Sequence record: NC_135729.1 | Length of the DNA stretch: 64,000 bases | Source: a phage | Direction: 5' to 3' (one strand) | Part shown: piece after piece, positions 1 to 64,000 of the stretch | How positions within the stretch are numbered: position 1 is the stretch's first letter | How the letters are laid out: each line of letters begins with the position of its first letter | The notes under the pieces: model-generated | What the model saw: only the letters and a program-made list of their open reading frames with translations | Told to the model about the DNA's origin: nothing | The model's database searches: none | Made by a program: the position numbers and the translations under genes

Positions 1-171
1 TAAAGGGCTGTCACCTACTGGACCAAGAGATAACCACCAGGACTCATCCCTCTCATTCCATTGCATACGCATTTCATACGTTTCATTGTCTAAAACAACA
101 CGCATGGTTTGGTCAGGAAAGCCGTCAATGTCCCACACAAAGGTGATTATGCACCAATCTTTAAGCTCCAT
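1..171 (-). CDS. hypothetical virion protein, N-terminal fragment (gene runs off window start)
   Basis: Minus-strand ATG at 171 with GGGGAG SD directly after the stop of the upstream tail gene; frame open to position 1. Confidence 0.4.
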   Translation of the reverse strand, partial: MELKDWCIITFVWDIDGFPDQTMRVVLDNETYEMRMQWNERDESWWLSLGPVGDSPL

Positions 172-183
172 TATACGCTCCCC

Positions 184-1095
184 TTATTTCCCGTTAACTT
201 TGTTGTAGTTTCCCTGCTCAGATGGGACTATGGTAGAAGGTCTTCCATATTCCTGATAATACCAATCCGCAGCCGATTGGGTAACACCGTTTTCATCTGT
301 CCACATCATAGATTTGTATGGCTGCCACTCCTCTGCAGCGTTTGTGGATGCAGTGTCCGCGAATGCTCCTGTGTCCCTCTTGTTACCTACGTTACTACCA
401 TTCTTACAGTCGTTGACAGCGCCTTTTTGTTGGGTCTTGCCTACTTTCTTAGGATTGCTGTATACAGTTGCATTAACAACCTTATTCAAGTAGAATGTGC
501 GGAACTCTGTAAGTTCTACATCAAACACCATTGCAGCGCCTTCACCAACAGACTTGTTGGCAGAAAGACTGGTTATGATGTAGTTCTCAAGAAGTCTCTC
601 CTCGGTAACCAAAGAAACCAACTGTCGCTTATTGATAATCTCAGTCAAAGCCTCCAATGCAGCGCCTGGTCGCATAGATGCTGCAGGGTTTTTAGAGTCA
701 GTATTCCTATCAATGTAGTTTTGCTCATAGATTATGTGTGGGGATGTATTTACCCTACCAGTAAAAGAAAATACACCATCTTTAATTACGGCGTGGTCTG
801 ACAGGGTAGATTTATCTTCCACCGCAAACCCAGTCTTATCAACAGAATGTTTGAAAGAGTAATTCTCAACCTGATCGAAGATAATGGCAAGATCGTTAGT
901 AAAGTTTTTACCCTTCATCTCCGTATTGCGACCGCCATAGTTAAGACCGCTGACAAACATAGTGTACTTTACATCGCTTTCAGTTTGCTGCTCTGCCTTT
1001 TCAGCCTTTGGAGATTTAACCTCTTGAGGCTTGTACAGGTCTTTTTCATCAACTATATTGCTTGGCATAACCTCTCCAGGACACTCCGATACCAT
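184..1095 (-). CDS. putative distal tail/baseplate protein
   Basis: 303-aa ORF immediately downstream of the tape measure gene in the tail operon; no diagnostic motif. Confidence 0.45.
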   Translation of the reverse strand: MVSECPGEVMPSNIVDEKDLYKPQEVKSPKAEKAEQQTESDVKYTMFVSGLNYGGRNTEMKGKNFTNDLAIIFDQVENYSFKHSVDKTGFAVEDKSTLSDHAVIKDGVFSFTGRVNTSPHIIYEQNYIDRNTDSKNPAASMRPGAALEALTEIINKRQLVSLVTEERLLENYIITSLSANKSVGEGAAMVFDVELTEFRTFYLNKVVNATVYSNPKKVGKTQQKGAVNDCKNGSNVGNKRDTGAFADTASTNAAEEWQPYKSMMWTDENGVTQSAADWYYQEYGRPSTIVPSEQGNYNKVNGK

Positions 1096-1133
1096 CTAGA
1101 TATTGTATCATAAAATAGCCGTTTTTACAACAC

Positions 1134-1163
1134 CGATAAAATAAAGGGGGCCGGAGCCCCCCC
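1134..1163 (-). terminator. intrinsic terminator-like hairpin after tape measure gene
   Basis: GC hairpin (GGGGGGCTCCGGCCCCC on minus) followed by TTTATTTT. Confidence 0.45.
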
Positions 1164-1174
1164 TGCACAGTTTA

Positions 1175-3511
1175 TTACCAAAGGTCGGTAGACATGAAGT
1201 TGATATCTTTATTGTTCTCCCACTCAAGTTTTGCATCAAATATTTTGTTAAACTCACCCTCATCTATTGAAATCGTGATTTTCCCATCACTGATCTCTAA
1301 AGGTAGCATTTCCATAGTTCTTAATTGAGAAGCAAAACCAGGGCCACCCGGCAACGGAAGAGTCCCGCCAGGTAAGGTGTCCAAAGGATTAACAAACCCG
1401 TTACCTCCCGATATGATATCTTTGCGAATCATATCGCTGATAGTATCTAGCTGCTGATTTCTTTCACTTAGTGGGTTGTAACGGTCATTAAATAATTCCC
1501 CGGCGCTTAGTATTGTACCGATAATGCCCAGCTTGCCGAGCCGACCAACTTTGCCACCAGGTGTCTTGAGGCCACCCCCACCTTTTCCTGCCGGAGCTCC
1601 ACCACCAGATCCTTCTGTAGTAGCGGCACCCGCTGCTCCAGCTGCACCCCTTAGAGAGTTAAGGAATTTAAAGGTTTTTACAAGCATGGATGCCATGACA
1701 AAACCTTTTGTTAGGGCGTTGACTACCAGCATGATGGCAGCAGCAAACCCTGCCCATTTAGCATAGCTAAAGGTGTCATGAAGCTCTTCAGAATATTCCT
1801 TCGTCTTAGCTGTTATGAATCCCCATTTAATCCCCCATTCAAGGAAAAACATGCGGATCTTGACTATAGTGTTGTTTAGTTCACCAACTACCCAGTTAAG
1901 GCCTCTCACAAACCCGCTAACAAAATCACCAGAGGCATCCCACACAAATTGCAGAGTCTCACCAGTGCGGATTAGTGTATAATAGAACTCTGTTAGTTCG
2001 TCAGACCAACGGGTGAACAGTTTCTGACGAGTCAGTTCGATGAAGGTTTTCAGTCTGTTTTCTGCCAGCACGTTAGACTTCTGCATTCTTTCATAACCAG
2101 CTGCAGATGCCTCGTTCATGTACTTAGCCACATACTTCATGATCTTGGCTGTTTTAACCTCACCTTTCTTCATCATGTCCATGAACTGATCCATGGAGAG
2201 TTCAGAAAGACCAAAAGCCTCTTTGGTGGCCTTGATAAAAGGTTCGTATGCACCAGGCAATGCTTCAGCAAGTTGTTGCTTCAGTTCTTCGGACATTACT
2301 TGTCCCTTGCCAAGCATCTGTTGGATAGCCATAATACCGCGCTGGTATTTTACCTCATCGGCACCATAAGCAGCAGCATACTGTGAGTATGCAGAAAACA
2401 GCTCATGCACTTCCTGATTTGTCATCTGGTTTTTGGCGTTTACCGACATCTGGGCGTAACCTTGAAGACCAGATTTGAGATCAAAACCAAGACGCATAGC
2501 CTCTTGCTGGACAAACGCAACCTCACTGTTGGCTTTGTTTGGATCTCCAGTAACAGCAGTAAGAGCAGCACTTGCCCCCTCCATCATATGACCGGATCTG
2601 TTAACCGCAGCAAATCCAGAAAAAGCCGTATACGCAGCTGTTGCATTAATAACAGATCTACGTAAGTCTCTCATGGCATCGCCTAGTGTAAGCGTTTGGC
2701 TGGTGGCGCTTTTAAACCCAGACTGCAGCGCTGACAGGTGGGCGTTAAAGGTTGACTTCTTCATCTCCCCGCGAGCAAACCTGGACTCTAACTCTGAGTA
2801 TCCTGGCAAGCTTCCACGGAATCCGGCCCCATACTTGGCAGAAAGTCTTATCGCGGAGTTGTAGAGGTGGGTTCTCCTTGCCTCACGATCCGACATAAGC
2901 CTATTATCCATACCAGCTTTACTGTCTCTTCTTAGCTGTCTATGATAACGATTCATAGCGGCTGTCTGAGCTTTTACAAGGTTAGGGTCGGAAGCCACAC
3001 CCCCCATATTAGGGTTACCGGGGATATATTTGAAAGATTTGGCATTAGCCAAAACTCTTGCCTTAGGTGCCTTATAACCACCGTAAGACACTGGTGCAGA
3101 TTTGGCAGCCTTTTTGGCCTCTTTAGCTTGCTGCTGGTAGAACTTACGCATCCTAGCCATTTCTGGATTTTTAGCGGTAAGATTACCTACAGCTTGTTTA
3201 CGTCTCGCATTCTCCCTACGTTCTATTGCAGCCCTTACTGCAGCCTCTTTCTTGGCCTGTGCTACGCTCTCTCTGTGCAGTTTAGCATTTGCCTGAGATT
3301 GCTGTCTGGCAACCCTCTGCATTGTCTGCTGGGTTTTAACAGCTACCGCCTGCCATCTACTCATGGGGTTGGCTGAGTTAAAATCCTCGCCCAGTTTCCT
3401 GAACTCCCTCCCAATACTGCGAATTTTCTCGACAGCTTTTTTGTAGGAGGAGTTCTCTATCTCAAAGCCAATCTTGTTGACTGTTGTGGCAACTATTTTG
3501 TTTGTAGCCAT
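1175..3511 (-). CDS. tail tape measure protein
   Basis: 778 aa, long helical/coiled N-terminal part and Gly/Ala-rich segment; sits after sheath-tube-chaperone genes. Confidence 0.75.
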   Translation of the reverse strand: MATNKIVATTVNKIGFEIENSSYKKAVEKIRSIGREFRKLGEDFNSANPMSRWQAVAVKTQQTMQRVARQQSQANAKLHRESVAQAKKEAAVRAAIERRENARRKQAVGNLTAKNPEMARMRKFYQQQAKEAKKAAKSAPVSYGGYKAPKARVLANAKSFKYIPGNPNMGGVASDPNLVKAQTAAMNRYHRQLRRDSKAGMDNRLMSDREARRTHLYNSAIRLSAKYGAGFRGSLPGYSELESRFARGEMKKSTFNAHLSALQSGFKSATSQTLTLGDAMRDLRRSVINATAAYTAFSGFAAVNRSGHMMEGASAALTAVTGDPNKANSEVAFVQQEAMRLGFDLKSGLQGYAQMSVNAKNQMTNQEVHELFSAYSQYAAAYGADEVKYQRGIMAIQQMLGKGQVMSEELKQQLAEALPGAYEPFIKATKEAFGLSELSMDQFMDMMKKGEVKTAKIMKYVAKYMNEASAAGYERMQKSNVLAENRLKTFIELTRQKLFTRWSDELTEFYYTLIRTGETLQFVWDASGDFVSGFVRGLNWVVGELNNTIVKIRMFFLEWGIKWGFITAKTKEYSEELHDTFSYAKWAGFAAAIMLVVNALTKGFVMASMLVKTFKFLNSLRGAAGAAGAATTEGSGGGAPAGKGGGGLKTPGGKVGRLGKLGIIGTILSAGELFNDRYNPLSERNQQLDTISDMIRKDIISGGNGFVNPLDTLPGGTLPLPGGPGFASQLRTMEMLPLEISDGKITISIDEGEFNKIFDAKLEWENNKDINFMSTDLW

Positions 3512-3520
3512 GGTTTCCTC

Positions 3521-3560
3521 ATAATAAAAAGGGCCAGATCCCAGAAAAGGAATCCGGCCC
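3521..3560 (-). terminator. intrinsic terminator-like hairpin between chaperone and tape measure genes
   Basis: Imperfect GC hairpin followed by TTTTTATT on minus strand. Confidence 0.4.
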
Positions 3561-3565
3561 TTAGA

Positions 3566-3814
3566 TTATCCTCTCCTGCGCTTAGCTTTCGCAGCAGCTG
3601 CGGCAGCCTTCTGCTCCCGCTCCATTTCCCTGTTTTGGACGGTATCTAGGAATTCTTCGATATCAAGATACTCACAGAGCTTCAGGAAATACGCCATATC
3701 TGCAAGATTTAGCGATTCAAAATTTTCCCCTTTGAAATTCTTGAGCACCCTACACCAAAGAAAGTCGAACCAGTTGAGTGAACTGTTCTTGGCTGCCCAC
3801 TCACTGGCCCTCAC
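3566..3814 (-). CDS. tail assembly chaperone, second ORF (gpT-like, possible -1 frameshift extension)
   Basis: 82-aa ORF in -1 frame relative to the upstream chaperone ORF; position between tube and tape measure genes. Confidence 0.4.
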   Translation of the reverse strand: MRASEWAAKNSSLNWFDFLWCRVLKNFKGENFESLNLADMAYFLKLCEYLDIEEFLDTVQNREMEREQKAAAAAAKAKRRRG

Positions 3815-3825
3815 AACAACCTTGC

Positions 3826-4299
3826 TTATTCCTGCTCTTCCGGAGTCTGATCCAGGTTGTTCACCTGCTGAATCATACCCATCTGCTGTAACATCTCCAG
3901 AAGGCTTCCTAAACCGTCTTGTGTGAAAAAACAGCCGTAGTTAACCTCCAGAACCTTACCTGCCAGCTTAATCATCTCCAGCAGATGCCCTGCAAACACA
4001 ACATCTGGGTTAAGCTTATCCACACCATCTACGGTAATATCTTCGAACAAGATTTTAAATAACTCTTCAATAGAGCTATCATCAAGTTCTTGGAACAGGT
4101 AAGCCAGAGCAGTAGGAAGGACCTCTGCCATATTCTGACCACCAGAGATAATAGATCCACCGATAGCACCTAGCGGGACAGCCACAATCTTACCGATTTT
4201 AGGCATGTTTTTCATTGCTTTCATCGGTCCCCAGTGGGTGATCACAAAGTTGTGCCCTGCTAAATCAATCTCTGTTGTAGGTCTAAAGTTTATAGCCAT
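3826..4299 (-). CDS. tail assembly chaperone (gpG-like)
   Basis: 157-aa acidic ORF between tail tube and tape measure genes. Confidence 0.5.
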   Translation of the reverse strand: MAINFRPTTEIDLAGHNFVITHWGPMKAMKNMPKIGKIVAVPLGAIGGSIISGGQNMAEVLPTALAYLFQELDDSSIEELFKILFEDITVDGVDKLNPDVVFAGHLLEMIKLAGKVLEVNYGCFFTQDGLGSLLEMLQQMGMIQQVNNLDQTPEEQE

Positions 4300-4461
4300 T
4301 TTATAGCATCCTTATTAGTCATGTTGTGCACCATATTTGTGTATTTTACCATGATTATGGTGCATTGTCAATTTAACCTTTCAAGCAATTCAAGAACGTG
4401 TGTCAAAACCATAAAAGCAAAAAGCCCCACCCGAAGGTGAGGCTTATGCTAAAGTGTGCCC

Positions 4462-4935
4462 TTAGATAATACCTGCAAGACCTGCGAGGCCAGTAAGAGC
4501 ACCAGTGATGTTATCACGGTTGAGCCATGCATCCAGAATACCGATATCCCAGTCCAGCTGACCTACTTCGGTTCCGTAAGTCAGGTCAGGCTGTTTCTGG
4601 ATCCAACCAATTGTGAAAATACCAGGACCCTGGCTACCTTCCAGCAGAACTGGGAAGAATACCAGACCAGTAATCGATGCCTGTTTCTGCCAGTCAGAAA
4701 GGTAAGCGTTCCATACAGAAGTGTTCTGCAAAGATACAGTCATAACACCAGATTGGTTACGAGACAGGGCCGCAGACATTTCGCCATCCACACCAACGTG
4801 AGGGTAGATGTTGTCTTCGTTTCTTGAAACAACGATCTTGGTGTCAGCAGCGAAGCCAGTGACACGCTGCTGCATCAGGTACAGTTTGACCTTTTTAGGG
4901 TCATACGCATAAGGAGTTAAAATTTGAGTTTCCAT
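4462..4935 (-). CDS. tail tube protein
   Basis: 157-aa ORF directly downstream of the putative sheath gene; size and position typical of contractile-tail tube proteins. Confidence 0.5.
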   Translation of the reverse strand: METQILTPYAYDPKKVKLYLMQQRVTGFAADTKIVVSRNEDNIYPHVGVDGEMSAALSRNQSGVMTVSLQNTSVWNAYLSDWQKQASITGLVFFPVLLEGSQGPGIFTIGWIQKQPDLTYGTEVGQLDWDIGILDAWLNRDNITGALTGLAGLAGII

Positions 4936-4945
4936 CTAGTCTTCC

Positions 4946-6322
4946 TTATTCAGTCATTGCAACAGCATTGGTGGATTTAGAACCAACTTTGTCCAGAAGA
5001 ACGTTGATCCGGATACGAACGAAGTGCAGGGCGTTGTTATACACCAGTTCTACTTTCACACCTTCCAGAACACGAGCAGCCAACTGATTGGTTGGGATTT
5101 CTGCACGTTTAGGAACTGTGATGATCGGGTCGTAGAATACATTATTGTCTTCGTCGAAACCTGTCAGGATCGCACCATTCTTAATGCCAGTGTTGATTGG
5201 GTTGTTCATCAGGACAGACTTGATAACCGGAAGATCATCATCAGACATCTTCATGCTTAAACCCATGTTGGAGCGACGATGCATGTACCCAAACATAGAT
5301 TCTTCAGATCTGAACTTGATCCAGTGTGCAAAACGAATAGCGTCTGCATACTGACCTGAAGCACACTTACCTTCCCAGAAAGCGCCAACACCGTTAATCA
5401 TTCTGTAGAAGTTAACGTGGTTTTCCCAAATAGCCATACGCTGAGTTAAAGTCAGAGACGGTGCAATCACACCTGGCATCTGTTTTAAGTGCAAGCTGTC
5501 GCCGTAAGACGGATCGTTGGATGCCATAGCACCTATGATACCACCCTCCGGGAAGTCCTTATCTGCACGAGGATCGTACATGCCGACACTGTCATATTGT
5601 GCAGCTTTCAGTTTGGTGGCGATGTTATTATCTTTACCAGTCACATCTTCTGCAGTAGAGTAGACATGCAGCTTGTAGTTAGCCTGAGCCCACTTAGCAC
5701 ATGCTTCAATGTCGGTGTGGTCTTCATGGCACAGGAAGTACCAATTGTCACGCTCAGCATTGATCTTATCAACTACTGTAGAAGGTTTTTCAGCATTGGC
5801 GATATTTTTGATTGTATAGTTACCAGTATGGTAACCAACAGTACAGTCACCAGTGATGGTGATAACACCATCAGCAGCCTCTACAGTGATATCGTCCAAG
5901 TTATCATCTGCTTCGATTTTAGTCTTCATTGACTCTGCAATCTGAGTTGCAGCTGTTCCACCAGAGATAGGGACTATCAAAGAGGTATTGTAGCTACCTT
6001 TTGCAATAGTCATTACGACATCGGTATCAGCTGCGGCAGCAATACCTTTAAAATCTACAGTGGTCTTTTCTTTGGCCTGTCTGCCGATCATAACGTATTG
6101 TGGAGGGAATACACCACCAAAAGCTTTTGCTGCAAACTCATACGCTGCAGAGCCTTGTGCGAAACCATCTTCCACCATCTGATCCAGCTCTGCATATACG
6201 CGAGCTCGCTCAGTAAAGTTGTTGTGGATAGCGATGAACAGGGGAGTTTCGAAACCTACAGTGTCAATAGGCTGGGTTCCGAGGTTAACTGTAACATCTA
6301 CCACTTTATCTAAATATGGCAT
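4946..6322 (-). CDS. tail sheath protein
   Basis: 458-aa ORF preceding tube, chaperones and tape measure, the canonical myovirus gene order. Confidence 0.6.
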   Translation of the reverse strand: MPYLDKVVDVTVNLGTQPIDTVGFETPLFIAIHNNFTERARVYAELDQMVEDGFAQGSAAYEFAAKAFGGVFPPQYVMIGRQAKEKTTVDFKGIAAAADTDVVMTIAKGSYNTSLIVPISGGTAATQIAESMKTKIEADDNLDDITVEAADGVITITGDCTVGYHTGNYTIKNIANAEKPSTVVDKINAERDNWYFLCHEDHTDIEACAKWAQANYKLHVYSTAEDVTGKDNNIATKLKAAQYDSVGMYDPRADKDFPEGGIIGAMASNDPSYGDSLHLKQMPGVIAPSLTLTQRMAIWENHVNFYRMINGVGAFWEGKCASGQYADAIRFAHWIKFRSEESMFGYMHRRSNMGLSMKMSDDDLPVIKSVLMNNPINTGIKNGAILTGFDEDNNVFYDPIITVPKRAEIPTNQLAARVLEGVKVELVYNNALHFVRIRINVLLDKVGSKSTNAVAMTE

Positions 6323-6394
6323 TTGTTTCCTCTTAATATCTGTGCACGGATATCAAACACGCAGTGTAATCATTACACTACACAATTATAACGA

Positions 6395-6946
6395 TTACTG
6401 ACCACTGTCTGTAACCGCTTTACCAGAATTGGGTGAAGGGAAGTGTGTGGTTATTTCAGCCTTAATTCCCTGAAGATCCTCAAAAGCCCCAATGTCTGTT
6501 TCAACAAACCTTACGTTAAATGTCAGCATCACAGTGGCTCTATTTTCATACGTCTGTTTATTCAACGGCACTCTTTGAGGTGAGATTGTTGAATTGTTAG
6601 AGTAGGCAAAGCACGATCCCATAGGGAAATACTTGTCATAAAACATTGGAAGATTTATTGCTTGCAATACTCTGCTAAGTGCAGCATGTGCCCTGCCACG
6701 ATAAGCTGTTAACAGATAGGTAACAGTGTAACTGTGTGTTACGTAAGCATTACCCTCCGCATCTTGAAACTCATTATCTTCCCAAGTGGTGGGATTGATC
6801 GCCAAGGTTTGTAAAAGCACAAACTCACCTTCCGGCTTCGGTATGGTAGAGCTTTCTGCCAGAACTACAGTTCTTCCTGTGGCAACCTTGACAAGCTTAG
6901 CAATGGTTGTTTCAAGATCAGAAAAAACTTTTTCGAAAGCTTCCAT
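6395..6946 (-). CDS. hypothetical structural protein (neck/tail completion region)
   Basis: 183-aa ORF between capsid and sheath genes. Confidence 0.4.
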   Translation of the reverse strand: MEAFEKVFSDLETTIAKLVKVATGRTVVLAESSTIPKPEGEFVLLQTLAINPTTWEDNEFQDAEGNAYVTHSYTVTYLLTAYRGRAHAALSRVLQAINLPMFYDKYFPMGSCFAYSNNSTISPQRVPLNKQTYENRATVMLTFNVRFVETDIGAFEDLQGIKAEITTHFPSPNSGKAVTDSGQ

Positions 6947-7371
6947 CAGTCTTCTCCTTCAGGCTCTTCTACCACAAAAAATCTATATCTTCCACCACCA
7001 GACGTGACATATGCATCGCATTTTAAAACGGTAAACCATTTCAAGTCACCACGGATGTCAGGCAGCTGAATTTGATCAGCCATTGCATATGTTCCTTCAT
7101 CTGGACTATACAACTTGGTTGAGGAGTAAACTGTAAAAGCCTCGTACTGTCTGTCACCTTCTGGATTTATTTGAGAGGAGTAATCTTTAGCTGCCCTTCC
7201 TGTCAACGGCTGCACAACACACTCTAAGACATCAAACTCTTCATACTCAAGTTCTAACCCCTCGTTAGCAAAAGGACCACCAACTGTTTTGTTATACACT
7301 CTGTGGCGACCTTTGAATGTTTTACGGGGTATTAGCCTGTTCTTTCCTATCAGCTTATAACCTGCTGCCAC
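6946..7371 (-). CDS. hypothetical structural protein (neck/tail completion region)
   Basis: 141-aa ORF, start overlaps stop of downstream gene (translational coupling). Confidence 0.4.
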   Translation of the reverse strand: MAAGYKLIGKNRLIPRKTFKGRHRVYNKTVGGPFANEGLELEYEEFDVLECVVQPLTGRAAKDYSSQINPEGDRQYEAFTVYSSTKLYSPDEGTYAMADQIQLPDIRGDLKWFTVLKCDAYVTSGGGRYRFFVVEEPEGED

Positions 7372-7380
7372 TCAACCCCC

Positions 7381-7857
7381 TTATTTTTGCTGTCCAATTT
7401 TAAAGGTTGCAGATTCCAGCAGCACATCGTAATGCCGCATAGCCTCGTTGAAGCCCTTCTCTTGTGCCCACTGCTCACTAACAGTAGGGTTACTAAACTG
7501 ACCAGCCTCAATAACAAACTGGATAGCTTTGGCCCCTGTGTCCCCCATCTGCTTAAGAATAGCCTCTGCACTTGATCCTCTAGCCATAGCTCTCAACAAT
7601 TTTTCTGTCAAGGTCTGTAGTTGAGTGCTGTGAAATGCAAAAGCTGTCTCCATGAAATTGCGAACAGGCAGCCCGTTCCAACCGAAGTTGTGAATGGCTG
7701 CCAATGTTGCCATATTTAAGCCTGACGGGTGAGGTTCGTCATAAAAGCCGTAGGTTATTGTTTTACTTTCAAGTCTCACAAGTTCTTTGTAGAAGCGATC
7801 TAAACGCTTTAGGTTGAACTTTGTTTGACATTTAACCTTTAGCATTATATCCCTCAC
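7381..7857 (-). CDS. hypothetical structural protein (head-tail joining region)
   Basis: 158-aa ORF in late operon. Confidence 0.4.
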   Translation of the reverse strand: MRDIMLKVKCQTKFNLKRLDRFYKELVRLESKTITYGFYDEPHPSGLNMATLAAIHNFGWNGLPVRNFMETAFAFHSTQLQTLTEKLLRAMARGSSAEAILKQMGDTGAKAIQFVIEAGQFSNPTVSEQWAQEKGFNEAMRHYDVLLESATFKIGQQK

Positions 7858-7898
7858 TAATGTATTTTACCACAAAGATACATCAAAAGCAACAATTT

Positions 7899-8519
7899 TT
7901 AAAAACTGCGTTTGCGTCTTGGGTGGCGAGGAGGTTGGTTATTTAGACCACTGATAGGTGTAATCCCCTGGACATCGAACGGTCCGTTGCTGTTTTCATT
8001 AAATTTAACCCGAATTCCTTCATCTACACGAACACCACCAATGATAATCATTCTGCTGTAAGCATCTAGCTCAGAATCTACATAGTCTGGGTGTGCCAGC
8101 AGCCAATCAAGGAAATCTTTCCATTGGGCGTAGGAAGATCCACCACGAATCTCTATGGTCTCATCACCTATTTTTTCCAGACGGGAAGTTATACTTGCAT
8201 TACCGCTGGACACTTCCTGCATCATTAGCCACCGCACAAGCTGCACAAGCACATTGTACTTAAGCAGAGGTAGCTTATCAGGGTCTGCCGGATAATTTAG
8301 TTTCAACTTCTCCATGTCAAGGAATGTTTTAATTACCTCATCAGGGAGAGTTTCCTCATCAACATTGCCGAGCAACAACCTCATAATATTAATAAGAGGT
8401 TGGTCTGGATCAGGTTCCGGAAGTACAGGATCTTCTTTTGGTGGTTCTTCTGGGGTATCGACTACACCATCATGGTTAGGCGGTGACGGGATAATCTCTT
8501 CATCTTCATACCATGCCAT
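7899..8519 (-). CDS. hypothetical structural protein
   Basis: Track ORF 7899..8576; start moved to internal Met (MAWYEDEE) because the 5' end overlaps a terminator hairpin; GAGGT SD upstream. Confidence 0.4.
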   Translation of the reverse strand: MAWYEDEEIIPSPPNHDGVVDTPEEPPKEDPVLPEPDPDQPLINIMRLLLGNVDEETLPDEVIKTFLDMEKLKLNYPADPDKLPLLKYNVLVQLVRWLMMQEVSSGNASITSRLEKIGDETIEIRGGSSYAQWKDFLDWLLAHPDYVDSELDAYSRMIIIGGVRVDEGIRVKFNENSNGPFDVQGITPISGLNNQPPRHPRRKRSF

Positions 8520-8534
8520 TTGAAAATACCTCGT

Positions 8535-8569
8535 AAAAATAAAGCCCCATTCCTGATTTGGAAGGGGCC
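8535..8569 (-). terminator. intrinsic terminator-like hairpin
   Basis: GGCCCC...GGGGC hairpin followed by TTTATTTTT on minus strand. Confidence 0.45.
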
Positions 8570-8578
8570 TTAACAAAA

Positions 8579-9424
8579 TTATGCCAGTGCAGCCTCAAAA
8601 TCTTTCATCATATTTTGGAAAGTTTTTGCCTTACTTAAGGTAACACCGTGCTCTTTGGCGAAGGTTTGGAGTGCATCTTTTGAACCACTTTTGTCATCTT
8701 CGTTGTTAAGAGCTGCGGCCTGCTGCAGTATGGCATCAATATCACTGCGAGAAGATCTTGATTCTTGTGCCTGTTCAGGATCCTGCTCAGTGCCTCCCGG
8801 TGCAGCCGGATCTGGGGATTCTTCACCGTCACCACCAGGTTCAGTAGGACCTACAGGCGGCTCCGGTTCTGGTTCAGGCGGTGGAGCTATCGTAGAAACC
8901 AGTCCAAGATTTACAACCTGAGAACGTTTCTTAGGCCACTCAATGGTGAAAGTTTGGGTATCTTCTTCATAAACAATGTTGCATTGCTCATCGTTTATGG
9001 TCACTTTTTTAGGCATCCCTACAGGGTCCCATAGATGCCCCTCTGCCACGGAAACTTGGAAAGCAGCATCTACCTCTTTAAACACTGACGGGGTGAGGGT
9101 GATATTGACATCCCCGCTTTGCAGTGTTAAAGTGCTTTCATCAAGGTTCTCTGTGAAGAACAGAAGAATAACACCCATACGGATAGTTGAAATACCAGTA
9201 TCAATTGGCAGGCCTGTATGTTTTGCAATCTTCTCAAAGAAGTCTACAATCGTTCTACATGGATAGTGAACACTGCCAATAACGAATTCTGTTGGTGGCA
9301 GCAGGGCTGATAAACCAACATTGATTTCTGGGTTATATTGTGCTAAAAATTGATAAAAACTTAACTGATTGTTGAAAACTCTTAATAGCGGATCATACTC
9401 AACTGGATATACGGCTCTCTTCAC
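8579..9424 (-). CDS. hypothetical virion protein with Pro/Glu-rich linker
   Basis: 281 aa; N-terminal domain, PPPEPEPEPP linker, short C-terminal domain; directly downstream of capsid gene. Confidence 0.4.
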   Translation of the reverse strand: MKRAVYPVEYDPLLRVFNNQLSFYQFLAQYNPEINVGLSALLPPTEFVIGSVHYPCRTIVDFFEKIAKHTGLPIDTGISTIRMGVILLFFTENLDESTLTLQSGDVNITLTPSVFKEVDAAFQVSVAEGHLWDPVGMPKKVTINDEQCNIVYEEDTQTFTIEWPKKRSQVVNLGLVSTIAPPPEPEPEPPVGPTEPGGDGEESPDPAAPGGTEQDPEQAQESRSSRSDIDAILQQAAALNNEDDKSGSKDALQTFAKEHGVTLSKAKTFQNMMKDFEAALA

Positions 9425-9444
9425 GGGACACTCCTGTTAAACCC

Positions 9445-9480
9445 TAATAAATAAAAAGGGGAGGGGAGAACCCCCTCCCC
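9445..9480 (-). terminator. intrinsic terminator after major capsid gene
   Basis: Perfect 9-bp GC stem (GGGGAGGGG/CCCCTCCCC) followed by T-rich run on minus strand. Confidence 0.6.
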
Positions 9481-9504
9481 ATATGGGATGAATCACCTTA
9501 GTGA

Positions 9505-10512
9505 TTATTCACCTTTCAGAGTTGCTTTAACAACCAGCTCTGGACGGGTGTTAACTGCCAGCATGGAAGTTTCAGATTCAATCTTCTCTTCACGCAGGTA
9601 TGCAGAGTGTTTATACCACATATACAGTTCCTGTGCTGGGGTATTTGCTTCGTTAACATCATCTGCCGGAGCAAAGTGCAGCTGGAACATCTGATCAATA
9701 CCCATCGGCAGAATGCGAGCTTCTTTCTTAGGAATATTGCCAGAGATATCTTCGATAAAGGTGATACCTTTATGTTCGAACACACGATAAACGCTGTCCT
9801 GACCGCCAGCACCCAGACGACGACGCAGAGGTTCCTGAGCAGAGCCGTAGTAGGTGTATGCCAGTTCTACCAGCGGGTGGTGAGTGATTGCACTGAAGAA
9901 CTCAGGAGAGCACAGAGCCACGATACGGTAGCCAGCAGCGTTGTCACCAGCTTGCAGGGCGATATGCAGACGAGCGTCTTCCAGAACTTCCATCGGGTCC
10001 TGATCTGCTTTCGCTGGATCAATTTCTACAGATTTCTGGGACACACCCCACAGAGTGTAGTAATCATACTGACAGGTGGTGTCACCTGGTGCATAGGATT
10101 TACCCAGAATAGCCTGGAACAGCGCTTTCTCACGCAGTGCTTCATGAGAAACACGGATACGGCGAACAACGCGGGTTACTACGTCCTGAACAGTTTTCGG
10201 AGCATCAGGGGTGAAGTAACGACGGAAGTTCTGAACATCTGCTGCGGTGATGCCTTTGTCCAGAGGGAAGAACGGGATGTTCAGGTTTTTAACCTGAGCA
10301 CGTTCACTACCAACGTAATTACGCTCACCACCACGACGGCGTGCCGGAATGTCGGTTACAACTTCATCAACACGCTCGATCTGAGCAATCGTTGAGGTGC
10401 CGAGACGGGTTTCGAACAGATCCATACCAGTAATCAGTCGGAATTGGCGCGGAACAAGGTCCAGAGTAGCACCTAAATCAACAATGCCAAATTCATCTTT
10501 ACGAGTAATCAT
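9505..10512 (-). CDS. major capsid protein
   Basis: 335 aa; follows scaffold and decoration-like genes and is followed by a strong terminator; size as lambda-E-type capsid proteins. Confidence 0.6.
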   Translation of the reverse strand: MITRKDEFGIVDLGATLDLVPRQFRLITGMDLFETRLGTSTIAQIERVDEVVTDIPARRRGGERNYVGSERAQVKNLNIPFFPLDKGITAADVQNFRRYFTPDAPKTVQDVVTRVVRRIRVSHEALREKALFQAILGKSYAPGDTTCQYDYYTLWGVSQKSVEIDPAKADQDPMEVLEDARLHIALQAGDNAAGYRIVALCSPEFFSAITHHPLVELAYTYYGSAQEPLRRRLGAGGQDSVYRVFEHKGITFIEDISGNIPKKEARILPMGIDQMFQLHFAPADDVNEANTPAQELYMWYKHSAYLREEKIESETSMLAVNTRPELVVKATLKGE

Positions 10513-10560
10513 TTATTTCTCCAAAGTAAAACTTAAATATTTTCCCGAACAATTTAGGGC

Positions 10561-10950
10561 TTACTCTTCACCAAGAGTCTGGACCTGAACCTTGTTACCC
10601 AGAGCCTCAAGCTTGTCTAACACAGCCTGTTCTGCTTTAGCACCACCAGTTGCCAGCAATTTATCCTTGGCAAAAGTAACACCACGCACAGCAACAACCA
10701 GTTTATATTTCTTTGTGCCAAGAGGTTCAGCGATATGTACTTTACCAGCAGCGTCCGGAATTAAAGCACGATCCACCAGAACGCCATAGGCGTCTGAACC
10801 GTCCTGATTGGCAATGCTACCATCTTTGGTCACAACCGTGCCAGCATGATGGTGCTCTGTCAGTGTAATTTCCATCTCTTTAAAATTGTAGCCAGCATCG
10901 CTAGAATCAACTTTGCCGAGCACGATATCAGAATATTGAGCGGTAATCAT
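10561..10950 (-). CDS. putative head decoration protein
   Basis: 129-aa ORF immediately upstream of capsid gene, size and composition like gpD-type decoration proteins. Confidence 0.4.
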   Translation of the reverse strand: MITAQYSDIVLGKVDSSDAGYNFKEMEITLTEHHHAGTVVTKDGSIANQDGSDAYGVLVDRALIPDAAGKVHIAEPLGTKKYKLVVAVRGVTFAKDKLLATGGAKAEQAVLDKLEALGNKVQVQTLGEE

Positions 10951-10970
10951 TTATTTCCCCCGTTAATGTC

Positions 10971-11948
10971 TTATTTGTTAGATTCTGCACGTGCACGAGC
11001 AAGTGCTTTTGCAACGTTTTCAGCAAGAATTTCTTCTGCGGATTTTGCAATATCATCCACAACAGGTTCGCCATCATTACCATGTTCAGTGGTGGCAAAC
11101 TCTTCTTTAGTTTTATGCACCTCTGCTTCCAGCTCTTCAATTTTTGCTTGAGCTTTCTCCAGCATAGCTACGATAGGTTCGTTAGCTTTTTCCAGCATGA
11201 AGTCAACCAGTGTTGCGTGATCTTCTTCACCAACAAAGCTTAAAGCTTGAGCCTTAGTCAGCATTTTAGCTTTTTCAACTTCAACCTGGGCCTTGATGAT
11301 TTCTTCAGCTTTACTCTGGGTTGCTTTCAGCTCTTCTACTTGCTTCAGCAGATCCAGATACTCTTTAGTTTTGGTTACGTCCACCGGATTCTCCTCGGTA
11401 TTTGCGGATTTTGCAACATCATCCACCTCGGTAGTTTTATCCACCTCAGCAGGTTCCTGTACCGCCTTGATCAGGTTCCCTTCTTTATCGAAGAGATCAG
11501 CGGTTACTTGTTCAAAAATCTGTTGTGTTTTTAACAGACTGTACTGATCTACCACACTAAGCTGCTTGCCTTCTTTTGCAGCCTTATGAATGGTCACGTT
11601 ATCACAACGCTCTTCCAGCCATGCAATACAAGACTCTGCGTCAGCTTGCGCCCATTCCCAATCAGGATGCTCTTTAGCCCAAGCCTCCTCTTCAATCTCA
11701 AAACCAAGCATGTGTGCAAGTGCTTTAGCATCATCATACCACATATCGAAGAAACGACGCAGGTATTCTTCAAAACTAAGCTCCACAGTAACTTGGCGAA
11801 GTGCCTTAACAATATCGTCTGTTAACTGCTCAGGCTTAAGATCACTCTTCATCAAAAGAGATACAGGTCTGTTGTTAGCGCTATAGCCTTGCGCCTTGTG
11901 GCACAGGGCAATCCCCTTCTCTTTAATAGTAATCGTTTTTTCAGACAT
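10971..11948 (-). CDS. putative scaffolding protein
   Basis: 325 aa, acidic, long predicted coiled-coil C-terminal half; between portal/protease and capsid genes. Confidence 0.45.
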   Translation of the reverse strand: MSEKTITIKEKGIALCHKAQGYSANNRPVSLLMKSDLKPEQLTDDIVKALRQVTVELSFEEYLRRFFDMWYDDAKALAHMLGFEIEEEAWAKEHPDWEWAQADAESCIAWLEERCDNVTIHKAAKEGKQLSVVDQYSLLKTQQIFEQVTADLFDKEGNLIKAVQEPAEVDKTTEVDDVAKSANTEENPVDVTKTKEYLDLLKQVEELKATQSKAEEIIKAQVEVEKAKMLTKAQALSFVGEEDHATLVDFMLEKANEPIVAMLEKAQAKIEELEAEVHKTKEEFATTEHGNDGEPVVDDIAKSAEEILAENVAKALARARAESNK

Positions 11949-12379
11949 TATTCATTGCCCTCTTCTACAACACTGATCCCGAAGTTTACGTTGGTAATTT
12001 CACCAGTTTCTTCATCAACATTACCTGTTGCCTGAATGCTTAGGCCACCAACAATGCCAGCCTTCTTAGCTTCCCATAGTTCAGGATTATTGTATTTAAC
12101 TTTAGCAACCCAAGAGCCAGCCTTGATGACCTGCTCAGTGCCAATTACTACAACATCAAACTCTTCTTGAATCCACGTCTTTTCAATGGTGAAAGCATCT
12201 GTAGAGGTCAAGTGGAAAAGGTTCTCAGAAACTAGGCCTGCGGCGTATGCTGCGTCCCAGTTATCTTTGGCCTTTTTGATGGTGTCTTTACTCATCCACT
12301 CACCGTGAGCATCTTTAGTGTCAGGTTCGTAGATGATTTCGTAGGAAATCATTTCTTCCTGTGGCATCTTATTCCCCAT
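11948..12379 (-). CDS. putative prohead protease (XkdF-like)
   Basis: Start set at internal Met (MGNKMPQEE); EPDTKDAHGEWMSKDTIKKA resembles the XkdF-family protease N-terminal motif; located after portal gene. Confidence 0.4.
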   Translation of the reverse strand: MGNKMPQEEMISYEIIYEPDTKDAHGEWMSKDTIKKAKDNWDAAYAAGLVSENLFHLTSTDAFTIEKTWIQEEFDVVVIGTEQVIKAGSWVAKVKYNNPELWEAKKAGIVGGLSIQATGNVDEETGEITNVNFGISVVEEGNE

Positions 12380-12434
12380 GTGGATTATTTTATCACGCCA
12401 AAGGAGGTTTTGCAACCCCCTGTGTTGATAATTT

Positions 12435-13991
12435 TTAATTTTCCATGTTGGATATGGAATTATCTCTGGTTGATGACATCTTAGAAGTGCCGTTGCCAGT
12501 GGATCCTGCAGCCATTCCATCACCAGCCCTACTGATGTCCTGGCCCAAGAGCTTCATCAGCTCTTCCTGATCCATGTCCTCGTCAAATCTTTCATCAAAC
12601 CCGCCTACTTCAAGAATCTTATTAATTACTGCAGGAGTTTTTGGCAAGTAACCTACAGCACCGATCCTCTGGACAAACTTGGAGAAGCTCTCCATGTCCA
12701 CCTCTTCAATCAGACCAGGTTTCAGTTTAGGCATATCATCATCTTCAAGGATGATACCATTCAATGCCAGAAGCTGTGGAATAAGATCTTTATTGAAGGC
12801 CTCAGTGATAATATCTATATCACGCTGAACAAAATGACCATGGATAGACTGTTTTGACTCAGACAGAGAGAAGGATCCAACGTTATCGTTACCGAGGTTA
12901 ATAAAGCCAGCACCGAAACGGTCAAGAATCGCCTTCTTACGGGCATCAATCAAATCTTTAGTGGAATACTGCTTACCCATACCGTCAACCCCCTTCAGGG
13001 TCATGGAGTAAAGCTCTTTACCAGACTTATCTCTGTCAGACGGAAGTATAAAGAAACTTTGCTCACCACTATGGGCGTTTGCTGCGTCAAGCATAAGGTC
13101 TGCAACCATTCTCCCTTCCATTGAATTCGGGTCAATGCTGGCCTTGTTCAAAATATTGGAAGGAATTTTCAGCTCAAGCACACCACCAAGGTCTTTGGAA
13201 CAGCCAACAACCTCAAGGTTTTCAATCAGAACTTTCTCACGGAAAGATCTGTAGCAACCTATCATCGGTGACACACCTGCAGGGTTAGATTCTGTTCCTG
13301 ACAGGGTCATGAGCATAAGCTTTTTAGCAGGGATGAAAATTTCAGGCTCATTAAAGCCTTTTGAAGGCATTGCAGCAAGAGGTCCAGCCCAGCGTGCATT
13401 CTGAGTGTTTAGAAATGCATTAGGTGACTGATAAATACCTGTCAGTGTTCTACTATTCTTGTCAAAAACAAACGGCTCTGATCTGGACAAACTAGCCTGA
13501 GGTCGGAATGCAATTTTATCAATAAGAAGCATCCCGGCATATTTACCTTCTCTCTCTCTGCGGTATACTTTCTCAAACAGTGAAAAACCATACTCGTTAA
13601 AGGTAGCTGCGCTTCTTGCAATATCTCGAAGAGTTTGTTGGTTTGCCAAATTACGCAAAGAATACTCTATAAGCTCGGCAGCTTTCTTAGAGTCTTCACT
13701 TTTAACATTATAAAGGATCTTAAAATCATTAAATGCTTTCGTGATGAAAACATATTTTGTATCTAAGGCAGTAGCAACTGTGGAATCACATTTCATAGTC
13801 TCCACTGTAGCAATCAGCTGAGGCCAACGCAATTCCTCAACCATCATAGATTGCGACTCTGCCATAATTTGGGAAAGTGCGCCAGAACCGATCTCACTCA
13901 TACGAACATTATGAGTTGGTGCGCCTGCGTTCCCAGATTTATTCACAGTTTTGGCTGTGGCGTTGTGTTTCCTGCGGTTCTTTTTGGACAC
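12435..13991 (-). CDS. portal protein
   Basis: 518-aa ORF immediately downstream of large terminase. Confidence 0.6.
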   Translation of the reverse strand: MSKKNRRKHNATAKTVNKSGNAGAPTHNVRMSEIGSGALSQIMAESQSMMVEELRWPQLIATVETMKCDSTVATALDTKYVFITKAFNDFKILYNVKSEDSKKAAELIEYSLRNLANQQTLRDIARSAATFNEYGFSLFEKVYRREREGKYAGMLLIDKIAFRPQASLSRSEPFVFDKNSRTLTGIYQSPNAFLNTQNARWAGPLAAMPSKGFNEPEIFIPAKKLMLMTLSGTESNPAGVSPMIGCYRSFREKVLIENLEVVGCSKDLGGVLELKIPSNILNKASIDPNSMEGRMVADLMLDAANAHSGEQSFFILPSDRDKSGKELYSMTLKGVDGMGKQYSTKDLIDARKKAILDRFGAGFINLGNDNVGSFSLSESKQSIHGHFVQRDIDIITEAFNKDLIPQLLALNGIILEDDDMPKLKPGLIEEVDMESFSKFVQRIGAVGYLPKTPAVINKILEVGGFDERFDEDMDQEELMKLLGQDISRAGDGMAAGSTGNGTSKMSSTRDNSISNMEN

Positions 13992-14093
13992 AAGCTTTAC
14001 CCCTCAAAACAGTATAACAAAATAGCCCTCGTGTTAGAGGGCTAGTATCTCCGATTACTCTATTCTACCACATCTAATTAAGATTGGCAACAC

Positions 14094-15641
14094 TTAGATA
14101 AAACGCTTGAACATAGAAGGTGATGAGATTGATGGAATCACACAAGGAAGTGCTACCTCCTCTTTCTCCAGGAAATTAATCGCAGAAGCTACACAGTCGG
14201 CCCAGTCGTCTTTCCTGTTAAATGTTGATCTTTCCCCGTTGAATTTTTCAAGTTCAGTCAGAAATGCTTCCAGAGTATCAGGATGGAAACTGGATTTTAC
14301 AATCCTAACCATTCCTTGTTGGGCAAGATTGGCAAAAGGTGAGAACCTTGTCAGTTTAGATTTGTTGGAAGGCATTGGGTCTTCTTCAACCCTAAACCCT
14401 TCGGCGAGCAAGGATCTGGAGGATGTTAAGAACTCACTCTTACCTGCCTGACCGGGGTCCACAGAGAATACGATTATACAATCATCACCATCAAACTGCG
14501 CCTGTTTCCTGATGATCACATCTCGTTCACCAGCCTTTTTACAGAACTTGCCTTCCAGACCTGTGGAATACCTCCCGTCATCCACGTTCTCAGGACAATA
14601 ATCACCGGACAGGTAATAAAAGCCGTCGCTATCTTTACTTACCTTAACACTGGCGGTAAAGTCAGGAAATTTATTACCGGAAGTTCTCTCGGTTCCTGCC
14701 TTATCCCATGCCCTGCAAGATACTGATCCAAGGGGTACTCTATCGGCATCACGAAGGAAAGATCTTTGAAAATAGTTTGCACCCTCAGGCTTTGCAAACC
14801 AGTTGCCATGAAGAAGCTGGGCTTTTTCAAGCTCGGGCAGACCTTCAAGAAAAGCAAGGTATTCTGGGTTGTCTCTCAAGCAGACAGGATTATCGAAGAT
14901 TGTTGCGCCTATAAACGAGAATGACAACGGTCTTGGCTTGATCTCCACACCCAGTCCGTTAACCGTGGTGTATTTCTCTATCAACTCTTCTTTAGAGTCT
15001 CCCCAGATAAATTCACCGTCGCGTCGGATAAAATATCTTTTCTTACCGCATTTCTCCGGATCTGGATACCCTTCATCGTCCAACCACCATCTAACCAGTT
15101 TGGCAAGCATGTGTTCTGAATCTGGGTTACAGCTGATAACCATTCTTGATGGATACTTTGACTGAGATCGCAGACGAGACATCAGATAGTCTATCTGCTC
15201 CCATTCGAACTGCGTTCCCTCATCGAAGCAAACCATGGTGTACTCAAGCCCTTGATGGTTAAGCTTATCTTGTACATACTCCATGTGGCAGTATTTTACA
15301 ACAGCTCCCTTTTTGCTCCTATCCCACTTGCCAGTGTTCGGATCAAACCGTGGAAAAATGAACTTATGATCCTTCTCTCTGAACTTTGGCTTAATGTTTT
15401 CAGGCAGATCACTATAAATAGCTACTGCTTTAGGCCATAGTCCACCCTCACCTTCCAACTGTGGGGTTGTTCTTCGGAACATAACCACAGAGCTGTGGGG
15501 GTCATCAATAATTTTAAGTGGCATCAACTGCAAGAGGAACGACTTGCCAGACCCTGCGGCACCGCCGATTACCAAAATATCTGCATCGTTTTCTAGGATC
15601 ATCTTCTGCTTTTCAGAACACGGTCCGTAAATCTTAGACAT
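14094..15641 (-). CDS. terminase large subunit
   Basis: Walker A GGAAGSGKS near N-terminus, Walker B-like VCFDEG, 515 aa. Confidence 0.85.
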   Translation of the reverse strand: MSKIYGPCSEKQKMILENDADILVIGGAAGSGKSFLLQLMPLKIIDDPHSSVVMFRRTTPQLEGEGGLWPKAVAIYSDLPENIKPKFREKDHKFIFPRFDPNTGKWDRSKKGAVVKYCHMEYVQDKLNHQGLEYTMVCFDEGTQFEWEQIDYLMSRLRSQSKYPSRMVISCNPDSEHMLAKLVRWWLDDEGYPDPEKCGKKRYFIRRDGEFIWGDSKEELIEKYTTVNGLGVEIKPRPLSFSFIGATIFDNPVCLRDNPEYLAFLEGLPELEKAQLLHGNWFAKPEGANYFQRSFLRDADRVPLGSVSCRAWDKAGTERTSGNKFPDFTASVKVSKDSDGFYYLSGDYCPENVDDGRYSTGLEGKFCKKAGERDVIIRKQAQFDGDDCIIVFSVDPGQAGKSEFLTSSRSLLAEGFRVEEDPMPSNKSKLTRFSPFANLAQQGMVRIVKSSFHPDTLEAFLTELEKFNGERSTFNRKDDWADCVASAINFLEKEEVALPCVIPSISSPSMFKRFI

Positions 15642-15928
15642 TAACCTCTCTCCTTTGGAAACAGTGTTCTAATATAGTCTTGCAAAATGATCAATTTAGC
15701 TCTATCATTGCTACAAGACAGATTATTATCCCTCATAATGCCAGAGTTCACTGCATCTGGCGCACCTTTCTTCAAAGGCATAGCTTTAGCAGGTGGTTTC
15801 ATGGCACCTTCTGGGGGTTTAACAATCAACCTTCCTACATCTGGAGGGTCAATCTTGTATTCTTTCTCAACACTGGTTGCACACCCACATAATAACAAGC
15901 ACGCAATAAACAGTGTGGCAACTCTCAT
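15641..15928 (-). CDS. o-spanin (Rz1-like outer-membrane lipoprotein)
   Basis: Signal peptide with lipobox-like LLLCGC, Pro-rich 95-aa protein; start overlaps stop of i-spanin by 4 nt. Confidence 0.6.
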   Translation of the reverse strand: MRVATLFIACLLLCGCATSVEKEYKIDPPDVGRLIVKPPEGAMKPPAKAMPLKKGAPDAVNSGIMRDNNLSCSNDRAKLIILQDYIRTLFPKERG

Positions 15929-16323
15929 CGATCCTCCTGATTGATACTCTCATTATAAATATCTATAAGCTGATCAGGAAGTGTTGACTTCTTACCTTCA
16001 GGTGATTGGAGGTAGATAATCTGCTTTTCTCTACCTGCCCTCTCAGCTATATTTAATTTATCCTGCAAATCAGAAAGAGATTTTTCAAGGTTTTTAACCT
16101 CCTCTGCGTGGCCCATTTTAATTTTGTCGGCCTGCTTTTGTTGCTGATCAAGGATCCGTTCCCACTTTAACTCTGTTGCTGACACACCCTCTTGGTAGGC
16201 ATCATTAAGCTTAGAGTTAAACCAATACACGGCCCCAAGATAAGCTGCACCTATAGCCGCTGCAAAAACTAAACCTTTTATGATCCCTCTATACCTACTC
16301 AGCCATGTTAAACCTGAAATCAT
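15925..16323 (-). CDS. i-spanin (Rz-like)
   Basis: N-terminal transmembrane helix followed by charged coiled-coil periplasmic domain, 132 aa. Confidence 0.6.
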   Translation of the reverse strand: MISGLTWLSRYRGIIKGLVFAAAIGAAYLGAVYWFNSKLNDAYQEGVSATELKWERILDQQQKQADKIKMGHAEEVKNLEKSLSDLQDKLNIAERAGREKQIIYLQSPEGKKSTLPDQLIDIYNESINQEDR

Positions 16324-16341
16324 TTTAAGGCTCCAGAAACG

Positions 16342-16372
16342 AAAAAACCCCGCAGCTATACAGCTAACGGGG
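16342..16372 (-). terminator. intrinsic terminator ending the tRNA/early transcript
   Basis: CCCCG...CGGGG hairpin followed by TTTTTT on minus strand. Confidence 0.5.
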
Positions 16373-16428
16373 CGGGTTAAAATTGAGTAACCTAAATAGA
16401 TCGAAACTAACTAAAAGGAGACTAATAC

Positions 16429-16698
16429 TTATCGAGGCACTCGGTGGATGATTCTAACAGTAACTGCATTTTCATTCATCAAGTATGCATCTACATCTCT
16501 GTAAATATAAAACTTCTGCTCACTATCAACAACACAAGCTACCGCCCCTTCAGAGTTGTCTTCAAAAAAGACCACCACTGCATCGCAGCTGAGTTCATGA
16601 TATGACTCTCGAAGATTTACAGCCAGAGGATTGAAATCGTCACGAAAATCTACGGTATGGGTTGGATTTACACGCTCTACAATTTTAAGTGTATACAT
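16429..16698 (-). CDS. hypothetical protein
   Basis: Track ORF trimmed to Met (MYTLKIV) with AAGGAA SD so it no longer overlaps tRNA-Pro. Confidence 0.4.
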   Translation of the reverse strand: MYTLKIVERVNPTHTVDFRDDFNPLAVNLRESYHELSCDAVVVFFEDNSEGAVACVVDSEQKFYIYRDVDAYLMNENAVTVRIIHRVPR

Positions 16699-16744
16699 TT
16701 TAAAGGTTCCTTTTGTTTGTATATGTTTAAAGTATAACTGAAAG

Positions 16745-16821
16745 TGGTCTCCACGGAGTGATTCGAACACTCGACCTCCTGATCCCAAATCAGGCGCTCT
16801 ACCAAGCTGAGCTACGCGGAG
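16745..16821 (-). tRNA. tRNA-Pro (anticodon TGG)
   Basis: Hand-folded cloverleaf: C1-G72 acceptor, D-arm GCTC/GAGC, anticodon loop TTTGGGA, T-loop TTCGAAT, encoded CCA. Confidence 0.8.
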
Positions 16822-16832
16822 TATCTACTATT

Positions 16833-16907
16833 TGGTGGCCCTGGGTGGAATTGAACCACCGTCTGGCGATTATGAGTCGCTTGCTTGAACCTTCCAGCTA
16901 CAGGGCC
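16833..16907 (-). tRNA. tRNA-Met (anticodon CAT; initiator, elongator or Ile2 not resolved)
   Basis: Hand-folded cloverleaf, anticodon loop CTCATAA, T-arm GGTGG/CCACC, encoded CCA. Confidence 0.7.
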
Positions 16908-16908
16908 A

Positions 16909-16983
16909 TGGTGCTGATGGCAGGACTTGAACCCGCAACCTATTGATTACAAATCAATTGCACTACCAATTGTGCTACATCAG
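16909..16983 (-). tRNA. tRNA-Thr (anticodon TGT)
   Basis: Hand-folded cloverleaf, D-arm GCAC/GTGC, anticodon loop TTTGTAA, T-loop TTCAAGT, encoded CCA. Confidence 0.8.
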
Positions 16984-16988
16984 CAAAA

Positions 16989-17087
16989 AGGTGCTAGGCG
17001 GTGGAATCGAACCACCTATGTATTCAACGACTACCTCGTCTATTTTCAGGATTAAAAATCCTCGCCCTTGCCAAAGGGCTTACCTAG
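16989..17087 (-). tRNA. aberrant tRNA-like element (about 97 nt; anticodon unresolved)
   Basis: Canonical acceptor stem, D-arm (GCCC/GGGC) and T-arm (GGTGG-TTCGATT-CCACC), but about 30 nt extra between anticodon-like hairpin and T-arm. Confidence 0.35.
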
Positions 17088-17185
17088 CTCAATATGTTGA
17101 CCATGTTGCTAGTCGGCGATGACGACTGTAACATTTGATAATCCGGTTCTGCTTCCGGCTTTCGCTTAATTGCAAGGTCAACAAT

Positions 17186-17276
17186 GTGGCGGAGAGTAAT
17201 GGAATCGAACCATCATCGAGTCATCCTCAACGGGACGGTTTTCAAGACCGCTTGAGCACCATTGCTCCCTACCCTC
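17186..17276 (-). tRNA. tRNA-Ser (anticodon TGA), type II
   Basis: Acceptor GGAGGGT, anticodon loop CTTGAAA, long variable arm, T-loop TTCGATT, encoded CCA. Confidence 0.7.
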
Positions 17277-17392
17277 CTTTATAAATTATACTGATAATGA
17301 CACTGATTTTCGAGCAGTTAGTGACTAGTATAAACGACGATAAATATCAATGCCATTATCTGTATTATTTATGCATCTAAAAAATATAAATT

Positions 17393-17479
17393 TGGTGGGG
17401 AGTGGTGGAGTCGAACCACCCGAGTCGCAATGACAATAGATTTACAGTCTACACCGCTACCTCTACGGGATAACTCCCC
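17393..17479 (-). tRNA. tRNA-Tyr (anticodon GTA), type II
   Basis: Anticodon loop CTGTAAA; variable arm TGTCATTGCGACTCG closely resembles E. coli tRNA-Tyr; T-arm GGTGG/CCACC; CCA encoded. Confidence 0.75.
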
Positions 17480-17483
17480 AATT

Positions 17484-17558
17484 TGGCACCCCGTACTGGA
17501 CTCGAACCAGTGTCAACGGCTTAGAAGGCCGCTGCTTTATCCACTAAGCTAACAGGGC
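17484..17558 (-). tRNA. tRNA-Arg (anticodon TCT)
   Basis: D-arm GCTT/AAGC, anticodon loop CTTCTAA, T-loop TTCGAGT, encoded CCA. Confidence 0.8.
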
Positions 17559-17616
17559 ACTGGGTGGCTTTCTTTTACACCTTAGCCGCCAGAAAAGGTG
17601 GGAGACCATGTTTACA

Positions 17617-17645
17617 ATATTACACTGTTAAGCAAAGTTTGTCAA
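17617..17645 (-). promoter_or_regulatory. sigma70-like promoter upstream of tRNA cluster
   Basis: TTGACA, 17-nt spacer, TAATAT on minus strand, about 55 nt upstream of tRNA-Arg. Confidence 0.55.
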
Positions 17646-17654
17646 GAAAATATT

Positions 17655-17993
17655 TTAGCTATTGCTAACAGGCTGTATTTCTGTAGTAAATGGCATAAAA
17701 GGTGCTGGTTTTTCAGCCTCTTCCACTACCACCTCTTCCTCTTCACCAAACATCTCATCATATTCTTCCTGCATTCGGTCTGCCTTATCAAGAACATACT
17801 CTGCAATGCTTTGACGAATATTTTGTTTGGTTTTCGGGTCCAACATCAGCTCTCTTAAAACTTTGTGAGCTTCTGGAACCATCGCTATAAAAGATTCCTT
17901 CATATCAAGGATGTTCTTCTCTAGCTGAATGGCGTTGGACTCCTCTTTCAGAGGTCTGCCTCTACGGCGACGCTTTTTAGTTGTATCCGCCAT
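17655..17993 (-). CDS. small basic protein, possible DNA-binding
   Basis: Start at Met (MADTTKKRRRRGRP) with GGAGGAAAC SD; basic N-terminus, acidic C-terminus. Confidence 0.45.
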   Translation of the reverse strand: MADTTKKRRRRGRPLKEESNAIQLEKNILDMKESFIAMVPEAHKVLRELMLDPKTKQNIRQSIAEYVLDKADRMQEEYDEMFGEEEEVVVEEAEKPAPFMPFTTEIQPVSNS

Positions 17994-18021
17994 GTTTCCT
18001 CCATTATCACGTGATAGGTGG

Positions 18022-18050
18022 ATTTTATCACAGCAAATACTGATTGTCAA
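18022..18050 (-). promoter_or_regulatory. sigma70-like promoter with overlapping palindromic operator-like site
   Basis: TTGACA, 17-nt spacer, TAAAAT on minus strand; palindrome TTATCACGTGATA (about 18004-18016) at the predicted transcription start. Confidence 0.5.
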
Positions 18051-18327
18051 GTTCGCCGCAGGGTGGTGTTCCCTGCGACTTGTCCAGCGTCCTGGACCAG
18101 CAAGTTTTCCAGCTATACCCATTACCGCGCTCAGGCTCGACCTTATTACAGGTTGGCTGGGGTCACATCGTCATGTGCTGGCTGCCCCTACCATTTTAAG
18201 TGTGGTGCACTATCAAGCCCTCTAAGGGGAACTCAGTCTTCTCCGAACCCTGTTTCAAAGCATCCGGAGATAAAGCCATCAAATTCATCTTTAAATTGGA
18301 TATTCATCATGATACACGAAAACAACC

Positions 18328-18570
18328 TCATTGTAAAGCGCAAATAAATAAAACATACTTAATTTGTTTGTTATCAGGCTCAGGGTAGAAGTAGAAGATC
18401 TTGCTATCACCGATCTGAACACCACCATCCCAACAGCATAGCCCATAACCTGTATTCATACAAGCTAGGTCGTTGGCAAAATCTATTGCATCATCCAGTG
18501 CACGAAATTCACCTTCATCTTCTAAATAATCCTCATTCATGGAACGAAAAACGAGCTTAACCTTAAACAT
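18328..18570 (-). CDS. hypothetical protein
   Basis: 80-aa ORF, no motif. Confidence 0.35.
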   Translation of the reverse strand: MFKVKLVFRSMNEDYLEDEGEFRALDDAIDFANDLACMNTGYGLCCWDGGVQIGDSKIFYFYPEPDNKQIKYVLFICALQ

Positions 18571-18646
18571 AGCATTACCTGTAGACCTCGTAAGTTAAAA
18601 TTGCATCACATCATATTGCAGATCTTATCAGGTAACACTATTTTTG

Positions 18647-18856
18647 TCAACAGATTCCGGCCTTATCCTTCCTGTCTGCGTATTCTTTAATCGCAACCTC
18701 ATCTGCATTAGTGACCAGGTATTCAAAGTAACTCTCAAGCTCCTCGTCAATGTCAGGAGACCAGCTCTTTTTCCTGTCAGTGTGAATTGCAGACTTGTTG
18801 AACTTATTACAGTTCTTTGCTACCGGGTTGTTCATTAAGCGCTCCTCAGCGTTCAT
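18647..18856 (-). CDS. hypothetical protein
   Basis: 69-aa ORF, start overlaps upstream gene end. Confidence 0.35.
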   Translation of the reverse strand: MNAEERLMNNPVAKNCNKFNKSAIHTDRKKSWSPDIDEELESYFEYLVTNADEVAIKEYADRKDKAGIC

Positions 18857-19424
18857 AGTAAATTTTATTTAACATTACCTCATCCTTTGCAGAAAGGATA
18901 TCTAGATATGCATCACCGAATCTACCTGCAACAACCTCTGCATGATACATCACTTCGTTAATATCGTCAAGAGTGATAACTGGATGACCGTATCTCTCTG
19001 AGTATTGTCTCAGAGTGCGATGTAGGGAGTCATCATCATAGGCAGACTTTTTAATATCGCAAACACGACGAATAGCCTTGATGTCGAAAAACCCTGTACG
19101 ATACCAACCAAGAAAAAGGTTTCGTGCAGTGTCAACATCTACATCAATACCATTAAGAACCTTATCTACAAGATAGCTGTCATCCTTTGGACCAGCTTCC
19201 TTAGTGCGAATGTAGTTGCCATCTTTTCCAGGTGACATCTCCTTCTCATCACCAACCTGCATGCCATCATTTGGCGGTGTTAGCCACTTATCCGGATGCT
19301 TACGATCACGAGCGTTAGAATGATTACGCTGGAAACCAGGCTTCCACTTGAAAGTTTTCTCCATCTGTTCTTCATTCTGATAACGTTTTGCAATCTTTTC
19401 ACGGTCATCTTTGCGTGAACCCAT
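18846..19424 (-). CDS. hypothetical protein
   Basis: 192-aa ORF with GAGGAGG SD upstream of ATG. Confidence 0.45.
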   Translation of the reverse strand: MGSRKDDREKIAKRYQNEEQMEKTFKWKPGFQRNHSNARDRKHPDKWLTPPNDGMQVGDEKEMSPGKDGNYIRTKEAGPKDDSYLVDKVLNGIDVDVDTARNLFLGWYRTGFFDIKAIRRVCDIKKSAYDDDSLHRTLRQYSERYGHPVITLDDINEVMYHAEVVAGRFGDAYLDILSAKDEVMLNKIYYER

Positions 19425-19927
19425 AGCTGCCTCCTCTTCAAGTTATAGAAAAACTCACTGTATCACTTTGTAACGAGCTTTTCTATCAAACTGGTGCGAT
19501 TGCATTACCTGGTATAGTTCATATAGCTGTGGAGCGATTTAGGGGCCTTCTTGTCAGTTTCCACACATAAACTTCATCCAAGCTCGCGCGGGAGACTCTC
19601 AACCGACTCCTTACGGCGCTGGCAAGCTTTCGTCGGTGGTCCACATCAGTGCTCGGCCTTTGGCCTGCGCTATCGCTTCGCTCCCACACATGTTAACAGA
19701 CCTGCATGTATGCACTTCTGTTATTGTGTGCACCAAGGAGGCCCGGCATCTCGCCCCTCGTAGGCGAGTGCCAATGAAGGGCCGACACTACCTATAGTAA
19801 GTAATAATTTTAAAACATGGTACTTAGGATCTAGTATATTCTACATAAGTTAAGTATATGTACTTAGTACCATAAGTACTAGATCTTTTATTTTTTATTA
19901 TTTAGTTATTTTAGTTATATTCTTTAT

Positions 19928-20010
19928 GTGTCCGTATCACGGACAGTTAGTGTCCGTATTACGGGCAGATGTGTCCGCGTGACGGACAGTAGTGTCCGTA
20001 TCACGGGCAG
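19928..20010. repeat. array of four tandem 22-bp palindromic repeats (iteron/operator-like)
   Basis: GTGTCCGTATCACGGACAG and three close variants in direct tandem, each with internal dyad TGTCCGT/ACGGACA; adjacent to 120-bp AT-rich tract. Confidence 0.7.
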
Positions 20011-20084
20011 TTACTGACCTCTGTTCCAGAGCGAACATAAAACATACGAATCCTTATAGTACAGATATTTAAGTTTTTACTGGT

Positions 20085-20435
20085 CTAACCAGTTGTTGAC
20101 ATTCGAATAACCTCTTCTGGTGGCAAAACTTTGGAAAATGTACATCTTTTACCTCTCCCTTGTGTGGATATTTCAACCACTCCTGCACATTCTAAAGTTT
20201 TAACGCACGCTGCTGCTTTTGTTTTCTTTATCCCAACATCTGCTGCAATTTTCCTTGTGCTTGGTGTGAAGCGTGAATTTCCTCCAAGCTTATACCAGTT
20301 GTGCAGGTAGCAGTATACGATCTTGTCATATAAGTCAAGAACAACAGCCTCCCCAGTTGTGTCATTCAAAACTTTTGACATAGACAGTATTTCAAGGGGG
20401 ACTTTAAGATATAGCAGCTTATCCCCATCTTTCAT
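20085..20435 (-). CDS. hypothetical protein (possible DNA-binding protein next to repeat array)
   Basis: 116-aa ORF whose stop is about 75 bp from the palindromic repeat array. Confidence 0.4.
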   Translation of the reverse strand: MKDGDKLLYLKVPLEILSMSKVLNDTTGEAVVLDLYDKIVYCYLHNWYKLGGNSRFTPSTRKIAADVGIKKTKAAACVKTLECAGVVEISTQGRGKRCTFSKVLPPEEVIRMSTTG

Positions 20436-20482
20436 ATCTCCTGATTCTCCTTGTGTGGCAATTTTCTTTAAAATAGCAGGGA

Positions 20483-21037
20483 TTACTCCCCGCTGTCAAT
20501 AGCAAGACTCATTGCAATACGGTATGCCTCTTCTAATGGTAAGAGTCTCCCCCACACATCCCAACCGACATCAAACTGCCTGCCAAACAACTGCTGTGTG
20601 GTTCCGTGAGCATGACCGAACAGTTGGACTGATCCGTGAGGCTTTCTGTTCCACTTTGCAAACTGGTAATGGCTCATACAGATCAAATTCTTGTTGTGGC
20701 GAAGCTCGTAATAATCTACAACCTCATGACCGAACTCTTTCATAATTCTGACAGTCGTCCTTGTGTCATGGTTACCACGAACAAGAATAATATGTCCGTT
20801 CAACATATTTAGAACATCTGGGAGCAATTTGTTGATATTCTTATCATTAGTGCACGCAATATCTCCCAAGTGAAACACAGTGTCTGCAGGTGACACAACA
20901 GAGTTCCACTCGGCGATGATTCCCGCATTCATACTGTCAAGATTGTGATCATACTGAGATCTGTGTTTTTGACATGAATCAAACTCCATGACCCGCTGGT
21001 GGAGAAAGTGTGTGTCGCTTGTTACAAAGTATTTCAT
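20483..21037 (-). CDS. calcineurin-like metallophosphoesterase (putative polynucleotide 3'-phosphatase)
   Basis: Start at Met (MKYFVTSDTHF); metallophosphatase motifs D-T-H, GDI, VRGNHD, GHAH. Confidence 0.7.
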   Translation of the reverse strand: MKYFVTSDTHFLHQRVMEFDSCQKHRSQYDHNLDSMNAGIIAEWNSVVSPADTVFHLGDIACTNDKNINKLLPDVLNMLNGHIILVRGNHDTRTTVRIMKEFGHEVVDYYELRHNKNLICMSHYQFAKWNRKPHGSVQLFGHAHGTTQQLFGRQFDVGWDVWGRLLPLEEAYRIAMSLAIDSGE

Positions 21038-21044
21038 ACATTCC

Positions 21045-21455
21045 TCATTTAAGTTTAATGCAGTTTTTAAGCTGGCGTTCCATACGATCCACAACCTTGT
21101 CTGGAACATCATGAATGCTTTTATTACCGTGGCGGTTTTCAACCACGATCACGGTATAACTATACCCGTGACTGATTGCCATGTCAACATATTCCTGCAC
21201 ATGTTTTTCTTTTGTAAACGTATTACTTACCACGATACGGTCGTATCCCGTACGCATCATATCTTCTACGTTATCTTTGCACCATTTTGCTGCGAGTGTT
21301 ACTTTACTTGCATCCCAGTTGTAATTGCCGTCATCGTCATACCAGAACATGTCGTTCTCAAAATGTGGATACAGACCTTCTAAAGATAGCGCATTTGCCA
21401 GTGTTGATTTGCCAGACCCTGGCAGACCACGCACGATATATAGCATTTTAGACAT
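21045..21455 (-). CDS. P-loop kinase (polynucleotide kinase-like)
   Basis: Start at Met (MSKMLYIVRG) with GGAGGG SD; Walker A GLPGSGKST; immediately upstream of the phosphatase gene. Confidence 0.6.
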   Translation of the reverse strand: MSKMLYIVRGLPGSGKSTLANALSLEGLYPHFENDMFWYDDDGNYNWDASKVTLAAKWCKDNVEDMMRTGYDRIVVSNTFTKEKHVQEYVDMAISHGYSYTVIVVENRHGNKSIHDVPDKVVDRMERQLKNCIKLK

Positions 21456-21515
21456 AGCAACCCTCCGTTTTAATTTTAATGATAGTATACCTAACTGTTT
21501 TGTTAATTTCAAGTG

Positions 21516-21545
21516 TTGACACTAGGTTATTTGTGTGGCATGATA
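21516..21545 (+). promoter_or_regulatory. possible promoter for ligase operon
   Basis: TTGACA at 21516 but only a weak -10 candidate. Confidence 0.3.
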
Positions 21546-21573
21546 GACTGACAAAATGACAAATGAGGAACGT

Positions 21574-22491
21574 ATGATGAAGTATTTTAATGCAGATGAC
21601 CTAGTAGACAAAGGTCTTGTAACCAGTCGGTATTATCCAGATCTTGGATTAAAGATCTATAAATATGCCAGAAAAGTATTCTACAACAATCTGTGGCATT
21701 TGTCTCCGCGTTTACTGGAGTGCCGAGGTATTGTTGTTGGCAATGAGGGGAATGTTGTGGCATGGCCTTTCACAAAAGTATTCAACTTAGGAGAAAACTC
21801 CACCAACCTACCGGACAGTAAACTTGTTACTGCGGTAGAGAAAAAGAACGGATTCCTCGGTGTGGTATCATCTCATAAAGGTGAACTATTGTTCTCAACA
21901 ACCGGGTCTCTTGATTCTCCATATTGTAACCTTGCAAAGGAAACCATCCAAGAGCAATGTGGTAATTTAGATCTTATCAAGAAGGTTATGGGCAATGAAA
22001 ACATGACATTCATGTTTGAAATTTGTCACCCTTCAGATCCGCATATTGTTCAGGAAGATCATGGCGCATATTTGATAGGTTGCAGATATAATGATTCTGG
22101 AATAATGCTACCAGAAGCAGCTTTAGATGGGATTGCCAAATACCTTGGTGCAAAACGTCCTCACACTGTGCGTGAAATTCCGTTCAGCTATGCAAAAGAA
22201 TTAGCTGCAGAAACAAGAGGTGAAGGGTATATGATTCGTAAGCCTTACTACCCTTATGATCTGCAGCTGAAGATCAAGTCTCCATACTATCTGGCACGGA
22301 AGGCCGTAATGAGGGGTAAAGCTTGGAAGATTTGGGATGATGATATCTTTAAACGTGTTGACGAAGAGTTTTACGGCATGGTAAACTTCATTCGTAGCAA
22401 TTACACAGAGGATGTGTGGAACTGCCTCCTGGAGCAGGAACGCCGTGAGATACTTGATTACTATTTCCACAACGAGAACTATATGCAATGA
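21574..22491 (+). CDS. nucleotidyltransferase of ligase family, probably RNA ligase
   Basis: Motif I-like EKKNGF, motif III-like FMFEIC, motif V-like EGYMIRK; divergent from kinase/phosphatase pair; start uncertain (track start 21556). Confidence 0.5.
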   Translation: MMKYFNADDLVDKGLVTSRYYPDLGLKIYKYARKVFYNNLWHLSPRLLECRGIVVGNEGNVVAWPFTKVFNLGENSTNLPDSKLVTAVEKKNGFLGVVSSHKGELLFSTTGSLDSPYCNLAKETIQEQCGNLDLIKKVMGNENMTFMFEICHPSDPHIVQEDHGAYLIGCRYNDSGIMLPEAALDGIAKYLGAKRPHTVREIPFSYAKELAAETRGEGYMIRKPYYPYDLQLKIKSPYYLARKAVMRGKAWKIWDDDIFKRVDEEFYGMVNFIRSNYTEDVWNCLLEQERREILDYYFHNENYMQ

Positions 22492-22838
22492 AGAAGTTGA
22501 TTGTGTGGCTAGATGACTTAAGAGATCCGTCAAATTACGGGCTCCCAGACGCTGTTTGGCTGAAGAATTCCTCCGAGTTTATGGATTTTATTAACGATAA
22601 GGGAAAGCTCTACAGACGCGTTTCTGAGTGGCATATGGACAACGACCTAGGAGAAGTATTCGAAGGATACGATTGCCTATCCATGTTGGAGGAAAAATTT
22701 GTATTCGGTAAGCCTCCCGTGGTTGACAACGTGAAGATTTTCGTACATACTTCTAATCCATCAGCGGCTCGTAAATTCATGCTTGCAGCTGACTCGTTTA
22801 AAAAGTTTGGAATAGAGATTAAACAAAACATCTACTGA
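22488..22838 (+). CDS. hypothetical protein coupled to ligase
   Basis: 116-aa ORF overlapping ligase stop by 4 nt; conserved-looking acidic patches (WLDDLRDP, WHMDNDLG). Confidence 0.4.
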   Translation: MKKLIVWLDDLRDPSNYGLPDAVWLKNSSEFMDFINDKGKLYRRVSEWHMDNDLGEVFEGYDCLSMLEEKFVFGKPPVVDNVKIFVHTSNPSAARKFMLAADSFKKFGIEIKQNIY

Positions 22839-22846
22839 GGGCACTT

Positions 22847-23608
22847 ATGCGACGACTGATTATTATCTCCGGTGCTGGTTTGAGCGCTGAATCTGGTATT
22901 CCCACTTTCCGATCTGGTAGTACTGCAATGTGGGAGAATTTCAGCATAGATGAGGTGTGCAACATCCACACCTTCGCCAAGAACTACTATAAGGTGCATG
23001 ACTTTTACAATGCACGTCGTGTAGCTCTGGGCAGTGTTGATCCTAACCTTGCACATCTCCGGATCGCTGAGTGGTATTCCCGCTGGTCTGGTCGTGTGAT
23101 CAACCTGACCACCAATGTAGATGATTTGCTGGAGCGTGCTGGTGTAAAACATGAAGATATTTTACATGTCCACGGGTATTTGCCTGAAATCACCTATGAA
23201 GATACTGAAGGTAATGATGTAATTAAAAATATAGGGTACACGGAGGTAGATACAGGCAAGTATACCTGGGTTAAGCCCAATGTAGTGTTCTTCGGTGAGG
23301 TTGCTCCTAAGTATACAGACATGTATGACCTGTTGACATCTCTTACCAGCAATGATATGGTGATCCTGGTAGGTTGTTCTAACACAGTTATTAATTTTAA
23401 CTGGGAATTGTTTCCTGCTACTTGTAAAGGCACAAAACTGCTGATTGTAAACAAGTATGATTCGCAGAGTGCAGATGGAAGTGGCATTTCACGTAGCGAC
23501 CTTTATCAATATGAGGATCGCGGGATCCCTGTATGGTTTAACGGTGCTGTTGACGCTTTCTCTGATAAAGCATTTATTGAAACTGTAGAAAACTTTATGG
23601 AACTGTAA
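22847..23608 (+). CDS. Sir2-like NAD-dependent enzyme (sirtuin family)
   Basis: GAGLSAESGIPTFRS Rossmann motif, TTNVDDLLERAG and HVHG catalytic-His motif; no CxxC zinc ribbon seen. Confidence 0.7.
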   Translation: MRRLIIISGAGLSAESGIPTFRSGSTAMWENFSIDEVCNIHTFAKNYYKVHDFYNARRVALGSVDPNLAHLRIAEWYSRWSGRVINLTTNVDDLLERAGVKHEDILHVHGYLPEITYEDTEGNDVIKNIGYTEVDTGKYTWVKPNVVFFGEVAPKYTDMYDLLTSLTSNDMVILVGCSNTVINFNWELFPATCKGTKLLIVNKYDSQSADGSGISRSDLYQYEDRGIPVWFNGAVDAFSDKAFIETVENFMEL

Positions 23609-23622
23609 GAGGTGACCTTTTA

Positions 23623-24336
23623 ATGCTAAATACTAAACTGATCGACAACCTGGAAAAACTGTCTCAGCCAGAAAACTACCTTTGGTCTGCCAGTTGGGTG
23701 GAAAATTGGAACCGTGTAGCAGCTAAAGTGAAAAAATCATACACACCATTCGAACTCCAGCTCAGTTTTATTGAAGAAGAGTTTAATGAGGTTCTTGAAG
23801 AGTTGGAGAAAGGTGATGGTGGAGATCACCTGCTAAAAGAGGCCTGTGATCTGCACGTTGTTACAAGTTATGCCGCTTATCTTGTCAACGATAACTACGA
23901 AAAGTGGACAAGTCTGTTTGATAATTCGCGAGATATTAAGTTTAAGATTGGGGAGTTCTATGATACACTGATCGCTGCTAAAAACACACCAAAGCAAAAA
24001 GCGTCTGCTTACCGACTAGCGGAGTTATCAACAGCTTTGCTGTTCCAGCTTAGCGGGGATGTGTGTGGGATGATGCGGAAGGTTCTCAAATCTAATGACA
24101 GTAAGTTTGCGCGGATCAACCATCTACGGCATTCACACGGTGCTAGTGCAGATATGCCTGCTGAACAACTCATAGAGTTGGAGATTAAAGATCTTGAGCG
24201 ACGCTTTGATGGTCGCTACGAAGGTTTTGTTGCTAAGGAAGAGTTCTACAACGGTAATAAAGTTATCATATTCCTTGACAGTAAAGGTAAGATCATGAAG
24301 CCTTCGAGCTTCAAGGATGTAACAGAGTATATTTGA
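23623..24336 (+). CDS. hypothetical protein, possibly MazG-like NTP pyrophosphohydrolase
   Basis: EEEFNEVLEELEKGD ... KEACDLHVV resembles the MazG E-x-x-E ... E-x-x-D pattern; weak. Confidence 0.3.
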   Translation: MLNTKLIDNLEKLSQPENYLWSASWVENWNRVAAKVKKSYTPFELQLSFIEEEFNEVLEELEKGDGGDHLLKEACDLHVVTSYAAYLVNDNYEKWTSLFDNSRDIKFKIGEFYDTLIAAKNTPKQKASAYRLAELSTALLFQLSGDVCGMMRKVLKSNDSKFARINHLRHSHGASADMPAEQLIELEIKDLERRFDGRYEGFVAKEEFYNGNKVIIFLDSKGKIMKPSSFKDVTEYI

Positions 24337-24342
24337 CAACAT

Positions 24343-24369
24343 AGCCGGGTAATCCCGGCTTTACTTATT
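24343..24369 (+). terminator. intrinsic terminator-like hairpin
   Basis: AGCCGGG-taat-CCCGGCT followed by TTACTTATT. Confidence 0.45.
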
Positions 24370-24398
24370 ATGGAAAGTATGCAGCGAGGTAGTTAGTT

Positions 24399-24707
24399 AT
24401 GTACAAGCATTCCAGAGATCTTGAAAAAGATGCTGTGTTTGGCGACCAGATGAAGGAGCTGATCAAACTTATAGGTAGAATGGAAGATAAGTTTGACACT
24501 AAAATCTACATCGATAGCAAGATCTTCAACCACAAAATATGGACAAATGTGTGTGTTGGGCTACATGGTGATAAAGATATTGTAAATTTGGTTGTAATAA
24601 AGTTCATAGTGTGGCAGAATAAGACTATACGTTATTCCGATCCACACTTACTTGTTTATCCTATAAAAGACCTACTACAGAAGGAGGACTGCAATGCCGT
24701 TATTTAA
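24399..24707 (+). CDS. hypothetical protein
   Basis: 102-aa ORF. Confidence 0.35.
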   Translation: MYKHSRDLEKDAVFGDQMKELIKLIGRMEDKFDTKIYIDSKIFNHKIWTNVCVGLHGDKDIVNLVVIKFIVWQNKTIRYSDPHLLVYPIKDLLQKEDCNAVI

Positions 24708-24963
24708 TCTTGCTAAACCTGTAGAAGCCCACCAGTTTGACGGAAGCTCTTCATCAGTATCTGATCTGCAACGGTGGATTGATACAGGTGTGTTTACATC
24801 GTCACCTGTTCGGACCAGAGATCTTCGTCGCATGTGTGAGCTTGTCGAGCCTTTTGGTAACCTTGTCTTGTACCAGGGAGATTGGCTAGTTGACTTTATG
24901 GGAGACTGGTTGGTAATGAGTAAAGAAGAGATGTTTAAAATTTTTAAGGAAGAGGCCGAGTAA
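24694..24963 (+). CDS. hypothetical protein
   Basis: 89-aa ORF overlapping neighbours (coupled). Confidence 0.35.
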   Translation: MPLFNLAKPVEAHQFDGSSSSVSDLQRWIDTGVFTSSPVRTRDLRRMCELVEPFGNLVLYQGDWLVDFMGDWLVMSKEEMFKIFKEEAE

Positions 24964-26246
24964 TGCATCAAATCAAAACAACACTGTACGCACTGAACAA
25001 AGATGGCAGCTACCAACAGTGGAAAGTATTCACTGATGGCGAAAAGGTTATCGTAGAGTTTGGCAAGCTTGACGGTAAATTGCAGTACAAAGAGACGGTA
25101 TGCACACCTAAGAACGTAGGTCGTGCCAATGAGACTACAGCTGAGCAACAGGCCGAGCTTGAGGCTATCAGCAAGTGGGAAAAACAAGTCCGTCTGGGGT
25201 ATGTTGAAAACATGGAAGATTGCGAGCAGGGTGTTGATCTTTTACCCATGCTGGTGCATGACTACCTGAAGCGTGGCAAGGCACTTAAACTACCTTGCTG
25301 GATCTTGCGTAAGTTAGATGGCCTTCGTCTGCTTGTTGTTTTCCAAAATGGTGAGCCTAAATTTATTTCCCGTGGTAATAAGTCCTACCCTATTCAAGGA
25401 AAGCTTTTAGAGCAACTTCGTTCTTTCCATTCTACCACTGGGATTAAACAACTTGATGGGGAACTATACATTCATGGTCTTCCTTTGCAGAAAATAGTGT
25501 CTCTTGCTAAACGGTGGCGCACACAGGAAGAGATTCAGGCCGAGATCGATAAAGACTATGAGGCAGATAAAAAACGCCGTCATGCCGCAATTAAGTCCGG
25601 CTTATCAACATATAAAAACTTCAACAAGGTAGATATTCCTGTCGATGTTGAGCCTGTTCGTGATGATTTGCGTTACGGTGGGTACTGTAGCTACGATCTG
25701 GAGTATCACATTTTTGATATTCCTAGCGACAAGGTGTGGTGGGATCCCGAAACAGAGTCTGGACGCTGCAAGGATCTTATGGATGCAGAGGATACCGTTA
25801 CCACTCTGATGCTTGACCATATCAAGGTTGTTGACGCAGAGCTTGCGTACACAGTTGATCATTGCGAAGAATCTGTTGGTATATTCATGTCCGAAGGATA
25901 TGAAGGTACCATTATGCGTAACTTCTGTGGTAAATATGAGTACGGTCAGAGAACATCTGAAGCATTGAAATGGAAAAAGTTCAACGACGCAGAGGTGAAA
26001 GTTATTGACGTTGAGAAAGATAAGAATGATGAAGGTGTTCTTATCTGTGTTGACAAGGAAGGTATTGTTGTTAAAATGAAGATGAAAGGTACGCACGAGG
26101 AGCGTAGCTATGACAGAATGCAGGAAATGATCGGCAAGTTTGTCACCTTCAAATATCAAGCAAGGACAGAAGACAACAACTACCAATTCCCTGTCGGTAT
26201 CTGCGTCCGAAATGTTAACCCAGACACTTGGGAGGTGCTGGAATAA
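24963..26246 (+). CDS. ATP-dependent DNA ligase
   Basis: Motif I KLDGLR (KxDGxR), motif V-like EGTIMRN; 427 aa. Confidence 0.75.
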   Translation: MHQIKTTLYALNKDGSYQQWKVFTDGEKVIVEFGKLDGKLQYKETVCTPKNVGRANETTAEQQAELEAISKWEKQVRLGYVENMEDCEQGVDLLPMLVHDYLKRGKALKLPCWILRKLDGLRLLVVFQNGEPKFISRGNKSYPIQGKLLEQLRSFHSTTGIKQLDGELYIHGLPLQKIVSLAKRWRTQEEIQAEIDKDYEADKKRRHAAIKSGLSTYKNFNKVDIPVDVEPVRDDLRYGGYCSYDLEYHIFDIPSDKVWWDPETESGRCKDLMDAEDTVTTLMLDHIKVVDAELAYTVDHCEESVGIFMSEGYEGTIMRNFCGKYEYGQRTSEALKWKKFNDAEVKVIDVEKDKNDEGVLICVDKEGIVVKMKMKGTHEERSYDRMQEMIGKFVTFKYQARTEDNNYQFPVGICVRNVNPDTWEVLE

Positions 26247-26388
26247 TTTAGGTATGTTTAGTAGCCAATTGAATAAGTGTTTTCAATTTGCACCTACATA
26301 TGCCCTGATGTATGAACTGTGCAACCTAGCCACACCACACAGTGGTGCTGATCGGGGCTCGTTATGAGTGAACTGGAGAGTATGAAAA

Positions 26389-26859
26389 ATGAAACTTGAT
26401 AAAAATGTTCAACGAAAGGCTTTCTTGGATATGATCGCATATTCGGAAGGCACAGATAATGGTAGACAACCTACCAAGGATCGGGGATACGATGTCATAG
26501 TCGGAGGCAAGCTGTTCAGCGATTACAGCAAGCATCCCGGTGTTTACGTTAAGCTAAATGCTAAACTTACCTCCTCCGCTGCTGGGCGTTACCAGGTTTT
26601 GGAGAAGTTTGCTAAACACTACATGGAACAGTTAGGATTGCCAGATTTTGGCCCTGCCAGTCAGGACAAGATTGCGTTGCAACTGATCCGTGAGTGCAAG
26701 GCTCTCGCCGACATTGACGAAGGGCGTATCCACGAGGCTATCCATAAATGCCGTTCCCGCTGGGCTTCGTTGCCTGGTGCTGGATATGGTCAGCATGAAC
26801 AGAAGATTGAGAAGTTGATCGAGGTGTTTAAAAAGGCAGGCGGTGTTGTCCTTGATTGA
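26389..26859 (+). CDS. endolysin, lambda R-like lytic transglycosylase
   Basis: Near-collinear similarity to phage lambda R recalled from memory (QRKAFLDM..SEGTDNGRQ..GYDVIVGG..AGRYQ..WASLPGAGYGQ). Confidence 0.85.
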   Translation: MKLDKNVQRKAFLDMIAYSEGTDNGRQPTKDRGYDVIVGGKLFSDYSKHPGVYVKLNAKLTSSAAGRYQVLEKFAKHYMEQLGLPDFGPASQDKIALQLIRECKALADIDEGRIHEAIHKCRSRWASLPGAGYGQHEQKIEKLIEVFKKAGGVVLD

Positions 26860-26862
26860 TCA

Positions 26863-26891
26863 TTGACATAACCACACGGACGTGGTATTGT
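26863..26891 (+). promoter_or_regulatory. sigma70-like promoter
   Basis: TTGACA, 17-nt spacer, TATTGT. Confidence 0.45.
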
Positions 26892-26922
26892 TACCTCATA
26901 AAATGTTTAGGAGGGTTTAACC

Positions 26923-27129
26923 ATGAAAGACTTTCTGTTGGCAATTTTGTTCATGGCAGCATGTCTGGCCTGTGGTGTCGTGTTTGCAGGTGAAACAGCG
27001 TATCTTGTCGATGTATATCGGGACAATGGTAAACGTATTTGCCTTTATGAGACAAGTCAAGGTGAGCTCTACGAGCTTGTGAAACAAGGCGAGGCTGGAT
27101 CTTGTCCTCGCACCCATTTCTTTGAGTGA
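26923..27129 (+). CDS. small secreted or membrane-anchored protein
   Basis: 68 aa with N-terminal hydrophobic segment LAILFMAACLACGVVFA; directly downstream of endolysin. Confidence 0.4.
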   Translation: MKDFLLAILFMAACLACGVVFAGETAYLVDVYRDNGKRICLYETSQGELYELVKQGEAGSCPRTHFFE

Positions 27130-27138
27130 GGAGAATAC

Positions 27139-27603
27139 GTGGAAGACGGACGTTTAATGAAGTCTGAACGCAGGCTTATTGTGCAACTGATCCCAGAAAC
27201 AGCTTGGTATAATAACCTCCGAAACGCTGTGAAGAAGAGTGAGTGGGATAAGATCCGCAAGAAGTGCTATAGAGAAGCCAACTACACCTGTGAGGTGTGC
27301 GGCGGTAAAGGCAGCAAACACCCAGTGGAGTGTCATGAACTTTACACTTTCGAAGAGGGAGTGATCCGGCTTGTCGGACTGATAGCGTTGTGCCCAGATT
27401 GTCACACATCAGTGCACCCTGGGTTAGCAAATATCCGTGGAAAGTATGCTCAGGCAGTTAGTCAGTTAGCTAAGGTGAATAAGATCACCAAGGGTATGGC
27501 AGAGGCCTATTACCGAGACTGCTTTGCAGAGTGGCGTGAGCTTAGTAAAGTTCCAGAATGGAAGACTGACTTTTCGTGGATAGAGGGTTACCTTGATGGC
27601 TAA
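27139..27603 (+). CDS. HNH-like zinc-finger nuclease
   Basis: CEVCGG ... ECHE ... CPDCHTSVH arrangement typical of the HNH motif. Confidence 0.45.
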   Translation: MEDGRLMKSERRLIVQLIPETAWYNNLRNAVKKSEWDKIRKKCYREANYTCEVCGGKGSKHPVECHELYTFEEGVIRLVGLIALCPDCHTSVHPGLANIRGKYAQAVSQLAKVNKITKGMAEAYYRDCFAEWRELSKVPEWKTDFSWIEGYLDG

Positions 27604-27886
27604 GAAACCTGTAAAAGAGAAATTCGATAAGACAGCTTTTGTATTCGATACACCTCTGGACGATATCATCAGAGGTATGCAAGCCTTGTATCGGAAGGCT
27701 GAATCTGAGCAGTTGTCTGAATCAGAACTTTACTGGCTTGGTTGGTGGGAGTTAAACCTGCCTAAAGCTGAAAGTTCTTGTCTGAGAACTGTTAAAACGT
27801 GCGCCCAAGAAAACGCTGCACTTGGAATCTACCACAAAAGGAAAAGATCAACAAAAAGCTCTCCAAGAAAGACTAAAAAGTCTTGA
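27593..27886 (+). CDS. hypothetical protein
   Basis: 97-aa ORF with basic C-terminus. Confidence 0.35.
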   Translation: MMAKKPVKEKFDKTAFVFDTPLDDIIRGMQALYRKAESEQLSESELYWLGWWELNLPKAESSCLRTVKTCAQENAALGIYHKRKRSTKSSPRKTKKS

Positions 27887-27912
27887 CAAAAGTGTTATTA
27901 ATCTGATATTAT
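27883..27912 (+). promoter_or_regulatory. sigma70-like promoter
   Basis: TTGACA, 18-nt spacer, TATTAT. Confidence 0.55.
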
Positions 27913-27945
27913 CGGTCAGATATCTATAAACTAGGAGAACTAGAT

Positions 27946-28254
27946 ATGCTTAAAATTTTTATTATTGAAGATAAAGATATTGTCCAGTTGTATGCAAACG
28001 AGAATCATAAAGGTATGATTCTGAAGAAGGCAAGCAACCTTCATGAAAACACAATTCAACCTGGCGATGTAATTAAGATCTGTGGTTATATGATACCAGA
28101 CTCCTTGATGAAAATAACCCACCACTGGGGGTCTAATCCGTTCCTTTTTGAAAAGTATTGGGATGTTGAGTCACTTATTGCAGAGAGTGATGATGCATTC
28201 CATTACAGCATCCAACCATCTTGCAGAATAACTAACAGGAGGGTCTTTGAGTAG
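27946..28254 (+). CDS. hypothetical protein
   Basis: 102-aa ORF with GGAGAA SD. Confidence 0.4.
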   Translation: MLKIFIIEDKDIVQLYANENHKGMILKKASNLHENTIQPGDVIKICGYMIPDSLMKITHHWGSNPFLFEKYWDVESLIAESDDAFHYSIQPSCRITNRRVFE

Positions 28255-29386
28255 AGAATATCCACTTATTGAGTCCATAGATTGTCTGGCTGATCTTCTT
28301 GAACCTGACGCTATAGTTTATTATGACTTCGATCAGGTTGCATATCAAGCTGCAGCAAGTTGTGAAAAAAGGACAATTGAGGTAACACACAAAGCCTCCG
28401 GACGTAAGAAGATGTTTAAAACACGAACAGAGTTCTGGGGGCGGCAGAAGAACACCGTTGGTGGTTGGTTAAAAGCTGAGAATACCAACCGTGAAGCTGC
28501 ATGTAAAAAGGCTGGCAAGGAGTTTATTCCGTGGACACGAGAAGATTTCGATGTCTTGGATATCCAAACCCCAGATCCTGTAGAGAACTGCTTGCACACA
28601 ATTAAGTGTAAAGCTAATGCAGTCCTTAATTATCTCGGTATTCCGGAAGATCGGTGCGTTGGGGTGCTGGGAGGCACAGGTAACTTCAGACTAGATCTCC
28701 CAATGCCGGAAAGATATAAAGCCAACCGTAACAATACTCTTCGACCACTGCTGCTTGGAGATGCAAGACAGTATCTCCAAAAGCAGTATAATGCTCAAGT
28801 GATCAACGGTATCGAGGCTGACGACTGGTTAGCTATCCAGCAATTTGAAGGTTGGAACCACTACCAAAAAACAGGTAAGTTCAACAAGTTTATTATCTCT
28901 ATTGATAAGGACCAAAGAACACTACCGGGGCTTGTGTTCGATCCCATGCGAAACGATAAGGGAGATTTTGTAAGGGAAACCCCTATGCTGATCGATAACG
29001 GTATGGGGAACATCTTCATGAAGCCTAATGGAGAGGTTGGTGGTTACGGAATGCTGTTCTTCGGATACCAAATGCTGTGTGGTGACTCTGCCGACAATAT
29101 TAAGCCGTATCAAGGACTTATCGGTAAGGGTAAGTTCGGGGATGCCTCAGCATTCTACCTACTGTCTCAGTGCAGCACTCCAAAGGAGATGTGGGTGGCT
29201 ATTATTGATCAGTACAAGAAGTGGTTCCCGAAAGGTGTTGTTAAGTATACTGACTTCAACGGTATTGATCGTAGAATTTCCGTAGGTCAGTGGATGAGTA
29301 TAATTTTTGACTGTTTGTATATGAAGCGAACATTCAATGATCAAACAAAACTTGTTAACGTTCTTAGAAATGTTGGAGCAATTTGA
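28247..29386 (+). CDS. 5'-3' exonuclease / flap endonuclease (T4 RNase H-like)
   Basis: YDFDQVAY, GIEADDWLA and GDSADNIKPY motifs parallel to T4 RNase H / FEN family. Confidence 0.7.
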   Translation: MSREYPLIESIDCLADLLEPDAIVYYDFDQVAYQAAASCEKRTIEVTHKASGRKKMFKTRTEFWGRQKNTVGGWLKAENTNREAACKKAGKEFIPWTREDFDVLDIQTPDPVENCLHTIKCKANAVLNYLGIPEDRCVGVLGGTGNFRLDLPMPERYKANRNNTLRPLLLGDARQYLQKQYNAQVINGIEADDWLAIQQFEGWNHYQKTGKFNKFIISIDKDQRTLPGLVFDPMRNDKGDFVRETPMLIDNGMGNIFMKPNGEVGGYGMLFFGYQMLCGDSADNIKPYQGLIGKGKFGDASAFYLLSQCSTPKEMWVAIIDQYKKWFPKGVVKYTDFNGIDRRISVGQWMSIIFDCLYMKRTFNDQTKLVNVLRNVGAI

Positions 29387-29718
29387 TGACTAAAAATTCT
29401 GTAGATAATGCAATTATGGAAGCTGTTTTTGAGGATGATCATACAACAGGGACCATTAAAACAAAAAATACATTTATTGTTGCCACAGGTATGTGGCGGT
29501 TGTATGAAGATGACACTATTTCATACATCCTGTACACAGATGATTACGCAGATGACCGTGTATGGTCTGCTGTTTTAAAAGAGGATTGTGAGTTGATTGA
29601 GGGCGAGCGGTTATGCATGTTCACCAGTGTGGAAACAGATGTTAAGCTTTGCTCTCTCGTCTTGTTCAAAGATAAGGCTTATGCTCCTGATGAAGGAGAG
29701 GAGGATGAGGAAGCATGA
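29383..29718 (+). CDS. hypothetical acidic protein
   Basis: 111-aa ORF with EGEEDEEA tail. Confidence 0.35.
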   Translation: MMTKNSVDNAIMEAVFEDDHTTGTIKTKNTFIVATGMWRLYEDDTISYILYTDDYADDRVWSAVLKEDCELIEGERLCMFTSVETDVKLCSLVLFKDKAYAPDEGEEDEEA

Positions 29719-30344
29719 GAGAGCGTCTATTATCCATAGACCAGTCGTTGACACACACAGCTTGCGTTGTATGGGACGATGGAAAGCCTGTTCATAAGGT
29801 TGTGTTACGAACTCAAAGCTCATCTGCAAAAGAGAAGAAACCAGGGACGGTTTCTTTTGCAACAGCTGCTGAGCGTATTGACTGGATCTGCAAACAGGTC
29901 AGATATTATATCCACACGCATCACGTTGACACCGTGGTTATGGAAGGGCTTTCCTTTGGATCACGCGGGGATGCCACACGTGAACTGGCTGGGTTGTTTT
30001 ACGGTCTTGAAATTATGCTTTGGGATGCCTTAGCTGATTGTGAAAATGACGGCCTGTTTAAGGTCCACACAGTGACACCAACAACTGCCAAAAAGTTTGC
30101 TCGTAGTCATCTTCCTGAAGAACTTGCTTTTGAGGAGAAGAAAAAGCTTGACAAAAAGACAGGTAAAGAGCATACTGTGAAGAAACCTGTTACAATGGAT
30201 AAAAAGTTGATGGTTAAGGCCTGCGAAGTATCTGAACCTGGGTTCCTAGACGGGATCAATTTGGTACAAGGTAAGGCCGATCTCGCAGATGCTTATTGGA
30301 TAGGCAGGGCTCATCTGGAGGGATTATCGCAAAGCGTAAAATAA
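29715..30344 (+). CDS. possible RuvC-like Holliday junction resolvase
   Basis: N-terminal SIDQSLTHTACVVWD and downstream VVMEG/D-rich segments resemble the RuvC fold; weak. Confidence 0.35.
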   Translation: MRERLLSIDQSLTHTACVVWDDGKPVHKVVLRTQSSSAKEKKPGTVSFATAAERIDWICKQVRYYIHTHHVDTVVMEGLSFGSRGDATRELAGLFYGLEIMLWDALADCENDGLFKVHTVTPTTAKKFARSHLPEELAFEEKKKLDKKTGKEHTVKKPVTMDKKLMVKACEVSEPGFLDGINLVQGKADLADAYWIGRAHLEGLSQSVK

Positions 30345-30901
30345 GAAAGAAAGCTGTCAAAGCCCCAGTTCATAACGGGTGGTTAAAAGATTCTAAGGAC
30401 ATAGCCAACTTTCGAAAAGAATTGTCAGAGGAGCAGGATGGTCTTGATCCGATCTTGTGCGAGCCACTTCGTAAGCCTTGTTTAGATCATGATCATCTGA
30501 CTGGTCGTTGCAGGGGTGTTTTGTCTCAATGCACTAATACCTTTGAGGGGTATGTGCTTAAATACTGGATGAAATACTGTAACGAGTATACAGATTGCAG
30601 TTTATCAGAGGCGTTGCGCCGGATGGCTGACTATTTGGAGAAAGACTACAGCGACTTCCCGCTCCACAAAAACTACAGAGATGATATGACAAAGTTCTTG
30701 AGGAGATGCTCTAAAGCTACGATTATTGCACGAGCAGAATCAGATCTCAATCTTGTCATTGATCCGGAGTGCACCAAGCATGAGGCTATTGAGTTCTACA
30801 TGCAAGAGTTTATAAAGAAAACTGAGGAGAGAGATTTCTATGGGGATGAAAAAGGTATTCAATCCTTGCGACTCAGTCCTGATCAGGATGAAATACCGTA
30901 A
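30296..30901 (+). CDS. endonuclease VII-like junction-resolving enzyme
   Basis: LDHDHLTGRCRGVLSQCTNTFEG parallels the T4 endo VII motif; 5' end overlaps upstream ORF, start uncertain. Confidence 0.5.
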   Translation: MDRQGSSGGIIAKRKIRKKAVKAPVHNGWLKDSKDIANFRKELSEEQDGLDPILCEPLRKPCLDHDHLTGRCRGVLSQCTNTFEGYVLKYWMKYCNEYTDCSLSEALRRMADYLEKDYSDFPLHKNYRDDMTKFLRRCSKATIIARAESDLNLVIDPECTKHEAIEFYMQEFIKKTEERDFYGDEKGIQSLRLSPDQDEIP

Positions 30902-31061
30902 CTGGAAAGGTGTTGTTGCAGATCGCTGCGTTACTGAGCCTAATTTATGGTTTGGCTCTACAGAGTATCATAAAGAAGAGCAGTGGTTGATGCGTGCCTT
31001 CGATGTAGACAAGGGCGAATATCGTGACTTCGCTTTAAAAGACATTCTTCAGTTTTACTAA
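30888..31061 (+). CDS. hypothetical protein
   Basis: Short ORF; start chosen at internal Met MKYRNW. Confidence 0.3.
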   Translation: MKYRNWKGVVADRCVTEPNLWFGSTEYHKEEQWLMRAFDVDKGEYRDFALKDILQFY

Positions 31062-31073
31062 GGAATCTTAACG

Positions 31074-32057
31074 ATGATGACAAAGTTAACTCTTGAGCAA
31101 ATTTTAACACTAAAGCAACAAGGATACACTAATAGACAAATTGCTCGTGAATTTTTAGGCCGTGAGTCACGTGAGAGCTGGATCCGACTACAGCTTAAAC
31201 GTGCACAAGAGAATATGTCAGAGATTGTAGGAGAAGCAACGGAGCGCTTCCTTGAAGAGCACAAAGGTGCTAAAGTTTGGGTGTATGATACAGAGACATC
31301 CCCAACAAACGGCTGGTTCTTTGGGCACTATAAGACCAACATTCAAACCTGCGGTATTGAAATTATGCCCTACATGCTAACTTTCGCAGGTAAGTGGTTA
31401 GACAGTCCTAGTGTGGTTGACTGCGCTCTTCCTGATTACAAAATGTGGGATGAGGATATTCACAATGATCTCGAATTGATTCAGGATTTGTGGTATTATC
31501 TGGATAAATGTGATGTCGCAGTAGCCCACAATTCAGGTTTTGACTGTGGGTGGGCCAACCAACGATTTGCATTTCACGGATTGCCTCCAACAAGCCCCTA
31601 CAAAGAGGTTGACACCCTTAAAATGATCAAGAAGGCATTCCGTTTGAATGCAAACACTTTGGAGTATGCATGCAAATACTTCCAACTTGCCCGACAGAAA
31701 CTGATTGACCACACATTTGAAATGTGGATCAAGTGTGTTCACGGTGATCTTGAGGCGTTTAAACAGATGCGGGAGTACAATGTTGGCGATATCCTATCTC
31801 TGGAAGGCCTGTATTTGCTGGCTCGCCCGTTTGCTAAGCAGCACCCCAACATGTCATTGTACTACCAGGATGAGGAGCCAAAAGTTCGTTGCCCACGCTG
31901 TGGTGGAGAACACCTTCACGAGGAAGAAGCTTTGGCGTATACTCAACTGAGTGCATTTAAAACATACCGCTGCGAAGGTTGTGGATCTGTTGTTCGTGAC
32001 CGTAACAACATCCGCACCAGAGAAGAAATGAAAAATACCCTGATTCAGATAATCTAA
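31074..32057 (+). CDS. DEDD-family 3'-5' exonuclease with N-terminal HTH and C-terminal zinc ribbon
   Basis: Exo I YDTETS, Exo II HNSGFDCGW, Exo III-like YNVGD; C-terminal CPRCGG...CEGCGS. Confidence 0.55.
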   Translation: MMTKLTLEQILTLKQQGYTNRQIAREFLGRESRESWIRLQLKRAQENMSEIVGEATERFLEEHKGAKVWVYDTETSPTNGWFFGHYKTNIQTCGIEIMPYMLTFAGKWLDSPSVVDCALPDYKMWDEDIHNDLELIQDLWYYLDKCDVAVAHNSGFDCGWANQRFAFHGLPPTSPYKEVDTLKMIKKAFRLNANTLEYACKYFQLARQKLIDHTFEMWIKCVHGDLEAFKQMREYNVGDILSLEGLYLLARPFAKQHPNMSLYYQDEEPKVRCPRCGGEHLHEEEALAYTQLSAFKTYRCEGCGSVVRDRNNIRTREEMKNTLIQII

Positions 32058-32064
32058 CAATTAT

Positions 32065-32093
32065 AGGGAGGCTTGCGCCTCCCTTTTCCTTTT
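32065..32093 (+). terminator. intrinsic terminator
   Basis: AGGGAGGC-ttgc-GCCTCCCT followed by TTTTCCTTTT. Confidence 0.6.
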
Positions 32094-32921
32094 GGAGGCA
32101 CTTTGAGCAAGAAAGAGTCCAACGACAAATACTACACAAACCCTGAGTATGCAGAATATCTTGTTGGTAAAGTAAAAGATAAGTATGGGAATTGTGCATA
32201 CGTTGAGCCTTCTGCTGGAAGGGGTTCTTTTTCAAAACTATTTTCAGAGATACTGTCGTACGATTTAGTACCAGATCCTGAATTTGAAGGACCAACACCG
32301 TGCATTCAGGCAAACTTCTTGGAGGTGCATCCCAAGGCAGATGTCTTCATAGGTAACCCACCATTTGGCAAGAATTCATCCTTAGCTTGCAAATTCTTTA
32401 ACCATTGTGCATCATTGCTAGAGCTTGGAGGGGCTATAGCCTTCATCTTGCCACGGACATTTGAAAAAATATTTTTTGCAAACAAACTGGACATGTCGAT
32501 GCACCTTGTCTACAGCGAAAGGTGCCCTAAGAATTCGTTTTTACTTAATGGCAAACCTTATGACGTGCCATGTGTTTTCCAAATTTGGGAGAAAAAGGCG
32601 TGCAATAGGGATCCTGTAGAGATTGGAGAGAATAAGTTATTTTCTTTTAGCACACCAGATGACTACGACTTCTGTGTAAGACGTGTTGGGTATAATGCTG
32701 GAAAAGTATTGGGGGATGATGACCCAAAATCTGAAGAATCAACATATTTCATAAAATCTTTAGTTAACGGTGTTGACAGAGTGTTTGCTGAATGCTATTC
32801 TTCTTTTCAAGAAGAAGCAGGTAAGACTGCTGGAATGAAGAGTATAGGTAAGAAAGAACTACAATACATTTTGGAGACCAGGTATGATCAAAAGCATAGA
32901 CTTGACCAAAGAACTTACTGA
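32073..32921 (+). CDS. N6-adenine DNA methyltransferase (gamma class)
   Basis: Motif I VEPSAGRGSF and motif IV GNPPFG; track start lies inside the terminator hairpin, so true start probably TTG near 32103 after GGAGG. Confidence 0.6.
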   Translation: MRLPFPFGGTLSKKESNDKYYTNPEYAEYLVGKVKDKYGNCAYVEPSAGRGSFSKLFSEILSYDLVPDPEFEGPTPCIQANFLEVHPKADVFIGNPPFGKNSSLACKFFNHCASLLELGGAIAFILPRTFEKIFFANKLDMSMHLVYSERCPKNSFLLNGKPYDVPCVFQIWEKKACNRDPVEIGENKLFSFSTPDDYDFCVRRVGYNAGKVLGDDDPKSEESTYFIKSLVNGVDRVFAECYSSFQEEAGKTAGMKSIGKKELQYILETRYDQKHRLDQRTY

Positions 32922-33342
32922 TGCAAAAGCTTTTGGTGAGACAGCGGTACAAAGAGGACAGGCGATGGGACTGGCACTACCTTTCGTCTTAAAAGAGCAC
33001 TTTACAGATTTTCAACTTATCAAAGGTGATAAGGGAATGCTTATCCTGGAGCATAAGTTGAGTAAGAAACGCTATAAAGTCGTTTTTAATTCTAAAGCTC
33101 CAACAAAACTGGGATTCAGAACTTACAATCTTAACCCATCCTACACTAAGGGTGTTGGAAGGGTAGAACAACAGCATTTCAGTGCCAGAGCTTCTTTAGC
33201 CCCTTTGATGCTAAATTTCTCAGGGGTGGCTTTAGGATACCTTGATAAGAAAAGGGTTCTTCATGTTCGTTTCACAGACTTTGTAACGCTTTTAGCTAAC
33301 AACGAGGTTGATGAGAAGGGACGTGTAAAAACAAACTTCTAA
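32884..33342 (+). CDS. hypothetical protein overlapping methyltransferase 3' end
   Basis: 152-aa ORF overlapping the methyltransferase by about 38 nt. Confidence 0.35.
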   Translation: MIKSIDLTKELTDAKAFGETAVQRGQAMGLALPFVLKEHFTDFQLIKGDKGMLILEHKLSKKRYKVVFNSKAPTKLGFRTYNLNPSYTKGVGRVEQQHFSARASLAPLMLNFSGVALGYLDKKRVLHVRFTDFVTLLANNEVDEKGRVKTNF

Positions 33343-33357
33343 TAACGCATAGTATGA

Positions 33358-33561
33358 TTGGAGACCGAAATGACACTAGAGTTAACAATTCCAGACAGCT
33401 TTTCAGAAAACTTTATCCCAGAAATGATGAGTAAGATGCGATCATTGCTTGATCAGATTGAGGAGGCTGTTTGGGAAGACGATGCTGTAGTGGCTAACGA
33501 GCTGGTAGATAAGTGTAAAAGTATTATTGATGCAGTTGAAGAATACCACGGAGGTTTTTAA
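33358..33561 (+). CDS. hypothetical small acidic protein
   Basis: 67-aa ORF. Confidence 0.3.
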   Translation: METEMTLELTIPDSFSENFIPEMMSKMRSLLDQIEEAVWEDDAVVANELVDKCKSIIDAVEEYHGGF

Positions 33562-34175
33562 TGGATATTATTGTTCTTAACGCCCCACCCAGCAGTGGTA
33601 AGGATCACATTGCAGATCTCTTGTTGGAAGCTATTCCTAACTCACACCACCGTGAGGTTAAGGAAATGCTCTTCAGTGTGGCAATTAAGGCAGCTGGTGT
33701 AACTCCTCAACTCTGGAATGCACTTTATGACCGCCACTACAAAGAAGAGCCTTGCCCTTTCTTAATGATAGACGGCAAGCATGTTTCTCCGCGAGAATGG
33801 ATGATCCATTGTAGTGAAAATCTGATTAAACCTATCTTTGGTGAAGATGCTTTCGGTAAAGCCGCAGTCGCATCTTTGAAGAAAGATTTCCCTGAAGGTA
33901 AAGGGGTTATTGTTTACTCCGATGGGGGATTCAAAGAGGAGCTGGCATGCCTTAGCGAGTACGCATACAGCACAGGTGGAGATCTGTTGTTGTTCCGTAT
34001 TCACCGTGTAGGATATGACTGGGGAAATGATTCCAGAACCTATCTAAGTCTGGAAAAGAACGGAATAAAAGGGGTTGAGTTTGATGTTGTAAACCCTGAA
34101 GGTGCACCTTGGGAGTGTGCATCGGAGATTGTGTGCAAGTATATTGATGCTAAAGAGGCCCAAGAAGAATGTTAA
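33561..34175 (+). CDS. deoxynucleoside monophosphate kinase
   Basis: N-terminus IIVLNAPPSSGKDHIADLL parallels T4 gp1 dNMP kinase P-loop region. Confidence 0.6.
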   Translation: MDIIVLNAPPSSGKDHIADLLLEAIPNSHHREVKEMLFSVAIKAAGVTPQLWNALYDRHYKEEPCPFLMIDGKHVSPREWMIHCSENLIKPIFGEDAFGKAAVASLKKDFPEGKGVIVYSDGGFKEELACLSEYAYSTGGDLLLFRIHRVGYDWGNDSRTYLSLEKNGIKGVEFDVVNPEGAPWECASEIVCKYIDAKEAQEEC

Positions 34176-34762
34176 TCGGAATTGATGTAGATCTGACACT
34201 GGTAGATTCAGGAACAGCATGGTGGGAGTGGTTGGAGCGTTTGTATGGTCCAGCCAGTAAGACAGTAGCTAAACCTTCTAATGGGCTAATGTATTACGAT
34301 CTGTCAAAGTATTGGCCTGATCGTCCCAAAGAAAACATCATAGGACCTTTTGATTTCTGGAGTGATCCGTTCCTCTACGACTTCCTTAAGCCTGAAGAGG
34401 GGGCTATTGAGGTTATGAAAGATTTGGTGGCTCGTGGTCACAAGCTTGCATTTATCTCGGTATGCAAGAAAGGTCACCTTGCATCTAAATCAAGGTTCTT
34501 AAAGCGTTGGACCAGTGATTTTATGGATCTGGACGATCACACCCAGGGCCACGGCTTCTACGCCACACATTTCAAAGGTAATGTGGCTGTAGATGTTATA
34601 ATTGACGACAGGCATGAATACCTGAACCAATTCGCTTCACGACCTGAAGTTATTAAAATCCTAAAAGACACACCTTATGAGCAATTCGAGGAGTTAAAGG
34701 TCAGTGTTGACTATACCACTAATAGCTGGTATAAAATAGGAAAGTTTTTAGAAGGTATTTGA
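34169..34762 (+). CDS. HAD-family phosphatase (possible 5'-deoxyribonucleotidase)
   Basis: N-terminal HAD motif I GIDVDLTLVDS. Confidence 0.5.
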   Translation: MLIGIDVDLTLVDSGTAWWEWLERLYGPASKTVAKPSNGLMYYDLSKYWPDRPKENIIGPFDFWSDPFLYDFLKPEEGAIEVMKDLVARGHKLAFISVCKKGHLASKSRFLKRWTSDFMDLDDHTQGHGFYATHFKGNVAVDVIIDDRHEYLNQFASRPEVIKILKDTPYEQFEELKVSVDYTTNSWYKIGKFLEGI

Positions 34763-34763
34763 A

Positions 34764-34964
34764 ATGGGCAGATGTTCTAAAGGTGGCGATCCTGTAGTCA
34801 GATACGGTGACTGGCTGGAGGTATATGATCTGGGTGGCAAGCTGGTGTATGCCTCCAGGATCACCCAAGACATGTGCTCCGATATGTTCAACAGATACCT
34901 TGCATTTAAGGCTAACATAAGCCCAGACGAAATTTCCAAAATTAAAACAAGGAGAGCTAAATAA
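34764..34964 (+). CDS. hypothetical protein
   Basis: 66-aa ORF. Confidence 0.3.
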   Translation: MGRCSKGGDPVVRYGDWLEVYDLGGKLVYASRITQDMCSDMFNRYLAFKANISPDEISKIKTRRAK

Positions 34965-35947
34965 TGCTAAAACTGTGCACTGCAAAGATCATTGCTGACA
35001 GCATTTCCGAGAAAGGTAAGCGTATCACCACTTTTGAGCTAGAGTATCCTCGAATTATTCACTCAGAGCTTATGACACATCGAGTGTTCAGCCGAAACGC
35101 CATGTCTTCCCGTGCAGTGCCTGTCGGCAAGATGCTGCAACAGATTGTGGAGAATCCGGCAATGCCAGTTCGCTTCGGTGTAAATAAGCGAGGGATGGAA
35201 GATGGTGGAGAACACGATCAAAAGATCCGTGTAGAGTACACTGACATGGAGTTAACTCCTGAAGAATTTTGGAAAGAAGCTGCAAAAAACGCCGCTTGGC
35301 ATGCAGAGAAGTTCGCCCTTGCTGGTTACCATAAGCAAGTATGTAACCGCTTAGTGGAGCCTTTTCAACGCATGAAAACAGTTGTAACAAGCACCGAGTG
35401 GAATAATTTTTTCCACCTCCGTTGCTGGCACGATGCGGATCCTACGATTCAGATGTTGGCTAATTGCATGTGGGAAGCTCTTGTGAATAGCACCCCTGAG
35501 ATCCTTAAACCGGGTCAATGGCACACCCCATATGTAGAGCACGTTTATTTGGACGGAGAGTTTAACTACGCTGTACGTGACACAGAAGGAAAGCTCTGCA
35601 TCCTCGATACTAAAGAAGCTCTGTCTATCAGTGCTAGTTGCTGTGCACAAGTATCTTATCGAAATATTGACAGCACGTTTGAAAAGGCAGACAGTGTGGC
35701 TAAAAAATTGATTGGTGGGGATCGTATTCATGCAAGCCCTTACGAGCACCAGGCAACACCTATGGATCACGATAACGCAATGGAACGTTTAAACTACTAC
35801 CTGTCTTCATGTGAAATCACACAAGACATCAGTACTTGGCAGGAAGGTGTAACCCATCAAGATCGTGATGGTAAATTCTGGTCTGCCAACTTTTGTGGGT
35901 GGATTCAGCACAGACAACTGCTTAATAACCACTTCGTGAAAGGTTAA
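34964..35947 (+). CDS. thyX: ThyX-like flavin-dependent thymidylate synthase
   Basis: ELMTHRVFSRNAMSSRA fits the ThyX RHR-x7-S signature except the first R is T; sits in nucleotide-metabolism cluster. Confidence 0.6.
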   Translation: MLKLCTAKIIADSISEKGKRITTFELEYPRIIHSELMTHRVFSRNAMSSRAVPVGKMLQQIVENPAMPVRFGVNKRGMEDGGEHDQKIRVEYTDMELTPEEFWKEAAKNAAWHAEKFALAGYHKQVCNRLVEPFQRMKTVVTSTEWNNFFHLRCWHDADPTIQMLANCMWEALVNSTPEILKPGQWHTPYVEHVYLDGEFNYAVRDTEGKLCILDTKEALSISASCCAQVSYRNIDSTFEKADSVAKKLIGGDRIHASPYEHQATPMDHDNAMERLNYYLSSCEITQDISTWQEGVTHQDRDGKFWSANFCGWIQHRQLLNNHFVKG

Positions 35948-35976
35948 TCCTATCACAGCGATAGGTAATTTTTGTG

Positions 35977-36005
35977 TTGACTAATAGTATTAGATAATCT
36001 ATAAT
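35977..36005 (+). promoter_or_regulatory. sigma70-like consensus promoter
   Basis: TTGACT, 17-nt spacer, TATAAT; preceded by palindrome CCTATCACAGCGATAGG. Confidence 0.6.
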
Positions 36006-36045
36006 AATGGCTCACTTTGTTAGTGAGCCAGAAATGGAGACAGAT

Positions 36046-36507
36046 ATGAGTAATGTTATGATTCCTAAAAAGACATTTATTTCAGTTACTTTGGATTTCC
36101 TATCTACTGTTCCCGGGTTTAACGTTCGCACACGAAACGGTCTCCGAGCTGCACTCTTTGCCGTAGGGTTTGATTTAAAAAGTATTGATGTTCTTCGTGG
36201 AAAAAACGTTCGATGCAGAAATAAGCCAACACATTATCGAAAGGCAGATGTATTTGCTGGTGTTATGCGTGCAGACTTTAGATACCCGCAAATGTATAAC
36301 GGTGTAGATATTTTAGATGTGGATAAAGCACCCGGTGAGGCAATGCTTGTTCAAGATCTTCCGTATGATATCCCTGTAGAGGATCGTGTTAATGTAAGAA
36401 AGTATACAAAACAATCTGAAAAGGCTGAAGATATTCATATTGTTGATGAACCTTTCAATTTTGAAGATCTGCATCGCCTGGAAAAATTATTCGGTATTGA
36501 AAGCTAA
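36046..36507 (+). CDS. hypothetical protein
   Basis: Track ORF starts at 36007, next to the -10 box; start moved to Met at 36046 (GGAGA SD). Confidence 0.4.
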   Translation: MSNVMIPKKTFISVTLDFLSTVPGFNVRTRNGLRAALFAVGFDLKSIDVLRGKNVRCRNKPTHYRKADVFAGVMRADFRYPQMYNGVDILDVDKAPGEAMLVQDLPYDIPVEDRVNVRKYTKQSEKAEDIHIVDEPFNFEDLHRLEKLFGIES

Positions 36508-36517
36508 GGTGGTGAAG

Positions 36518-36748
36518 ATGAGCCATAACTCCAAGTGGAAGGATCTTGGTTTTGCAAGTCGGGCAGAATATGTTGGTTGGCTTTGGTTCAACGGCCTGAC
36601 AAACGATATTAAAATGTATGATGATGTTTATTATGACGAGTATACAGGTAAAATTATAAATATCTCTGTAGAAGAGGATACTTTTATCCAGCAAGATACT
36701 GATACCTGCCTTGATAAATACGTTAGTGAAGTGGAGGAAGCAAATTGA
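36518..36748 (+). CDS. hypothetical protein
   Basis: Start at Met MSHNSKW with GGTGGTGAAG SD; stop overlaps nrdA start. Confidence 0.35.
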   Translation: MSHNSKWKDLGFASRAEYVGWLWFNGLTNDIKMYDDVYYDEYTGKIINISVEEDTFIQQDTDTCLDKYVSEVEEAN

Positions 36749-39060
36749 TCACCAAGGTAATTAAAAGCAACGGATGTGAAGTGGCATTCGATCCAGAACG
36801 TTTAAATAAGGCAGCTATTTTCGGTGACGACGGTAACGGCAATTGGTCACACATTGCACTGGATGCATACAAACGACTGTATGATGGATGTACAACCAAA
36901 GAAGTTAACCAAGCTATCATAGACTCCTGTGTTAGCCGTAAAGACGAAGAACATTCCCGTATGGCTGGTCGTGTTCTTATTGGTCAGATTTATAAAGAGG
37001 CTTTTGGAGGGTTTACAAAGATCCCTTCCTTACCATCATTTTACAATACCATGGTTGAGAAATGGTATTGGGAGGATATGGGCTATAGCTTTACCGAGCT
37101 AAACACTTTAGACGCTGTTATTGACCACAGTAAAGATCTCGGTTATGGCTATGCAGTCCTTAAACAGTTTCGCGACAAATACGGGATCAAGGATACTCTT
37201 AAAGACACCTTGTTTGAATCTCCCCAGATGATGTTTATGGGGATAGCAATGGCTGTCATGAAGAATATGCCGAAAGAACGTCGTATCAACGATGTTGTAA
37301 AATTATACACTTATCTGTCCGACTTAAAGATCAATGCCCCGACACCGTACTTAAACGGGCTGCGCACAGGTAAGACAGGGTATGCATCTTGTTGTGTAAT
37401 AAAAGCTGATGATACAGCAAAATCTATTGGTGTGGCACGTGAAGTTGCGTACACAATGACGGTTAACCAAGCAGGTATCGGCTACTATTTATCATCAAGA
37501 TCTGCAGGCGATGGTGTTCGTGGTAACACTATTAAACACATGGGTAAGATTCCATATTATCGAGGTATTGATGCTGGGGTTAAGGAGAACAGACAACAAT
37601 CACGTGGCGGTTCTGCAACAGTATCATTCCTTGCACTAGACCCGCAGATTGATGAGCTAATCCGTTTGAGAAACCCTATGACTGTTGCTTCAAAAAGAAT
37701 CAACACCATGGACTACTCTATAGGTATTAATAGGTCGTTTATCAACCGTGTGGCTAAGAATTTAGATTGGATGCTTGTTTCTTATAAGCACGCGCCTCAA
37801 CTGCATGAAGGTATCTTCACCATGCCTATGGAGGAGTTTGATGCAGAGGTTGATCGTATCGCTAAAGATGACAGTATTCCTAAAACATGGATCCGAGCTA
37901 GAGATCTTGCTGTTGAACTGCTCACGCAGCGTATTGAGGTTGGAAGGCTGTTCGTATACTGGACAGACGAGATGAATAGACATACACCTTTTAAAGATGT
38001 GATCTATTCAAGTAACCTGTGTGCAGAAATAGCCCTCCCGACAAAAGGCTATTCAGATATGCGTAATATCTTCAAGCACGATGTTGATGATGGCGAAGTT
38101 GCATTGTGCTTCCTGTCATCACTTGTAGCTGGAAGGGTTACCCCAGAGGAGTATGAGGATGTTGCATATTACACGGTGCTTATGATTGACAATGTTATGG
38201 AAATCATGACATATCCGTATGAAAATATGGAGAGCACTGTTAAAAAACGCAGATCCATCGGAGTTGGCCTTACCAATGTTGCACATTTTATTGCCAGCCA
38301 CAAGGTTACTTACGGATCTCCTGAAAGTAAACAGCTTGTTCACGATCTTGCAGAACTTCACAGCTACAGCTTGCATAAGGCAAGTTTACGGTTGGCAAAA
38401 GAGCGTGGTGTCTGCGAGTGGATGCATAAAACAAAATATCCAGAAGGTTGGTTACCAATCGACACCTATAACAAAGAGGTCGATAGCGTGGTGAAAGATC
38501 CTTCTCTTAAACAGGATTGGGAAGGGTTACGTAAAGAAATCATTGAAAATGGTGGGCTACGTAATAGCGTTCTTGAAGCATATATGCCTAATGAAAGCTC
38601 TTCGCTGGCAACAAACACCACTAATGGGGTTTATCCTGTCCGTGAGCACATTATCTTTAAAAAATCGCCACAAGGGCAGGTGCTGTTTATCGTTCCTGAC
38701 TATGATGAGTTGAAAGAGTATTACACCTCGGCTTGGGACGTTGATACTAACGACATGATCGATATGTATGCTGTGATTCAAAAATTCACAGGTCAGGCAA
38801 TCAGCGCGGATTTATACATAGACTACACCAAGTTGAAAGATGGTAAAATTTCAATGAAGGAGCAGCTAGGGTACCTTATCCGTGCCACTAAATTCGGGAT
38901 GAAGACATGGTATTATTTAAACTCCAGGGTTGGTGCTGGTGACTCCTTGGCAGAGGAACTTCATGCCAAGAAACAGGCTGAAGATGAAACCAGAAAGAAC
39001 TATCCTTTGATTGCAGATAGTTCAGTTGAAGATCCGTATTGCGAAAGCTGTGCACTATAA
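36745..39060 (+). CDS. nrdA: ribonucleotide reductase class Ia large subunit
   Basis: N-terminal ATP-cone (VIKSNGCEVAFDPERLNKA) and catalytic-site motif SNLCAEIALP; 771 aa. Confidence 0.9.
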   Translation: MITKVIKSNGCEVAFDPERLNKAAIFGDDGNGNWSHIALDAYKRLYDGCTTKEVNQAIIDSCVSRKDEEHSRMAGRVLIGQIYKEAFGGFTKIPSLPSFYNTMVEKWYWEDMGYSFTELNTLDAVIDHSKDLGYGYAVLKQFRDKYGIKDTLKDTLFESPQMMFMGIAMAVMKNMPKERRINDVVKLYTYLSDLKINAPTPYLNGLRTGKTGYASCCVIKADDTAKSIGVAREVAYTMTVNQAGIGYYLSSRSAGDGVRGNTIKHMGKIPYYRGIDAGVKENRQQSRGGSATVSFLALDPQIDELIRLRNPMTVASKRINTMDYSIGINRSFINRVAKNLDWMLVSYKHAPQLHEGIFTMPMEEFDAEVDRIAKDDSIPKTWIRARDLAVELLTQRIEVGRLFVYWTDEMNRHTPFKDVIYSSNLCAEIALPTKGYSDMRNIFKHDVDDGEVALCFLSSLVAGRVTPEEYEDVAYYTVLMIDNVMEIMTYPYENMESTVKKRRSIGVGLTNVAHFIASHKVTYGSPESKQLVHDLAELHSYSLHKASLRLAKERGVCEWMHKTKYPEGWLPIDTYNKEVDSVVKDPSLKQDWEGLRKEIIENGGLRNSVLEAYMPNESSSLATNTTNGVYPVREHIIFKKSPQGQVLFIVPDYDELKEYYTSAWDVDTNDMIDMYAVIQKFTGQAISADLYIDYTKLKDGKISMKEQLGYLIRATKFGMKTWYYLNSRVGAGDSLAEELHAKKQAEDETRKNYPLIADSSVEDPYCESCAL

Positions 39061-39064
39061 TTTT

Positions 39065-39088
39065 AAAGGGGCTTCGGCCCCATTTTAG
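39065..39088 (+). terminator. intrinsic terminator-like hairpin after nrdA
   Basis: GGGGC-ttcg-GCCCC followed by ATTTTAG. Confidence 0.45.
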
Positions 39089-39099
39089 AGGTTAGAATA

Positions 39100-40188
39100 A
39101 TGGCTGTATTTAATGCTGAGAACACCGCTCATAAAACTGGTGACTATCCGCTGTTTCTGGGACAGCAAATGGGTATGTACGACTCTATCAACAAAAAATA
39201 TCCACAACTGTTTGAACTATACAAAAAACAAAAAGAACAAGACTGGGCAGAGGATGAAGTGGATTTGTCGCAATCTATTTCAGATTTTGTAACATGCTCA
39301 AAGTCAACTTATGACGTGATGGTGCAGACCTTGATGTGGCAATGGGAGGCTGATAGCGTTGCGGCAAGATCTATCATTTGTCTGTTTTCACCATTTATCA
39401 CCAATAGTGAGCTTTTCACTCTATTGATGAAACAGTCAGAGATTGAAGTTCTTCACGCACTAACTTACTCAGAGATTGTTAGACAATGCCTCCCCAATGC
39501 CCGTGAGATTATAGAAGAGATTCAGGAAAACCAAAACGTTCTGAGCAGATCCGGCGTTATTGTCAAATATATGCAAGAGCTTGAGGTTATTGGTGCAAAA
39601 TACCGACTGGATCCTTCTAGTGTTGAAGAAGATGTTGTGCGGAAATGCATTCTTAGAGCGCTTTTTGCACTTTTAGCTCTGGAGAGTATTGAGTTTATTG
39701 CAAGTTTTGCATGCACTTTCGCAGTAGCTGAACAGGGTATCTTTGTTCAGGTGGCGCAGCTTGTTCAAAAAATCATGCTTGACGAAATGCTACATTCGAA
39801 AGGTGATTTTGCCATCATTGATATCCTGCTTAATGATCCCGCATGGGAGAAAAGCTTCCTTGAGATAAAAGGGGAGTTAAAAGAGATTCTTGATGAAGTA
39901 CGAACCAAAGAGTACGGTTGGAGTGACTATATTTTCAGCGAAGGAAGAGCGATTATAGGTCTTAACTCACCGTTGCTTAAAGAATGGGTTGACTATAACT
40001 GCTCACCGATTTATGATTACTACGACATCGACAAAGACTTTGTGCCGCCAACAAAGGACCCTCTACCGTTTATGCAGGTGTGGATGAAACCTTCATTGCA
40101 ACAGACGGCTAACCAGGAAATGTCGAACACTGACTACCGAGTCAACACAACTGTTAACGACGCTGAAGAAGAAATTTGGGAGTTTTAA
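39100..40188 (+). CDS. nrdB: ribonucleotide reductase class Ia small subunit
   Basis: 362-aa ORF directly after nrdA; size and helical composition consistent with the small subunit. Confidence 0.75.
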   Translation: MAVFNAENTAHKTGDYPLFLGQQMGMYDSINKKYPQLFELYKKQKEQDWAEDEVDLSQSISDFVTCSKSTYDVMVQTLMWQWEADSVAARSIICLFSPFITNSELFTLLMKQSEIEVLHALTYSEIVRQCLPNAREIIEEIQENQNVLSRSGVIVKYMQELEVIGAKYRLDPSSVEEDVVRKCILRALFALLALESIEFIASFACTFAVAEQGIFVQVAQLVQKIMLDEMLHSKGDFAIIDILLNDPAWEKSFLEIKGELKEILDEVRTKEYGWSDYIFSEGRAIIGLNSPLLKEWVDYNCSPIYDYYDIDKDFVPPTKDPLPFMQVWMKPSLQQTANQEMSNTDYRVNTTVNDAEEEIWEF

Positions 40189-40191
40189 TAC

Positions 40192-40470
40192 ATGAGCTGT
40201 GAAAAATCTTTTTTCTTTATTATTTACGGTAAAGATAACTGCCCACATTGTGTAAGAGCAAAAGAATTTGCAGTCAGTAAAGGTCTGCCTTTTGTATATA
40301 AGACACTTGGAGAGGGATACACAAAAGAAGAGCTTATTGAGAAGTGTAGTCCAATCGTCCCAAGAACGTTACCGCAGATCTTCTTAGAAAGCGATCTTGA
40401 TAGTGTCCATGTAGGTGGTGCCGACGATTTCATCTCTTTTGTTAAGAATGATTTTGGAGAGAAAAAGTGA
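40192..40470 (+). CDS. glutaredoxin/thioredoxin-like protein
   Basis: CPHC redox motif near N-terminus, 92 aa, between nrdB and nrdD. Confidence 0.6.
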   Translation: MSCEKSFFFIIYGKDNCPHCVRAKEFAVSKGLPFVYKTLGEGYTKEELIEKCSPIVPRTLPQIFLESDLDSVHVGGADDFISFVKNDFGEKK

Positions 40471-42590
40471 AAGTTGTAAAACGGGACGGCAGAGAAGAGG
40501 TCTATAACGGAATTAAGGTGATCAAGGCGGCAGAGTCCGCCTTACTTGAGTCTGGACATACTGAAGAAGAAGCTTACCGGATCTCCTGTGCGGTTAATGA
40601 AGTTGTTGCTAACAATCTACCAACCGATCAGTGCACGATCTCTGTAAAAAATATCCATATCCTTGTTGAAGATGCTCTTATGGATATGGGTTTAAAATGT
40701 GCAGCCAGAGAATACATCCAGTATAGGCAGACAAGAGATAATAACAGAGAGGCAGGTGGAAAACTGCTTGCAGATATTAGTGGCTTCTTGGATCGCACTT
40801 GTGATGAATTTACAAAAGAAAACGCAAATAAGCCTACCAATCATGTACACACTCATCGTGACCTGCTTGCAGGCATCCTTAGCAAACACCTTGCATCAAC
40901 ACAGATCCTGCCAGACCGTGTCTCAGAAGAGCACAATAAAGGCTTCATCCATGTGCATGATCTTGACTACTTGATCAGTCCGTTAACAAACTGTTGTTTG
41001 GTAAATTATCCAGATATGTTGGAAAACGGATTCAACATTGGCAACGCCCATGTCAGTAAGCCGAAGTCAATAGGGGTTGCAACAACAATCCTTAGCCAAA
41101 TCTCTAGTGCAGTAGCTAGTGCTCAATATGGAGGTCAGACTATGAGCCATATTGATCATTATCTGGCACAGTATGCTGAGGCGACCTATGAGAAGAATCT
41201 TAAATTTTGCCAGGAACACTGGTTGCCAGATGCTGAGACTGTTGCAATGCAAATGACAGATAAAGACGTATTTGACAGCATGCAGACTTTGCTCTATCAA
41301 ATCAATACGTTAACCTCTGTCAACGGGCAAACTCCATTCATCACATTAAGTTTAGGACTGGATACCTCGGTCTTTGGTAGAATGATTACCAAAAACTACT
41401 TGAAAGTCCACAAAATGGGTCTTGGTGAAGAACGTATCACACCTGTGTTCCCTAAAGTGCTGTTCTTCCTAGAAGAGGGTGTCAACATGAGCCCTGGAGA
41501 TCCCAACTATGATTTGAAACGATTAGCTCTGGAATGCTCTGCAGAGCGGATTTATCCTGACTTTGTTTCTGTTCCACTAAATCGTAAAGTGACAGGCTCG
41601 ACAGATGGCAAAGTAACGAGCATGGGTTGCCGGAGTTTTCTTAGCAAATACAATGACTTGGAAACAGGCGAGGAGAAATACCTTGGTAGATTTAACTTAG
41701 GCGTTGTTAGCCTTAACCTGCCAATGATTGCGGCAAAAGCTAAAACGGAAGGTGTTGATTTCTTTGCAGTTCTTGACGAATACCTGGATCTTGCATACGA
41801 GGCTCACCTTGTAAGGGTTAACCGTCTAAAAGGAACAAAGGCAGGGCAGAACCCTATCATGTGGTGTGAAGGCGCTCTTGCTCGCCTGGATCCTGAAGAG
41901 AGTATTGATAAACTCTTCTATGACGGGTACGCTTCCATCAGTATTGGGTATATTGGTGTGTATGAAACCTGTCAGATTTTGGGCAGAGAGGGTGACAAGG
42001 CTTTAGCTCTTGGAATCCTTCAGCACATGAAAGATGCTTGTGAGAGATATAAGAAGGAAAGTGGACTAGCATTTAGCTTGTACGGCACCCCTTCTGAGAG
42101 TTTATGCTATAAAGCTGCAACCTGTCTGGATCGTGAATATCCAGAAGTGTTGAAGCACGAGCATGAATACCTCACCAACAGTTTCCATCAGCCAGTATGG
42201 ATCAATAGTTCACCTTTTGATAAGTGGAAGTATGAAGAAGGTTTTGCTATGATCTCTTCTGGTGGCAACATTGGATATATAGAGACACCTAACCTGAAAA
42301 ACAACCTGGATGCTTTAGAGGCTCTTGTTGACTTCGGGTATAAACACATTATGTATTTTGGTATTAACCAACCTGTGGATAAATGTCTCAAGTGTGGTTT
42401 CTCTGGTGAGTTCAGTGCAACAGCTAAAGGCTTTGTATGCCCAGAGTGTGGAAACCATGAGGAGGGAACGATCAGTGTAATTAGACGTGTGTCTGGATAC
42501 CTTTCCAGTCCTAACTCCCGTCCTTACAATAAAGGTAAGCAAGCGGAAGTTATAGAACGGGTTAAGCACTATGGAAGTTGTAGTTGCTGA
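40467..42590 (+). CDS. nrdD: anaerobic ribonucleoside-triphosphate reductase
   Basis: N-terminal ATP-cone, C-terminal Cys cluster and glycyl-radical motif RVSGYL. Confidence 0.85.
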   Translation: MKVVKRDGREEVYNGIKVIKAAESALLESGHTEEEAYRISCAVNEVVANNLPTDQCTISVKNIHILVEDALMDMGLKCAAREYIQYRQTRDNNREAGGKLLADISGFLDRTCDEFTKENANKPTNHVHTHRDLLAGILSKHLASTQILPDRVSEEHNKGFIHVHDLDYLISPLTNCCLVNYPDMLENGFNIGNAHVSKPKSIGVATTILSQISSAVASAQYGGQTMSHIDHYLAQYAEATYEKNLKFCQEHWLPDAETVAMQMTDKDVFDSMQTLLYQINTLTSVNGQTPFITLSLGLDTSVFGRMITKNYLKVHKMGLGEERITPVFPKVLFFLEEGVNMSPGDPNYDLKRLALECSAERIYPDFVSVPLNRKVTGSTDGKVTSMGCRSFLSKYNDLETGEEKYLGRFNLGVVSLNLPMIAAKAKTEGVDFFAVLDEYLDLAYEAHLVRVNRLKGTKAGQNPIMWCEGALARLDPEESIDKLFYDGYASISIGYIGVYETCQILGREGDKALALGILQHMKDACERYKKESGLAFSLYGTPSESLCYKAATCLDREYPEVLKHEHEYLTNSFHQPVWINSSPFDKWKYEEGFAMISSGGNIGYIETPNLKNNLDALEALVDFGYKHIMYFGINQPVDKCLKCGFSGEFSATAKGFVCPECGNHEEGTISVIRRVSGYLSSPNSRPYNKGKQAEVIERVKHYGSCSC

Positions 42591-42656
42591 TACTTGACAG
42601 AAGCCACAAGGATGTGGCATACTTGGCTAATCTATGAGAACCAAGAGGGATCAAAG

Positions 42657-43613
42657 ATGCCTAGAGGAAAACAACTTACAACTGAAGAATTTACAAAAAG
42701 AGCTAGAGAAGTACATGGCGATAAATATGACTATTCAAAAACCGTATATAAAACTGCTAAAAGTAAGGTTGTAATTGTATGCCCTGTTCATGGTGAGTTT
42801 ACGCAGATCGCTGGACATCATATCCTTGACGGTAGTGGGTGTCCTAAGTGTGGTAGAGTGCCAGTAGGCAATAAGCTTAGAAACGATTCTAGTGATATTA
42901 TCAAAAAATTTGTAAAAATCCACGGTGACACCTATGATTATTCTAAGGTTGAATATGTTAACTATAAAACTCCTGTAAAAATTGTATGCCCTGAGCACGG
43001 AGTGTTCTTGCAATCCCCATCTAACCATTTGAAAGGCCAAGGGTGCCCTGAGTGTAGTAAACTCATTAGCGCAGCAAAAAGGAATAAAGGCCCTGAATTC
43101 ATAGAAAGAGCCAAAGAAATCCATGGCGATAAATATGACTACTCTTTTGTAGATTATATGACTTGCGAAGATAAGGTAGAGATAATCTGCAACACTTGTG
43201 GAAATCACTTCACCCAGACACCTTCTTGCCACCTGTCTGGTCGTGGATGCCCTAAATGTGCCAAAAACGGTTTCTTATCTCACAACTATGGGAAGCTTTA
43301 CCTCATGGTTGATAACTTAGAAGCGCCAACACTTATGAAGATCGGTGTGAGCGTCAATGTAGAAGCGAGGAAGGGAAGGATATTAAGAGCATCCAAGAAG
43401 GCTGGTGCAGGTATTTATGATCTCCACATAGTAAAAACATGGGGCGGATCGACTGAAAACATGCTGAGTGTAGAAAAATCTGTGCATGAAGCCTTCAATA
43501 AGTATAAAATAAACTTCTCTAAAGTATTTAGTGGAAGCACTGAATTCTTTCACTACAGACCTGAAGTGTTTAGCATAGTGGAAGCAGTATACAAAGAGAT
43601 CTGTGGTAAATGA
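42657..43613 (+). CDS. homing-endonuclease-like protein (zinc-binding repeats plus GIY-YIG-like T5orf172-type domain)
   Basis: Four repeats of KYDYSK...CP.HG...GCPKCG then C-terminal GKLYLMVD...KIGVS...GSTEFFH; start at Met MPRGKQL (AAGAGGGA SD). Confidence 0.5.
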   Translation: MPRGKQLTTEEFTKRAREVHGDKYDYSKTVYKTAKSKVVIVCPVHGEFTQIAGHHILDGSGCPKCGRVPVGNKLRNDSSDIIKKFVKIHGDTYDYSKVEYVNYKTPVKIVCPEHGVFLQSPSNHLKGQGCPECSKLISAAKRNKGPEFIERAKEIHGDKYDYSFVDYMTCEDKVEIICNTCGNHFTQTPSCHLSGRGCPKCAKNGFLSHNYGKLYLMVDNLEAPTLMKIGVSVNVEARKGRILRASKKAGAGIYDLHIVKTWGGSTENMLSVEKSVHEAFNKYKINFSKVFSGSTEFFHYRPEVFSIVEAVYKEICGK

Positions 43614-43665
43614 TCGTAGAAAGATACACATGTCTTAAATATGCTATTAACTAAGGAGGTGCAGT

Positions 43666-43782
43666 ATGTCATCGGGTATCTATAAAATCTGCAAGTGCGG
43701 TTGTCATTGTAATCTTCGTTGGTGCAAGGCACTGGACGATTTTATTTGGCATTGCCCTAAATGTGATGCGGAGTATCTATGA
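43666..43782 (+). CDS. small zinc-ribbon protein (38 aa, below ORF-track cutoff)
   Basis: AAGGAGGTG SD 6 nt before ATG; MSSGIYKICKCGCHCNLRWCKALDDFIWHCPKCDAEYL; stop overlaps nrdG start. Confidence 0.35.
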   Translation: MSSGIYKICKCGCHCNLRWCKALDDFIWHCPKCDAEYL

Positions 43783-44252
43783 ATATTGCCGGATACACAG
43801 AAATATCTTACACCGAAGGGCCAGGTATTAGAACTGCCTTATGGGTATCTGGGTGCCCACACGCTTGCCCTGGTTGCTTTAATCAGGCATTTTGGTCAAA
43901 AGATAAGGGGAGAGAGTTTACTGAAGAAGACTTGCAAAAAATCTTGTCAGATTTAGATAACCCGTCTGTGTGCGGTATCTCTCTGCTGGGTGGAGAACCC
44001 TTAGCATACTATAATGAGCCAGATATTATTAGCCTGATGGAGAAAATTAAGGAAAAATTTGGTGACAAGAAAACTATTCTTGTATATACTGGGTTCACAT
44101 TTGACCATATCTCTAGTGATGTTCTTAAACTGGCTGATATCATCATTGACGGTAAGTATGTAAAAGATTTACCAACCAAGAAACCGTTCCGAGGTAGCGA
44201 TAACCAAAGAATGTTTAAAAAAGTAGCAGGCGGTTGGGTCCAGGTAGACTAG
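43779..44252 (+). CDS. nrdG: anaerobic RNR activating enzyme (radical SAM)
   Basis: CPHACPGC radical-SAM cysteine motif in GPGIRTALWVSGCPHACPGCFN. Confidence 0.8.
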   Translation: MNIAGYTEISYTEGPGIRTALWVSGCPHACPGCFNQAFWSKDKGREFTEEDLQKILSDLDNPSVCGISLLGGEPLAYYNEPDIISLMEKIKEKFGDKKTILVYTGFTFDHISSDVLKLADIIIDGKYVKDLPTKKPFRGSDNQRMFKKVAGGWVQVD

Positions 44253-44255
44253 TTG

Positions 44256-44285
44256 TTGACAAAGCTTTGTTTAGATAGGTATAAT
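44256..44285 (+). promoter_or_regulatory. sigma70-like consensus promoter
   Basis: TTGACA, 18-nt spacer, TATAAT. Confidence 0.6.
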
Positions 44286-44316
44286 TATCGTAAAATGAAA
44301 GCAGAGGAGGTGCCAA

Positions 44317-44430
44317 ATGGCTAAAAAAGCCTTGAAGAAGGCGTACAAGAAAGAGATTGCGCTTGAGCTTAAGAAAAAACACAAGCGTGAAAAGAAACAT
44401 CATGAGGATGAAGAGGGGGTGCAACAGTGA
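44317..44430 (+). CDS. small lysine-rich protein (37 aa, below ORF-track cutoff)
   Basis: GAGGAGGTG SD; MAKKALKKAYKKEIALELKKKHKREKKHHEDEEGVQQ; stop overlaps next start. Confidence 0.4.
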   Translation: MAKKALKKAYKKEIALELKKKHKREKKHHEDEEGVQQ

Positions 44431-44777
44431 CACAAGAACGTATCGATTTGGCTAATAAGTTTGTAGATCTCATTTTGCCACGGTTAGTTACTCAACATGC
44501 AGATGCTATTTCTACTAATCTTGATGGCTTACGCCTAATGCTGAATCGCACAGATGACCCTCGTATTCGGGCTGATTTAGAAGCCTCTGCCAACAAACTG
44601 GAAAAGTTCTTGCAAGTAGACACGCAAGAAGCCTTGCACAAGATTATGGTGGAAGGTTTCTCTAAAGAATTTACCATTAAAGAGCTTAAGGAGCTGATCC
44701 ACCAAGAAGAGATGAATATCCGAGTTCAGGCTGTTGCAAGCAGCATGGAAGCGGCTATTGAAAAACTGTTGCAGTAA
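44427..44777 (+). CDS. hypothetical protein
   Basis: 116-aa helical ORF, GTG start overlapping upstream stop. Confidence 0.4.
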   Translation: MTQERIDLANKFVDLILPRLVTQHADAISTNLDGLRLMLNRTDDPRIRADLEASANKLEKFLQVDTQEALHKIMVEGFSKEFTIKELKELIHQEEMNIRVQAVASSMEAAIEKLLQ

Positions 44778-44815
44778 AAGTACTTGGCACATCTCAATCT
44801 GAAAGGAGTCCCAAC

Positions 44816-45604
44816 ATGGGTCGAGCTAAAGAAACAAAACGCATGCGTGATGAAGCTAGAGAGGCTCGCAAATCTGATCGCCTGCGTAAGGCTGCTGAGA
44901 AATTTGCTGACGAAAGAGAGCACACCGCTCCAGCTCTCCGACCAATGAATAAGAAGCAGCAAAAGTATCTTGATTATCTAGGGTCACGTAAGATTATTAT
45001 TGTAAACGGTGTGTTTGGATCCGGTAAGACATTCATGGCATCTGCATATGCAGGTGATCTTCTGCGTAAGAACGAGATTGATAAGATTATTGTTGCACGT
45101 CCTTACGTTCAGACAGGAAAGACTTCAGGATTTAAACCTGGAAATGCAATGCAGAAACTGTGGCCCTATCTTCGAAGCATGATGGACACGATTTGTCGTC
45201 GTGTTGGCAAAGGTGCTTTTGCCGCAATGCTGGGAGACGGTCAGAACAGCCGTATCGAGATTTGTGAAGTTGAAAGCATTCGTGGTCGTAGTTTCGATGA
45301 GCGATGCTTTGTCCTGATTGACGAGGCACAGCAAACTAACCCTGAAGAAATGTTGTCAATTATCACAAGGATCTCTGATCAAGCCACCCTTGTAATTATG
45401 GGTGATAATAGCCAACGTGACATCCCTGGTAAATCTGGCCTTGCATGGGTGACGGATTTCTTTACTCGTCATCCAGATCCTGAGGTTGGAATGATCAGCT
45501 TTGATAGTCCAGACGATGTCGTTCGTTCTGGGTTGGGTCGTCAGATCGCACTCAATCTTATTGAGGATCGTGCAAATCATATTTGGACCCCTGTTTCCGA
45601 GTAA
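44816..45604 (+). CDS. phoH: PhoH-like ATPase
   Basis: Walker A GVFGSGKTFMA and overall PhoH-like layout, 262 aa. Confidence 0.75.
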   Translation: MGRAKETKRMRDEAREARKSDRLRKAAEKFADEREHTAPALRPMNKKQQKYLDYLGSRKIIIVNGVFGSGKTFMASAYAGDLLRKNEIDKIIVARPYVQTGKTSGFKPGNAMQKLWPYLRSMMDTICRRVGKGAFAAMLGDGQNSRIEICEVESIRGRSFDERCFVLIDEAQQTNPEEMLSIITRISDQATLVIMGDNSQRDIPGKSGLAWVTDFFTRHPDPEVGMISFDSPDDVVRSGLGRQIALNLIEDRANHIWTPVSE

Positions 45605-45648
45605 TACAGAAGGGTGGTTATTCCACCCTTAAATATCTAAAACAGTTG

Positions 45649-45677
45649 TTGACAAATAGGTAAGCTTTAGATATTAT
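45649..45677 (+). promoter_or_regulatory. sigma70-like promoter
   Basis: TTGACA, 17-nt spacer, TATTAT; preceded by hairpin AAGGGTGG-ttatt-CCACCCTT. Confidence 0.55.
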
Positions 45678-45705
45678 TATCGGACAAAACAGAGAGAAGG
45701 ACAGT

Positions 45706-46017
45706 ATGGCTACAATACAAGAGAAACTGAATAAAATATACTGCCTGTTTGTCTATAACGGCGAGACAATTTTGGCAAATAAGGGATCCAAGAATGTGTG
45801 GACCAAGGACAGCGGTGGTAATATAATTAACTTAGCGTTGCTACGTGAGCGCCGACACAGATTCTTTATCGAGTCTCGAATTATTGAAAGCAGCACTTGC
45901 TACAGAACAGGCGATAAAGTAATTGTTGACAATGATACGTGGTATGTGGTAGACTGGCAATCATTGAGCTGTGATGCTTCTGACAATCGTAAGTATTCCA
46001 TAGTGATTGCTAAATAA
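45706..46017 (+). CDS. hypothetical protein
   Basis: 103-aa ORF downstream of promoter. Confidence 0.4.
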   Translation: MATIQEKLNKIYCLFVYNGETILANKGSKNVWTKDSGGNIINLALLRERRHRFFIESRIIESSTCYRTGDKVIVDNDTWYVVDWQSLSCDASDNRKYSIVIAK

Positions 46018-46077
46018 AGGTAAATGTGAATCAGGTTTAAATAAATAGCTTTCAACTTCCAATATTAAGGATTTCTC

Positions 46078-47127
46078 ATGAATTTAACACCTCGCAGCAC
46101 CATGGTACACGGCATGAAAGAAAAACAGAACGGTTTCGAACCTATGAGTAATAAAATGTTTGGTATGCCGGGTGGTATTATGGAAACATACAGCTACCCA
46201 ACACCTGTTGTTGACCACGTTCTTTATATCGACGATTTGGAAGACTTACAAGATCATATGTCTCGTCTGCAGACGATCCGTATGGCTCAGCCGGAAGAAA
46301 GCATTCGGGTGATCATCAATAGCCCTGGGGGTTGCGTGCACATTGCAATGGCCTATCTGCAGGCATTCCGCGAGTCTCAGGCAAGCGTTGTTGCACATGC
46401 TGAAGGGATGTGCTGCTCTGCTGGAACAATCTTATGGCTTGGTTGTAAAGAACGTACTGTGGCTCCGGACACAGAGTTTATGTTCCACTACTATCAAGGT
46501 GGCACTTATGGTAACGGTGTGAACATGAATACTCAGGTCAGCTACTGGAAAAAACGTTTTGAACGCCTGATCGAAAAATACTACGGTGGGGTGCTAACAG
46601 AAGATGAGATCGCATCCATCACAGCTGGTGGCGAAGTGTGGTTGGACGGAGAAGAGCTGGCAGCACGCACTGGAGCTATTATTCTGGATGAAGGCAACAT
46701 ACAACGCATCCAGAACGGACAAAAACCGAAAAAGCTTCTGGCAAAAGGTGATGAAGAAGGCGTGTTAGGTGAAGCAGGTCTTCCGGAGATTCACCAGTGC
46801 ACATCTTTAGATGAGTTAGTTCATGCTGTTGAATCTGCAAAAGCGGGTGGTTCGAAAGGTGATGTTCACACTGTGCTCCTGAATCTGCAGATGGAGAGTG
46901 GCGAGACCGTCAGAATTGCCCTGGGTGAGATTACTTCAGAAGATCTGCAGAGATTCTCTGTCGTTGAACTTCAGGATATTCTGTCTCAATTGAAGACTAC
47001 TCTGAACGGCGGTGAAGAGGTTAAGGTGAAAGATAAGACGCGCAAGCGTCTGGTGGACAATATTATTAAAACAGCAAAAGAGCTCAATGAAAAAATCCTG
47101 GGTGCAGGAATTGTCGAAGAAGCTTAA
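46078..47127 (+). CDS. ClpP-like serine peptidase with C-terminal extension
   Basis: INSPGG motif, catalytic-Ser context GMCCSAGT, His in EFMFHYY; about 150-aa acidic C-terminal extension. Confidence 0.6.
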   Translation: MNLTPRSTMVHGMKEKQNGFEPMSNKMFGMPGGIMETYSYPTPVVDHVLYIDDLEDLQDHMSRLQTIRMAQPEESIRVIINSPGGCVHIAMAYLQAFRESQASVVAHAEGMCCSAGTILWLGCKERTVAPDTEFMFHYYQGGTYGNGVNMNTQVSYWKKRFERLIEKYYGGVLTEDEIASITAGGEVWLDGEELAARTGAIILDEGNIQRIQNGQKPKKLLAKGDEEGVLGEAGLPEIHQCTSLDELVHAVESAKAGGSKGDVHTVLLNLQMESGETVRIALGEITSEDLQRFSVVELQDILSQLKTTLNGGEEVKVKDKTRKRLVDNIIKTAKELNEKILGAGIVEEA

Positions 47128-47138
47128 ACATTAATTCT

Positions 47139-47162
47139 AAAGCCCTCTTCGGAGGGCTTTTA
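47139..47162 (+). terminator. intrinsic terminator
   Basis: AGCCCTC-ttcg-GAGGGCT followed by TTTT. Confidence 0.6.
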
Positions 47163-47178
47163 CGATCTGGAGATTTGC

Positions 47179-47712
47179 ATGACTTGTGCTAGAAAACCTG
47201 ATGAACAACGTAACGCCTACGATGAGTATGTGACACCGGAGTGGTGTGCAGAAGGGCTGTATGACCTTATTCCGTTCCCAGAAGACTGGACCTACTTAGA
47301 GCCTTGCAGGAATAGTGCCTCAGGTGTGTTCTACTCCCGTATGCCGTTAGGATCTGCATGGGGAGAAATACAAGAAGGTGTTGACTATCTGAATACAGAA
47401 TACAACCATGTTGACTGTATTATCACCAACCCACCATACAGCCTGGCTCGTGAGTTTGTAGACAAGGCGTTGAAAGATGCTGACGTAGTTATTATGCTTT
47501 TGCGTCTTAATTTTCTGGAAAGCAAAGCCAGATTTGAATGGTGGCTTGATAATGCACCTACTACTGTGATCACAATATCTAAGCGTCCATCATTTCAATC
47601 AAACGGCAGAACTGACGGGCAAGCATATGCATATTTTGTGTGGGATAAGAAAAACCGTTTAGACTTGCCGCCGTTTATGTGGTTGGCACCCCCAGAGGTA
47701 GACCTGAAATGA
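47179..47712 (+). CDS. small N6-adenine DNA methyltransferase-like protein
   Basis: Motif I-like EPCRNSASGVF and motif IV DCIITNPPYS; 177 aa. Confidence 0.5.
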   Translation: MTCARKPDEQRNAYDEYVTPEWCAEGLYDLIPFPEDWTYLEPCRNSASGVFYSRMPLGSAWGEIQEGVDYLNTEYNHVDCIITNPPYSLAREFVDKALKDADVVIMLLRLNFLESKARFEWWLDNAPTTVITISKRPSFQSNGRTDGQAYAYFVWDKKNRLDLPPFMWLAPPEVDLK

Positions 47713-47993
47713 AAATGAGTGCTAAGGACAAATTACACCAGCTGGCGCTAAAACGCCCTGTAACGCTCCCTGACGAGCTTAACTCCATTTATGATGCGAT
47801 TGTAGGGGAGATACAAAATAAAGCGTTAGCAGGCTTTCTGGGGTGCGGATTTTCGATAAATCTACCCTCGCATTTCTCAGATTACTTCCCGCACATTGTT
47901 GGAGATTTAAGGGCAGGAGGTCTGCAGGTAGATGTTGTTGGCATCTCCCCAGAGAAAAATAATACGGTTGCCTACTTGACAGTAACCTGGTAG
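47709..47993 (+). CDS. hypothetical protein
   Basis: Start at internal Met MKMSAKDK. Confidence 0.3.
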   Translation: MKMSAKDKLHQLALKRPVTLPDELNSIYDAIVGEIQNKALAGFLGCGFSINLPSHFSDYFPHIVGDLRAGGLQVDVVGISPEKNNTVAYLTVTW

Positions 47994-48029
47994 TTGTGTA
48001 TTGTTGTTTTCAACAAGAGGGGGTCATTT

Positions 48030-48269
48030 ATGTACAAGTCATTTTCAATCTACTCAAGACAGGCGAAACACTACACAGAGATCCTGATCACTCAGAAAAA
48101 ATCTGTAGAAGGTGAGTGGGAATATCACCATAAAATGTTGCGTCCAGACTGGGTTTTTGATAGACTTATTGCTATGATCCCTCTCGGAGAAGTATACCCT
48201 CTGACAGCCCATCGCGATGCTTGGGATTTAATTGATTACATAGATTCATTTAAGGAGCCTAGATTATGA
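48030..48269 (+). CDS. hypothetical protein
   Basis: Start at Met MYKSFS with AGAGGGGG SD. Confidence 0.35.
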   Translation: MYKSFSIYSRQAKHYTEILITQKKSVEGEWEYHHKMLRPDWVFDRLIAMIPLGEVYPLTAHRDAWDLIDYIDSFKEPRL

Positions 48270-48664
48270 AGATTGAGATTACTAAAGAAGGTAAGAAAGT
48301 GTCCGGCAACTATGCAACAGTAATTCGGGATTTAATGTTTGAAGCCACCAAGATCGGTACATCTAAAGTTGGTCAAACTGTTAGTGTGAAAAGTAATATC
48401 TCCACAGGAGAGAAGGTATTCATTGTGGTCAAAGGGCAGGATCCCGTGGAAGGAACAGTGGGCCGAGGTGGCTACCTGTGCATTTCTGAAGAGCCGCGTA
48501 TGTTAGTGGCTGACGCTACTATGGGTGGGAAACGTGTGTGCGAGGCGGATGAGGTAATGATTATCCAACCTGTTGATCCAGATGACCCAGCAACTTGGGT
48601 GGTAGGAAATGAAATCTTCTCTTTAGAAGAGTTATCCTTCCCAGCACCGCGCTCTGTTCAGTAA
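48266..48664 (+). CDS. hypothetical protein
   Basis: 132-aa ORF, coupled start. Confidence 0.4.
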   Translation: MKIEITKEGKKVSGNYATVIRDLMFEATKIGTSKVGQTVSVKSNISTGEKVFIVVKGQDPVEGTVGRGGYLCISEEPRMLVADATMGGKRVCEADEVMIIQPVDPDDPATWVVGNEIFSLEELSFPAPRSVQ

Positions 48665-48701
48665 TAATTTATCTTACCAGGGACGGTAGGTAGGAGGTAG
48701 C

Positions 48702-48935
48702 ATGAAAGTTAAATTTCTTACAGATTTAGGGTACCCTTCCTTGGTTGACTGTGTTGGTAAAATTGTGGAAGCAAAACGGCTATCTGCAAACGAGAATGTT
48801 GTCCTGGTTAAAGGGAAGGATTTACTAGCTGCAGGTGCAGAGTCTGGCAGGATCTCTCCTGATTATATGTATTACCTATCTTTAAGTAATCTGCCAGAGC
48901 GAGGCGGTAAAGGCCTTGAAGTTGTGGAGGAGTGA
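48702..48935 (+). CDS. small acidic protein, paralog family member
   Basis: MKVKFL N-terminus and KGKDLLAAGA motif shared with ORFs at 52261 and 52478. Confidence 0.45.
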   Translation: MKVKFLTDLGYPSLVDCVGKIVEAKRLSANENVVLVKGKDLLAAGAESGRISPDYMYYLSLSNLPERGGKGLEVVEE

Positions 48936-49465
48936 CAGGTATGCTTCTGATTAACTGGGAAGACCTCTATGGGGACAAAGACCCTGTTGCGTTTGTTGAT
49001 CGTAGGTGGAGATACACTGAAGAACAACTGGCGGCAAAAAATTTAACTGCAAAACGCAGAAAGATCATCCAGTGCAAGTACAAATACGCACAGTTTGCTG
49101 CAAAAGTGTCTCCACAAATCGAGAGCTTTGTGCTTAAATTGTATGACGAGTACCTCAAATTCAAATTGGATTTTGTGCAGGTGTACCGTGCACAGGTACG
49201 ACCAGATACCAACATATGTAGATGGAAGGTTGTTTGTGAAGGTAAAGATTTGCCGCTCAGCTTGACAATTGAGTGGCGTTATGGGTATCATGAGTGTGGT
49301 CTGTATGATATTTGGGATGTCATTGTAGATCCTGCTAAGCATCTGAACACAGAGGAGCTGGAATATATCAATAAGGTTATTCTCGATATGTTTTTCAGCT
49401 ACACACATGAAAACTCTGAGAAAGAACGGGATAATTTTCTTGACACCCTCAGCGACCATTTGTAG
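48932..49465 (+). CDS. hypothetical protein
   Basis: 177-aa ORF. Confidence 0.4.
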   Translation: MTGMLLINWEDLYGDKDPVAFVDRRWRYTEEQLAAKNLTAKRRKIIQCKYKYAQFAAKVSPQIESFVLKLYDEYLKFKLDFVQVYRAQVRPDTNICRWKVVCEGKDLPLSLTIEWRYGYHECGLYDIWDVIVDPAKHLNTEELEYINKVILDMFFSYTHENSEKERDNFLDTLSDHL

Positions 49466-49467
49466 TA
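49439..49467 (+). promoter_or_regulatory. sigma70-like promoter
   Basis: TTGACA, 17-nt spacer, TAGTAT. Confidence 0.5.
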
Positions 49468-49495
49468 TACAATTTAACCTACAAAGGGAGGACCA

Positions 49496-49723
49496 ATGAG
49501 TATAAATGTTGTGCTAATAGGTTACCTGGTAATGTCCGTTATAACAGCGGTATTCTTGACAGGTGTATGCATCGTGTCCAGACGAAGGGTGAAGTTTGAT
49601 GATTTTATCACCATCATCACTGCTGCACCTTTTTGGCCTGTTGTTATCTTCATCGTAATAATGTGCCTAGTTGATTACTACAAGAATATCAGGAAGGAGA
49701 GTAGGGATGGAGACCGCACCTAA
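49496..49723 (+). CDS. small two-helix membrane protein (holin-like topology)
   Basis: Two hydrophobic helices and charged C-terminus KNIRKESRDGDRT; 75 aa. Confidence 0.35.
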   Translation: MSINVVLIGYLVMSVITAVFLTGVCIVSRRRVKFDDFITIITAAPFWPVVIFIVIMCLVDYYKNIRKESRDGDRT

Positions 49724-49924
49724 AACTATCTATACTGTTCTTAAAGAGATTGCGTTCTACGCAGATCTTAGCCAGGCACCTTTATGGGAAAAGAGCATGT
49801 ATTTAAAATGGTGCGTTAATTTAGGGAGACCTTCCAGTGTTTCAAGCCATGTTTATTGAGATGCTATCTGGGATATTGTTACTGGTAGCCATCTTAGGTG
49901 GTGCAGTTCTGATGTATAACTATC

Positions 49925-50128
49925 TTGAAAAAGGAGACAGCAATGGTAAAAAATAAATCTTTAGAGCAGGCTGAAAACCTTCTCCACGAGCTGGTAAAGG
50001 AGTGGAAAGTTGAATACTCAGATTTTAATGCACGAGAGGGTGAAGATTATTGGCCTACGGAGCGCTCAGAGGGCGAATGGTATCAAGATTTTATAGAGTG
50101 GTTATATCAGACGTGCGATGAGGGGTGA
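49925..50128 (+). CDS. hypothetical protein
   Basis: 67-aa acidic ORF. Confidence 0.35.
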   Translation: MKKETAMVKNKSLEQAENLLHELVKEWKVEYSDFNAREGEDYWPTERSEGEWYQDFIEWLYQTCDEG

Positions 50129-50595
50129 CGATGTTTGTTAAATATGTAAAAACGTGCCTCAACAGTCTTGGCAGAGAGCATTGGTACACCTTGCTTGAAA
50201 AAGGGGAAATTTTAACAAAATCTGGAAAGATAACTTTGATACCTCTTGATAGTAAAGGTAAAGACCCGTCACGACTTGTTATAGATGATTACGTTACAGG
50301 TGTGACGTTCGAGGTCTCTGTGGATAGGTTAATACGCAGAGCTGGCGGCCCTTATGACCGAAGAGAGTATGTTTTCGATTCCGTTACAGAGATGGGGGAG
50401 CCTCCGTCTTTAATGTTCAGGATGGTAATCAGAGATATGAGGTCATCTATAGATAGGATCGTAAAGGACATTAAGGAACCTTTTAGAGTAAAAGTTAAGA
50501 AGTTTTTCGATTCTAAGATTAACATACTCGCCGTTGCACTAGGTGTAGTTCAACTTCTGTTAATTTTGCACTATTTTGAACTACTATTTAAGTAG
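50125..50595 (+). CDS. hypothetical protein
   Basis: 156-aa ORF. Confidence 0.4.
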   Translation: MTMFVKYVKTCLNSLGREHWYTLLEKGEILTKSGKITLIPLDSKGKDPSRLVIDDYVTGVTFEVSVDRLIRRAGGPYDRREYVFDSVTEMGEPPSLMFRMVIRDMRSSIDRIVKDIKEPFRVKVKKFFDSKINILAVALGVVQLLLILHYFELLFK

Positions 50596-50657
50596 TAGTT
50601 GAGATATGGCACAAAGGATGTGCCATAGTGAAATAAACTAAGAAAGAGGTAGAGAGA

Positions 50658-51005
50658 ATGCCAAAGATTAAAACGTTATTACTGTGGGTAGCTGTTTTAG
50701 CTTTTATAGGGTACTGGACTTGGGAAACTGAATTAAAAGATATCGGATATACCAGTCTTGAGAGCAAGGCGTGCATTGGCATAACCGATGCGTTCAGGCA
50801 AAATGCTATGGATCACGAATGTGTTGATGCAGATATAGATGAGAAACTGTCTAAGGACAAAGATTTTTACCATGGGCATGCTTTACTTGATAGTGGTGAC
50901 ACTGTAGAGTTCTGGTCGTGGTTTCGTGAAGATGGAACAATAAAAACAGCAGTAAAGATCTCTAACAAAGAGTTAATGCTGTTGCAGCAAAAGGAGGCTC
51001 AATGA
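50658..51005 (+). CDS. hypothetical membrane-anchored protein
   Basis: N-terminal hydrophobic helix LLLWVAVLAFIGYW. Confidence 0.4.
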   Translation: MPKIKTLLLWVAVLAFIGYWTWETELKDIGYTSLESKACIGITDAFRQNAMDHECVDADIDEKLSKDKDFYHGHALLDSGDTVEFWSWFREDGTIKTAVKISNKELMLLQQKEAQ

Positions 51006-51289
51006 TCTGGATATCCTATGCTGATGGCACCATGCTGTATACTGCAGGTACCAGATATGAAGTTCAGGAGAACGATAAAAAATTTATCGTAAAAACATTT
51101 GACAAGGACGACAACCTTTTGCTAGAATTGACTTACAAAGTTGGAGAGGTATCCAATATCCAGTTGGATTGTGGTCATAAAGATAATCCACTCAAAAAAC
51201 CTGGAGTAGGTAAGGCTTCAGAAGAACGTCTGTCTCGTATTGCAGAAAGCGTTTCTCCCCAAAAATCTAAGAAGAGGACTAGAAAATGA
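51002..51289 (+). CDS. hypothetical protein
   Basis: 95-aa ORF, coupled. Confidence 0.35.
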   Translation: MIWISYADGTMLYTAGTRYEVQENDKKFIVKTFDKDDNLLLELTYKVGEVSNIQLDCGHKDNPLKKPGVGKASEERLSRIAESVSPQKSKKRTRK

Positions 51290-51480
51290 AAAACTTACGT
51301 TTTAACACTTATTACTACAACACATTGAATGATTTGTATTATATTGTTCGAAGTAAAAGTCCTGAAACAGTCCTATTCTGCCGCGAACCTTTCAAAGGGG
51401 AGGAAGTAGAGTCTGAGATGAATGTTAGCCAGATCACCTCTTTGTTGCTCTCAGGCGCAATGGAAGAAGCAATATTCTAA
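51286..51480 (+). CDS. hypothetical protein
   Basis: 64-aa ORF, coupled. Confidence 0.3.
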   Translation: MKNLRFNTYYYNTLNDLYYIVRSKSPETVLFCREPFKGEEVESEMNVSQITSLLLSGAMEEAIF

Positions 51481-51498
51481 ACCAGGCAGGAGGGTTTT

Positions 51499-51687
51499 AT
51501 GAAGCACTATTGCCTGTCTGGTAGAATGGGTGCAGATTGTGATTGGGTTTTCTTAAAACTTGTCAGCATTCGAGAGTTCATCCCAGAGGAAGAGCAAGAA
51601 AGCGAGCTGATGTCATGGATCAACCATTACGGTAACACTTTTCGGCATGTTAAGGTAGAAGAGTTGCCAAGCGAGGCTGAATTATGA
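51499..51687 (+). CDS. hypothetical protein
   Basis: 62-aa ORF. Confidence 0.3.
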   Translation: MKHYCLSGRMGADCDWVFLKLVSIREFIPEEEQESELMSWINHYGNTFRHVKVEELPSEAEL

Positions 51688-51980
51688 AACTTTTTGAGTG
51701 GTTTAAAAAGTTTAAATATAAAGCTGTAGCCATCGTGCCGTGGTCCATTCAGTGGGTTGATGAAGGTGGTCTACCGATACCTGGTGACAAAGATACTGGG
51801 TACTGGATTATGATGGAGAACGGGTTTGGAAAGCGAAAGTATACGTGCACAAACTCTACTCGATCTGCACTTAATAGAGTGCCTGGTTACAAACTTATGG
51901 TTGTGTGGAAAATGTCAGGCGTGCCTCCAGCCAATGCTCAATTTCTTACTGACAATCCGACCACGGTAGAGGGAGATTGA
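51684..51980 (+). CDS. hypothetical protein
   Basis: 98-aa ORF, coupled. Confidence 0.35.
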   Translation: MKLFEWFKKFKYKAVAIVPWSIQWVDEGGLPIPGDKDTGYWIMMENGFGKRKYTCTNSTRSALNRVPGYKLMVVWKMSGVPPANAQFLTDNPTTVEGD

Positions 51981-52264
51981 TAATGAAAAAGATTAACAGT
52001 AGTGAAGTAGAGTTTAAACTTGTCGGAAAAGGCACTTACTGGGAAGTTCGTCAAAAGGTATATTTGTTCGGTCTTATTCCCTACTGGTCTAAATTCTACT
52101 GGGGAGCTAACGAGTTGGGAAGATACGCCACCAAATCAATGGCACTTATTGGTATAGCAGAGTACATTGCAGCCCGAGACAGGGTTGGAACCACTTATTA
52201 CTACACTGCTGACGATATTCGTAACAGTGTTTACGTCCCACAACCACCTGATGGAGACCGTTGA
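51977..52264 (+). CDS. hypothetical protein
   Basis: 95-aa ORF, coupled. Confidence 0.35.
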   Translation: MIMKKINSSEVEFKLVGKGTYWEVRQKVYLFGLIPYWSKFYWGANELGRYATKSMALIGIAEYIAARDRVGTTYYYTADDIRNSVYVPQPPDGDR

Positions 52265-52488
52265 TGAAAGTTAAAGTTTTAGATTCAAGCTTCTATATTG
52301 GTCAGGAGCCTTTAGTAGGAAAAGTGTTTACTGCTGTCCCTAACGAAGATTACCCTGACCTTTTAAAAATAAAAGGAGCAGATCTTATTGCCGCTGGTGC
52401 ATCTCAGGAATGCTTTGACAGTCAGTGGACCTATAACTTTGCCCTAGGTGAGGATGTAGAGGTAGTGGAGGACGATCATGAAGGTTAA
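52261..52488 (+). CDS. small acidic protein, paralog family member
   Basis: MMKVKVLDSSFYIGQEPLVGKV and KGADLIAAGA; close paralog of next ORF. Confidence 0.45.
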   Translation: MMKVKVLDSSFYIGQEPLVGKVFTAVPNEDYPDLLKIKGADLIAAGASQECFDSQWTYNFALGEDVEVVEDDHEG

Positions 52489-52732
52489 AATTCTTGATTC
52501 TAACGTCTACTTGGGACAATCCTTCCTGAATGGAAAGGTCGTTCCTGCGGTATACTTTGAAGGGTTGCCGTGGGATGATCCTGTGCGGCAACATCACAGT
52601 TATGTAGGCCACAACGTGGTGTTTATCTTGGGATCAGACCTGATCACCGCTGGTGCACCTGAATATTATTTCGGGGAAGAGTCCTACTATGCCTTTGGGG
52701 TAGGGTCAGATGCAGATATTGTAGAGCTGTGA
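52478..52732 (+). CDS. small acidic protein, paralog family member
   Basis: MKVKILDSNVYLGQSFLNGKV and GSDLITAGA; overlaps previous paralog. Confidence 0.45.
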   Translation: MKVKILDSNVYLGQSFLNGKVVPAVYFEGLPWDDPVRQHHSYVGHNVVFILGSDLITAGAPEYYFGEESYYAFGVGSDADIVEL

Positions 52733-52744
52733 TGGGTAACCGTT

Positions 52745-53143
52745 GTGAAAAATAAACTGTTCAAAGTTACAATGAAAATTCGCGGAGCTTGGAGCGTAAA
52801 GCAAGGGCGTATCCCAGAATTTGAGAAAGACTTCTACGTAGTCTCCACCTCGGAGGAGGCTGCATGCTGGCAGGCTGGCTATGCCTATGCAAGAACCTGG
52901 TACGAAGGATACCAGACTGGGGGCTATGACGGAGAAATTGTCAGCAAGGGTGTAGAAGAAATTAATGTGTTGACAAGTGAAAAAGTTTTTGTTATAGTGC
53001 ATCCAGATTCCAGAGTGAAGCATTACTGGAATGCCAGAACAAAAACTTGGACACCGTTTGCAGATTCTGCTACTCCACTTTTAAACCAGAAAGCTCTTGA
53101 CTCTGCCCCAAGTTATGGGGTTGTTGAAGAAAAGCTAAACTGA
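52745..53143 (+). CDS. hypothetical protein, paralog of ORF 54958..55353
   Basis: Shared block VFVIVHPDSRVKHYWNARTKTWTP versus KFVMRHPHSNIAYYWDVLNNEWTP. Confidence 0.45.
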   Translation: MKNKLFKVTMKIRGAWSVKQGRIPEFEKDFYVVSTSEEAACWQAGYAYARTWYEGYQTGGYDGEIVSKGVEEINVLTSEKVFVIVHPDSRVKHYWNARTKTWTPFADSATPLLNQKALDSAPSYGVVEEKLN

Positions 53144-53160
53144 AACAGTGAGGTGTCACC

Positions 53161-53451
53161 ATGATGGATTTAATTCTAAATATTGATAACGCAGGAGAGT
53201 TTAAAGACGATGGTGTAACAAGCATGGACAAACCCTGCTCTGCTAAGGTTGACTCAAAATGGACCTATAAGTTTGATGGAGAGATCTTCGCAAATGATGA
53301 GAAGGTTGTAGATGCTGCAGCCATTTTGAACGCTCTAGGTTACGACCCTGTGAATTCTTTGATCAAGGATCCTGTTGAGTTTGCGGAGTATGTTCGAAAA
53401 ATGGCAGATCTTGCTGTAGATATTTTAAAAACTATCGACAACAAGCTATAA
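53161..53451 (+). CDS. hypothetical protein
   Basis: 96-aa acidic ORF. Confidence 0.35.
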   Translation: MMDLILNIDNAGEFKDDGVTSMDKPCSAKVDSKWTYKFDGEIFANDEKVVDAAAILNALGYDPVNSLIKDPVEFAEYVRKMADLAVDILKTIDNKL

Positions 53452-53456
53452 AACTG

Positions 53457-53485
53457 TTGACACAATGCTTCAGCTATAGTATTAT
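53457..53485 (+). promoter_or_regulatory. sigma70-like promoter upstream of HPF homologue
   Basis: TTGACA, 17-nt spacer, TATTAT; followed by leader hairpin AAGAGAGA...TCTCTCTT. Confidence 0.55.
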
Positions 53486-53537
53486 TGTTTTCAAAGAGAG
53501 ATGGTTGTTACTCTCTCTTCCTTAAAAGGAGCACGTT

Positions 53538-53855
53538 ATGCAAATTGAAATCACTGGCAACGTAGAAATCACTGAAGGTATGGTGTCTTTCATTTCCCAC
53601 AAAATGTCTAAGCTGGAGCGTTTGCACCCATCTGCCAACTATGCACGTGTGAGTGTAAAAGTTGAAAATGATCACCAGGAAGTCATGGCGTTCATTTTTG
53701 ACACTTCCGGAAAAGAAGTTATTGCCAAAGCTAAAGGTAGTGACGCTTACGAGGCAACTGACCGTATGGTAGATGTTGCAGCACGTCAGCTGGCTAAATG
53801 CGGTGGAAAGAAAGGTAAGGGGAAAGGCAAAGTAAAGATTGACTTTGGAGAATGA
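53538..53855 (+). CDS. ribosome hibernation promoting factor homologue (HPF/RaiA/YfiA family)
   Basis: MQIEITGNVEITEG...KLE...VSVKVEN...KAKGSDAYEATDRMVDVAARQL aligns with E. coli HPF as recalled from memory. Confidence 0.7.
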   Translation: MQIEITGNVEITEGMVSFISHKMSKLERLHPSANYARVSVKVENDHQEVMAFIFDTSGKEVIAKAKGSDAYEATDRMVDVAARQLAKCGGKKGKGKGKVKIDFGE

Positions 53856-53864
53856 GGTGCTACA

Positions 53865-53966
53865 ATGGGCGTGATTAAGAAATTAGTCCCAAATGTAGAG
53901 ATTGCATGCTTTGAAATTATGTTTGCAATCGCAGTTGTAGTTAATGTGTTAGGTTACGGCTATTAA
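53865..53966 (+). CDS. small hydrophobic peptide (33 aa, below ORF-track cutoff)
   Basis: GAGGTG SD; MGVIKKLVPNVEIACFEIMFAIAVVVNVLGYGY. Confidence 0.3.
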   Translation: MGVIKKLVPNVEIACFEIMFAIAVVVNVLGYGY

Positions 53967-53992
53967 TATCAAATAATTGAGGAGACCTCTAA

Positions 53993-54262
53993 ATGAAAAT
54001 TAAATTATTCAAAACTGAGCTGGCAGACAAAAACTGTGGACTGGTTGAAGGCATGATCGTTGAAGCACAACCAGTGGACTACATGAAGGTAGTTCGTGAT
54101 GCACTGGGTGAAGGCTTTGATCTGATGGAGCCAGCTCTGCGAGAAGATGTTATCGAGATGGCTAAAAAGCACACACCTGAAGGCTTGGTGGTGTTTGTTG
54201 CACCGGGTAACGGAGAAGAGTTGATTGTAACTCCTGATGTGTATGAGATTGTAGAAGAGTAA
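53993..54262 (+). CDS. small acidic protein
   Basis: 89-aa ORF, MKIKLF N-terminus, acidic IVEE C-terminus. Confidence 0.4.
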   Translation: MKIKLFKTELADKNCGLVEGMIVEAQPVDYMKVVRDALGEGFDLMEPALREDVIEMAKKHTPEGLVVFVAPGNGEELIVTPDVYEIVEE

Positions 54263-54357
54263 TCCTGCTTGGATTAGCATACTTCTCTCAATAAAAAGAA
54301 AAGTTTGTAATTATTTGTGGGAAAGGAATCCCCATCTCTTGCCAGAGGTGATACTAT

Positions 54358-54621
54358 ATGATTGTTTATTTTAAAACTTCAGGTGGATACCCTGATTCTC
54401 AAAGCTTGATCGGAAAAACGTGCACAGCATACTCACCTTTTGATGAGGAGGTAAGCGATATCCTACGAGATATGTATCGGATTGATCCCCAAGAAGCTTT
54501 TGATCAAAACCTTGTATTTGTCAAGGGCTCAGACATGAAGTCTTTGGGAGCATTCCCTGAAGCAGATGATGATGCTGTTTATTCGTTCATGACTCCTTTT
54601 GAAGCTATGGTTGTTGGGTGA
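54358..54621 (+). CDS. small acidic protein
   Basis: 87-aa ORF. Confidence 0.4.
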   Translation: MIVYFKTSGGYPDSQSLIGKTCTAYSPFDEEVSDILRDMYRIDPQEAFDQNLVFVKGSDMKSLGAFPEADDDAVYSFMTPFEAMVVG

Positions 54622-54625
54622 GAAT

Positions 54626-54958
54626 ATGAAAGTACGATTTATTGGTGAAACAATTCCTGTGCATCTCCGGTCGCCTGAAGATTCTGCAGATCTTGCATCT
54701 CAGAAGGCGAGAGGTTATGATAAGAAAGTAATCTCAACCGATGTAGAGCTTGAGGCTACCAGTCTACCTGACCCTGCTGCATTCTTTAATCATTATGGGT
54801 ACTATTTCAGCAATCTGATGAATATAGGGGAGCTTGTGTTTATTAGTGGTGGAGAAATTGTTAGCAAGCTTGGCGGCGATCCGGATGTCTTTCATGAAAC
54901 CTGTCCTTTTGCATTTGTGGTTGGTTCAGATGTGGAAGTTATTGAGGAGGTGCGGTAA
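54626..54958 (+). CDS. small acidic protein, probable paralog family member
   Basis: Start at Met MKVRFIGET; C-terminal VVGSDVEVIEE resembles family C-termini. Confidence 0.4.
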   Translation: MKVRFIGETIPVHLRSPEDSADLASQKARGYDKKVISTDVELEATSLPDPAAFFNHYGYYFSNLMNIGELVFISGGEIVSKLGGDPDVFHETCPFAFVVGSDVEVIEEVR

Positions 54959-55353
54959 TGGTAAGCCTATACCGTGTTGAGTATAGCTCAGATACTGTGT
55001 ACAACGTAAGAAGTAAAGATCGCAGCGACAGAGTGCAAGAAATGTATGTTCTTGCCGACAGTCCGTTATCTGCAGCGTTCAAGGCAGGGGCTCTTGCATC
55101 TCGTTGGAAATTTGAAGGCGGATCTTTCTATGAAGAAACCCTTGAAGATTCTGTTGTTATTTCTTCTGTAGAGGTTTCAGATGACTACGAAGGGAAAAAG
55201 TTCGTAATGCGGCACCCACACAGCAACATTGCGTACTACTGGGATGTTCTGAACAACGAGTGGACCCCAGATCTTCAGAAGGCTACTGTGCTAACACCGT
55301 TTTTGGCAGATAAGTTCCCACCAGAAGGTAATTTATCCGCATTGTTTCAGTGA
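54958..55353 (+). CDS. hypothetical protein, paralog of ORF 52745..53143
   Basis: Shared HP(D/H)S..YW...WTP block. Confidence 0.45.
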   Translation: MVSLYRVEYSSDTVYNVRSKDRSDRVQEMYVLADSPLSAAFKAGALASRWKFEGGSFYEETLEDSVVISSVEVSDDYEGKKFVMRHPHSNIAYYWDVLNNEWTPDLQKATVLTPFLADKFPPEGNLSALFQ

Positions 55354-55433
55354 TTTTCTTGCACACAGGTATTGACAACGCCAACCCTGTGTGCAATAAT
55401 ACACCCATCTTAACAAAACAGGAGATTTTAATA

Positions 55434-55682
55434 ATGAAAATTAAACTTAAGAATATTGATGAGGCCGCTTTAGAAGGTATCGATTTCGATTTCCCATTTA
55501 AAAACGGGGATATCATTGAAGCACAAATTCCTACCCGAGAAATGGTAAATAGTTTTGCAGAAGATGGTGCGGCAACAATGATTATGCTAATTATGGACGG
55601 CACTCTCTTCATTGGGGAAGAGGACGATCCAATCATGATTCCTGGTCATTTTTATGAATTAGTTGACGAAGAGGTGCTGTAA
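55434..55682 (+). CDS. small acidic protein
   Basis: Start at Met MKIKLKNID with AGGAGA SD. Confidence 0.4.
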   Translation: MKIKLKNIDEAALEGIDFDFPFKNGDIIEAQIPTREMVNSFAEDGAATMIMLIMDGTLFIGEEDDPIMIPGHFYELVDEEVL

Positions 55683-56033
55683 ATGAAAGTAGAAATTACC
55701 GGTTTTGATGTGAATGTGGTTCCGGAAGATATTTTAGCTAAACTTCCGGAAGGTTTTGGTAACGGCGTTGTGGTGGATGCTGTTCCTCCTACCAAAGACA
55801 TTCTGCTGCAGTATGGTGTAGCAGAGGAAGATGTCGATAAAGTTCTTACAATGATGGCAATCGATCGTGTTGTCGTTGTTAAGGGTCTCGATAATTTTGA
55901 GAGTGATCCCCTGATTATTCGTGGAGATGACTACAAAATCATCGATAATGAAGGCCAAGAGTTCTATGAACCTTGTGCAGAAGATATTCTTAACTTATTA
56001 CTGGAAGCAGGCACCGAAGAGGAGGACGAATAA
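55683..56033 (+). CDS. small acidic protein
   Basis: 116-aa ORF, start abuts previous stop. Confidence 0.4.
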   Translation: MKVEITGFDVNVVPEDILAKLPEGFGNGVVVDAVPPTKDILLQYGVAEEDVDKVLTMMAIDRVVVVKGLDNFESDPLIIRGDDYKIIDNEGQEFYEPCAEDILNLLLEAGTEEEDE

Positions 56034-56362
56034 TGAAGATTGACCCGTTACTGAAGGCTCGTGCAGAAAAAGCGTACACCATTAAGCTGACCAACCTGGT
56101 TCCTACTTGTCATCCGGATGTAGGTTGGCCCGAAGGTTTGGTGGAGGGAACTGTAACAGCTGCATACCTTCCTAACATCAAATACCTTATGGAAATCTTA
56201 GAGATGGATGAGGAAACTGCAGAACAGTTCCAGTTGGATATGAAACAGAGTGGAACTCTGGTTATTCACGGGTGGTATAATACTAAAGATGCAGAAGACC
56301 CTCTGGTAACTTCTAATCTGGCATATGAAATCTTAGGGCCTTTGAACCTGGAGGAAGACTAA
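56033..56362 (+). CDS. small acidic protein
   Basis: 109-aa ORF, coupled. Confidence 0.4.
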   Translation: MKIDPLLKARAEKAYTIKLTNLVPTCHPDVGWPEGLVEGTVTAAYLPNIKYLMEILEMDEETAEQFQLDMKQSGTLVIHGWYNTKDAEDPLVTSNLAYEILGPLNLEED

Positions 56363-56649
56363 TGAAAGATCTGGTTAAGATTAAGATTAAAGATACCAAT
56401 GGGGAGCTCAGCCATTTTGGAATTAATGATGGTGACGAGCTGATCGCACACCTGCCTACCAAGGAGGTTGTAAGCAAAGCAGTTGCCGGAGAAGAAGCTG
56501 CAATGCAGGCTGCAGGTGTGGATGAAAACTATGTAGCTATGTGCATGTGCCGAGATCAGGTTGTTCTGTATAAAGCGTATCGACCAAACGGAGCCACGGA
56601 GTGGCTTGTATTCCGACCCGAAGGATATGAAATCTTAGAGGCAATATGA
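56362..56649 (+). CDS. small acidic protein
   Basis: 95-aa ORF, coupled. Confidence 0.4.
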   Translation: MKDLVKIKIKDTNGELSHFGINDGDELIAHLPTKEVVSKAVAGEEAAMQAAGVDENYVAMCMCRDQVVLYKAYRPNGATEWLVFRPEGYEILEAI

Positions 56650-56738
56650 TAAATATTGCCAAGGTTGCAACGGCACTGTTAATTATTTGCTGGTCAGTAA
56701 CCTTAACACTGTGTCTTGTATTTCAGTGAGGTGCTTGT

Positions 56739-57002
56739 ATGAACATCCTGATGTGGGTTATAGCAGTGGCGTTTGTTGCATGTTTTTGCTGCTGGGTTGC
56801 GGTGAGGATTTCTGTAGCTACCCTTCGGAAGTTGGGGTTCTCAGAATGGGATATTAATATCCTTTCTTTTCGCAATGAGACAATATCAGCCGCCCTGCTT
56901 TGTAAGAAATTCAAGTGGGAACCTTGTGAGGTCATGAACTATCTAAGAACGGGAGATATCCCTGAAAGATTTAAAAAAGTTCTTGACGGTAAGGATAAAT
57001 GA
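56739..57002 (+). CDS. hypothetical membrane-anchored protein
   Basis: N-terminal hydrophobic helix MNILMWVIAVAFVACFCCWVAV. Confidence 0.4.
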   Translation: MNILMWVIAVAFVACFCCWVAVRISVATLRKLGFSEWDINILSFRNETISAALLCKKFKWEPCEVMNYLRTGDIPERFKKVLDGKDK

Positions 57003-57030
57003 TAGTATAGTGACTAACAAGAGGTGAGGA

Positions 57031-57171
57031 ATGACCGATTTTACTGAAGCTTTAATGATGGCCTTGTCTGTTTTAGCGCTATCGGTGTGTTTTGGGGCGT
57101 TATTCACATCTCTGGTTAAAGTTTTACATACAGTATTATTACCCAAGGAGCGCAGTAATGACGAAGATTGA
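57031..57171 (+). CDS. small hydrophobic peptide (46 aa, below ORF-track cutoff)
   Basis: AAGAGGTGAGGA SD; single predicted transmembrane helix; overlaps next start. Confidence 0.3.
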   Translation: MTDFTEALMMALSVLALSVCFGALFTSLVKVLHTVLLPKERSNDED

Positions 57172-57409
57172 CTTGAATGCTGGCGACCATGTTGTTGTCA
57201 AATGCATCGGAGATTATCTTGGATTCACAATCGGCAATACTTACGAGGCGGTAGTGGCGAAGGTTTATCATGATAAAGTCCTCAGTCTTGTATTTGACTG
57301 TGATGATGACGGAGATGACCGTTACGTCTGTGAGGTGCTGGCTCGTGACGATAGTGAAGACCAGAAATTCCTGGTTATTGAACTGAACGGTATTTTTGTA
57401 GAACGTTAA
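57158..57409 (+). CDS. hypothetical protein
   Basis: Start at Met MTKIDLNAGD with AAGGAG SD. Confidence 0.4.
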   Translation: MTKIDLNAGDHVVVKCIGDYLGFTIGNTYEAVVAKVYHDKVLSLVFDCDDDGDDRYVCEVLARDDSEDQKFLVIELNGIFVER

Positions 57410-57437
57410 TTTAAAACAACATAAGGAGACTCTTACT

Positions 57438-57743
57438 ATGGCTAAATCTAAAGTTGAACTGTTCACCTCTCTTCCTTCTGACACTGCAGAGCGTGATCGC
57501 CTTCGCAAAACAATCGAAGAACTGGTGGAACTCCAACTTCAGATTAAAGATCTGAAAGATGCCATTAAGGATATCATTCTCGTTGAGAAGCAGGATCACC
57601 TGTATTCTCCTAAATTCATCAAATCTCTGGTTGCTACCGAGTTTGATATTCGCTATGAGGCTGAAAAGCGTCGAGCTAAAATCGAAGAAGAGGTTGAGCA
57701 CATGTCCGAGGCAGACATTCTGTTCAAACGCTCTGTAGAATAA
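57438..57743 (+). CDS. hypothetical coiled-coil protein
   Basis: 101-aa charged helical ORF. Confidence 0.4.
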   Translation: MAKSKVELFTSLPSDTAERDRLRKTIEELVELQLQIKDLKDAIKDIILVEKQDHLYSPKFIKSLVATEFDIRYEAEKRRAKIEEEVEHMSEADILFKRSVE

Positions 57744-57750
57744 TGACAAA

Positions 57751-57779
57751 GAGGGGGGGCTTGGGCCCCTCTTTTTACT
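57751..57779 (+). terminator. intrinsic terminator
   Basis: AGAGGGGGGGC-ttg-GGCCCCTCT followed by TTTTT. Confidence 0.6.
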
Positions 57780-57799
57780 ATCTATGGAGGAGATTTGAG

Positions 57800-58132
57800 A
57801 TGGGTATACCGATCACTGTAAAAGAATTGAATGAACGTGATGCAGGTGGTCTATGGCCTGCACGAAAAATACGCTGCATCCGTATGAAAGAGAACCTTGA
57901 GCATCTTGAGCAACAGAAACGGATTGAGGTTGGCGATATTTTCGAAGTATTTTATTCTGATCGCCGTAACTGGGAAACCATTCAACCTTCCGGTTTTGTT
58001 CTTGCTAAGCTTGACACTGGAGAAGCGATTGTTCCTGGGTTGGATATTGTCTTCGAAATTATACAGGAGTGGGATCCGGACAAGATTAGATACGAAGAGC
58101 TATTCGGTGAAGGTATTATCAAACCTGTGTGA
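57800..58132 (+). CDS. hypothetical protein
   Basis: Track ORF start lies in terminator; start moved to Met MGIPITV with GGAGGAG SD. Confidence 0.4.
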   Translation: MGIPITVKELNERDAGGLWPARKIRCIRMKENLEHLEQQKRIEVGDIFEVFYSDRRNWETIQPSGFVLAKLDTGEAIVPGLDIVFEIIQEWDPDKIRYEELFGEGIIKPV

Positions 58133-58140
58133 GGTGGATT

Positions 58141-58440
58141 ATGTCTACAAAGGCGGCTAAATACTCCTATATGCCATCAACCTCTGCAGAGGTAGACTTT
58201 AGTTTCGATGTGTTTCCACTGTTTGAGGTGGTTCTGGCATACCCAACAATACTATCTACTCCTGAATCACTTGTGCCTGTTAAGTTGCAGAACGCTATGC
58301 ATTCCATGCACTACAACAACAAATGTAGGCACAGATGGTGTCAGGACGAGGAAAAAGATTTGGATAGTTTGAGAGATTTTGACAGTCACCTTTTGACACC
58401 TTTCAGCTACTCCAACCTTGATAAGCCCTCGTGGGTATAG
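58141..58440 (+). CDS. hypothetical protein
   Basis: Start at Met MSTKAAK with GAGGTGG SD. Confidence 0.35.
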   Translation: MSTKAAKYSYMPSTSAEVDFSFDVFPLFEVVLAYPTILSTPESLVPVKLQNAMHSMHYNNKCRHRWCQDEEKDLDSLRDFDSHLLTPFSYSNLDKPSWV

Positions 58441-59133
58441 CAAAATATCAAATTTAAGACACCTAGGACGCTCTGTGGCGTCCTTTTCTTTATCTGGTGC
58501 ACGATTGCATACCTTGGGTAGTTAATCTCATTACAGAGCGTTTAAGAGCTCCCTACAAACAACTCCATATTTCGAGCGTAGCGAGAACGCACGTCCGTTT
58601 TGACCCAAATCACCATACGCTCGGATTTTAACCAAACCCTCGCGGCGTTTCTGTTGACACATTGCCGCTCCAGTGATAGTATCCACACATCGTTTGGAGA
58701 ATATGGAATACACAATGAAAACATTGTCAGAGGTTTTGGTGGTGATCCTGATGATCATTACGTCCATAGTGGCTGTTGCCGGAATACTCACGGGTGGAAC
58801 ATGATAAACACACATGCATCTGAAGAGACATCCAAAGGAGTGACTATATGTCCCTTGACTGAGCCAGTGCAAGAGGAAAACTTCGATTCTGAAGATTCTC
58901 CATCTTCGCTCCAGGTAGACCCTGAGGCTGATGACCTAACGTGGGAAGACATCGTAGATATCTGGTTCTCTATTATGCCTGAGCACGAAGAGTTCAGAGG
59001 TGGTAGACTATGAAGCACCGAGCCCACACAGGTTCCTCATGCTAAAGCATGGCCTGAAGAGGCAAACGTGCATAATTCCAGTGCATTGGAACATATAAAC
59101 CCTGTTCACATTCTCATTTCCAGAGGAGATTTC

Positions 59134-59349
59134 ATGAAGATAGAAATATTTGGTGGAGCTGACAACACTCGTGGCCTGATTTACCTTGAATTCGATGAAT
59201 CATACCTGCCAGAGGTGTTAAATATAGACTCTGTTGCTGAGGCTTTGGGAGTAAGTCCTAAAGATCTCTACTCTGGTGCTGAGATTGATGGTTGGGAGGA
59301 GACCATGAACATTGATTTCAGTGAAGTAGGTGATGAACCACTGGACTGA
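59134..59349 (+). CDS. hypothetical small acidic protein
   Basis: Start at Met MKIEIFGG with AGAGGAGA SD. Confidence 0.35.
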   Translation: MKIEIFGGADNTRGLIYLEFDESYLPEVLNIDSVAEALGVSPKDLYSGAEIDGWEETMNIDFSEVGDEPLD

Positions 59350-60192
59350 CACACAATTAGCTACCCGGCTAAAGTGCTGGGAGCACCTATAACACATCTT
59401 TCAACTAAATTTCCTACCACCACAATCACTTACCTCCCACACATGACTGTTTGCTTGTTTAGTGAGCAGTCATGCCTTGACATTCTTGCCTATCCTGATA
59501 AAATTAAGTTCTTCTCTTTTCTTTTACCGAGTAATTCGGGTTTTCTGTTCTCTTCGGTTTGAAGGGGTATAGAGATACACCTGAGTGAACAGGGTGAACA
59601 ACCGAACCATTAGCTATGGCATTAGCATGGCGAAGCGGACGGGTGACGAAAGAGGGGCCGGAGGACACCAGTCACTGCCATATGATATATGGGTGATAAC
59701 CTGAAGAGTCTGAATAAGTGTTTAAGTACCAGTCAGAGGAAAAGGTGAATGGTAGCCGAAGGGGGGAGGGGGGTTTCTTGTATCTTTAATTTGTATATTA
59801 TGTATACACTTGTAAACCAATCTAATCTGAATCTGTTTACCACGCAAAGCGGATAGAGACAAATATTGCCTATTAAACTTGAATTATTTATAGAAAATAC
59901 CACAACACCCCTTAAGTCTTTGATTTTACACACAAATCCTACAGATATTCAACCTCCATATTTAACATACTTGTAACATATTCCATACTCTACCTGTCTG
60001 ATCAACTCACCCAACTACATCCTCCATATTTCCCCTGTCTGTACTACCCCTGCCCCGCCTGGAGTCCCGTCATATCTGGCTTTCCAGCAAATATCCCACC
60101 CACAAATATCATTGCCTGAAGAGGGTTTCCTCCCATAATACATGCCTTACCTGAAGAGCGCTTCATATACCCCGTAAATTTTTTAATTGACA

Positions 60193-60225
60193 CCCTCCCC
60201 GCCGCCGGAGGGGGTTGGCTTTTCC
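60193..60225 (+). terminator. GC-rich hairpin, terminator-like
   Basis: CCCTCCCCGCCGCCGGAGGGGG followed by TTGGCTTTTCC. Confidence 0.35.
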
Positions 60226-60882
60226 CACACAGACCTGAAGAGCCAGCCAGAAATATCTGAACAGGTCCAGTTATACCACGATTTTGACCTGACCGACAGG
60301 AGTGCTGCCAGGCGGACGAAATGGGAATACTTCTCATTCTTATAACAATTCTCAAATATCGAGGCAGTGAGGCAAATTAATAGGTGAGGCCGTTCACATA
60401 GTGGCACAACATTTGCAATCTATTTTGTGTGGGGAATGAGAATACATATCATTGTGAGAACCATTATCATTACGGGCAATTTAACATAATACCCATTATG
60501 CGCACCACTGGCGATCCATACAGGGATTGATAACATGAGTTACTGTTTACACACATAACAATTATATTTCTTACTATTTGTGTGGGATATAGTTAGCAGC
60601 CGATAGATTAGATATTGACCTGTGGACTTCCAACAGTCTAGACGTCTAAGCGCCCACACAACAAGGCTTATACATACACAACTGAATGTAAACAGGGCCG
60701 CAAAAATGCTACCATACCAGCTTGTAAATTTTTCATACAGCACTTGACAAAGAGGAGAAAAACTTGTCTGACACTTTAGACACCTTTGACACACTGGGCA
60801 TACTAAACACTGGATATAATAACAATTGTTACTATTGCATGCCTCACTGTTCACGTATAGACTATTTGCTCAAAAATTATAA

Positions 60883-61171
60883 GCCATGCCATTCGTTTGC
60901 ATGATAACGATTAGCAAGTTAATAATCTTTCACTGGCTATGCCAGGTGACCTTTGGTCACCCCTTCGGGTGTTTCTATGACATAATATAAAAGCAGGGCA
61001 ACTATTAGAAGATCTATAGTTGCCTTGCTTGTTATGTCATGATTAACTAAATACAAGGCAACTATGATCTGATTAATAGTTTGCAGGCAAACTATCACGG
61101 GGGTGATGGTTACTGCTTTTATATTATGTCGCGACTCCGTCGCGCCATGCCATTCGTTTGCATAGTTGCCT
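60883..61171. repeat. repeat cluster: 20-bp direct repeats flanking nested inverted repeats and multiple GGCAACTAT/ATAGTTGCC 9-mers
   Basis: GCCATGCCATTCGTTTGCAT at about 60883 and 61144; palindromes GGTGACC-TTT-GGTCACC and GGCAACTAT...ATAGTTGCC; 9-mer in both orientations at least five times. Confidence 0.6.
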
Positions 61172-61779
61172 TATTGTTACAGGTAAAATAATCACATTAT
61201 TAATTATTTCTTATCTTTCTCTTAGTCATCTAATGATTCCAGTCAGTATAGTAATGTACAGTAGACATTAGACGACTAAAGATTTCTCTGTTTATGATAA
61301 CTCATCGTGATAATTTCGGACTGTTTACGAAAAATGTTGACACCTGAGCTGATTTATGTTATGCAGTTTACACGAATAATTATTTTATGCAGGTATTGAC
61401 TATTCCGTTATTCTGTGGTTGGAATAAATACTTTGCAGGCTATAGAATGGCGTGCGTACGTGAATTCTTAGATCTGGCGGCTATAGTTATACTCGATTTT
61501 TCGCGTAGGACACGCTTTCTATGTTGTGTAAGTGTATGACTTATAAAGATTTTTAGTTGTTGACAAGATATTGGAGATGTGCATCAGGTTAAAATTTGTG
61601 CAATAGCGGCATTACGTGCACTTTTGGGAGAGAAAACGGGTAAAAATGGCCCTGCTACCACACAGTGAAAGATTATGCAATAGTTATTTTATATGTATAT
61701 TTGTACAGTGTGTGGGATTAATGGCTAGTCAATTATTCCACTTGCCGGGTAGGGCCGTTTATGGTAGGAGAAGAGCAGA

Positions 61780-61806
61780 CAAAAAGAAAGGGGCCTTTAA
61801 GCCCCT
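61780..61806 (-). terminator. intrinsic terminator for leftward genes
   Basis: GGGGC-ttaaag-GCCCC followed by TTTCTTTTTG on minus strand. Confidence 0.5.
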
Positions 61807-61825
61807 TGATAATTCAGTTAAGAAA

Positions 61826-62245
61826 TTATAATGATTCGTATATTTCAAAAATCCGATTTGCCAGGTCGTTACGGTAGCGGAATTTTTCATCACGTTTGAT
61901 CATCAGATCTTTAAAGCCGTATTCTTTAAGCACTTCATTAACTTTATGGCGGCACACCTTCATATTGTCCTGAGCGTCACCAATAAACCTGTTGCTATGG
62001 TGCATGGCTTTAATTTCTTCTTCCAGGACCAGGGCAACTATGCGGACCGGATCAAGCTGATAGGCGGTAACATCAATGCGGCATTGTAAACGGCTTTTTA
62101 CGTCTGCCACCGGATATACTGCAACCTCTTCCCCGTCAACATTGACAATAATTAGTTTACCATCGATTTCGAATCCTTTCGCCGCCGGACCGTGACAAAA
62201 AGCGTTATCAAAGCTATATGCCGGATTATCAGATTTAATGTTCAT
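61826..62245 (-). CDS. hypothetical protein
   Basis: 139-aa ORF with AAGAGGT SD. Confidence 0.45.
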   Translation of the reverse strand: MNIKSDNPAYSFDNAFCHGPAAKGFEIDGKLIIVNVDGEEVAVYPVADVKSRLQCRIDVTAYQLDPVRIVALVLEEEIKAMHHSNRFIGDAQDNMKVCRHKVNEVLKEYGFKDLMIKRDEKFRYRNDLANRIFEIYESL

Positions 62246-62389
62246 GGTGTTTTTACCTCTTAGTTAATTTTCTTACAACTTCCCTTCAAAAAAGAATATA
62301 GCAAAACTGCCGATCCCTGTCAACAAGGGATAGCATAATTTTTATGTGATCAAGGGGCTTTATTGCCCCTGACCATGTAACTTGTTGTA

Positions 62390-62653
62390 TTATTTGTTGC
62401 TCATCCAGTTTTCCCAAGCTGCCTGATAATCTGCCTCACTACGGCGGATCTCTTCTTGTTCTTCAAGCCGGATCTCTTCTTCCAGGTACCCCAAGATGTC
62501 AGCCTTTTTAGTCTGGCGTAACATCCAATCGTCTTTTTTGCGAGTAAAGATCTTGTACGCTTTCTCGCAAACTTCTTTTTTGCTACCTTTTTGGACTTCA
62601 AGAATTCTGTAAGCCATGTACTGAACTAGTTTGAGCTGGTCAAGACGTTTCAT
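62390..62653 (-). CDS. hypothetical protein
   Basis: Start at internal Met MKRLDQL with AGAGGA SD. Confidence 0.4.
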   Translation of the reverse strand: MKRLDQLKLVQYMAYRILEVQKGSKKEVCEKAYKIFTRKKDDWMLRQTKKADILGYLEEEIRLEEQEEIRRSEADYQAAWENWMSNK

Positions 62654-62714
62654 GATGTTTTCCTCTTTATGTGGTCCTGGTTTAGTGGGCCTTTTGGCCC
62701 GTGTCATTATCTTA

Positions 62715-62987
62715 TTACTTACGGCGGCAGAATTCAAGCGTTTTTAATTGATAATCTTCCTCAGCCTGGAGTACAACCGCCTCGATCATTTCGTTGGCAT
62801 TGTTGAAGCCATACCCTTTAGCGAACTCGTCCGCACCACCTTCGTGATCATGTTCTGCGTTCATCGCTTCCACAAAATGGAATTCAAGATTATTGAGGTA
62901 AGGGCTTGATGTTCCGTCCTCTTTTTCGATGAGATCCCATATAGCATTAAAACGTGATTCGACCTCTTGATTAATCCAGCTTGACAT
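62715..62987 (-). CDS. hypothetical acidic protein
   Basis: Start at internal Met MSSWINQ with GAGGAA SD. Confidence 0.4.
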   Translation of the reverse strand: MSSWINQEVESRFNAIWDLIEKEDGTSSPYLNNLEFHFVEAMNAEHDHEGGADEFAKGYGFNNANEMIEAVVLQAEEDYQLKTLEFCRRK

Positions 62988-63202
62988 GATGTTTTCCTCT
63001 CTTCTGGTTGTTGTGTGGGGCAAACGTCTTGCCCCTTCAAGATAAATGTTACCCCACCCCATGGCAGATGTCAACGGTTTTTATAGTTCTTATATGACAG
63101 GCAGGCCCGGTGATTGTCTCCCCCCGTCGCCAGGTGCCTGCCGTGGAATAAGTATAACAAAAAACAGGACCATTGCAAGCCCTGTTTTGTAGTTTATAAA
63201 TA

Positions 63203-63394
63203 TTATATTTTTTCGCCTATGTAGTCCGGTCGGTTTTTCTCTGTCATGCGCTTTAGCAATTCTTGCATGTTACTTATGGCTTGTAGTGTATCCTCTTCCA
63301 GGCTTGAATCAACATAATCAGGATCGTCTATGACCTTTCTATGATTATGATAACGCAGTACCGCTAATACCTTTCTAACTTGTTCGATATTCAT
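63203..63394 (-). CDS. hypothetical protein
   Basis: 63-aa ORF. Confidence 0.3.
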   Translation of the reverse strand: MNIEQVRKVLAVLRYHNHRKVIDDPDYVDSSLEEDTLQAISNMQELLKRMTEKNRPDYIGEKI

Positions 63395-63543
63395 TTTTAT
63401 CGCTCTTTAAAACAAGGTGCCAACCGTTTCCAATAGATCACTGACTATCAGGACAACACTGATCAGCACATACCTAACCATAAGGGGAAAGAGCGCCAGT
63501 ATTGCTACCACAATCCCCAAGGTGATGGTTATCTTTCTCATGG

Positions 63544-63828
63544 TTAACGGTTTACGTAAGCTTTACCGTTTACGGTGATGGGTAGATCTTCCAGATCTGG
63601 ATCTTCCTTAAGGTCGCGAGCAAGCTCACCGCACCGGATACCCTCGAATCCGTAGTACTCTGTCGTGCCGTCCTGGAAAGTTTTAGCGGCAAGGCATAAG
63701 CGATAAGTAACCCCGATTTGATTGACGGCATGAATATCCGTTAGATTAACCTCTTTTGCCAGCTCTTTAGCCATTACAGGCGCATTAAGTCCAACAACCA
63801 GGGCAACCACTGCGATCATCTTTTTCAT
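63544..63828 (-). CDS. hypothetical secreted protein
   Basis: N-terminal signal-peptide-like MKKMIAVVALVVGLNAPVMA; AGAGGA SD. Confidence 0.45.
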   Translation of the reverse strand: MKKMIAVVALVVGLNAPVMAKELAKEVNLTDIHAVNQIGVTYRLCLAAKTFQDGTTEYYGFEGIRCGELARDLKEDPDLEDLPITVNGKAYVNR

Positions 63829-64000
63829 TGTGTCTATCCTCTTTCTGCTACGTTTAAGGCGGCGGTAACCGCCTGTTTATGCTTTGTTGGTTAATTTTCG
63901 GGTATCGGTATAAATTAAACTATGCTGTACGCTCAACTATAACAACGGTTTGGGGGATCTCACCTTCCACCACTAATAAGGCCTTTTTCTGCGTGATGGA

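Follow-up and report, generated by a model that had tools for sequence, protein, structure and literature searches.

The probable genome ends of an rV5-like Vequintavirus lie in a gene-free, repeat-rich junction region

The DNA studied here is a 64,000-nucleotide stretch of a phage genome, referred to below as the window, and the interval of interest occupies positions 59350–61825. On its left the rightward gene 59134–59349 stops at 59349, and on its right the first leftward ORF, 61826–62245, ends at 61826; the gene-free zone that an earlier, sequence-only reading had placed between these points was correctly delimited. When ORFs of at least 110 aa were considered, the largest gap without any of them in the 64 kb was 59014–61825. 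The interval matched 121 Vequintavirus records at 91–97% and no other genus, and as judged by sequence comparison the window is that of an rV5-like Vequintavirus, a myovirus of E. coli. Most of these 121 records are arbitrarily permuted, and the rV5 reference marks only a "non-coding" box. Outside the genus the arrangement was not traceable by synteny: in Seunavirus, Mydovirus, and TH18 the homologue of the flanking regulator sits within a long co-directional block with no gap. Scans of sequence collections gave two loci in IMG/VR and six in the metagenome collection, too few for covariation statistics, and two divergent contigs among them were very informative.

The protein-coding capacity of the interval was evaluated in 17 relatives by two signs, the conservation of the reading frame and the accumulation of substitutions at third codon positions. 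No ORF within 59350–61825 had third-position bias and most ORFs were broken in most relatives, which supports the non-coding nature proposed before. The flanking genes, used as positive controls, gave substitution counts at codon positions 1, 2, and 3 of 4, 1, and 43; 13, 7, and 43; 12, 9, and 33; and 14, 9, and 40. It is extremely improbable that the zone hides unannotated small protein genes: several records annotate small hypothetical ORFs here, but in positions and on strands that vary from record to record, and the few short ORFs that are intact in 14–17 of the 17 genomes lie in near-invariant DNA, have no ribosome-binding sites, and encode featureless peptides. Two observations had been named in advance as contrary to the gene-free reading, namely conserved proteins encoded here by related genomes and absence of the region without phenotype. 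The former were looked for in the 17 relatives and none was found; as to the latter, the whole region is never missing, and only the sub-module 60903–61143 is gone, in phage FV3. Although non-coding, the region is constrained, with 18% variable columns in the terminal repeat described below and 6–9% in two blocks, compared with 39% at codon position 3 of the neighbouring genes.

The interval is also the compositional and repeat outlier of the window, and most of what had been noticed in the letters was borne out by measurement. The strand-asymmetric C/A-rich half includes the segment 59801–60200, whose GC skew of −0.54 is the lowest in the window, and when 78-nt segments were ranked by C minus G the top one started at 59982 (35 C, 6 G). 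Regarding the repeated 9-mers, CCTGAAGAG has 7 copies in the window where 0.53 would be expected, four of them lying at 59700–60242, all on the + strand, and GGCAACTAT has four exact copies at 60997–61170. The nested palindromes correspond to 60940–61185, which folds at z = −6.8 (+ strand) and −8.7 (− strand) relative to shuffles. There are indeed several TTGACA hexamers, six copies and all on the + strand, but against about 2-3 expected the enrichment is modest and only two of them (59477 and 61337) have the look of a conserved promoter. The motif CCCACACA, with 16 copies against 2 expected and 7 of them in or near the region, was rejected as a site: its copies share no extended consensus and the majority of them are not retained in relatives, so that its excess is compositional or unexplained. 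A polar system of the FtsK-gamma/KOPS type, an idea that arose from the annotation "DNA translocase FtsK" in some records and from the GGGGAGGG motif, was also discarded; the ORF so named contains no Pfam domain and the four GGGNAGGG copies in the region have no coherent polarity. No tRNA or tmRNA was detected by scanning the interval. Scans against Rfam 15, covering 57000–64000 and repeated with laxer filters on both conserved blocks, gave best scores of 13–27 bits, compared with gathering thresholds of 39–107 bits. A similarity search against host and plasmid DNA retrieved nothing beyond a hairpin element of 52 nt and a weak match of 40 nt.

The central feature of the interval is a direct terminal repeat of 458 bp at 60311–60768. 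This segment aligned end to end and base for base, with sharp boundaries, with both 459-bp repeat_regions at the record ends of Gotham (MT682716), a phage whose 459-bp terminal repeats and fixed packaging start, the same for all virions, were determined from virion DNA. Independently, Korf et al. described 458-bp terminal redundancies in two vequintaviruses, and a T7-type repeat of 514 bp is found in a relative from another genus. The left virion end would start with GGCGGACGAAATGGG and the right virion end would stop with ...GAGAAAAACTTGTC. At least nine independent records from several laboratories have their first base at query position 962 or their last at 1419, the exact boundaries of the repeat; bov10K2, bov22_2, bov11CS3, and bov25_3 start at the left boundary, and Gotham, YN3, ECP2309, EcoIv14a_Aya, and Pr121LW end at the right one. 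The length of the repeat is 458–460 bp in 18 of 18 genomes, with indels clustering just outside both boundaries, and its constraint is intermediate. It is single-copy in the window and in the permuted records, and its flanks are continuous with the right and left ends of Gotham; the single copy here reflects the permutation of the source record. The packaging or genome-terminus function that the sequence-only reading had listed among its candidates is thus strongly supported, and both physical DNA ends map to 60311–60768.

A different view holds that the DNA is packaged by the headful mechanism from a pac site, that the ends are permuted, and that the apparent 458-bp repeat is a convention of assembly or annotation. 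Two papers that used default PhageTerm runs did describe vequintaviruses as circularly permuted or headful ("circular permutated" and "headful"), and many records have been deposited in arbitrary permutations, but the bov records, in their current versions, start exactly at the repeat boundary despite such PhageTerm-based statements. Defined repeats of 458/459 bp and a fixed packaging start were reported from two laboratories, the nine records have base-identical boundaries, the repeat length is conserved while the flanks vary, and the CM1 record contains a tandem artefact that starts exactly at the left boundary. Headful packaging seems to us very unlikely. We consider it highly probable, instead, that the interval is the genome-terminus and concatemer-junction region of a phage with unit-length packaging and short direct terminal repeats, as in T7. 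For this phage the assignment comes from homology with records in which other workers had defined the ends. A terminal repeat had been described in the genus before; its fine anatomy is new, though of a known kind. In virions the repeat would be at both ends, and in concatemers it would be found once, between a right-end flank (59350–60310) and a left-end flank (60769–61825). Both neighbouring gene blocks are oriented toward the ends and stop before the repeat.

The right-end flank begins, directly after the last rightward gene, with a C-rich and G-poor tract on the + strand (59350–59436) that is a candidate rut-like Rho-loading site for the rightward genes. The terminator scan revealed no intrinsic terminator in this tract, and in the rV5 paper the expected terminators were not found here either. 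Rho-type composition, C-rich and G-poor over about 80 nt or more, was found in the segments from 59982 and 59384 (the latter with 26 C and 4 G in 78 nt, + strand), ranked first and fourth in the 64 kb. Next there is a hairpin, CATGACTG-N17-CAGTCATG (59442–59474), located just upstream of a promoter and within the run 59437–59473, which is invariant in 18 genomes. The predicted promoter (59477–59504, + strand) is a strong sigma-70 site of the form TTGACA-16-TAAAAT in which the −10 is extended by a TG. It agrees with the consensus at 11 of 12 positions, in addition to the TG, is the best site in the region, and reads toward the right genome end from a predicted start at about 59511. L030, the most divergent contig, keeps both hexamers unchanged although about 7 spacer bases differ and the spacer goes from 16 to 18 nt. 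Conserved hexamers with a spacer varying between 16 and 18 bp are what is expected of a sigma-70 promoter, and this pattern of substitution indicates that the promoter is under selection.

Downstream of the promoter lies an ultraconserved and purine-rich block of about 265 nt on the + strand (Block 1, 59511–59775), which corresponds to no gene and to no known RNA family. The segment 59437–59775 has 5.6% variable columns, compared with 6.2% at codon positions 1 and 2 and 38.9% at position 3 of the neighbouring genes. No invariant runs in the surrounding 7 kb are longer than those of the block, which is about 99% identical in contigs that are 84–88% identical overall, with conservation dropping abruptly after about 59775. 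At its 3′ edge, some 250 nt past the predicted start, the non-template (+) strand carries a G6AG6 tract (59761–59773) followed by the T-rich TTTCTTGTATCTTTAATTT, the whole spanning 59761–59792. This is the only run of the form G≥5-N-G≥5 in the 64 kb, and it is kept as G5-6AG5-7 in 24 of the 24 genomes or contigs examined. When quadruplex folding was enabled in ViennaRNA, the local MFE was −26.4 compared with −9.2 kcal/mol, that is, a predicted G-quadruplex potential.

Block 1 may serve packaging-coupled transcription, act as a replication primer, or encode a noncoding RNA. Under the last of these readings Block 1, and possibly also 61372–61810, would be a free-standing RNA acting in trans on host or phage targets and unrelated to the DNA ends. 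The conserved promoter with its divergent spacer, the sharp limits of conservation, the lack of any coding signal, the second conserved promoter at 61337, and variable sites that fall mostly in predicted loops or are wobble-compatible transitions are all consistent with such an RNA. The structural evidence points the other way: folding was no better than that of shuffles (z = −1.3), no double-sided compensatory change was found in the block, there is no Rfam match and no canonical terminator hairpin, and structured RNAs are not usually constrained to the same degree at every base. The trans-acting RNA is, in our estimation, a possible but rather unlikely explanation.

The replication reading considers Block 1 a transcription-primed origin, which could coexist with the terminus. 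Host RNA polymerase would start from 59477, the purine-rich transcript would stall at G6AG6 in an R-loop or hybrid G-quadruplex, and its 3′ end would prime the family-A DNA polymerase, a scheme that can be likened to ColE1 RNA II. It agrees with this scheme that a selected promoter is followed by about 265 nt as constrained as codon positions 1 and 2 and ending exactly at the G-tract and T-run, and that periodic repeats and the AT-richest DNA of the window are nearby. The mitochondrial element CSB II, itself a GmAGn followed by a T-tract, terminates transcription, forms the replication primer, and works also with T7 RNA polymerase; rV5, in turn, encodes a T7 gp4-like primase-helicase and a family-A polymerase. 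The likeness to CSB II is a resemblance only, however, and with the mitochondrial polymerase tracts of 8–11 guanines gave almost no extra termination, while most relatives have 11. In addition, on a linear monomer a fork moving to the right would reach the end of the molecule about 1 kb further on, the switches of GC skew coincide with changes of transcription orientation, and no initiator gene was identified. A transcription-primed origin in Block 1 seems unlikely. Its most specific form is more doubtful still: 59477–59792 would be an origin near the genome end and the phage counterpart of the mitochondrial LSP/CSB II primer element, operated by a replisome of the T7/mitochondrial type together with host RNA polymerase, and it might double as a transcription-coupled trigger of end maturation.

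Returning to the terminus, the rest of the right-end flank is occupied by a C/A-rich, strand-asymmetric segment (59880–60192, + strand), which has the most extreme C over G skew of the window and 26% variable columns and is a candidate Rho-loading site for the 59477 transcript. It contains two occurrences of CCTCCATATTT. The four copies of CCTGAAGAG at 59700, 60115, 60150, and 60234 are conserved in every panel genome. The terminator scan detected on the + strand a GC-rich hairpin with a short T-run (60193–60222), terminator-like or pause-like, about 100 nt before the repeat; an indel hot spot is located just upstream of it, at 60191.

On the other side, the right boundary of the repeat is abutted by hypervariable arrays of short direct repeats on the + strand (60769–60882), formed by NGACA(YAAT) units and then by RTTYAC. 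Per genome there are 2–7 copies of NGACA and 1–7 of RTTYAC, spaced by 9–11 bp in 33 of 49 intervals and by 15-16 bp in 37 of 44, respectively. Variable columns reach 78% in the arrays, and the phage of the window has the poorest ones (2 TGACA and 1 GTTCAC). A 20-nt direct repeat, GCCATGCCATTCGTTTGCAT, follows on the + strand at 60883–60902 and again at 61144–61163; FV3 keeps one copy only and has lost everything between the two. Inside this pair there is an optional 52-nt hairpin element (60926–60978, + strand), GGTGACC-TTT-GGTCACC overlapping CACCC-CTTC-GGGTG plus T's. It has a match (E = 2e-8) in an intergenic part of pE275a_13, a phage-like plasmid of 13.7 kb, where the closing pair differs by a compensatory change from C:G to T:A. 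The element is missing from four panel phages and is present in L030 in a second, inverted copy elsewhere; to judge from this distribution it behaves like a small movable terminator cassette.

The palindromic module, Block 2 (60979–61130), has perfect 18-nt inverted arms around three hairpins for which GGCAACTAT provides the half-sites (inverted repeats I1, I5, and I11). It reads as two convergent hairpin-plus-T-tract terminators, as predicted from the sequence; a terminator-like site is located on the + strand at 61090–61111, and Murica and Alma annotate a − strand terminator here. Block 2 has 8.7% variable columns and occurs once in each of 117 records, with 96–99% identity in 107. It folds strongly on both strands, at the z values given above. 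No covariation was found in it: the variation is in loops or uncompensated, and in 6 of 17 genomes a change at one stem position has no compensating partner. Considering its flanking 20-nt direct repeats and its loss in FV3 we evaluated whether it is a mobile element, and this was rejected; it is single-copy in the 117 records and was seen in no genus but this one, and its loss from FV3 is more simply accounted for by a deletion between the repeats. Further to the right are the AT-richest 300 nt of the window (61151–61450, GC 0.317) and another conserved promoter of sigma-70-like type (61337–61365, + strand; TTGACA-17-TATGCA, the −10 extended by TGt), which reads rightward and whose hexamers and TG lie in invariant stretches. 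The flank is closed by the intrinsic terminator of the leftward genes (61788–61807, − strand), bidirectional, with an 8-bp stem followed by TCTTTTTGTC; Gotham, Murica, and Alma have an annotated terminator at the equivalent place.

Taking these elements together, we propose that signals around the repeat are recognised by the terminase, that cleavage takes place at 60310/60311 and 60768/60769, and that DNA synthesis duplicates the repeat. The likeliest binding signals for packaging proteins would be the one-strand CCTGAAGAG copies upstream of the left boundary and the periodic arrays at the right boundary, although the hypervariability of the latter counts against them. Block 2, for its part, is dispensable in FV3. 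Rightward transcription would be stopped by the C-rich tracts, for which Rho loading is suggested by their composition only, and leftward transcription by the 61788–61807 terminator and the palindromic double terminator at 60979–61130. The promoter at 59477 would direct transcription toward the junction in the manner of phiOR in T7, and the resulting transcript would either couple transcription to end maturation or prime replication. Placing the start and the end of the DNA of this phage gives the correct orientation and annotation of its genome, and it is useful for engineering or rebooting phages that are therapeutic candidates and for the design of packaging or transduction vectors. The roughly 2 kb of noncoding DNA around the short repeat appear as discrete modules under very different evolutionary regimes: two blocks constrained like protein-coding sequence, the intermediate repeat, and hypervariable periodic arrays. 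They supply candidates that can be tested for the roles of packaging signal, transcription stop, and possibly origin in a widespread phage genus.

The comparison with the junction of T7 and T3 is the closest one. The packaging of T7 DNA depends on the concatemer junction and on a pac signal, and its maturation is initiated when RNA polymerase pauses at the junction. We examined T7 DNA and observed that a CCTAAAG array with a 13-bp period starts 15 nt after the terminal repeat, that a shorter array precedes the right copy, and that phiOR is 549 bp upstream of this copy; the equivalent distance here is 834 bp. Both systems have a short direct terminal repeat, at ends that are fixed in T7 and probably so here. 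In both, a periodic array comes right after the left-end copy, the right-end copy is preceded by further repeats and, at a distance of a few hundred bp, by a promoter that reads toward it, and the junction is non-coding and gene-free. They differ in that the repeat measures 458 bp here and 160 bp in T7, the flanks about 1 kb each and a few hundred bp, respectively, the NGACA and RTTYAC motifs are unrelated to CCTAAAG, and the promoter is of the host sigma-70 type and not of the phage-polymerase type. Besides, the present phage is a 137-kb myovirus whose genes point toward the ends on both sides, with no early operon reading inward, and for this reason a T7-style, transcription-driven entry of the DNA does not fit.

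With the human mitochondrial CSB II/LSP region, Block 1 shares a promoter-driven transcript, predicted in the phage, that meets a non-template GmAGn and then a T-rich run, a tract length that is polymorphic between isolates, and a replisome of the T7/mitochondrial type. In the phage, E. coli RNA polymerase would be the transcribing enzyme and the tract has 11–13 G instead of 12–15, so the relation is one of resemblance and not of membership. The two C-rich, G-poor tracts are comparable to the rut sites of E. coli in being directly downstream of two rightward transcription units, and the hairpin-plus-T sites at 61788–61807 (−) and 61090–61111 (+) to its intrinsic terminators; Block 2 is more elaborate than an ordinary bidirectional terminator, since the T-tracts of its two convergent terminators make up a perfect inverted repeat of 18 nt. 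Lambda cosB, SPP1 pac, and iteron-type origins have tandem short direct repeats beside the cleavage site, near AT-rich DNA. Compared with these iteron and small-terminase arrays, the units at the right boundary are shorter (about 10 and 15 bp), degenerate, and vary from 1 to 7 copies between close relatives; the likeness lies in tandem direct repeats at helical or 1.5-turn spacing, beside the proposed cleavage site and near AT-rich DNA.

The sequence-only reading had described a gene-free zone between convergent gene blocks at 59350-61825, and this zone is real: no ORF within it has codon-position bias, and its coordinates are right. Rightward genes run up to 59349, where the last of them (59134-59349) stops, and leftward ones to 61826, the end of the first leftward ORF (61826-62245); the 64 kb have no longer gap between ORFs of 110 aa or more than 59014-61825. 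When the window was aligned with 17 relatives (18 genomes in all), a third-position excess was seen in the flanking genes ([4,1,43], [13,7,43], [12,9,33], and [14,9,40]) and in no ORF of the interval, most of which are broken in most genomes. The relatives encode no conserved proteins here, and the small ORFs annotated by their depositors vary in place and strand; hidden genes are therefore unlikely. Gene density already falls about 700 nt before the start of the interval (58440-59013), and a long ORF located there (58600-59013) lacks codon-position bias ([28,23,31]) and corresponds to a gene annotated in relatives over its final 213 nt only. At the other border, the 139-aa gene at 61826-62245 (minus strand), in whose product Pfam found no domain, is missing in about 35% of the panel genomes, so that an accessory gene borders the terminus region on this side.

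The near-neutral yardstick was the third codon position in five neighbouring genes, with 38.9% variable columns (positions 1 and 2: 6.2%). Block 1, the conserved stretch that follows a promoter at 59477, had 5.6% variable columns (59437-59775), Block 2, a palindromic module right of the terminal repeat, 8.7% (60975-61180), and the terminal repeat itself 18% (60311-60768). The values were 26-31% for the C-rich and AT-rich stretches, 45% for the segment 59776-59879, and 78% for the arrays right of the terminal repeat. The interval is truly non-coding yet constrained, and junk DNA is unlikely.

The terminal repeat was located through Gotham (MT682716), a vequintavirus record with a 459-bp repeat_region at either end. 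Each of the two aligns with window 60311-60768 and breaks off sharply at its edges, so that the left genome end starts with GGCGGACG and the right one finishes with AAACTTGTC. The first base of four bov phage records falls exactly at the left boundary, and the last base of the YN3, ECP2309, EcoIv14a_Aya, and Pr121LW records exactly at the right one. The repeat (GC 0.39) measures 458-460 bp in 18/18 genomes, with no sizeable indel and no ORF conserved between the window and the 17 relatives. Indels cluster at 60191 and 60298, a short way outside the left boundary, while the repeat and the 12 nt preceding the cut are fixed. At the level of sequence, these records showed that the interval is the junction at which concatemers are cut into unit genomes; its repeat is of fixed length and its non-coding flanks are selected. 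The packaging or genome-terminus role that had been among the candidates is strongly supported. Default PhageTerm runs led two papers to describe such phages as permuted or headful; we weighed these statements below the concordant boundaries across records, and headful packaging with permuted ends is unlikely. The window holds a single copy of the repeat, which indicates that the record it comes from is permuted with respect to virion DNA. In the relative Shigella phage CM1 (3031-4013) the 459-bp repeat occurs twice in tandem with 64 nt between (unit of 523 bp), probably an assembly artefact made by end reads; the second copy begins exactly at GGCGGACG and so supports the left boundary indirectly.

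Among phages, 121 records match the interval at 91-97% identity; all are from rV5-like vequintaviruses, and most annotate nothing in it. A sensitive search found no genus besides Vequintavirus, and synteny to other genera could not be traced via the neighbouring regulator; a Mydovirus relative has a 514-bp T7-type repeat. In the rV5 paper the matching stretch (rV5 104014-106617) is a grey "non-coding" box with a GC-skew change at 104425-105475, and the terminators expected between genes 163 and 164 were not found. The 121 matches include 19 "UNVERIFIED Campylobacter phage" records classified as Vequintavirus (MG0656xx, e.g., MG065655, MG065646, and MG065690). They are nearly identical to coliphages and their host label is doubtful; no full-length match to the window is closer than C2, one of these 19 (97.5%). 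CP057073.1 in PLSDB, entered as a "plasmid" of 137,565 bp from E. coli cultured from pooled cattle faeces, matches 59350-61825 with 100% coverage and 89.9% identity. It has the size of a vequintavirus genome; what was deposited is probably phage DNA, from contamination or a carrier state.

The right-end flank (59350-60310) opens, directly after the last rightward gene, with a C-rich, G-poor tract (26 C/4 G, rank 4 in the window), followed by an invariant hairpin (59442-59474) and the best promoter-like site of the region (59477-59504; TTGACA-16-TAAAAT with TG upstream). In a divergent vequintavirus contig from a metagenome, with an overall identity of only 84-88%, neither the hexamers nor the TG are altered while about seven spacer bases are changed and the spacer is lengthened to 18 nt, the pattern expected of a selected promoter. 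The TTGACA hexamers reported earlier are present, six in number and all on the plus strand, but against about 2-3 expected the excess is only modest. The roughly 265 nt after the promoter are about 99% identical even in that contig, and this conservation breaks off sharply past a G6AG6 run (59761-59773) with a T-rich tail. That run, which has no second copy in the window, is found as G5-6AG5-7 in 24/24 genomes and is predicted to form a quadruplex. Block 1 gave no gene in the ORF and codon-position tests, no Rfam match, no folding in excess of shuffles (z = -1.3), and no compensatory pair changes. Four GGTGA(A/C/T) motifs lie in it (59593, 59642, 59692, and 59744, plus strand), spaced 49-52 nt, and no likeness beyond the motif was seen among the four units.

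The most interesting alternative for Block 1 is that it could be a transcription-primed replication origin. Its G6AG6 run and T-rich tail resemble mitochondrial CSB II, a GmAGn tract with a T-tract that stops transcription, creates a replication primer, and also functions with T7 RNA polymerase; rV5 carries a T7-type primase-helicase and a family-A polymerase. However, this likeness is a resemblance only, and 8-11 G tracts are nearly inert with the mitochondrial enzyme. A trans-acting RNA encoded by Block 1 has equal standing.

Downstream of Block 1 lies the strongest C>G tract of the window, followed by a GC hairpin with a short T-run in the terminator scan. The strand-asymmetric C-rich half was correctly recognized: no other DNA in the window has so strong a skew (GC skew -0.54 at 59901), with the top C-minus-G 78-nt stretch at 59982 (35 C, 6 G). 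The tract carries conserved copies of CCTGAAGAG, one of the repeated 9-mers, which occurs 7 times in the window versus 0.53 expected; four of the seven are at 59700-60242, all on the same strand, and the final one is 77 nt upstream of the terminal repeat. CCCACACA has 16 copies in the window versus about 2 expected, in genes and the terminus region (e.g., 132, 735, 1939, 19683, 20551, 24062, 47637, 55215, and 63012; seven at 59023-61716), with no extended consensus and most copies not conserved in relatives. An FtsK-gamma/KOPS idea was tested and failed.

In the left-end flank (60769-61825), arrays begin at the very repeat boundary in every genome: 2-7 NGACA-type decamers (spacing of 9-11 bp in 33/49 intervals), then 1-7 RTTYAC units (15-16 bp in 37/44, with doubles at 30-32 bp). 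They are followed by a direct repeat of 20 nt and by a 52-nt hairpin cassette (60926-60978) that is optional. The cassette is also present, with a compensatory change in the closing pair, in an intergenic region (3001-3052) of pE275a_13, a 13.7-kb phage-like plasmid with capsid and baseplate genes, and, inverted, at a second site of the divergent contig (5257-5298). This distribution suggests that the double hairpin of about 50 nt behaves like a small movable terminator cassette. The nested palindromes of the sequence-only reading also held, since 60940-61185 folds far better than shuffles on the two strands (z = -6.8 and -8.7). Block 2 has perfect 18-nt inverted arms around hairpins of GGCAACTAT half-sites and, with a T-rich arm after each outer hairpin, reads as two convergent intrinsic terminators; the scan detected the plus-strand one (61090-61111), and the minus-strand one is annotated in Murica and Alma. 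The module is nearly invariant and single copy in 117 of the 121 matching records, with few variable sites, in loops or uncompensated; a mobile element does not fit this single-copy, genus-restricted distribution. Absence from relatives was limited to 60903-61143 in FV3, the only panel genome without Block 2, in which the 20-nt repeat GCCATGCCATTCGTTTGCAT is present once and everything between the two copies is gone. In rV5-type genomes (10/117 module-bearing records) an insert of about 33 nt, TTAACATCCTCGAGACGAAGGCTATGCCTGAGT, splits Block 2 after 61031, and a similar sequence is inserted after window 60906 in another relative, which suggests another mini insertion element. Right of Block 2 are the 300 nt with the highest AT content in the window, another conserved promoter-like site (61337), and the terminator of the leftward genes (61788-61807). 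Elsewhere in the window, within a cluster of six normal tRNA genes, ARAGORN reported at 16990-17088 (minus strand) a tRNA-like gene of 99 nt whose anticodon has four bases (atcc); this tRNA may contain an intron or be unusual in some other way.

The gene-free zone is real, and a feature of a known kind, the terminal-repeat junction of a phage with T7-style packaging, accounts for most of it, Block 1 being the exception. The terminal repeat of the genus was already documented in two papers and one annotated record; what is new, never done before, is that it is tied to the "non-coding" box and dissected, which gives testable candidates for packaging, termination, and possibly priming signals. 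C-rich Rho-type tracts would keep the rightward gene block, and intrinsic terminators the leftward one, from transcribing the repeat, and the 59477 promoter may bring polymerase toward the junction. T7 depends for its packaging on a pac signal as well as on the concatemer junction, where a pause of RNA polymerase helps to start maturation. In T7, which we examined for comparison, a series of about 12 CCTAAAG units with a 13-bp period begins at nt 175, after the 160-bp repeat, a shorter array precedes the right repeat copy, and promoter phiOR is 549 bp upstream of it. The CCTAAAG array after the repeat is comparable to the NGACA and RTTYAC arrays described here and, by this analogy, the best candidate binding sites for terminase or an accessory protein are these periodic arrays, together with the one-strand CCTGAAGAG copies.

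Follow-up and report, generated by a model that had tools for sequence, protein, structure and literature searches.

What does a gene-free stretch of about 2.5 kb do in the genome of an E. coli phage, and what is the 9-mer that recurs in and beside it? The DNA in which the question arises (the window: 64,000 nucleotides of sequence record NC_135729.1) belongs to Vequintavirus, the rV5-like E. coli myoviruses with genomes of ~137 kb. The 3 kb around the 9-mer cluster share 94% to 97% identity with ~120 Vequintavirus GenBank records.

The gap and its surroundings

The gap lies where two gene blocks converge, and no gene is annotated in it in rV5, phiWec191, navn, LL12, or inoa. The rV5 feature tables make it by far the largest intergenic stretch of the genome. 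The 2013 rV5 genome paper drew it as a box labeled "non-coding," without explanation; its authors expected terminators between genes 163 and 164, found none, and reported a GC-skew change at 104425 to 105475 (PMC3606486). Our literature search returned nothing on the gap beyond this box, and no transcriptome for any Vequintavirus. As the other convergent junction of the genome (rV5 genes 26/27) needs only 49 bp and a bidirectional terminator, the 2.5-kb gap would appear to do more than terminate transcription. Among the flanking ORFs, we found no RNA-binding, DNA-binding, or Rep-like Pfam domain above threshold, and their PHROG matches are of unknown function except for one "transcriptional regulator" 1.6 kb upstream of the gap. 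Mimicry of the host was rejected, as a search of the gap against 5,426 E. coli genomes in distant mode gave zero similarity. Other repeat families and palindromes are also present in the gap. The main features of the locus, apart from the 9-mers, are as follows.

Up to 59349, plus strand: gene block forming the left flank, its last gene ending at 59349
59350 to 61825: gene-free gap of ~2.5 kb between the convergent gene blocks
59477 to 59504, plus strand: sigma-70 promoter, TTGACA-16-TAAAAT with a TG extension, 11/12 consensus matches
59511 to 59760, plus strand: almost invariant purine-rich segment of 250 nt, downstream of the promoter and containing copy 2 of the 9-mer
59760 to 59783, plus strand: length-polymorphic G6AG6 run, then TTTCTT, where the invariant block ends
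59880 to 60192, plus strand: C-rich, G-poor, rut-like tract, the strongest strand-composition outlier of the genome
60193 to 60222, plus strand: GC-rich hairpin with a U-rich tail, terminator-like, in all relatives
61807 to 61788, minus strand: terminator of the right-hand gene block
61826 to 62245, minus strand: first gene of the block forming the right flank

Both promoter hexamers are conserved in nearly all relatives; the one exception is a -35 change found in a single genome. The most divergent relative has seven substitutions and a 2-nt insertion between the two hexamers, which are themselves intact, a pattern that marks a working promoter. A k-mer test gave no support for an excess of TTGACA in the gap. 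The segment that follows the promoter varies at 8 of its 250 columns, compared with ~32% in the other non-coding flanks, and is far more conserved than the adjacent gene, making it a candidate non-coding transcript or cis-acting DNA. Around 59700 it is purine rich (GC skew, +0.36). Its fold, calculated for 59510 to 59790, is no better than that of shuffled sequences (z = -1.2 on the plus strand and 0.06 on the minus strand), and an ORF within it (59585 to 59704) carries five nonsynonymous and two synonymous changes by hand count. No Rfam family reached the gathering score anywhere in the gap; relaxing the limit to an E value of ≤10 gave two matches at chance level. Beyond the invariant segment, an AT-rich stretch (59776 to 59900; GC, 0.32 to 0.36), which lies between copies 2 and 3 of the 9-mer, varies more, and is more readily replaced, than any other part of the gap's left half.

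The composition of the next stretch is extreme. From ~59880 to 60240 the plus strand has 29% A, 30% C, 10% G, and 30% T; over ~300 nt of the tract, G falls to 7% to 10% and GC skew goes down to -0.61. Among 6,888 windows of the rV5 genome, those equivalent to the tract are the eight with the most negative skew and the eight with the lowest G. YC dimers occur at 19.5 per 100 nt, compared with 11.9 genome-wide, and the mean unpaired probability of the predicted RNA is 0.63, compared with 0.34 in the upstream block; for single copies of the 9-mer, predicted values are inconsistent (means of 0.33 to 0.66). A preliminary description of this DNA had placed the 9-mers in a tract that is C and A rich and G poor. 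The C richness and the lack of G hold for the tract, whereas its A content is ordinary and the copy at 59700 lies in the purine-rich block. The same description had noted a duplication of CCTCCATATTT, which we find at 59953 and 60021, inside the C-rich tract and within longer imperfect duplications (59950 to 59963/60018 to 60031 and 59976 to 60000/60017 to 60041). The hairpin at 60193 is kept despite substitutions and adjacent insertions of 11 to 70 nt. It folds at least equally well on the minus strand, with the U tail on the plus strand only.

Copies of the 9-mer and their conservation

The window holds seven copies of CCTGAAGAG, all on the plus strand (34391, 41892, 59053, 59700, 60115, 60150, and 60234), where 0.53 is expected; none of 100 shuffles reached at least seven. 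The last five are non-coding and lie within 1.2 kb, while the copies at 34391 and 41892 are in-frame Pro-Glu-Glu codons within genes. The k-mer test gave CCTGAAGA and CTGAAGAG as the most enriched 8-mers of the gap, with 4 occurrences against 0.15 expected from the whole-genome background and 0 on the other strand. For a genome-wide count we assembled the complete rV5 genome (138 kb), deriving the frames of genic copies from their coordinates. It has nine copies, five in the 1.2 kb of non-coding sequence and four in genes on the sense strand (ORF104, thymidylate synthase, NrdD, and ORF236), all of the latter in-frame Pro-Glu-Glu. No other 9-mer of rV5 has at least four non-overlapping same-strand copies inside 1.3 kb. 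The 9-mer is thus not equally frequent throughout the genome, the outcome that would have told against the preliminary description. That description had four copies exactly right in position and strand (59700, 60115, 60150, and 60234); to these must be added a fifth non-coding copy (59053) and a sixth, degenerate one (60256). The genic copies are incidental, and one of these, CCTGAAGAG in rV5, is CCTGAAGAA in the window, so the word is not intrinsically immutable. The non-coding copies are as follows.

Copy 1, 59053 to 59061, plus strand: CCTGAAGAG in the 120-nt transcribed spacer between the last two plus-strand genes (rV5 ORF162/ORF163)
Copy 2, 59700 to 59708, plus strand: CCTGAAGAG inside the almost invariant block, identical with its flanks in all relatives
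Copy 3, 60115 to 60123, plus strand: CCTGAAGAG, with a single variant, TCTGAAGAG, in B9-1
Copy 4, 60150 to 60158, plus strand: CCTGAAGAG at a constant 35 nt after copy 3, in a local 18-nt imperfect duplication
Copy 5, 60234 to 60242, plus strand: CCTGAAGAG, 12 nt past the hairpin and U-tract
Degenerate sixth copy, 60256 to 60264, plus strand: TCTGAACAG, which is TCTGAAGAG in phage A147

To compare these copies with their surroundings, the gap was aligned across 17 relatives, comprising 15 GenBank phages that span 89% to 97% identity and two viral contigs, the latter recruited via a flanking gene and hence unbiased with respect to the motif. The exact motif is present in 87 of 90 copy-by-genome cells, each of the three variants occurring once. 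To allow for the relatedness of the genomes, we counted alignment columns rather than cells; the copy in the invariant block was excluded. On this count, 3 of 36 motif columns vary, compared with 83 of 261 flank columns (Fisher P = 0.0017), and variation in at least two genomes affects none of the motif columns and 53 of the flank columns (P = 0.0005). When four 9-nt blocks were drawn at random from this region, equal conservation was seen in only 1.4% of the sets. Judged by these alignments, the CCTGAAGAG copies are under purifying selection and are not a chance repeat.

Copy 1 is identical in 17/17 relatives. UViG3300 has a 46-nt hairpin insertion at this copy, with AAGAG on the flanks of the insertion. 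A possible reading frame next to the copy, from a GTG at 59068 to an ATG at 59134, is broken by one-base indels among the relatives, which argues that the stretch is non-coding. The base immediately upstream of copy 3 varies freely, and copy 4 has two singleton variants, CCTGAAGAT and CCCGAAGAG. Copy 5 is invariant in all relatives, and its flanks are 88% to 93% identical. The C-rich tract has copies 3 and 4 at its 3' edge. Across genomes, successive copies are separated by 646 to 660, 390 to 415, 35, and 82 to 150 nt; the only fixed spacing, the 35 nt between copies 3 and 4, corresponds to 3.3 helical turns.

Scanning viral contigs for pairs of the motif gave at least 120 matches, mostly in-frame coding repeats of Pro-Glu-Glu. 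A metagenome scan for the 35-nt doublet gave 79 matches, of which two are related, both from Vequintavirus.

Persistence of the motif in a second genus

Homologues of rV5 ORF164, the gene flanking the gap on its right, occur in Phapecoctavirus (89% amino acid identity) and in the Septuagintavirus group (86% in A5-4). In neither case can the adjacent gap be aligned to that of the window by blastn, and the Phapecoctavirus gap has zero copies of the motif. The gap of A5-4, in contrast, contains CCTAAAGAG, TCTGAAGAG, and CCTGAAGAG in the same orientation as in the window. These copies, too, are surrounded by C-rich, G-poor sequence (skew, -0.26 to -0.42), with a G5AG5AG5 run in the vicinity. The window and A5-4 gaps have 26 exact 10-mers in common, compared with 7.8 in shuffled sequences, and the common words form roughly colinear islands (CCCACAAATATC, GCCTGAAGAGG, TGCTGCCAGGC, and TTTAACATAATAC).

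In four more members of the Septuagintavirus group, A7_1, A73, W70, and LTH01, YCTRAAGAG occurs two to three times, always on the strand used in the window and never on the opposite one, and TCTGAAGAG, the variant seen in Vequintavirus, recurs in Septuagintavirus gaps. A7_1 and LTH01 retain the third copy, although what immediately follows it is a completely different sequence. YCTRAAGAG is therefore the consensus over the two genera. As the motif is retained where gaps are unalignable and flanks have been replaced, the element is older than its alignable surroundings. Spacings in Septuagintavirus differ again from those given above, and the non-coding copies of both genera have one orientation, the direction of the plus-strand operon and of the conserved promoter. 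Taken with the conservation within Vequintavirus, this pattern indicates, so far as comparison of genomes can tell, that CCTGAAGAG is a real, selected, strand-specific signal.

A possible RNA element and the competing readings

Our tentative preference is that CCTGAAGAG is a strand-specific linear recognition element acting in untranslated plus-strand RNA, although we hold this to be somewhat less than probable. The plus-strand operon and the 59477 promoter would send untranslated RNA into the gap, where it would traverse the most G-depleted, C-rich tract of the genome, a stretch of rut-like composition predicted to be largely unstructured. The purine-containing 9-mers would be exposed there as single-stranded sites, and CCUGAAGAG may be bound or cut in a sequence-specific manner, by an RNA-binding protein or an endoribonuclease encoded by the phage or its host. 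Processing, termination, or sequestration would thereby be controlled where the two transcription units converge. This scheme implies plus-strand transcription of the gap past 59511, an element that is read as RNA, and a binding partner; no candidate partner lies beside the gap among the flanking ORFs above threshold. We favor RNA because the copies in both genera run in the direction of plus-strand transcription, because copy 1 sits in a polycistronic mRNA (it lies between two co-oriented genes and would thus be transcribed as plus-strand RNA), because the spacing is free to vary, as expected of independent sites on RNA, and because the composition of the tract would keep the RNA single stranded and load Rho. 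Counter to this view, copy 2 is in a structured-looking, purine-rich block outside the G-poor tract, single copies differ in predicted accessibility, and the hairpin at 60193 folds no worse on the minus strand.

A bolder form of the RNA reading, which we consider unlikely, is that the gap encodes a long non-coding phage RNA, started at the 59477 promoter, whose CCUGAAGAG copies, set in a G-depleted body, are bait for an RNA-binding factor or nuclease of host or phage, the RNA serving as a decoy or recruitment platform with a new specificity, possibly coupled to Rho-dependent termination at the convergent junction. CsrB and CsrC are sponge RNAs with many GGA sites for CsrA, and prophages of enterohemorrhagic E. 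coli encode anti-small RNAs. The resemblance to such sponges lies in a short linear motif with irregular spacing in a promoter-driven non-coding RNA whose spacers drift. However, the sites of CsrB are in hairpin loops, whereas the copies here have no common structure, number four to five, and lie in a candidate transcript.

Several RNA-level and coding functions were tried and rejected. Repeated RNA elements were one suggestion of the preliminary description, and as structured elements the copies do not stand: folding is no better than in shuffles, the copies have no common secondary structure or structural context, and there is no Rfam match at the gathering score. A Shine-Dalgarno role fails as well, since a suitable distance to a start codon occurs at copy 1 alone and that frame is broken in relatives. 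A base-pairing partner, CTCTTCAGG, was found in no non-coding or tRNA region of the window or rV5, and the variants CCTAAAGAG and CCCGAAGAG are not wobble compatible. The copies as promoter elements (sigma-32-, sigma-E-, or sigma-70-like) were dismissed because the distances to an A/T-rich hexamer are inconsistent, from 12 to 19 nt; in A5-4 no -10-like hexamer follows the copies, no gene lies downstream of copies 2 to 5, and the 33 annotated rV5 promoters are ordinary sigma-70 promoters, none of them in the gap. A coding relic or small ORFs are contradicted by indels not divisible by 3, the lack of a conserved frame, and a non-coding substitution pattern; the 35-nt spacing of copies 3 and 4 is out of frame.

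Closest to a known signal is the antitermination site of phage lambda. The motif matches 8 of 9 bases of the nutL boxB (GCCCUGAAGAAGGGC), as CCUGAAGA(A/G), with the GAAGA pentaloop complete and the CCU of the 5' stem, and like boxB, which is embedded in the rut region of tR1/tL1, it would be a strand-specific RNA signal amid C-rich, rut-like sequence in a phage termination zone. A CATAAT 18 to 19 nt past copies 1 and 3 could be taken for part of a phage-specific promoter element. We nevertheless regard a nut-like site or such a promoter element as very improbable. The stem closing GAAGA has 2, 1, 4, 1, and 1 bp in the five copies (lambda control, 5 bp), the 4-bp stem being that of copy 3, with two of its pairs wobbles, and most Septuagintavirus copies have 1 to 2 bp. 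No word like boxA (CGCUCUUA) was found on the plus strand upstream of any copy. An arginine-rich, N-like ORF was sought in rV5, with none on the coding strand; the two segments with at least 7 Arg in 18 amino acids are both on the non-coding strand of known genes. Moreover, there are several copies here, whereas lambda has one, and they stand where an operon ends, well away from its promoter rather than promoter proximal. The phage itself is a virulent myovirus unrelated to lambdoid phages.

The most serious competitor, although on balance doubtful, is that the copies are independent double-stranded DNA sites, each a non-palindromic monomer site bound by a phage or host protein such as a transcription, nucleoid, packaging, or replication factor. 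This would account equally for the enrichment and the conservation, and the setting in the largest non-coding region, with its repeat families, palindromes, and AT-rich stretch (59776 to 59900; GC, 0.32) and with the PHROG "transcriptional regulator" gene upstream, is compatible with it. Iteron origins (lambda ori and plasmid Rep) and terminase-bound arrays (the R sites of lambda cosB and the P1 pac hexamers) likewise consist of non-palindromic direct repeats in a main non-coding region with an AT-rich neighbor. The candidate for an unwinding element of an origin would be the AT-rich stretch between copies 2 and 3, which is itself highly variable. Yet the spacing here is neither conserved nor phased, which disfavors a phased, cooperative, iteron-like form of the protein-binding array that the first description had proposed. 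An iteron origin was rejected on this ground and for want of an adjacent initiator gene; no DnaA box (TTATCCACA) with ≤1 mismatch occurs in the gap, and the genes converge on the gap, where cumulative GC skew peaks, a polarity that fits a terminus and is the reverse of that at an origin. No evidence was found for a pac or terminase site either: the genomes are circularly permuted without fixed ends, published PhageTerm runs give circular permutation or headful packaging with no mapped site, and the terminase genes are 45 kb from the gap. Several GenBank records start inside the gap, but these are assembly breaks and not evidence on packaging. Finally, DNA sites do not require one orientation in two genera with shuffled modules.

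It could also be that the tract, rather than the 9-mer, is the functional unit, acting as a Rho-dependent terminator of the plus-strand operon and the 59477 transcript, with the 9-mers as pause or release points or as tolerated purine islands; we think this improbable. Rho-dependent termination calls for at least 70 to 80 nt of C-rich, G-poor, untranslated plus-strand RNA, and the tract, which is downstream of the operon and the promoter and has no conserved ORF, would supply it. As in rut sites, it is C rich, G poor, untranslated, and predicted to be unstructured, and it follows an operon on the transcribed strand. It is the strongest C-over-G region and is rich in YC; a tract of like composition is present in A5-4; copies 3 to 5 are at its 3' edge, where Rho would release; and the search by the rV5 authors for intrinsic terminators between genes 163 and 164 gave none (PMC3606486). 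But Rho needs no specific 9-mer, and rut sites have no conserved one, so that this reading explains the tract and leaves the motif. Copies 1 and 2 do not fall within the tract, none of the copies has the G found at -10 in the consensus pause, and composition alone cannot explain nine exact conserved bases. Still less probable, in our estimate, is that the copies have no function of their own, being leftovers of local duplications or of decayed Pro-Glu-Glu coding sequence that look conserved as the genus is young. Copies 3 and 4, and copies 1 and 3, do share imperfect similarity over 15 to 18 nt, divergence within Vequintavirus is merely 3% to 11%, and the word is a common coding one, with four in-frame Pro-Glu-Glu occurrences in rV5 and many tandem Pro-Glu-Glu repeats in unrelated viruses. 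Against this stand the motif columns, which are less variable than adjacent columns in the same genomes; the motif kept in a genus with an unalignable gap and replaced flanks; the genic copy that differs between rV5 and the window; and a tract with frequent indels and no conserved ORF over it. Of what the preliminary description had offered, a protein-binding array or repeated RNA elements, functional strand-specific elements survive, more conserved than their flanks and persisting in a second genus. With phased arrays disfavored and structured RNA rejected, this leaves a short linear site of recognition, in either RNA or DNA.

A repeated short cis-element in a phage regulatory region is of a familiar kind, whereas the specificity and setting of this one are not, and it fits none of the families against which it was compared. 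The gap itself was known; new are the 9-mer, the selection on it, and its retention by a second genus, as well as the invariant block behind the promoter and the extreme composition of the tract. Phages of the rV5 type are common isolates and go into cocktails for therapy and biocontrol, and their sole large non-coding region, unexplained since the 2013 genome, now holds defined targets for engineering and RNA mapping in five 9-mers and one promoter. Were the element to act as an RNA site, it would add a new specificity to the few regulatory RNAs of phages; a DNA site would instead offer a lead to the signals that the subfamily uses for replication or packaging.

Repeated words of the non-coding gap

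Across the gene-free stretch between convergent gene blocks (the gap, 59350-61825), a word family comprising CCCACACA and TGTGTGGG is spread in both orientations.

59437, 60225 and 60654, plus strand: CCCACACA / TGTGTGGG family
60427, 60582 and 61711, complement: CCCACACA / TGTGTGGG family

The top enriched 6-mer of the gap is CACACA, with 7 occurrences observed versus 0.95 expected. A related word, CCCACAAATATC, lies upstream of copies of the repeated 9-mer motif in both Vequintavirus and A5-4, a phage of the Septuagintavirus group.

DnaA-box-like 9-mers (TTATCCACA, ≤1 mismatch) number 38 in the whole window versus 19.4 expected, a twofold excess reached in 0 of 100 shuffles, and none lies in the gap. 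On the minus strand at 16990-17088, within the phage tRNA cluster, ARAGORN also calls a tRNA-like gene of 99 nt whose anticodon has four bases (atcc); it has no Rfam report and is unannotated in rV5. Among database records, 19 GenBank entries (MG0656xx) named as Campylobacter jejuni phages share 90-97% identity with this E. coli Vequintavirus region; they carry the UNVERIFIED mark and probably represent coliphages under a wrong label or present as contaminants.

Composite element and hairpin insertions

One part of the gap carries a nested set of repeats.

60883-61163: composite element, direct repeats around an inverted repeat around palindromes

Its outermost pair is a 20-nt direct repeat, GCCATGCCATTCGTTTGCAT, in two perfect copies (60883 and 61144), between which lies an 18-nt perfect inverted repeat (arms 60979-60996 and 61113-61130) enclosing several palindromes, GGCAACTAT/ATAGTTGCC. 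Conservation within the gap is lowest on the left side of this element (60750-61000), at 69-80% identity. The whole resembles a small mobile element or a cluster of operators.

Indels recur at two hot spots. At 60194, a TTGACAC/hairpin junction, some relatives have insertions of 11-70 nt; at 60290 a hairpin module of 40-50 nt is found in navn, CM1, APECc02 and inoa, and a shorter variant in a separate group of relatives. In addition, L005 (IMGVR_UViG_3300010279_000001) has a 46-nt double-hairpin insert, with AAGAG at either side, exactly at the first motif copy (59053-59061). Its similarity to the reverse complement of 60933-60974 means that short GC hairpins, which have UUCG-type loops, change position within the gap, probably by microhomology.

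Conserved block next to the promoter

One non-coding segment is nearly invariant.

59450-59760: conserved block; 5' boundary, a consensus sigma-70 promoter
3' boundary of the block: length-polymorphic G6AG6 run, then TTTCTT

Since its identity is 98-100% among the 17 aligned relatives, versus 5-10% divergence elsewhere, the block is better conserved than the neighbouring gene. Of its eight variable sites, two belong to the loop of a short hairpin (CCATAT-GAT-ATATGG, 59678-59692). The block has no Rfam match and its fold is not significant. Possible readings are a gene for a non-coding RNA and a transcription-primed cis-acting DNA element.

Follow-up and report, generated by a model that had tools for sequence, protein, structure and literature searches.

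A conserved folded element beside the left terminal repeat of Vequintavirus genomes: a probable new structured RNA or single-stranded DNA signal rather than an iteron origin or insertion

The DNA analysed here, referred to as the window, is a stretch of 64,000 nucleotides from sequence record NC_135729.1, whose source phage is a Vequintavirus (an rV5-like coliphage). The group has a known 2.5-kb gene-free gap that also holds the direct terminal repeat (DTR) of the virion, and the element that we describe lies within this gap, between the DTR and a neighbouring gene for a 139-aa protein that is conserved at 85-100%. An "FtsK" label attached to a neighbour in navn and isim is not supported by Pfam. 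The DTR (Table 1) was placed by alignment to LL12, Gotham, EdH4 and bov10K2. The PhageTerm-derived terminal repeat of LL12 spans 104966-105424 (PMC6658697) and matches the window repeat base for base, the records of bov10K2, Gotham and EdH4 all begin at the equivalent of base 60311, and the Gotham record has a repeat_region annotated at 1-459; terminal repeats of 458-459 bp have also been published (PMC6563267, PMC7471380). By homology the source phage probably shares the DTR bounds of these relatives, and the folded core described below would then start 211 bp past the right boundary of the DTR, or about 210 bp inside the left genome end. A leftward transcription unit starting here spans genes 10-1-238-164 (PMC3606486), and the switches in GC skew that we computed track the direction of transcription and do not locate an origin (cf. 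PMC3606486).

The arrays of short repeats directly after the DTR, which in the window include TGACACCTT in 2.7 copies, differ in copy number in every relative, identity across them drops to 0.43-0.76, and in JES2013 they have a period of 15-16 bp. To the right of the core, the zone at about 61150-61250 is among the 25 most AT-rich of some 6,400 segments of 100 bp, and identity among relatives is 0.97 at 61200-61249. In an uncultivated sister clade the counterpart of this stretch is, judged by eye, markedly richer in A+T.

A first-pass annotation had described, at 60883-61171, two perfect 20-bp direct repeats about 260 bp apart that bracket inverted repeats and a cluster of 9-mers, and had read them as either an iteron-type origin or a small repeat-flanked insertion. 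This layout is present, and its nearness of about 210 bp to the virion DTR is something that the annotation could not have known. The two copies of GCCATGCCATTCGTTTGCAT lie 261 bp apart from start to start, and the search that it had proposed for the 20-mer elsewhere found no further copy in the 64 kb, even at three mismatches (0 expected by chance); among relatives, position 7 of the left copy is polymorphic (C/A). The small palindrome GGTGACC-TTT-GGTCACC is borne out at 60945-60961, as is a nested one in which ATGACATAA (60977-60985) and TTATGTCAT (61032-61040) enclose the arms S1, GGCAACTAT, and S2, ATAGTTGCC. Overlooked at that stage was a perfect 18-bp inverted repeat, GACATAATATAAAAGCAG, for which 0.14 matches with up to three mismatches would be expected. 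The 9-mer does occur in both orientations, but its exact copies number four (+, -, +, - at 60997, 61016, 61057 and 61162) and not five or more, and a one-base insertion sets apart two more copies, ATAGTTTGC (61076-61084) and GCAAACTAT (61087-61095). Taken alone and with one mismatch allowed, the 9-mer is not enriched across the window (20 found against 14.7 expected); the extended 18-mer TAAnAnnAAGGCAACTAT matches only the four sites (4 against 0.21 expected, with at least four in 0 of 100 shuffles). The rightmost site, S6, is kept in phage FV3 and is able to pair with S3 in an alternative fold. The GC-rich hairpin module to the left is an indel outside the conserved core: its GGTGACC/GGTCACC-GGGTG hairpins are absent in seven of 16 relatives (IMG 3300010279, IMG 2051223002, Gotham, EdH4, isim, ECP26 and A142) and likewise in JES2013, and a similar GC module is found at other positions in the relative L020.

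Table 1. Features of the gene-free gap around the folded element, in window coordinates
Feature	Position	Strand	Description or basis
Direct terminal repeat (DTR), 458 bp	60311-60768	.	Homology to relatives; context, outside the interval first annotated
Hypervariable short-repeat arrays	60769-60882	.	Directly after DTR; TGACAY units followed by CTGTTYAC/ATAGTTTAC-type units
Left 20-bp direct repeat (DR-L)	60883-60902	+	GCCATGCCATTCGTTTGCAT; kept in 16/16 relatives inspected
Optional GC-rich hairpin module	60931-60975	+	CTGGC-tat-GCCAG, GGTGACC-ttt-GGTCACC, CACCC-cttc-GGGTG plus TTTCT
Structured core, ~165 nt	60979-61143	+	Folding, conservation, covariance-model match
P1, 18-bp closing stem	60979-60996 with 61113-61130	+	Inverted repeat GACATAATATAAAAGCAG
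P2, long branch of GGCAACTAT/ATAGTTGCC arms	S1 60997-61005, S2 61016-61024, S3 61057-61065, S4 61076-61084	+	
P3	61090-61111	+	AACTATCAC-GGGG-GTGATGGTT
P4, 3' GC hairpin	61131-61143	+	GCGAC-TCC-GTCGC
Right 20-bp direct repeat (DR-R)	61144-61163	+	Begins immediately past P4
Sixth 9-mer site (S6)	61162-61179	-	ATAGTTGCC plus TTATTGTTA; overlaps DR-R end
AT-rich stretch	61171-61240	.	Highly conserved; 80% A+T at 61175-61224

These repeats are arranged so that the core would fold into a closing stem (P1) around a long branch (P2) and a hairpin (P3), with a further hairpin (P4) at the 3' side. The arms of P2 can pair as S1:S4 plus S2:S3 or, alternatively, as S1:S2 and S3:S4. Folding of the core gives z = -7 to -8.5, a value reached on both strands, so that folding alone does not tell them apart; palindromic DNA folds well on both strands by construction. 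In a fold drawn by eye from P1, S1:S2 and P3, pairing is imperfect at two stem positions, one in S1:S2 and one in P3, and both read as G·T on the + strand.

The core is present, at 96-99% identity, in 117 of 119 Vequintavirus records, and in an alignment of relatives it is almost invariant, in contrast to the hypervariable 200 bp on its left. Every matching record has a single locus, and 50,697 phage records gave no DNA-level match outside the genus. Expansion of the arrays moves the core from about 195 to 340 bp from the end of the DTR among 16 relatives, and the large insertions that some relatives carry are placed in loops or in the segments that separate helices (33 bp in LL12 and typing5, GC modules in L020). 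FV3 has a single 20-mer and lacks the whole stretch between the two copies. At its junction a left-type variant, GCCATGACATT, is joined to the right-hand flank, which is the signature of deletion by recombination between repeats, and because the segment occurs in 117 of 119 records and also, with two flanking direct repeats, in the sister clade, we read FV3 as a deletion. Alignment with related phages, proposed earlier as a way of recognising an insertion, did uncover a presence/absence polymorphism, but its direction is opposite to that of an insertion. The loss in FV3 covers precisely the sequence between the two 20-mers, so the core can be dispensed with; that FV3 is viable is taken from the deposited genome of an isolated phage.

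The sister clade has two copies of a diverged 21-mer, GCGCCATGTTATCGTTGCAT, a closing stem of GACATAATAACGCTGAG/CTCAGCGTTATTATGTC and a CAC-GGGG-GTG hairpin whose stem has been re-paired. Scans of IMG/VR with the 20-mer and with the 139-aa neighbour protein recovered two to three loci only, and a structure-based pattern recovered six true relatives from metagenomes; its matches in L022, L025, L027 and L028 were discarded as chance hits in GC-rich contigs. The same architecture, built from different sequence, occupies the same place in the sister clade, in Phapecoctavirus, in Justusliebigvirus and in related phages, and the closing stems ..AAGCC/GGCTT.., ..AACGC/GCGTT.., ..ACCGC/GCGGT.. and ..AACAC/GTGTT.. 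are found among Phapecoctavirus, Justusliebigvirus, Tr1 and Klebsiella phages. Position and orientation are shared across the family, the element reading away from the left DTR and lying upstream of the end of the 139-aa gene: it is at 659-831 (+) in Gotham, whose record begins at the DTR, and at about 523-678 (+) in Mt1B1_P17, whose record begins at the homologous end. Among the Stephanstirmvirinae-type relatives the fold comprises 54 pairs, with 99.1% of cells paired and changes on both sides in 13 of the 54; the observed covariation score was reached by 0 of 500 shuffles, and slid controls were 23-53% paired. Within Vequintavirus the core is near-invariant and covariation comes only from comparison with the sister clade; the ECP26 variant breaks one pair (T·T).

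The strands are told apart by their wobble pairs. Read on the + strand, wobble cells comprise 42 G·U against 1 A·C, in 10 pair columns against 1, an asymmetry with P of about 0.02 after correction for composition that derives from 11 variable or wobble columns in eight related sequences. At four positions a G·T pair is kept unchanged in all eight Stephanstirmvirinae sequences. The minimum free energy of the + strand is better than that of the - strand by 15-21 kcal/mol in nine of nine relatives, and by 4-9 kcal/mol in the window and the sister clade. A covariance model made from Stephanstirmvirinae homologues only (R1) aligns from its first to its last position (1-159) to the window at 60979-61151 (+) and scores 29.4 bits, with an E-value, rough because calibration was short, of 5.3e-5 in 95 kb with filters off, or 1.4e-6 when the same match is scored in 2.6 kb. 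R1 also matches Gotham and typing5; searches with it gave no match in FV3, in Septuagintavirus A73 or in L020, where the fold is split by large insertions. On these comparisons the core of the window is a member of a family that we define as the terminus-adjacent structured element of Vequintavirinae and Stephanstirmvirinae.

We give about an even chance to the proposal that the interval represents, in Vequintavirus, a structured element that is conserved and strand-specific and lies beside the left DTR, and somewhat better than that to the view that a single-stranded fold is the feature under selection, with RNA taking the larger part of that belief. In such an element the 18-bp inverted repeat would be the closing helix, the GGCAACTAT arms the internal helices and the GCGAC hairpin the 3' helix, with the two 20-mers as conserved flanks of the fold, and the supposed iterons would be the arms of internal helices. 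The functional form would be the single-stranded + strand, read from the terminal repeat into the genome. Most likely this would be a non-coding RNA domain of about 165 nt, either standing alone or forming the 5' part of a longer non-coding transcript; a signal in the + DNA strand, exposed during replication or concatemer processing, is the less likely alternative. The element would presumably be transcribed and would act in a genome-end process, such as priming or initiation by the AT-rich stretch or processing of the terminal repeat, rather than as a diffusible regulator.

Against this reading, neither a convincing upstream sigma-70 promoter nor a downstream intrinsic terminator was found in the window, and inspection by eye around DR-L, the DTR edge and 61200-61600 gave no sigma-70 site with proper spacing; a good promoter-like site, 21 nt upstream, was seen in alia only, and just upstream of the core of this phage 60958-60971 form a terminator-like hairpin followed by TTTCT. 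The literature that we searched gave no expression, transcriptome or ncRNA data for these phages. In Rfam 15, the stretch 59300-61900 matched nothing at E up to 5 except, spuriously, an lncRNA, and at the gathering threshold the only hits were tRNAs elsewhere, none being in the gap.

The element can be compared with the packaging RNA (pRNA) of phi29, which is likewise a non-coding element of about 120-170 nt near the left genome end, and which the predicted closing helix, three-way junction with two hairpin branches and extra 3' hairpin domain would resemble. The element differs in that it matches neither the pRNA model nor any other in Rfam, shows no obvious complementary pair of loops on inspection of the hairpin loops of nine relatives, and is dispensable in FV3, whereas pRNA is essential; its hosts are large myoviruses with a terminase and terminal repeats and not protein-primed podoviruses, and its expression is only presumed. 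Decidedly doubtful, in our view, is the boldest reading, in which the rV5-, phAPEC8- and phi92-like phages, large myoviruses with terminal repeats, encode a three-way-junction RNA that works in genome-end metabolism, in cis or in trans, for instance by priming terminal-repeat duplication, licensing it or aiding the terminase; it would then be a functional counterpart of pRNA in a wholly different packaging system, with FV3 surviving by a bypass.

Other readings keep the element as DNA. The core is conserved in its loops as well as its stems and short motifs recur outside the fold (S6, and GCTAATnAT copies in relatives), so that protein-binding DNA sites fit too. We consider it rather unlikely that the element is a duplex or + strand single-stranded signal for end processing, serving as a platform for terminase or an accessory protein, in the manner of lambda cosB or T7/T3 pacB, or as a hairpin when the single terminal repeat at a concatemer junction is duplicated, according to T7-type hairpin or strand-displacement models. 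The following observations suit this role. In every lineage it sits on the left-end side, 210 bp from the DTR boundary (the boundary being placed by homology), which is as close as expected of a terminase site. Arrays of short repeats flank it, as they reportedly do the terminal repeat of T7. Like this region, the left end of the T7 group has, in order, a terminal repeat, variable short-repeat arrays and a conserved block of non-coding control sequence that precedes the first genes; the T7 group also has phiOL and early promoters at this end, and a hairpin intermediate in repeat duplication. T7 is also a precedent for hairpin DNA and transcription in concatemer-junction processing: its repeat is duplicated by nicking plus strand displacement or primed synthesis, and hairpin DNA with the repeat is seen in infection (PMC4281155). 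The + strand would here be the strand displaced by synthesis from the left DTR boundary, and such displacement would explain the wobble asymmetry without RNA. The T7 ends nevertheless have no sequence similarity to the element and no large covarying multi-helix fold, and here the first genes are directed towards the end. Lambda cosB and P1 pac, terminase recognition sites composed of repeated protein sites, likewise cluster short repeats of both orientations no more than a few hundred bp from where terminase cuts, and the inverted repeated sites of the element recall cosB; they differ in that the spacing to the cut is variable here, the core is dispensable in FV3 and relatives show base-pair covariation. 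The distance to the DTR end is not fixed, being about 195 to 340 bp in the 16 relatives, which is unexpected for a site that positions a nuclease; the FV3 genome indicates that virions are produced without the core; and RNA accounts for the invariant G·T positions, four in eight sequences, more readily than DNA hairpins do. Single-strand origins of rolling-circle plasmids are likewise non-coding, strongly folded, strand-specific and dispensable, and in them structure is conserved more than sequence; we know of no single-stranded replication stage in these phages.

An origin, of the iteron type or activated by transcription, at which an initiator binds the GGCAACTAT dyads and opens the AT-rich stretch, the transcript possibly serving as primer RNA, appears to us still less likely than a role in end processing. 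As in the iteron origins of lambda (ori), P1 (oriR) and plasmids, repeated sites adjoin an AT-rich stretch: six related sites lie within 175 bp, with two GGCAACTAT-N10-ATAGTT(T)GC dyads 60 bp apart, and the 80% A+T stretch, whose sister-clade counterpart looks richer still by eye, follows directly. A member of the sister clade (L007) has three perfect DnaA boxes about 300 bp away, in the stretch that aligns to the DTR, and the dispensability seen in FV3 agrees with redundant origins, for which the redundant primary origin of T7 is a precedent. Most of the tests on the iteron origin of the first-pass annotation failed, and the adjoining AT-rich stretch alone fits. The six sites, three + and three -, form dyads instead of phased direct repeats; their counterparts in relatives covary as base pairs, tolerate loop insertions and, in the equivalent stems, show compensatory substitutions and strand-specific G·U pairs. 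The gene-free gap (59350-61825) has no DnaA box (TTATCCACA) at up to one mismatch, a Pfam scan of the five flanking small proteins found no significant family and no initiator-like domain, so that no initiator gene is recognised among them, and forks from an origin 700 bp from the left end would run head-on into the leftward unit. The injection stop signal region of T5 is a large untranslated genome-end region with repeats, inverted repeats and palindromes (10.1101/866236). It resembles this gap as a repeat-crowded region of a terminal-repeat phage, and the three DnaA boxes of the sister clade add to the likeness, but it forms part of a 10-kb terminal repeat and its defining feature is a set of eight DnaA boxes, whereas the window gap has none and the element is outside the 458-bp repeat. 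To our knowledge, two-step injection is not known in these phages.

Very improbable is a bidirectional terminator or insulator built from repeated hairpins between convergent units. In rV5, bidirectional terminators had been expected between genes 163 and 164, but the authors found none (PMC3606486). On each strand a hairpin is followed by CTGCTTTTATATTATGTC, and the Murica annotation puts a - strand terminator on the S1/S2 hairpin. The last - strand gene, however, already has a strong terminator (61807-61788), the T-runs are poor, strand asymmetry is unexpected in a bidirectional device, and a multi-branch fold of 165 nt with an 18-bp closing helix and covarying branches goes far beyond what termination needs. 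That the segment is a small element, mobile or inserted, with the 20-bp direct repeats as its borders is scarcely credible to us, although FV3 does have a single 20-mer without the intervening segment and small GC-rich hairpin modules in the region do act as insertions. The element has one copy per genome and occurs nowhere else in the 50,697 phage records, its inverted-repeat arms are set back from the ends of the segment, at 76 nt and 13 nt from the direct repeats, and neither abutting terminal inverted repeats nor multiple dispersed copies, as in MITE-like elements, were found. The two-repeat state is ancestral, since the sister clade has both copies, changed in concert, and the left-type GCCATGACATT joined to the right flank in FV3 marks a deletion; together with the single locus, this state contradicts the earlier suggestion of an insertion.

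Few coliphages are isolated more often for therapy and biocontrol than those of the rV5-, phAPEC8- and phi92-like groups, and their 2.5-kb gene-free region has been a blank since 2013. The analysis presented here sets the physical genome ends within that region and identifies its most conserved block as a covarying, strand-specific fold common to two phage subfamilies. This offers a testable handle on how ends are replicated, processed or protected in myoviruses with short terminal repeats, about which almost nothing is known outside T7, and FV3 provides a natural deletion mutant for comparison. If the element acts as RNA it would represent a new phage RNA family, and if it is a DNA signal it would mark where engineered genomes must not be cut.

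The element lies within a gene-free gap of ~2.5 kb (window about 59350-61825) between two convergent transcription units, and is a real feature, out of the ordinary in both conservation and structure, that carried no earlier annotation. The 1.3 kb around it is matched at 90-98% identity by 119 phage records, all of them rV5-like coliphages of the genus Vequintavirus. The rV5 genome paper draws a grey 'non-coding' box without ORFs at 104013-106618 and gives it no interpretation (PMC3606486), and no earlier description of the element was found in the literature searched. Eighteen of the 119 records (MG0656xx) are labelled 'Campylobacter phage', with C. jejuni as host for most. Across the element region they share 95-98% identity with E. 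coli Vequintaviruses, the only one opened (A142) is flagged UNVERIFIED, and they are probably mislabelled coliphages; those so labelled include C2 and C15, the closest relatives of the window's phage.

According to three independent reports (PMC6658697, PMC6563267, PMC7471380), the direct terminal repeats of Vequintaviruses are non-permuted and measure 458-459 bp. The repeat of phage LL12 aligns to window 60311-60768, the records of bov10K2, Gotham and EdH4 all start at the base equivalent to 60311, and the Gotham record annotates its repeat at 1-459. Placed by homology, the physical genome ends fall in the gap region, so that the element would begin 115 bp inside the left end of virion DNA and its structured core 211 bp inside it. 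The 139-aa protein adjoining the gap is always the first gene inside that end; no Pfam domain was found in it, and it is conserved at 85-100% across Vequintavirus, Phapecoctavirus and Septuagintavirus-like phages (85-90% in Phapecoctavirus and other relatives).

Features in and around the gap, in window coordinates; blocks (a) to (h) run rightward from the terminal repeat
Feature	Position	Strand	Description
tRNA calls	16745-17558	-	seven, clustered (Pro, Met, Thr, Ser, Tyr, Arg)
Aberrant ARAGORN tRNA call	16990-17088		four-base anticodon; without Rfam confirmation
9-mer CCTGAAGAG	59053, 59700, 60115, 60150, 60234	+	five copies within 1.2 kb left of the terminal repeat
Non-coding block	59400-59780		96-100% identical across 11 relatives
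Sigma-70-like promoter	59477-59504	+	TTGACA-16-TAAAAT, upstream TG
Small hairpin plus T-run	59527-59539		followed by a purine-rich stretch
Terminal repeat	60311-60768		by homology
Motif TCTAGACGTCTAAG	60638-60651		inside the repeat; related to the units at 61200-61300
Post-repeat arrays	60769-60882		periods about 10 and 15-16 bp
Block (a)			arrays of TGACAY units
Block (b)			arrays of CTGTTYAC/ATAGTTTAC-like units, 15-16-bp period
Block (c), left 20-mer	60883-60902		
Block (d)			array of AACAAGnTAACAAT-like units
Block (e)			optional GC-rich three-hairpin module, includes the GGTGACC palindrome
Hairpin-module site	60931-60975		
Block (f), core	60979-61143	+	
P1	60979-60996 with 61113-61130		18-bp inverted repeat; predicted fold
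P2	S1 60997-61005, S2 61016-61024, S3 61057-61065, S4 61076-61084		four GGCAACTAT-type arms; S1:S4 with S2:S3, alternatively S1:S2 and S3:S4; predicted fold
P3			AACTATCAC-GGGG-GTGATGGTT; predicted fold
P4			GCGAC-TCC-GTCGC; predicted fold
Block (g), right 20-mer	61144-61163		overlaps sixth 9-mer
Block (h)			conserved AT-rich stretch
Weak-promoter-like unit	61223-61252	+	TAGTCA-18-TATAGT
Weak-promoter-like unit	61269-61298	+	TAGACG-18-TATGAT
Inverted repeat of the units	61222-61235 with 61266-61279		14 bp
139-aa protein	61826-62245	-	

The first-pass annotation had described two direct repeats bracketing palindromes and at least five copies of a 9-mer, and much of this stands: both 20-mers, the GGTGACC palindrome and the nested palindromes ATGACATAA/TTATGTCAT and GGCAACTAT/ATAGTTGCC are present, with no further 20-mer copy elsewhere in the window at up to 3 mismatches. 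The 9-mer cluster is real, although it consists of four exact copies plus two with a one-base insertion, and the extended 18-mer TAAnAnnAAGGCAACTAT matches these four sites only, against 0.21 expected. The strongest feature of the element had been overlooked, a perfect 18-bp inverted repeat (P1) that encloses nearly all the others. In the predicted fold of the core most of the supposed iteron cluster becomes helix arms; by eye there are two imperfect stem positions (S1:S2 and P3), both G·T on the + strand.

The anatomy of the region, derived from 16 relatives, sets a stable core among unstable neighbours. The length of blocks (a), (b), (d) and (e) varies in almost every phage, so that the spacing of the 20-mers ranges over 213-294 bp and that between core and repeat boundary over about 195-340 bp; the core itself is 96-99% identical in 117 of the 119 records, and its 18-bp arms show no change among the 17 Vequintavirus sequences checked. 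The post-repeat arrays (also in the equivalent stretches of L017, L018 and others) expand and contract from 2 to about 13 units among otherwise 95%-identical phages, and form the least conserved stretch in 5 kb. Small GC-rich hairpin modules, such as CTGGC-tat-GCCAG-GTGACC-ttt-GGTCACC-CC-ttcg-GGTG and the related CGCTGGCTTCGCCAGGTAGCTCCGCTACC type, are carried by some close relatives and missing from others. Like other insertions in relatives, they fall within loops or between helices: between the closing-stem arms in L020 (OLOT01000016.1), and after TTGCTTGTTA (equivalent to window 61034) in LL12, typing phage 5 and C7. They behave like tiny insertion sequences in AT-rich surroundings.

The same architecture recurs in other sequences. 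An uncultivated sister clade has GCGCCATGTTATCGTTGCAT as its flanking repeat on either side, a closing inverted repeat GACATAATAACGCTGAG/CTCAGCGTTATTATGTC that is perfect over 17 bp, and the same CAC-GGGG-GTG hairpin on a stem changed from CTAT/ATGG to ATAA/TTAT. Distant relatives have a perfect 15-bp inverted repeat downstream of the 139-aa gene, where records begin at the homologous genome end, enclosing two long hairpins, with a GC hairpin after it; DNA homologues of this version, at 72-81%, occur in Justusliebigvirus (phi92-like), Citrobacter phage Tr1 and Klebsiella phages. The consensus from eight distant-relative sequences comprises five helices with 54 pairs in all, in which 99.1% of cells are paired and both sides have changed in 13 of the 54 pairs, a covariation reached by none of 500 shuffles; sliding the partners by 1-3 columns lowers pairing to 23-53%. 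Closing-stem variants include AAGCC/GGCTT, AACGC/GCGTT, ACCGC/GCGGT and AACAC/GTGTT, and the terminal hairpin appears as ACCATC/GATGGT, ACTATC/GATAGT, ACTATT/AATAGT and ATAATC/GATTAT. A covariance model built from these eight sequences only matches window 60979-61151 (+) across its whole length at 29.4 bits; E is 1.4e-6 when the 2.6-kb gap is searched and 5.3e-5 for 95 kb searched without filters, the whole window included, both values being rough as calibration was shortened. Further matches of the model, at equivalent positions, are in Gotham, typing phage 5 and the sister clade. The strands are not equal: non-Watson-Crick cells are nearly all G·U on the strand reading away from the terminal repeat (42 cells against one A·C; 10 against 1 pair columns, P about 0.02, composition-corrected), and the predicted fold of that strand is more stable than that of its complement by 15-21 kcal/mol in nine of nine relatives and by 4-9 kcal/mol in the window and sister clade.

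The proposal of a small repeat-flanked insertion is not upheld, and a mobile element is a weak candidate. FV3 has one 20-mer only, the left-copy variant GCCATGACATT, followed directly by the right-hand flank AGTTGCCTTATTG; the intervening segment is gone, and the distant-relative covariance model finds no match there. An empty insertion site is ruled out, since both repeats are present in the sister clade, represented by one contig from IMG/VR and three from metagenomes, and the FV3 state is thus a deletion by recombination between them. Plaques can accordingly form without the core. This deletion weakens the case for a packaging or terminus-processing signal, as does the variable distance from core to cut site, against a favourable location and T7 precedents for hairpin DNA and strand displacement at repeat duplication (PMC4281155). 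A terminator or insulator is likewise a weak candidate. The iteron-type origin, the other suggestion of the first-pass annotation, could draw on the adjoining AT-rich stretch and on the sister clade's repeat with its three perfect DnaA boxes, but is not supported: the sites are inverted and covarying, the window's gap has no DnaA box at up to 1 mismatch, no initiator is recognisable among five flanking products, and forks from the very end would run head-on into the leftward transcription unit starting here. In the distant relative L007 (IMGVR_UViG_3300045988_159287) three perfect DnaA boxes (TTATCCACA), all in direct orientation, are packed within 45 bp at 5845-5884, within the stretch aligning to the terminal repeat, with a fourth, one-mismatch box at 6029.

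Among known systems, the closest in description is the T5 injection-stop region, which lies inside its repeat and is defined by DnaA boxes (10.1101/866236); the L007 array resembles it, and no such box occurs in the gap of the window's phage. In layout the nearest is the T7 left end, with its repeat, short-repeat arrays and control block. In shape and position the element comes nearest to phi29 pRNA (a three-way junction, closing helix and 3' hairpin at the left end), but it has no model match, no loop complementarity was seen on inspection and it is dispensable, so that it does not belong with pRNA.

The non-coding block at 59400-59780 opens with the gap's best sigma-70-like promoter, has no Rfam match and is a candidate second non-coding RNA gene. 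Against an expectation of 0.53, the window has 7 copies of the 9-mer CCTGAAGAG, and L007 repeats it three times at the equivalent side, as CTCTTCAGG (6361-6378, 6467-6483, 6717-6734); the 9-mer may be a protein site of the right-end side of the genome. The two weak-promoter-like units at 61200-61300 are similar and conserved.

Functional single-stranded nucleic acids are usually recognised by a conserved multi-helix fold, compensatory changes and wobble pairs on one strand. These three properties together favour a structured non-coding RNA domain, which we put forward tentatively, as a reading with somewhat less than an even chance. No convincing promoter or terminator for the core was found in the window, a good promoter-like site just upstream of it being present in alia only, and the terminator-like hairpin immediately before the core in the window's phage counts against an RNA. 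No Rfam relative was found, nor any expression data in the literature searched. The loops are conserved like the stems and short motifs recur outside the fold, which leaves room for protein-binding duplex DNA. Jointly, an RNA domain and a folded + DNA strand are the best explanation of the element: the RNA would be read from the terminal repeat toward the genome interior, or, at a distinctly lower probability, the + DNA strand would fold once exposed single-stranded during replication or junction processing.
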